Positions 1 to 25,536 of a stretch of DNA of 25,536 nt are shown in pieces. The position numbers and the translations under genes are program-made. The notes under the pieces were generated by a model. The model saw nothing but the letters and a program-made list of their open reading frames with translations, was not told where the DNA came from and did no database searches. Every line of letters begins with the position of its first letter. The first letter of the stretch is position 1. This DNA comes from an uncultured Gammaproteobacteria bacterium (GTDB lineage Bacteria; Patescibacteriota; Patescibacteriia; UBA9934). The stretch covers positions 1 to 25,536 of the forward strand of contig CAZVBP010000002.1 of the NCBI GenBank assembly GCA_964625515.1, read 5' to 3'.

Positions 1-215
1 GTGTTCATCTGATCATTGACGCGATCAAGTTTGGTTTGCACTTCATTGCGTTGTTCTGTAGCGCTACGCTGAAATTCCTCACGAAAACGCGCGAGTTCTT
101 GCAAAACATTTTGCGACGCCACAGAATCTCCTGCTTTACGAATTTGAGTCCACAAGAGTAGTCCAGCGAGTGTGGCAAATCCGGCAATGAGGATAAAAAG
201 GAGGGATGTATCCAT
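1..215 (-). CDS. N-terminal part of a membrane-anchored coiled-coil protein, RmuC-like (runs off the window edge)
   Basis: Manual translation from ATG at 215 (minus) gives MDTSLLFILIAGFATLAGLLLWTQIRKAG...QELARFREEFQRSATEQRNEVQTKLDRVNDQMN: one TM helix then a heptad-like segment, as in RmuC N-termini. It is missing from the ORF track because there is no stop in the window. The diagnostic RmuC nuclease motifs are not visible. Confidence 0.6.
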   Translation of the reverse strand, partial: MDTSLLFILIAGFATLAGLLLWTQIRKAGDSVASQNVLQELARFREEFQRSATEQRNEVQTKLDRVNDQMN

Positions 216-329
216 AGGATTGAATTGACGGTGCAGTTCCCTGCACATATACTTTTCACGCAGTGTTTGTGTAGTATAGCATATTCACGTAATATATTTT
301 ACGACACATACTGTGCTTCGGCTTCATTT

Positions 330-406
330 GACCTCGTAGCTCAACTGGATAGAGCAGGTCCGTCCTAAGGACAAGGTTGCAGGTTCAAATCCCGCCGAGG
401 TCACCA
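330..406 (+). tRNA. tRNA-Arg(CCT)
   Basis: Acceptor stem GACCTCG/CGAGGTC, D-arm GCTC/GAGC with GGA (A20 Arg identity element), anticodon loop GT-CCT-AA, T-loop TTCAAAT, encoded CCA. Confidence 0.93.
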
Positions 407-409
407 TTA

Positions 410-534
410 CCATTCGTTCATTTAAACAATCAACTGCGTTGTCGCGTCTCCGGTCCTCGCTCTACGTACCATTAAGTACGTTTCGCTTCGGTCCTCGTCG
501 CTCCTAGCATTTGACCGTTTAAATGAACGAATGG
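410..534. repeat. 125-bp palindromic (REP/MITE-like) element
   Basis: Perfect 18-bp terminal inverted repeats CCATTCGTTCATTTAAAC (410-427) / GTTTAAATGAACGAATGG (517-534). Central ACGTACCATTAAGTACGT (464-481). Internal direct repeat CGGTCCTCG x2. Confidence 0.8.
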
Positions 535-565
535 AACATCTTGTTTTCTGCGCGCCAGTGAGAAA

Positions 566-581
566 TGTTTCACGTGAAACA
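566..581. promoter_or_regulatory. parS: parS site (ParB/Spo0J binding)
   Basis: Perfect 16-bp palindrome TGTTTCACGTGAAACA, the canonical parS consensus. Confidence 0.9.
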
Positions 582-599
582 ATTTGTGTCAGATTTCAG

Positions 600-695
600 G
601 TTCGCCGAGCGTTGCGAGACGAAGCGAGCGGCCGACAGACGTAGTGCCGGGTGTGTGAAGCACACCCAAACGTAGTCTATCGGGCATGCGAGCAC
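600..695. repeat. Imperfect palindromic element upstream of tRNA-Ala
   Basis: CCGACAGAC...GTCTATCGG stem around a GGGTGTGTGAAGCACACCC hairpin, a duplicated (A)CGTAGT motif, and a GCGAGACGAAGCGAGC motif. Confidence 0.45.
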
Positions 696-771
696 GGGCC
701 TGTAGCTCAGTTGGTAGAGCGCTGCATTCGCATTGCAGAGGTCAGCGGTTCGAATCCGCTCAGGTCCACCA
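696..771 (+). tRNA. tRNA-Ala(CGC)
   Basis: Acceptor GGGCCTG/CAGGTCC with the G3:U70 Ala identity pair, anticodon arm CTGCA-TT CGC AT-TGCAG, T-loop TTCGAAT, encoded CCA. Confidence 0.96.
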
Positions 772-805
772 TAAAAACACCGACGTATCGCGTCGGCGTT
801 TTTAT
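771..805 (+). terminator. Intrinsic terminator after tRNA-Ala
   Basis: ATAAAAACACCGACG-TATCG-CGTCGGCGTTTTTAT hairpin with flanking A and T tracts. Confidence 0.8.
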
Positions 806-1038
806 GTCCCTTTGAATTTTGGCACAATCGGACGATCGGGACGGTGAGACGCATTGATTGGCGAATATTCATCGCTGATGCGCGCATGGTCTATGAAGAG
901 TCGCATTCCATCCATCTGCGATACTGTTTTTGGTCGGTAGATTTGATTCGGCAGTGAAATGTAGAACCAATTTTGCAAACTCCAGCATTATTGGACCAGT
1001 TTATACAGTTTTCAGCAATTGTTTAGTGGATTTGTAAT

Positions 1039-1054
1039 TGTTTCACGTGAAACA
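1039..1054. promoter_or_regulatory. parS: parS site
   Basis: Perfect TGTTTCACGTGAAACA. Confidence 0.9.
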
Positions 1055-1231
1055 TTTTGGATGCTTCCGGCGGTTCGGCTGATTGCATACCGAATTCATT
1101 GCAAGTTTTAGTCGATCCAAATCCGATGATTGATAAAGCGTCGTGAGATGGCTGCGATGTTGAAATGATTCGATAGTATTTGTCTTCTCAAGTTCTTCTC
1201 GAATATGCGATTATGATCGAATCTTTCAAAA

Positions 1232-1247
1232 TGTTTCACGTGAAACA
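1232..1247. promoter_or_regulatory. parS: parS site
   Basis: Perfect TGTTTCACGTGAAACA. Confidence 0.9.
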
Positions 1248-1277
1248 ATCAGGGAGGCTATATACATGCGGATTAGC

Positions 1278-1388
1278 TGTTGATAAACGTCAATTTACCG
1301 GATATGATTTGGCAACTATAGTCCTGACAAATATCAGTAAACAGACTATGTGCAGTTTATAAACACAGTTATCCCACTTTTATCCACA
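1278..1388. promoter_or_regulatory. DnaA-box cluster
   Basis: Perfect TTATCCACA at 1380-1388. One-mismatch boxes TTATCAACA (minus strand, 1278-1286) and TTATAAACA (1357-1365). Degenerate TTATCCCAC at 1369-1377. Confidence 0.6.
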
Positions 1389-1461
1389 GTTGACGTAGGT
1401 TAGCGTTGTTTTTTGAGCCATGTTGACGCATTATTGTGTTCAAGCAGGTAAATTTGATTGT

Positions 1462-2379
1462 ATGCGGAAGGGGTTTGCACAAGTAATTTCGCTAACTCTA
1501 GCTATTTCTTATTTTTTTGGCACGCAAACAGCATTTGCGGCGATGTCTTCCGCAAACTACCAAATCCTTTGGGATGAGTTCTCCACCGGAGGCGGCCAAG
1601 GTTCGTCTGCCTCGTATTTGCTCCGCGACAGCGTTGGTGGCGGCGGACTTCAGGCGACGTCGGCGAGTTATGTGCTCGATTCCGGGTTTCGCGGCGGACT
1701 TTATGATCAGGTTGTGAACTTCTCTCCTCGAATTCAAGACCGATCATCACAGGTTGCTGCCACAAATTTTGCTTCGAATATCGTCACCGTCACGACCACA
1801 TCCGGGATCGTGGTTGATGATTGGGTGCTCCTTGTGCAGAACGAAGGTGCATCACAGGTGGCAGGCATGGGGAAAGTGACCGCGGTTGATGCAACGACGA
1901 TCACACTCGCGTCACCATTGGCCGGAGGAACGCCAACAATCGACGGTGTATCGGATTATGTCTATGAAATGTCGTCGTCCGGTACTCCCGGATTTGGCAC
2001 GCTGAGCACGTCGGCACTTGCGCTTCATTCGGTGGGTTGGGTTGCGAATGCCGACGTCGTTCAAGGGTATAATGCGTATGTCTTCGAAGATGGAGATTTA
2101 CGAACAGGCGAGGGGGCCGCTATCGCCGATGTTACCGACGGACAGGTGAGCGCGGGAGACTCGGAATATGGCGCACGGTCATCGGACTCATCGTTAGCGC
2201 TGTCGAGTTTTGATACCGAGGACAGCGCGATCACGTCGTCGCCTCAACAGGTTGCCAGCGTTTCCGCAAATCCATTTGAGAGTGCGGGATTTGTTACACT
2301 CAAGGTTGGGATCGATAGCACGCAACAAGGCGGGTCTTATGGGCAAACACTTTCGATTATTTTTGTGGGCGATTACTAG
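1462..2379 (+). CDS. Secreted beta-rich surface protein with a C-terminal WxL-like/pilin-like domain (305 aa)
   Basis: Signal peptide ending AFA-AMSSANY. N-terminal 'MSSANYQI..D....GGG..SSASY.L.DS.G' motif of a type I recognise from CPR secreted proteins. C-terminal 'DG.V.AG..EYG...VTLKVGI...GSYGQTLSIIF' strand pattern. I chose start 1462 over 1420 because it gives a clean signal peptide. Confidence 0.75.
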   Translation: MRKGFAQVISLTLAISYFFGTQTAFAAMSSANYQILWDEFSTGGGQGSSASYLLRDSVGGGGLQATSASYVLDSGFRGGLYDQVVNFSPRIQDRSSQVAATNFASNIVTVTTTSGIVVDDWVLLVQNEGASQVAGMGKVTAVDATTITLASPLAGGTPTIDGVSDYVYEMSSSGTPGFGTLSTSALALHSVGWVANADVVQGYNAYVFEDGDLRTGEGAAIADVTDGQVSAGDSEYGARSSDSSLALSSFDTEDSAITSSPQQVASVSANPFESAGFVTLKVGIDSTQQGGSYGQTLSIIFVGDY

Positions 2380-3172
2380 CGTTCTCATTCTCGGCCTCCA
2401 TCCACAAGAAACTGTTGCGGTCGCCGCGCCAAATGCCGCGGACGTTTTTGTGATGCCCGGGGAGAGCGTGACGGTTTCCGTTCCTGTGGTCAATGAACAA
2501 TCAGGAGATCGAACCATTGATTTCTCTCTCTTTGTTGCGGAATTTTCTGAAAATCAAGAGGCGCCTACATTTCGAAGACCGACCGCGGAAGAAGCGGCGT
2601 GGGTGCAGATGAACATGTCGCATGTTTCGTTAGCGCAAGACGAGATGCGGACCGTTGATGTCACTGTTTCTGCGCCAAAAAATGCCCCGGCAGGGGTTGC
2701 ACCATTCGCGCTTGTTGCGTCCGATCGCGTCACTGGCCCCGTGACGCTTTCTTACGGTGCGGCAACGCTGATTTTCGTTACGGTTGGCTATCCGCAATAC
2801 GCCGGATCGTGTGACGCATTGTTGCGCGTATCGGACGATCGAGTGCAGATGCGCGTGAAGAACATTGGTCGGGGTATACTGGTTCCAAACGGTGTGGCGC
2901 AACTGCGCGGCCCGTTGGGAATTGTGTTTGCTGAACAGGAGCTCGATGTGCGCGATGGTCGTGTGTTGCCGGGGCAGAAAAAGGAATGGACAGTTCCAAT
3001 TCCTTCTGCGCCATGGTGGGCGTTTGGGACGCTTGTGCTTCATGTGAACGATGAAGCGTTCTACGAATCCCCGTGTGCACCGATTGTGGTGTCTCGCGCA
3101 TTCGTTCTGCCGCTTGGCATTGGTGTGGTTGTGCTTGGGATAGGCACGATGCTGTTCCTTCGTCGACGATAA
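2339..3172 (+). CDS. DUF916/WxL-interacting-like (chaperone-like Ig-fold) protein with a C-terminal membrane anchor (277 aa)
   Basis: Signal peptide from M2339. 'PGESVTVSVPVVN', 'V.V.V.AP..AP.G...AL', and a second Ig-like unit 'VKNIGRGILVPNG..QLRGPLG...GRVLPGQ'. C-terminal TM plus basic tail LFLRRR. Confidence 0.65.
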   Translation: MGKHFRLFLWAITSVLILGLHPQETVAVAAPNAADVFVMPGESVTVSVPVVNEQSGDRTIDFSLFVAEFSENQEAPTFRRPTAEEAAWVQMNMSHVSLAQDEMRTVDVTVSAPKNAPAGVAPFALVASDRVTGPVTLSYGAATLIFVTVGYPQYAGSCDALLRVSDDRVQMRVKNIGRGILVPNGVAQLRGPLGIVFAEQELDVRDGRVLPGQKKEWTVPIPSAPWWAFGTLVLHVNDEAFYESPCAPIVVSRAFVLPLGIGVVVLGIGTMLFLRRR

Positions 3173-3176
3173 TGTT

Positions 3177-5675
3177 GTGAACATGAGGAGGTTGTTTTCC
3201 ATTATTTGTGCGCTCATCATCGCGAGCATTACAACAGTGCTTCCATTTTCGTTGCGTGCAACAACCGTGACCGATATTTACGACATCCCTTCGAGCACAC
3301 AAATTGCAACAGGATCGAATCATTTGTTTACCATTACAATCGCCGACGCAGTAGCCGAAGGAGAAACGATGCAGATTGTTTTTCCCACGGGCTATGTGCT
3401 GACGTCGATTGGTGAAGACGATGTTGATATTGCCGATGACGGCGTTGATCTCACCACTGCTGCTGATTGTTCCGGTGTTTTGAGTGAGCAAGCGTCGGTG
3501 AGCGTTTCAAGCCAAACCGTGACGATCACGATTTGCGCGGGAGATGGTGGGGCGATTGCACTTGGGAGCGTGGTCACACTCGAAATCGGGACGAATGCTT
3601 CCGCGTCGGGTTCGGGAACGAATCGCATTACAAACCCCTCTGCCGTTGCATCATATTTCATCAATCTCACCGGCACGAGTGGAAATTCTGGCTCGGTGAT
3701 TGCAATGACGACGACTGCGGGGGGATCGAGTGTTTCCGCAACGGTTCCAGGCGACACGACGACAACCGGTGGCGGATGTGATGAAAACGAGGGCGATGCA
3801 TGTACGTCGGCGGCGAATTCTTGTGGTATGACGGAAGCCGGCGTGATTGGATGTGCTGGATATTGTGATGCGGTTACTCCCGATGAAGCATTGTGCGAAG
3901 AATCACCATCGTGTGTGTCGAATGTGGGTGATGCGTGCACGTCAGCATCGAACGAGTGCGGAATGACGAACGAAGGCATTATCGATTGTGAAGGATCGTG
4001 TTCGGCGAGTGCGCCGCTCGACAATGAATGTGGTGTTGACCCTGTGTGTGATGCTGATTATGGAACGTCGTGCGTTTCCAGCGAAAATTCCTGTGGAATG
4101 ACGAATTCGGGAAGCGTTGGTTGTGATGGTGTTTGTTCGGCGGATTCCCCACCGGATGATTTGTGTTCGGTGTCGCCGGTGTGCGCATCGAATCAGGGGA
4201 GCGCGTGTACATCGGGATCGAATTCCTGCGGGATGACGAATAGCGGAACGGTTGCGTGTGACGGGTCGTGTTCCGCGAGTGCACCATCGAGTAGCTCGTG
4301 CCCTGTTGGGCAGTGTAGTGCTGATTATGGCGATGCGTGTGTATCGCCTGCGAATTCATGCGCGATGACGAATACTGGGAGTATCGGTTGTGATGGAGTT
4401 TGTTCCGCGAACACGCCGAGTGAGGATCTTTGCACCGACCCTTCATCCTTGTGCGTCTCGACTGAAGGCGACGCATGCACATCGGATCCAAACTCTTGCG
4501 GCATCGTCAACAGCGGAACGATTGCATGCAACGGCACATGCTCTGCATCGATTCCACTCGAGAGTTCCTGCCCTGCGGTTGCCTGTGATCCGGAACGAGA
4601 GGATTGTTCCGCGGAGACTCCGGAATGCGTTGGTGATGTGTGCAATGTGACCGATGGGTCTCATGGCCAGGGAGGTGAGCAGACGCCATCGAATGCGCAG
4701 CAGGCAGCATCGCTTCTTGAATCATTGCAAGATTCAGCTGAAGTCCAGGCAGCGGTAGATATCGCGGTACCGATCGCTGCGGTCGCGGCCGTCACAACAC
4801 TTGCGATTCTTGCGAGCTCGTTCAGCTTGTTGCCGTATTTACAGTGGCTGTTTACGTCACCGTTCCTCTTTTTTGCACGTCGCAAGCGCAAGGCATTTGG
4901 CGTGGTGTATAACGCGATTACAAAGGTGGCGATCGATCTCGCGACGGTGCGACTGTACAACGCGACGAACGGTCGCTTGGTTCGTTCCACGATTACCGAC
5001 GTTCAGGGGACGTATGCGTTTCACGCCGCGCCGGGCACCTATCGGATTGTGGTCGCAAAAGCGGGGTTTGTGTTCCCCAGTGTCTATCTCCGCGATGTGA
5101 AAGATGACGGCGTGTATCACGACGTGTATTCCGGCCAAGATATCGCCGTGACCGACGAAACCGCGACGATTGCGGCAAATATTCCACTCGATCCGTCCGA
5201 TGCTGCTGCGCATCATGCACCCCGGTCGCTGCAGATTCGTCGCTTCCTGCGCGCCACGGCACGCATTTTTGCCGCATCGGGGCTGATTGTTTCGGTAGTG
5301 GTGAGCGTTCTTTCTCCGTCGATGTTCACGATCGGTCTTGCTGTTGGTCAATGCGTCATCTTCCTTTTGTTCTGGCGATTGGCGCAGCCAAAGCGTCCGC
5401 GCGGATGGGGAATTGTCTTTGACGCACAGAGCCGCAAGCCTGTGGGCAATGCAGTCGTTCGGTTGTTCGAACCGAAGTATAATAAGTTGGTCGAGAGTAC
5501 GCTCACCGATTCGCTTGGGCGGTATAGTTTCTTGGTTGGTCCGAATGAGTATGTTCTGCGGACGAGCAAAGAAGGATACGACGAGCATACGGCAGCGGCA
5601 CTCGACTACCGGCAGAACACTGAGCCATCCCCGCTTGCGGTGGACGTTCCGTTAACGCCGGAAAAGCCACTATGA
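3177..5675 (+). CDS. Membrane-anchored surface protein: N-terminal beta domain, six Cys-rich repeats, TM helices, two carboxypeptidase-regulatory-like domains (832 aa)
   Basis: Signal peptide, Cys repeats, TM followed by RRKRK, two 'G.V.....PV..A.VRL......LV....TD..G.Y.F...PG.Y' units separated by a TM hairpin. The stop overlaps the next start (ATGA). Confidence 0.8.
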   Translation: MNMRRLFSIICALIIASITTVLPFSLRATTVTDIYDIPSSTQIATGSNHLFTITIADAVAEGETMQIVFPTGYVLTSIGEDDVDIADDGVDLTTAADCSGVLSEQASVSVSSQTVTITICAGDGGAIALGSVVTLEIGTNASASGSGTNRITNPSAVASYFINLTGTSGNSGSVIAMTTTAGGSSVSATVPGDTTTTGGGCDENEGDACTSAANSCGMTEAGVIGCAGYCDAVTPDEALCEESPSCVSNVGDACTSASNECGMTNEGIIDCEGSCSASAPLDNECGVDPVCDADYGTSCVSSENSCGMTNSGSVGCDGVCSADSPPDDLCSVSPVCASNQGSACTSGSNSCGMTNSGTVACDGSCSASAPSSSSCPVGQCSADYGDACVSPANSCAMTNTGSIGCDGVCSANTPSEDLCTDPSSLCVSTEGDACTSDPNSCGIVNSGTIACNGTCSASIPLESSCPAVACDPEREDCSAETPECVGDVCNVTDGSHGQGGEQTPSNAQQAASLLESLQDSAEVQAAVDIAVPIAAVAAVTTLAILASSFSLLPYLQWLFTSPFLFFARRKRKAFGVVYNAITKVAIDLATVRLYNATNGRLVRSTITDVQGTYAFHAAPGTYRIVVAKAGFVFPSVYLRDVKDDGVYHDVYSGQDIAVTDETATIAANIPLDPSDAAAHHAPRSLQIRRFLRATARIFAASGLIVSVVVSVLSPSMFTIGLAVGQCVIFLLFWRLAQPKRPRGWGIVFDAQSRKPVGNAVVRLFEPKYNKLVESTLTDSLGRYSFLVGPNEYVLRTSKEGYDEHTAAALDYRQNTEPSPLAVDVPLTPEKPL
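3777..4583 (+). repeat. Six tandem ~45-aa Cys-rich repeats (C-x7-C-x6-C-x9-C-x3-C-x9-C)
   Basis: Example: CVSNVGDACTSASNECGMTNEGIIDCEGSCSASAPLDNEC. Six copies were counted directly, with a recurring NSCGMTN core. Confidence 0.9.
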
Positions 5676-8600
5676 TCATGGAGGGACTCGAGAAAAATAC
5701 CATCAAGGCCTTCGCAAAACGCTGCATGGCGATGTTTGCGGTTTTGTCGTTGAGCCTTACCGCGATCACGGCAGCTTTTCATGATGCGCGTGCAGCAACG
5801 CCTCCACGAATTTTGATGTATCAGGGACGATTGCTGAATTCCAACGGCGTTCCGCTTTCCGATAGCACCGCCACGATGTCGTTTGCGCTGTATGATGCGT
5901 CGAGTGCGGGGACGTGTTTGTGGTCGAACAATTCCGACACGTGTGCGTCGGTCACAACGAGATCTGTGACGTTGACCGCAGGGCTTTTCTCTGAAGCGCT
6001 TGGTGATACTGGGGCGTCGTATGCCGCTATTGCTGAGTCGGTATTCATGAACAATGCCACCGTCTATCTTGAAGTAACGGTGAACGGCGAAACGCTCACG
6101 CCACGAAAACAGATGCTTGCGGCGCCGTATGCAATGAACAGTGATTCGCTCGATGGATACGGAACGACGACGAGCGGCGCAACATCGTCGAAGGTTCCTG
6201 TGTTTGATACGTCAGGAAATTTGGTGATCACTGGCGCGCCACAGGGGACCGGTGTGAGCCAAGGATCGCTCTACGTGAACCCTGCATCTGCTGGCGTTGC
6301 CGCGAACGAGATCCTGCTTGGCGTTGCCGTGGAAGGATCGTCGCGATTTTCTGTGGATGAAGATGGCGATACAAGCGTTGCGGGAAACTTGATGGTGGGT
6401 GGCTCCACGCTTGCTGCGCCATTCAGCGTCGATTACGTCAACGGTATTGTGAATGTTGGTGATGGCACAAGCACGAACTCGATCATTGATTTTCGTGCGT
6501 CGGATGGATCGACGGGGCGGTTCTCTTATATTCCCGGCGATTCATTTCGTGTGACCGACGGGTACTTTTCCTATAGTGGCCCAGGAACGCTTCCGAGTTT
6601 ATCGAGTGAAGCGATTGAATATTTTTCGATGACTGAGGCGATCTCGGGAACTTCCGGGAACAATTTATCCACGATCGGCATGTACGGGACGTATGGAGAG
6701 ATTACATATTCCGGAATTGAGGGGAGCGGCACGACCGCCCATGAGGTGAATAGTATTGAGGGCTTGTTGAGTATCTCCGGAGCATCGTCAACGCTCACGT
6801 GGGGGAGCGCGATCGAGGGGTCTGTGACGAATACCTCAACGAATGCTTCCTTGCTTCAATCGAATGGTTTCCTTACTGGCGTTACGGGGAACGTGACGCA
6901 CAACGGAACTGGTACGACCATCGGTGACGTTCGTGGTGTGTATGGCTTAATTACCTCATTATCCGGCACGATTACGGATGCATTTGCGGTGATCGGTCGG
7001 TTTAGCACGCCCACAGGATCGGTGACGAACGGATATGCAATTTATGGAAAGAATACGGAAGCTGGCACCCAGCGGTATGGCGTGTACGGCCAAGCGTCGG
7101 GAGGAACAAATAATTATGCGGGGTACTTCACTGGCGCTCAGGTGCAAATTGATACCGACACCACGCCAGACACCCCAACGCTTGCGGACGGCACGGGCGA
7201 TTTATATATCTCCGATGATCTTGAGGTGCGCGGTGATGTGTTGTTTCACGAGATTGGCGCGATGAATACGTTTACTTTCCGGAGCTCGCTTGCCACCACT
7301 CAGGCTGCTGCGCAGTTCATCACCGACGGACTCACCAGCGGCGTGGGTTTGCGTGTGGTACGGGGAGATGATGCTGGCGTCGCATTTACCGGTAATGTGG
7401 TTCATATTGAACAAGATGATTTTGGATCGGATAACAGCGGCACCGCGCTGCAAATCGATCAAGCAGGAGGCGGCACTGCCGTTGGGCTTCGCATTACGCA
7501 GTCCACCACCAGTGCACACGTGGCAAATTCCACTGGAAATAACGCGCTCGTGATTGACGTGAATGAAGCGGCAAGCACGGATAACGCAATTGTGATGCGA
7601 TCGGATGCAGACGGAACTGCAGACACAGAATTCCGTGTGACCACCGCCGGCGACGCATATGCCGACGGCGCATTCACCGGTGCGGGCGCCGACTTTGCAG
7701 AATATTTCCCCACAAACGATGCAACGCTCGATGATTTTCATCTCGCATGTATTGATGCGAGCGATGCGGAGAGCGTCAAACGTTGCGAGGCGGGTAATCA
7801 CGAAATCGTTGGTGTGATCTCCACGAACCCTGCATTCATTGGAAATCTTGTTGGTGATGGCACGGAGGACTATCGCAATGATGCGCGGTATCGCTTGGTT
7901 GGATTAACCGGACAGATCGATACACTTGTTACTACGGCCGATGGAGCAATTGCCGTAGGCGATCCGATTACGACATCATCATCGGCCGCTGGATACGGCG
8001 CAAAAGCATTCGGACCGGTGCGCATTGCGGGGTTTGCACTTGAGGCGCTTGCATCGGGGACGGGAACCATTCGTGTGCTTGTGAGCCCACAATGGTACGG
8101 GAGCGATGTGCTGAGCGCATCGGGGTCGAGTACTGATGTTTCCGGAAATCTTGGTCTTCGCGCGTTGCAGCCCGCAACGGCGTCATCACCCCTTGCGGAT
8201 TCGTCCTCGCTTCTCTTGAAGGGTTCTGTATGGAACGGTGCGGGCGCAAGTGACCGCGCAATGGGAATGAAAACGGTTGTGAGCGCGGTGGACGACTATC
8301 GGCTTTCGATCATGAACACAGGAGATAGTGAAGTCGCATCGATCAACGATGACGGCGACATGATGATTTCCGGAAAGTTGTACCCGTCGGATCGCGGCGT
8401 CATGCAGCAGGAGAAATACATTTACTACGATGGATCAGAGGGCGGTGGGGGAGATTTCATGCGCACGAATGCATCGGGATGGTCCACGGGCTCGTACGAC
8501 TTTGCTGAGATGTTCCCGTCACCCGATGCGCTTTCACCAGGGGAACTGGTGGTGTTTGGTGACGGATCAGAACAAATCAAGCGCTCACCTGGCGAGACGT

Positions 8601-15997: not shown

Positions 15998-16160
15998 GGT
16001 GAAGGCGGTCAGTCGACCCACGAGAAACTCGACCCTGAACGCATGTGCCATGCCTGCCGGCAGGCAGGAAGGGTCTCTGCCAGTCGGATTGGATACAGGT
16101 AGGCTCGCTCGAGATCCTTCCTTACGTCAGGATCGAATATCGCTCATGATCGCCTTCACC
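15998..16160. repeat. Composite palindromic intergenic element
   Basis: Terminal IRs GGTGAAGGCGGTCA / TGATCGCCTTCACC (1 mismatch) followed by a T7 tract. Internal perfect 16-bp palindrome TGCCTGCCGGCAGGCA (16051-16066) and a GATCCT...AGGATC hairpin. Confidence 0.7.
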
Positions 16161-16185
16161 TTTTTTTCGCTTGATCCTTCACTCA

Positions 16186-17370
16186 CTACCCCCGCACAAA
16201 TCGCCACAAGCGTCGGCCGACTAATTGCTCTTTGTGGTGGTACTCGATGGGCTCGTAGGGGAGGGGTGTGTGCGTGTAGCCAAGGGGTTCGAGGAGCGTG
16301 CGCGCGTCGAAGGCCACGGTGCGGCCGTCGATGTGATGCACAGGCGCGGCAATGAGAAGCACGGCACCGGGTTTGAGTGCGGGAAGGAGCGCGCTGAATG
16401 CTTCGCGATACATGTTTGCCACGTATGCCACGGCATCTTCTACTTCCTGTCGCGTTTCATTCCCGCGACGTGGCCGACCAAGATATGTTTCGGTTACGAT
16501 CGCGTCGATGGACGCGGGCGCAAGATCTTCATGGACGGTTTGTGCTGATTTTGGAAAAAGATGGAACTGCGGCAGCTTGCCTGCGCCAATTTGCTGGAGC
16601 CAACGAAGGTTTGCTTCCGTATCTGCAACAGCTTCGGGATTAATATCGCTGCCCACGAGTGCGTGCGCATCAAGCAGTGCTGCTTCCATGAGAATGGTTC
16701 CGGATCCGCAGAACGGGTCCAGAACTGTTGACGATGCAATATCGACTCCGGCGAGATTCACCATCATGCGTGCGAGCTTTGGGGGGAGCATCCCTTGCTT
16801 GGCATTGCGGCGTGGGCGACCAAAGTCTCGTTCGCTCCACTTGTCGACGTTTTGTACTGCGGCCGTTTTCCCAATGAGGATTTCCGTTGGTGTGATAAGA
16901 AAAACAAACTCCGCGCCTTTGTCGATCAAGCGATTCTTTTGGACGACGACCGATGAAAGCGTTGGCGCTTTCGAGATCACGTATCGTGCGCTACGGCTGA
17001 GTTCTTTGATGCGATTTTTTACTTCGAGCCCGAGGCTTTGCGCGCTTCGTCGTGCATGCTCCGTGTTTTTTGCGTCTCCACCGTCGTACACGCTGATACC
17101 AAATTCGATCTTGCCTTCCGAAACGTCGTTCACAAGATCGCTCGCAAGAAATGTGGCGAGCTCGTCGTGATTCCACGCTGCAACGCTGCCAATGATCACG
17201 CCAAGCTTTTGTGTGCCACCAAGGCGCTCGCATAAAGCCACAAGATTTTCGTCGAGTGCGTCATAAATCGCCACGTCGCCATGCGTGTGGCTTGGTTTCT
17301 GTTTGGAAATCATCGCGATTTCTGCAAGGGAAAGGGTGGGATGACTCCCGAGAATTGCAAATGCGTGCAT
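16186..17370 (-). CDS. Trm11/TrmG10-like (UPF0020) SAM-dependent tRNA guanine-N2 methyltransferase (394 aa)
   Basis: RDFGRP...GMLPPKLARMMVNLA, VLDPFCGSGTILMEA (motif I), GSDINPEAV, IVTETYLG (motif IV-like), and an N-terminal region compatible with a THUMP-type domain. Confidence 0.8.
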   Translation of the reverse strand: MHAFAILGSHPTLSLAEIAMISKQKPSHTHGDVAIYDALDENLVALCERLGGTQKLGVIIGSVAAWNHDELATFLASDLVNDVSEGKIEFGISVYDGGDAKNTEHARRSAQSLGLEVKNRIKELSRSARYVISKAPTLSSVVVQKNRLIDKGAEFVFLITPTEILIGKTAAVQNVDKWSERDFGRPRRNAKQGMLPPKLARMMVNLAGVDIASSTVLDPFCGSGTILMEAALLDAHALVGSDINPEAVADTEANLRWLQQIGAGKLPQFHLFPKSAQTVHEDLAPASIDAIVTETYLGRPRRGNETRQEVEDAVAYVANMYREAFSALLPALKPGAVLLIAAPVHHIDGRTVAFDARTLLEPLGYTHTPLPYEPIEYHHKEQLVGRRLWRFVRG

Positions 17371-17415
17371 AGTAATGAAAGTGTAATTGATTGGGAGAGA
17401 ATAGAGAAACGATGA

Positions 17416-17445
17416 TGCCCCCCAGACGTTGAAGTCCGGGGGGCA
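17416..17445. terminator. Hairpin at the 3' end of the kinase gene
   Basis: TGCCCCCC.GAC-GTTGAA-GTC.GGGGGGCA. Confidence 0.65.
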
Positions 17446-17461
17446 CCGCGTACGCGTTGGG

Positions 17462-19207
17462 TCAGGGAAGGATCTCTGCTGTCACCGAAGGGGACTTGAT
17501 TGGCGTGCCCGGATCGTCGGCGGTCCGGGCGTCCACGTAGTACGTCACCTGCGTTCCCATTGAGGCCGTAGCCTTGATGGTGCTGCGGGCAACGTTTCCG
17601 TTTACTGCCATGGGACGAGATTGCCACGCCCCGCCGCCTTCTCCCCGATACCGGAGGGTGACCGACTTGATCTGTCGGCTGGCCGGCACCGAGACTCTCG
17701 CCTCGATGTTCAGCACGCCTTCAGCGCTCACCGATGTGGGGGCATCGACGAGCGTCACCTTCACCTCCGTGACCGGCGCCGTTTCGGGCGGGGTCACGAT
17801 GGGTTCCGGTGTCCGGTCGGGGACATTGGTTGCAACGGGGCGGGTGACGACGACCGGCGCAGTGATCGGTGCCTGAACGGCCTCGACCACGTCACCTGTT
17901 TCATCGCCACCACCGGTGTCGGGCAGGCCCGAATCCTCCGGTGTTGCGGTGTCTTGCACGAGTGGTGGGACGTACGTGTAGTGCGTCACCACTTCCTCGC
18001 GCTCGATCACATCGGTCGCCCGTGTCTGCGACCACCACCACATCCCCACGATGCCGCCGAGGATCAGCAGCACCACCGCCACACCCACTGGCTGCTTCCA
18101 CCGTGCGGGCGGAGGCTTCCAATCTTCTTCGGCGGTCAGGTAGGTCCCGACCATCCTCTGCACCGGCCTGGGCGTCTCCGGCTTCCGACTCACTTCCGCT
18201 GCCTCTCCATCCGGAATTGCCGTCCCTCCTTCTGGCGCGGGAGTTGCCTGGATCGTGTGCGGGTCCAGCGCGGGAACCATGGTCGCATCATTGCGTGGGA
18301 TGCGCGGCGCAGGATCTTCCGATGCCTGTGCCATCGCATCTTCAACCGCGTGGTGCATTTCTACGGCACTCGCATACCGCCGGGGCACCACGTTGCCATC
18401 GATCCACCCAGCCTCCGCCGCTCGCTCCACGATAGCGCGGATGCGGGGATACGGGATGGATGCGAGCCACTCCGCTCTTTTTTGCGGGTTAATCGTGTCG
18501 CCCATCGTGCTCATTGTGAGCCCTAGCGGGGAGACGCCGACCATTTCCGCAAGCATAACTCCTACAGCGTAGAGATCGGAGCGCGCGGTTGCCAATCGCG
18601 CATTTACCCACTGCTCGAAGGCTACGTATCCTGGCGTGCCCATCTGCTGCCCATCACGGGTGCTTCTTGAGCTGTCGTCGGTTTCTCCCTCGGTGCTCCC
18701 CGCAATTCCGAAGTCCGAAATCATCGGATTCGGCATTCCTTCAAGCACGTACTTGAGGAGAACGTTCGCTGGCTTAAGGTCCCGGTGGAGAATGCCGTTC
18801 TTGTGCGCCTCAATGAGACCATTAAGGATCCATTTCGTGAGGCGTAGCGCTTCGCGTTCGCTCGCTGTCCATTCCTTGAGGTAATCATACAGCGTTGGCC
18901 CTCCGTCAATAGACTCCATGACGATCGCGAGCATATTGTTGGCGACGATCAGGTCACGGGCCCCAACGATGTTCTTGTGTTTGGCGAGTTTCATTGCAAC
19001 TCGCGCTTCCCGTTCGAAGCGACGTCGGGAAATACGGCTCGTGAAGGACGCGTGCATAATCTTGATCGCGACTCGTGTTCCAAGATGCACATGGGTGGCG
19101 AGCCATACTTCTCCAAAACTTCCTACTCCGAGGATGCGTTCCAAACGGTACTTGTCGTGGTCGAGGAGATCTCCCGGTTCATGTGCGGGAGTGTAGTCTT
19201 CGCCCAT
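17462..19207 (-). CDS. Hanks-type membrane Ser/Thr protein kinase with a C-terminal extracytoplasmic Ig-like domain (581 aa)
   Basis: LGVGSFGEVW, VAIK, FEREA, HRDLKPANVLL, SDFGIA, GTPGYVAFEQ, SDLYAVG, TM VGVAVVLLILGGIVGMWWW. SD AAGGAGG lies 4 nt before the ATG. Confidence 0.93.
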   Translation of the reverse strand: MGEDYTPAHEPGDLLDHDKYRLERILGVGSFGEVWLATHVHLGTRVAIKIMHASFTSRISRRRFEREARVAMKLAKHKNIVGARDLIVANNMLAIVMESIDGGPTLYDYLKEWTASEREALRLTKWILNGLIEAHKNGILHRDLKPANVLLKYVLEGMPNPMISDFGIAGSTEGETDDSSRSTRDGQQMGTPGYVAFEQWVNARLATARSDLYAVGVMLAEMVGVSPLGLTMSTMGDTINPQKRAEWLASIPYPRIRAIVERAAEAGWIDGNVVPRRYASAVEMHHAVEDAMAQASEDPAPRIPRNDATMVPALDPHTIQATPAPEGGTAIPDGEAAEVSRKPETPRPVQRMVGTYLTAEEDWKPPPARWKQPVGVAVVLLILGGIVGMWWWSQTRATDVIEREEVVTHYTYVPPLVQDTATPEDSGLPDTGGGDETGDVVEAVQAPITAPVVVTRPVATNVPDRTPEPIVTPPETAPVTEVKVTLVDAPTSVSAEGVLNIEARVSVPASRQIKSVTLRYRGEGGGAWQSRPMAVNGNVARSTIKATASMGTQVTYYVDARTADDPGTPIKSPSVTAEILP

Positions 19208-19307
19208 GGGGCCTCCTTGCCGAGAGTCGGCAAATGGGATGGATGGTTGATGAGAAGGAACAAATCACGCCGGGTGCAGCCGATAAGGGATGCGCGGCGG
19301 ACAGCTG

Positions 19308-19355
19308 AGATTAGCAAAGATTTGTCTTGACGTAAAGGGTTGTGTGGGCTACAGT
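19308..19355. promoter_or_regulatory. Overlapping divergent sigma70-type promoters (kinase / rpsF operon)
   Basis: Plus strand: TTGACG(19327-19332)-17-TACAGT(19350-19355). Minus strand: TTTACG(19336-19331)-17-TAATCT(19313-19308) with an extended TG. Confidence 0.65.
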
Positions 19356-19390
19356 CCCCGCACTAATTCTTGTCCACGGCCCACAGGGTC

Positions 19391-19418
19391 GTCCCGTCGC
19401 TCGCAAGCGACGGGACCG
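19391..19418 (+). promoter_or_regulatory. rpsF 5' leader hairpin (possible S6:S18 autoregulatory element)
   Basis: Perfect 10-bp stem GTCCCGTCGC/GCGACGGGAC followed by CCG, about 10 nt before the rpsF ATG. Confidence 0.4.
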
Positions 19419-19428
19419 AGCAAATCCT

Positions 19429-19914
19429 ATGATCTACGAGATCATGTCTATTATCCCGTCCAAATTCTCGGATTCCGAGATCGACGGTGTTGTGACGAAC
19501 ATTGAAGCGCTGTTTACTGCAGCAGGCGCAAAGATTGAGAAGACCACCAACTTGGGAAAGATTAAGTTGGCATATCCTATCGATCACATCCGTTTTGGCA
19601 CCTACATTCTTACGTACATTACTGTTGACGGGGAAAAAGTGCAGAAGATCGACCAAGATCTTCGCCTTTCCGACGATGTGCTCCGTCACATTATCGTGGC
19701 GCGTCCAGAAGGAATTCCTGCTGCAACGTTCCGCATGGCGTCGTACTTGCCGCCGCTCACTCCAGAAGGTCGTCGTTCCAGCGAGCGCGAAGAGCGCCCA
19801 CGTCAGGAGCGCACCACAGAGGCCGCATCTGCCGAGAAGGCAAAGATGTCCACTGCCGAGCTGAATGATAAGTTGGATCAGATTCTGGACTCGGATATCA
19901 TGAAGAATATATAA
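19429..19914 (+). CDS. rpsF: 30S ribosomal protein S6 (161 aa)
   Basis: YEIMSII, GKIKLAYPI, GTYIL, LRLSDDVLRHIIV, and a charged C-terminal extension. Confidence 0.95.
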   Translation: MIYEIMSIIPSKFSDSEIDGVVTNIEALFTAAGAKIEKTTNLGKIKLAYPIDHIRFGTYILTYITVDGEKVQKIDQDLRLSDDVLRHIIVARPEGIPAATFRMASYLPPLTPEGRRSSEREERPRQERTTEAASAEKAKMSTAELNDKLDQILDSDIMKNI

Positions 19915-19939
19915 GCGATTTCGCTTCATCTTCTCTCCT

Positions 19940-20389
19940 ATGGCCGCATCTCTGAACAAGGCAATGCTTATCGGGAACCTCACGCGCGATCCTGAATTGC
20001 GGAAAACGACGAGTGGCCAGTCGGTGTGTTCGTTCTCTCTGGCGACGAATCGTGTCTATACCGATGCAAGTGGCGTGAAAAAGGATCAACCGGAATATCA
20101 CAACGTTGTTGCATGGGGAAAGCTCGGAGAAATTTGTGCGCAGTATTTAGTGAAGGGAAAGAAGGTATACATTGACGGTCGTATTCAAACGCGTGACTGG
20201 GAGGGCACCGACGGCCAAAAGCGCTATCGCACAGAGATCGTGGCAGAGAACATGATTATGCTCGATAGGGGCGGAAGTCCGATGGCCGGTGGTGCGGCAG
20301 TGCCAATGAGCGCCGGTGCGGCAGCAATGGCCGACGAACCAGCGGCAAATCCCGATGACGAAATAAAGCTCGAAGATATTCCATTCTAA
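19940..20389 (+). CDS. ssb: Single-stranded DNA-binding protein
   Basis: LNKAMLIGNLTRDPELR, EYHNVVAWGKL, GRIQTRDWE, and C-terminal DIPF. Confidence 0.97.
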   Translation: MAASLNKAMLIGNLTRDPELRKTTSGQSVCSFSLATNRVYTDASGVKKDQPEYHNVVAWGKLGEICAQYLVKGKKVYIDGRIQTRDWEGTDGQKRYRTEIVAENMIMLDRGGSPMAGGAAVPMSAGAAAMADEPAANPDDEIKLEDIPF

Positions 20390-20403
20390 ATTGATCTCAC
20401 CGT

Positions 20404-20625
20404 ATGGCAACGCAACAGAAAAATGAACGATACTGTTACTTTTGTGTGAATCGTGACGTAGCAATTGATTATAAGAACACGGAAGTGTTGAAGCGCTTCT
20501 TGTCGTCGTACGGCAAGATTACCGCAAGCAAGCGCAGCGGATTGTGCGCCAAGCACCAGCGCCATGTTTCGAACGAAATCAAGCGCAGCCGCATTATTGC
20601 TCTCCTTCCATTCGTTTTGACCTAA
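20404..20625 (+). CDS. rpsR: 30S ribosomal protein S18 (Zn-binding form)
   Basis: CYFC...IDYKN...LKRFLS..GKI...RSGLCAKHQR...IKRSR..ALLPF. Confidence 0.97.
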   Translation: MATQQKNERYCYFCVNRDVAIDYKNTEVLKRFLSSYGKITASKRSGLCAKHQRHVSNEIKRSRIIALLPFVLT

Positions 20626-20635
20626 GTCCGGCATT

Positions 20636-20660
20636 CAAAAGCAGCGATGAGCTGCTTTTG
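20636..20660 (+). terminator. Terminator after rpsF-ssb-rpsR
   Basis: CAAAAGCAGC-GATGA-GCTGCTTTTG. Confidence 0.75.
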
Positions 20661-20689
20661 TGTTGGAAAGGATATGAAGAACATCTCTT

Positions 20690-21697
20690 ATGGCATTAAC
20701 AAAAAACGATCTTGAAATGCGGGCGGCACTCTGGAACGGTGTGATGGAAAAGATTCGTGAGTTTTTCCGTACACGCGGGTATTGCGAGGTGACGACGCCG
20801 ATTGTGGTGAAATCGCCAGGGATGGAACCAAATTTGAGCCCGTTGGGTGTTGATGTGCATACCGATGGTCCGAATGCGCACACCGAGCGCATGGGGCTCA
20901 TCACAAGCCCGGAGTACAGCATGAAAAAGCTGCTTGGCGGCGGCATGGAGCGCATCTTCACGCTTGCACCAGTGTTCCGTGACCGCGAAATGCCCGGCCA
21001 ACGGTGGAGTATTGAATTCACCATGCTTGAGTGGTACCGCCAAGGCGCAGATTATCGTGAATTGATGACGGAGACTGGGGAATTGATCGATTTTGTGTTG
21101 AGCAAGTTCCCCCCTCCTTACGAAGGAGGGGTAGGGGGAGGTCTGCAGCCATGGGTTCGTATTAGTTACGTCGATGAGTTTGAAAAGAAATTTGGCTTTG
21201 TGCCGCATGAGGAAGATCGTGCTCGGCTGATTGATGCGTGTACGGCGCACGGTGTCGCGACCCCAACTGATGATGAACCGGTTCACGAAATTATTGATCG
21301 ATTATTTCAGACGGTCATTTGGCCAAATGTCGTCACTCGGGGTCGATTTATGCTGTGTGAGTATCCTGTGCCGTGCGCGTCGTTATCAAAAGTAAGTTCC
21401 GATGGACGGTATGCGGAACGATTCGAGACGTTTGTGGGGGAGCTTGAGCTGTGTAATGGGTTTACGGAGTTGACCGATGTTGCAGAGCAGCGCCGGCGCT
21501 TCCTTCTTGAAGCAGAAGAGCGAAGATTGGCGAAAAAAGAAGTGTTCCCAATTGACGAAGAGCTTCTTGCTCGGTTAGAATCCGTGTCGTCACCCACGTA
21601 CGGCAATGCGCTTGGCGTGGACCGTCTCGTCATGCTTGCGGCTGGAGCGAATGATATCGATTCGATTCATCTCTTTCCACCATCGGCTCGATATTAA
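20690..21697 (+). CDS. epmA: EF-P lysyltransferase EpmA/GenX/PoxA (335 aa)
   Basis: IREFFRTRGY.EV.TP, LITSPEYSMKKLL, EFTMLEWYR, AERFE...ELCNGFTELTD..EQRRRF, ALGVDRLVML. It has no anticodon-binding domain and is adjacent to efp. Confidence 0.9.
   Translation: MALTKNDLEMRAALWNGVMEKIREFFRTRGYCEVTTPIVVKSPGMEPNLSPLGVDVHTDGPNAHTERMGLITSPEYSMKKLLGGGMERIFTLAPVFRDREMPGQRWSIEFTMLEWYRQGADYRELMTETGELIDFVLSKFPPPYEGGVGGGLQPWVRISYVDEFEKKFGFVPHEEDRARLIDACTAHGVATPTDDEPVHEIIDRLFQTVIWPNVVTRGRFMLCEYPVPCASLSKVSSDGRYAERFETFVGELELCNGFTELTDVAEQRRRFLLEAEERRLAKKEVFPIDEELLARLESVSSPTYGNALGVDRLVMLAAGANDIDSIHLFPPSARY
21107..21142 (+). repeat. Short palindromic element read in frame inside epmA (FPPPYEGGVGGG)
   Basis: TTCCCCCCTCCTTACGAAGGAGGGGTAGGGGGAGGT, with a 9-bp perfect stem CCCCTCCTT/AAGGAGGGG and a GGGGGAGG tail. 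Confidence 0.7.
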
Positions 21698-21706
21698 TTT
21701 CATTGT

Positions 21707-22273
21707 ATGGCATCACCGAACGATATTAAGAAAGGGACCGTCATCAATTTGGATGGCGACTTGTGGGTCGTGACGAGTTTTCAACGCGTGTCTCCGGGAA
21801 AGGGAAGCTCGTTTGTGCGCACGCGCATTAAATCGTTGTCGTCGGGCAAGGTGGTAGAAAATAATTTCAAATCTGCCGAAACGCTCACGTTTGAACAGGT
21901 GAACAACCGTCGCATGCAGTTTATCTTTGGCGATGCAGACACACTTACCTTCATGGACGGGCAGTCGTACGAACAAATCACCCTTGGGAAGGAGATGGTG
22001 GGTGACGATGCGCAGTACTTGAAAGAAGGTCTCGAAGTCGTGATCATCATGCACGGTGAGAAGGCAATTTCCATGGAGCTTCCGCTCAAGATCGAGTACA
22101 CGATTATGGAAACCGAACCTGCAGTAAAAGGCGACACCGCTTCCGGAAACGTGCTCAAAGACGCAAAAGTTGATAACGGTCTCGTCGTCCGCGTGCCAAT
22201 TTTCATCAAAGAAGGCGACCACGTCCTCGTAAACACCGAATCCGGCGATTACGTGGAGCGTGTTGCGAAGTAA
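21707..22273 (+). CDS. efp: Elongation factor P
   Basis: VSPGKGSSFVRTR (Lys at the modified loop position), FMD..SYEQ, PAVKGDTASG, VPIFIKEGD. Confidence 0.97.
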   Translation: MASPNDIKKGTVINLDGDLWVVTSFQRVSPGKGSSFVRTRIKSLSSGKVVENNFKSAETLTFEQVNNRRMQFIFGDADTLTFMDGQSYEQITLGKEMVGDDAQYLKEGLEVVIIMHGEKAISMELPLKIEYTIMETEPAVKGDTASGNVLKDAKVDNGLVVRVPIFIKEGDHVLVNTESGDYVERVAK

Positions 22274-22297
22274 TTCATCGATAAGAAAAAAACAGAT

Positions 22298-22326
22298 AGG
22301 CGGGGATTTCGTTCCCTGCCTTTTTG
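22298..22326 (+). terminator. Terminator after efp
   Basis: AGGCGGGGA-TTTCGT-TCCCTGCCT followed by a T tract. Confidence 0.75.
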
Positions 22327-22338
22327 TTGAAAGCGAAA

Positions 22339-22386
22339 CGCACCCGGTGGCGGCGACGAGTGCGTCTGCCGACAAGCGCGGGTGCG
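22339..22386. terminator. Hairpin at the 3' end of the minus-strand methyltransferase
   Basis: CGCACCCG...GACG-AGTG-CGTC...CGGGTGCG. Confidence 0.5.
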
Positions 22387-22391
22387 CAGGT

Positions 22392-23207
22392 CTAGAGGTC
22401 GTACACAAAGAGGTGGTGATGTTCCGGGTTCAGGTACTGGTAGATGCCGAGGTCGTGGGAGATGGTTGGCATGAGGCCGAAGCGCCGCCACACCATCTGC
22501 TCCCATCCCGTTGCGGGGAGGAAGCGGCACGGTACCGGGATCTTCTTGGCGGGATCCTGGGTGAAGTGGATCACCCGGTTGTAGAACCAGTCCACCCAGC
22601 ACCCGTAGATGTACCCCGTCATGTCGTTGGTGACGGACTCGATGAAGATCACGCGCCGCCGTGCGAGCCGGAACGTCTCGGCGAGCAGCTTCTCCGGGTC
22701 TTCGCTGTGATGGAAAACGTGGAGCGCGATCACCGTGTTGTACGACTCGCGACGACCGCGGACATGGTTGTTGTGCACCTGCGTGAAGCCGATGCAACGA
22801 TCTCGTCGCCAGTCGATGGCGTCGGCGATCGTCACCTTGTGCCCTTCGCGTGCGATTCGCATGGCGATCTCGCCGCTCCCGCCCCCGAGGTCGAGGACGG
22901 ATCCCGGCGGAATGTGCTTGCGGATCATGCCGAAGGTGCGATCAGCACGGGCGATCATGCAGGCGTCGAGGTTGGTCGTTGCGGGCATGGGCATGCGGAG
23001 CGAGAGTGCCGCCTCGAAGTCGTCGAGCCGGTCGGTACCGGGGATGAGTGACTTGTGGAGGGTATAGGCAAGGAACGAATCCGCATCCCGCTCCGACCAC
23101 CCAAGATGGATGAGCGTTCCGGTGACATGGTGTTCGATGTGCTCTATCACGCGAGGGGTCTTATGCGCGCCCTGGATGATGCGAAGGAGGTCGATGTCGG
23201 TCGTCAT
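22392..23207 (-). CDS. Class I SAM-dependent small-molecule methyltransferase (271 aa)
   Basis: VLDLGGGSGEIA (motif I), VTIADAID, YNTVIALHVFHH..DP..LL.E..RLARRRVIFIE. SD GGAGAGGA lies upstream. Confidence 0.85.
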   Translation of the reverse strand: MTTDIDLLRIIQGAHKTPRVIEHIEHHVTGTLIHLGWSERDADSFLAYTLHKSLIPGTDRLDDFEAALSLRMPMPATTNLDACMIARADRTFGMIRKHIPPGSVLDLGGGSGEIAMRIAREGHKVTIADAIDWRRDRCIGFTQVHNNHVRGRRESYNTVIALHVFHHSEDPEKLLAETFRLARRRVIFIESVTNDMTGYIYGCWVDWFYNRVIHFTQDPAKKIPVPCRFLPATGWEQMVWRRFGLMPTISHDLGIYQYLNPEHHHLFVYDL

Positions 23208-23249
23208 GGTGTCCTCTCCGGTGTTCGGGGGTGGTGAACCGAACGGAAA

Positions 23250-23316
23250 ACGATATCATGAAACCGACCCGTTGTCAACAATAAATGATGACAGAAATAG
23301 CGATTGATGCTATATT
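23250..23316. promoter_or_regulatory. Back-to-back sigma70-type promoters (methyltransferase / TrmB-like gene)
   Basis: Minus strand: TTGACA(23278-23273)-17-TATCGT(23255-23250) with an extended TG. Plus strand: ATGACA(23288-23293)-17-TATATT(23311-23316) with an extended TG, ending 7 nt before ATG 23324. Confidence 0.6.
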
Positions 23317-23323
23317 CAAATAT

Positions 23324-25536: not shown

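Follow-up and report, generated by a model that had tools for sequence, protein, structure and literature searches.

To our knowledge, the BoxC/PIT/TMECO repeats have been orphans since the 1990s, with neither a partner protein nor a known way of spreading. These elements of some 35 to 50 bp occur in tens of dispersed copies per genome and are built, in this order, of a pyrimidine arm, a loop, a purine arm, a short loop and a mirroring G-rich domain, a class II purine motif layout in which the third domain follows after a loop of 1 to 4 nt, with G.G:C, A.A:T or T.A:T triads; their stems are more conserved than their loops, and they are tied to local strain variability (Bergler 1992; Hoyne et al. 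2000; Holder et al. 2015, PMC4666352). The TMECO consensus is CCCTCNCCC-N3-6-GGGNGAGGG-N3-GGGNGAGGG; in Escherichia coli MG1655 these repeats are reported to be always intergenic and to have no associated mobility gene, and the formation of a triplex or hairpin in vivo is unproven even there (PMC4666352). Rickettsia palindromic elements (RPEs) are dispersed in a reduced genome, lie in frame in unrelated housekeeping genes, from whose orthologues they are absent, and are translated as fold-compatible surface segments; their length is about 100 to 150 bp, and they are read in a single frame, which yields a conserved peptide (Ogata et al. 2000; PMC10969869). In REP/REPIN-RAYT systems, a short dispersed palindrome with genome-specific variants accompanies a single- or low-copy gene for a Y1 (HUH) transposase that is bracketed by inverted copies. 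REPs are extragenic.

The repeat described here shares with BoxC/PIT/TMECO the order of the domains, the length, the number of dispersed copies, the stems more conserved than the loops and the tie to local strain variability. Judged from its sequence, its layout is that of these "intrastrand triplex" repeats, but it belongs to a different sequence family, since the heptamers CCCCTCC/GGAGGGG or CTCCCCC/GGGGGAG stand in place of CCCTCNCCC/GGGNGAGGG and the TMECO consensus is not matched. Unlike the intergenic TMECO repeats, it has 14 of its 23 copies within coding sequences, most of them in frame in essential genes, and it flanks genes for DUF559 nucleases on both sides, in a host that belongs to the Patescibacteria. 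The parallel with RPEs that the first-pass annotation of this DNA had drawn was apt: here too, palindromic repeats dispersed in a reduced genome sit in frame in unrelated housekeeping genes, are predicted to be translated as surface segments compatible with the fold, and are absent from orthologues (EpmA, MnmA, a SufS-like gene and RNase HII compared with their orthologues in the genus). In contrast to RPEs, they are only 45 to 51 bp long, are read in at least four frames and on both strands, are unrelated in sequence and are associated with a DUF559 nuclease, whereas no such association is known for RPEs. As in REP/REPIN-RAYT systems, repeat variants are genome specific and inverted copies bracket a low-copy enzyme gene; the bracketed gene, however, encodes a predicted nuclease of the PD-(D/E)XK fold and not a Y1 (HUH) transposase, and copies occur in coding DNA. 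The repeat thus lies in essential genes as RPEs do, brackets an enzyme gene as REPs do, and moves as a short patch between lineages that are nearly identical.

A solo copy of a dispersed repeat in epmA

The window, by which we mean the whole stretch of 25,536 nucleotides analyzed, carries an epmA-like gene followed by efp (Table 1). Between 21107 and 21142 it reads ttc ccc cct cct tac gaa gga ggg gta ggg gga ggt, translated as FPPPYEGGVGGG, residues 140 to 151 of the product. This segment had been described as a 36-bp in-frame palindromic insert; the in-frame hairpin was borne out, but the unit is longer than that and starts at about 21100, because GAGCAAGTTCC is common to the copies on C4 and C19 and to the copy at the 3' end of the C36 DUF559 gene. 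The blastn matches to other copies in the genome, 45 to 47 bp long and 87 to 91% identical, likewise begin at 21100. The tail, GGGGGAGGT, is a mirror image of the purine arm, with a mirror score of 7/7. Positions 21100 to 21142 are thus a solo copy of a dispersed repeat of 45 to 50 bp, made up of an inner flank, a hairpin and a mirrored G-rich tail.

Table 1. Positions of the epmA repeat copy, its neighborhood and the two DUF559 loci
Feature	Position	Strand	Evidence or remark
epmA-like gene (EF-P lysine aminoacylase family, class II aaRS core)	20690..21697	+	ORF, 335 aa, insert host
Left (inner) flank of repeat unit, GAGCAAGTTCC	21100..21110	+	blastn, flank alignment
Codons S138-P154	21101..21151	+	17 residues vs 5 (GRSDE) in empty orthologues, net +12 aa
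PPP codons ccc cct cct, Pro141-Pro143	21110..21118	+	pyrimidine arm read in one open frame
Perfect 9-bp-stem hairpin: pyrimidine arm CCCCTCCTT, loop ACG, purine arm AAGGAGGGG	21111..21131	+	
Second loop TA, then G-rich tail GGGGGAGGT	21132..21142	+	tail at 21134-21142
efp (elongation factor P), 188 aa, Lys32 in SPGKG loop	21707..22273	+	TIGR00038, 216 bits, over cut-off
DUF559 gene	C36:2281-2583		protein of 136 aa; flanking copies 2184-2217(-) and 2613-2646(+)
DUF559 gene	C19:7043-7357		flanking copies 6946-6978(-) and 7379-7410(+)

The 21-mer hairpin is not due to chance, none being expected when the window is shuffled 100 times. Across 21112-21135, word depth in the source sequencing run went from 9 to 199. 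Of the sequencing runs, only DNA contigs contained the segment, and no RNA run turned up. The predicted RNA fold of the local 61 nt was not unusual compared to composition-matched shuffles (z = -0.65); folding energy was dropped as an argument for the hairpin, and the case therefore rests on the repeat family.

This family comprises 23 copies, 21 oriented and 2 variant, in a Patescibacteria genome of 0.88 Mb from a wastewater community. The genome search proposed in the first-pass annotation, which had suspected a dispersed repeat, brought up many further copies in both intergenic and coding DNA: the exact 21-mer is present 11 times genome-wide, and 14/15 matches were obtained at up to three mismatches, while the reversed control pattern gave none. 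Copies in unrelated genes have 45 to 51 bp in common at 85 to 98% identity. In each copy, a pyrimidine arm, CCCCTCC(TT) or CTCCCCC in this genome, is followed by a loop and a purine arm, whose sequence the G-rich tail mirrors. The stems are perfect over 9 to 10 bp across the 23 copies, and every hairpin (23/23) has the mirror tail on exactly one side, with a score of 6 to 7 of 7, the mirror outscoring a direct repeat in 22 copies. Arm and tail co-vary, GGAGGGG occurring with GGGGAGG and GGGGGAG with GAGGGGG, as in the two variant copies on C14, and this co-variation recurs in relatives.

Coding copies are read in several frames

The coding copies lie inside called coding sequences, most of them in frame in housekeeping genes: epmA, mnmA, queA (twice), valS, a sufS-like gene (twice), rnhB, radA and an O-antigen-ligase-like gene (twice). 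Pfam confirmed MnmA, ValRS, the class-V aminotransferase, RNase HII, RadA, Wzy_C and QueA as hosts; outside these, the gene calls are crude. The peptides encoded by the element include PPPYEGG, PLLTKEG, SPSLRRRG, TSPYPSFVRRG and APPPGPLLRKEG, and no peptide is conserved. Essential genes would be expected to retain a copy only if the length it adds is divisible by three and it brings in no stop codon; the retained copies would then be translated as additional loop residues, the peptide being whatever the frame yields, as is probably the case for CCC-CCT-CCT, read as Pro-Pro-Pro in epmA.

In EpmA, the insert fits such a loop. The open reading frame scored 280.5 bits against TIGR00462 (cut-off, 286.9), the match spanning positions 5 to 303 of the 304 of the model, and the missing bits are probably due to the 12-aa insert; the score against NF006828 was 234. 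The closest solved structures are those of PoxA/GenX (3g1z and 3a5z), and the insert site corresponds to the loop that follows D141 in Salmonella PoxA. In the AF2 model (mean pLDDT, 80), residues S138 to P154 form a coil between the helix 122-137 and the strand 156-159, and pLDDT drops below 50 at residues 142 to 151. The insert thus models as a disordered surface loop, in agreement with the earlier proposal that the repeat is tolerated in such a loop, and the epmA copy would add a net 12 residues to it after the helix that follows motif 2.

Most orthologues have no insert; the close ones are mostly of 323 aa and read VLGRSDEW at the site, which upholds the earlier claim of an insertion into EpmA. 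Eight epmA orthologues carry the insert at the same site, in other frames or decayed, and the same element reads SPSLPRRG, PRLTKEG or APPYEGG in them, so that what the orthologues keep is the nucleotide architecture and not the peptide. Peptide conservation among distant orthologues combined with the lack of any copy elsewhere would have spoken against a mobile repeat, and the opposite was found on both counts. For EpmA, MnmA, the SufS-like gene and RNase HII, the four hosts that the orthologue comparison covered, members of the genus have the same site empty, filled or read in another frame.

We also considered that the segment might be an adaptive Gly/Pro-rich linker that arose in place in the EpmA of this lineage and resembles the repeat in composition only. 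Loop length at the site does vary among distant EpmA homologues, as such a linker would lead one to expect, but the 21-nt hairpin is identical in 11 loci, the 45 to 51 bp are alike in unrelated genes, whichever strand or frame is read, the peptide is not what the orthologues conserve, and genes that are otherwise nearly identical may have the insert or lack it. The identical copies elsewhere, the non-conserved peptide and the near-identical filled and empty pair refute an adaptive linker evolved in place, to which we assign virtually no probability.

The insertion allele of epmA is old and passes between lineages

The insert-bearing EpmAs do not form one clade, and the tree forces at least four changes. 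Near-identical sequences with and without the insert were found: P0013, which has it, and G001, which does not, are 98 and 97% identical on the two sides of the insert; in the 45 nt 5' of the insert, however, their identity falls to 64%, and P0013 there matches another insert allele at 89%. In close strains, positions 21098 to 21190 are replaced by 96 other letters. The scatter of insert-bearing EpmAs over the tree, together with the near-identical pair that differs by the insert, led us to reject a single ancestral insertion followed by vertical descent. It is also unlikely that a hot spot received the element several times independently, because the 5' IDFVL flank is common to all insert alleles. 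The alignments show an old insertion allele, with IDFVL always on its 5' side, which travels from lineage to lineage as a short recombination patch. The copy in the present genome may have stayed a perfect hairpin or been restored to one, probably through gene conversion with other members of the repeat family as donors.

Ordinary homologous recombination would account just as well for the transfer of such a patch from one lineage to another.

When filled and empty alleles were compared, we found neither a target-site duplication nor an exact left end, only the tail end being sharp; copies may arise by transposition, homing or template switching. The filled, empty and decayed alleles constitute a natural series that bears on the origin of the repeat and on the tolerance of proteins for it, as well as on how selfish DNA reshapes reduced proteomes, polyproline load included.

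The repeat forms the ends of DUF559 nuclease units

In this genome, each of the two DUF559 nuclease genes has inverted copies of the repeat on its two sides (Table 1), and so have 26 of the 28 DUF559 loci fetched from relatives, across several families of the order, which confirms the link to DUF559 nucleases drawn in the first-pass annotation. The G tails at DUF559 units always point outward. Loop variants are genome specific and common to DUF559 flanks and solo copies, and the solo copies have 11 to 13 nt of inner flank in common with the ends of the DUF559 units. In this Patescibacteria lineage, the repeat thus forms the inverted ends of small units encoding a DUF559 (Vsr-like, PD-(D/E)XK) nuclease, while solo copies occupy intergenic DNA and permissive loops of housekeeping genes. 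Our search of the literature on in-frame palindromic elements in Patescibacteria and on DUF559 found no description of this system.

RAYT/Y1 transposases were rejected as partners: Y1_Tnp matches are present at C1:13275-13604 and C5:3603-3824, with no repeat copy nearby.

The DUF559 nuclease may drive the copying or homing of the repeat, and it is a concrete and testable candidate for the missing partner of BoxC/PIT/TMECO-type repeats. In its most far-reaching form, this idea would make of DUF559 and its triplex-type hairpin ends a homing-like mobile system of Patescibacteria, whose solo ends would colonize permissive loops of essential genes, spread from lineage to lineage by nuclease-provoked gene conversion with one-sided co-conversion of the flank, be homogenized within the genome, seed about 1/6 of the PPP runs, including that of EpmA, and raise EF-P dependence; taken with all these parts, we regard it as unlikely.

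A dedicated enzyme might not be needed if the non-B structure (hairpin or triplex) itself stalled replication and led to template switching and ectopic gene conversion, the DUF559 genes being passengers. TMECO in E. coli is likewise tied to local genomic instability, with no mobility gene found nearby (PMC4666352), and the solo copies here have one end only, no target duplication and a fuzzy left boundary. Relatives without a DUF559 match may moreover hold many hairpins (12 copies in G013 and 6 in G003, and up to 12 to 16 overall), so that the nuclease may be a passenger or may have been lost. On the other hand, the bracketing of nearly all DUF559 loci, with variants that co-vary by genome and tails that point outward, is hard to obtain by chance landing, and the inner flank common to solo copies and unit ends argues in the same direction. 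The presence of hairpins also tracks that of DUF559 (18/21 genomes with versus 9/20 without; Fisher p = 0.009, for genomes that are kin and not independent). We find spread without a dedicated enzyme rather doubtful.

Pro-Pro-Pro in EpmA and the EF-P pathway

Residues 141 to 143 are three consecutive prolines in the translated EpmA product, and the first-pass annotation had proposed that they form a positive-feedback device. The insert would be retained because PPP ties the synthesis of EpmA to modified EF-P, in a bistable loop, with the hairpin and an internal Shine-Dalgarno (SD)-like AAGGAGG adding pausing. PPP is indeed encoded in a gene of the EF-P pathway that efp follows directly, the two forming a pair that is conserved in relatives; the EF-P, presumed to be the substrate of the epmA product, carries the lysine loop SPGKG, and in model bacteria PPP stalls ribosomes strongly (PMC12856214). 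However, PPP was found in only 1 of 120 EpmA homologues, and the insert-bearing orthologues use other frames or have only PP, so nothing selects for PPP. When read in this frame, the element yields PPP also in ValRS, in the SufS-like protein and in RNase HII, and in EpmA the motif is at codon 141, not close to the start.

Further evidence against the feedback came from the pathway itself and from translation initiation. No gene for EpmB/KamA (lysine 2,3-aminomutase family) was found in the genome, which is 86% complete, or in 12 of 13 relatives of the genus, and the substrate of the EpmA-like enzyme is therefore uncertain. Upstream of the starts, which were called crudely, SD-core 4-mers showed no enrichment (107 versus 99 of 867), so that SD use is not evident in this genome and pausing at the AAGGAGG found no backing; the 16S 3' end, looked for as an anti-SD check, is absent from the assembly. 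According to PMC12856214, which cites Hersch 2014, how costly a stall is varies with the initiation rate, with its position and with the growth rate, the cost being lowest in poorly expressed genes and slow growers; this also speaks against the feedback. If true, it would be a neat accidental circuit, but the evidence argues against any selected role, and we consider the feedback very unlikely.

From the sequences compared, the PPP in EpmA instead looks like a by-product of the reading frame and not like a regulatory device. As a whole, the explanation that we hold to be highly probable is that a solo copy of the triplex-type repeat that ends DUF559 units lies in frame in a loop of epmA and yields PPP by its frame. 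The motif may make EpmA synthesis somewhat more dependent on EF-P, an effect that would probably be small. In the crude proteome, 6 of 37 PPP runs stem from the element.

The epmA insertion belongs to a dispersed repeat family

The insertion in epmA is genuine: it is a dispersed repeat of triplex type, present as a solo copy and in frame, and its family brackets DUF559 (PF04480) nuclease genes. The host ORF scored 280.5 bits with the EpmA/GenX equivalog model TIGR00462 (cut-off 286.9), and efp starts nine bases past the end of the ORF. Chance alone would not be expected to produce the 21-mer hairpin of the insert in the window. RNA fold prediction of this C-rich/G-rich stretch was unexceptional for its composition (z = -0.65), and the case for the element thus rests on comparison instead. 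The insert site in Salmonella PoxA lies between D141 and the next residue, in the loop past the helix that follows motif 2. In an AlphaFold model of EpmA (mean pLDDT 80), the insert is predicted as coil joining helix 122-137 to strand 156-159, and pLDDT falls below 50 over residues 142-151.

Locations of the features discussed (window positions, or contig and position in the same genome)
Feature	Location	Strand	Remarks
epmA-like ORF	20690-21697	+	335 aa; whole-length match to TIGR00462
Insert	21107-21142		FPPPYEGGVGGG
Perfect hairpin	21111-21131		CCCCTCCTT-ACG-AAGGAGGGG, then TA and GGGGGAGGT
DUF559 gene	C36:2281-2583		between copies 2184-2217 (-) and 2613-2646 (+)
DUF559 gene	C19:7043-7357		between copies 6946-6978 (-) and 7379-7410 (+)
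Y1_Tnp match (IS200/RAYT-type)	C1:13275-13604		over Pfam cut-off; ORF of 291 aa
Y1_Tnp match (IS200/RAYT-type)	C5:3603-3824		over Pfam cut-off; ORF of 214 aa
ValRS gene	C25:7-2763		one element copy
Putative frame	C4:1590-2987		466 aa; no Pfam match; opposite-strand copy read APPPGPLLRKEG
Copies a few hundred bases or less from a contig end	C16:7-27; C28:131-162; C11:16838-16869; C40:127-158; C56:288-321
Other repeat unit	16068-16165		83-93% identical to a unit adjoining the hairpin element on C28, C32 and C33

We searched the genome to which the window, its contig C2, belongs (877 kb, 101 contigs, 53% G+C, 86% complete); the names given to close homologues of its proteins assign it to Patescibacteria. 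The exact 21-mer occurred 11 times and its reversed control pattern not at all, while an oriented search for the hairpin plus G tail returned 21 copies and a pyrimidine/purine hairpin scan added two variants, giving 23. By blastn, 45 to 51 bp were common to copies at unrelated places (85-98% identity); the alignment of the epmA copy begins at 21100, which makes GAGCAAGTTCC part of the repeat unit. In the source sequencing run, the summed word depth rose from 9 to 199 across 21112-21135. Since several contigs end near copies and the element seems to break the assembly there, 23 is a lower bound. The genome contains more dispersed repeats, arranged as mosaics.

All 23 hairpins carried, on exactly one side and after 1 to 4 bases, a G-rich tail mirroring the purine arm (score 6-7 of 7). 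GGAGGGG arms pair with GGGGAGG or GGGGTGG tails, and the GGGGGAG arms of the two variant copies with GAGGGGG tails; the same three-way covariation of arms and tail recurs around the DUF559 genes of relatives. With its order of pyrimidine, purine and reverse-Hoogsteen domains, the element has the class II intrastrand-triplex layout known from the BoxC/PIT/TMECO repeats of E. coli and numerous other bacteria (PMC4666352). The heptamers are unlike the TMECO consensus, and we regard the element as the same kind of repeat but a separate sequence family.

Element copies bracket DUF559 nuclease genes

The association with DUF559 nucleases, which the first-pass annotation had mentioned, was borne out. 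The genome has only two PF04480 matches, both flanked by inverted copies whose G tails point outward, and hairpins of this class bracket DUF559 in 26 of 28 loci fetched from relatives. The C36 ORF (136 aa) has an intact domain, is related to the endonuclease-like protein 3hrl and takes its last residues from the right-hand repeat. The inner flanks of solo copies match the ends of the DUF559 unit: GAGCAAG, from its 3' end, recurs at the epmA and radA copies, and GTTTGCATCAGT, from its 5' side, at the Wzy_C copy. Heptamers and loops around DUF559 vary by genome, yet match the solo copies of the same genome.

DUF559 was present in 23 of 41 relatives, and hairpin presence tracked strong DUF559 matches (18/21 versus 9/20; Fisher p = 0.009, overstated since the genomes are kin). 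Some genomes, G003 and G013 among them, have many hairpins and no DUF559 match, so that the nuclease may be no more than a passenger, or such genomes may have lost it. DUF559 may have a part in the copying of the element. A Y1 transposase was rejected as partner, neither of the two Y1_Tnp matches lying near any element copy.

Coding copies are conserved as DNA and not as peptide

Judged by a crude gene call and by frames open from stop to stop, with hosts confirmed by Pfam, 12 of the 21 oriented copies lie in coding DNA, or 14 of 23 with the two variants in QueA. Further hosts are MnmA, ValRS and RNase HII (one copy each), a class-V aminotransferase (SufS-like; two copies) and, on the opposite strand, RadA (one) and a Wzy_C membrane protein (two). 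The peptides read are PPPYEGG, PLLTKEG or SPSLRRRG on the element's own strand and TSPYPSFVRRG or APPPGPLLRKEG on the other; conservation among the coding copies is of the DNA and does not extend to the peptide.

Close EpmA homologues are mostly of 323 aa, with VLGRSDEW at the insert site. Eight homologues have an insert there, with a common DNA architecture in varied states and read in different frames: a perfect hairpin (our genome and G009), a perfect hairpin with another heptamer (P0003), one mismatch (P0005 and P0006), internal disruption (P0013), duplicated tails (P0008) or decay (P0002). The MnmA site is empty in 8 of 11 genus genes and holds the element in our genome and one relative (G007). 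The MnmA loop is a general insertion hot spot; in a further relative (G006), the same site holds an unrelated 24-aa insert, EEIFADSLNQASASERLTALTDTV, with no pyrimidine/purine hairpin. At the sites in the SufS-like and RNase HII genes, species differ: some lack the element, some have it and some have it in another frame, with PPPYEGG read in some species. We found neither a conserved peptide over a broken palindrome nor a copy confined to epmA, so that the earlier proposal of a tolerated selfish repeat is not refuted.

The parallel drawn with Rickettsia palindromic elements holds in that host genes tolerate in-frame insertion, but the element differs from them in size and in lacking a conserved peptide. 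It resembles REP/RAYT in bracketing an enzyme gene, without the Y1 enzyme or the extragenic location, and it departs from TMECO in consensus and in intergenic location. With at least one defining feature missing for each, the element is a variant distinct from all three.

The insert allele of epmA is old and passes between lineages

Insert-bearing sequences were scattered over an EpmA tree from which the insert columns had been left out, the starred branches forcing at least four changes. Every insert allele has IDFVL as 5' flank, and empty alleles have I/M-N-x-V-L. The insert allele P0013 and the empty allele of G001 are 98% identical left of the insert and 97% right of it, but only 64% over the 45 nt directly 5', where P0013 is 89% identical to another insert allele; the right junction coincides exactly with the end of the tail. 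This pair shows that the insert allele is old and that lineages acquire it from one another in a patch of roughly 100 nt, the flank being co-converted on one side.

The nearest relative allele to our epmA, P0002, is 96% identical in protein outside the insert and has a decayed copy. In related strains from two other runs, 21098-21190 is replaced by 96 unlike letters between flanks about 95% alike or better. Our copy matches ten other loci identically over the hairpin and would have been refreshed by gene conversion or re-insertion, an event that we infer and did not observe.

The proline triplet as a probable by-product of reading frame

The suggestion that an internal SD-like word adds pausing was not supported: SD-core 4-mers were found upstream of 107 of 867 starts, with each ORF's first start codon crudely taken as its start, versus 99 of 867 inside genes, and the assembly contains no 16S 3' end. 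The counts are in line with a separate first-pass observation that SD sequences are missing from core genes of this genome.

It had also been claimed that the PPP encoded by the insert makes EpmA synthesis dependent on modified EF-P, creating a feedback loop. The triplet is truly encoded, but it is unique among the 120 closest homologues and is no more than the pyrimidine arm read as CCC-CCT-CCT. The lysine 2,3-aminomutase KamA/EpmB (TIGR00238) was not found in our genome (86% complete), and of 13 genus genomes, several of which are 97-100% complete, 12 gave no match either, which makes the group attached by this EpmA uncertain. The epmA-efp pair is conserved despite this; the substrate of EpmA may not be (R)-beta-lysine, or its partner enzyme may be unrecognized. 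How much a stall costs varies, in model bacteria, with the context of the motif, its closeness to the start, and the rates of initiation and growth (PMC12856214). The epmA motif sits mid-gene, expression of the gene is presumably low and the organism grows slowly, which makes it a weak stall candidate. We consider it very improbable that the insert was selected as an EF-P feedback device. A crude call gave about 940 ORFs with 37 PPP runs, six of which derive from the element. One host, ValRS, keeps its conserved N-terminal proline triplet (MMPPPNVTG) and has a second, element-derived PPP at residue 638.
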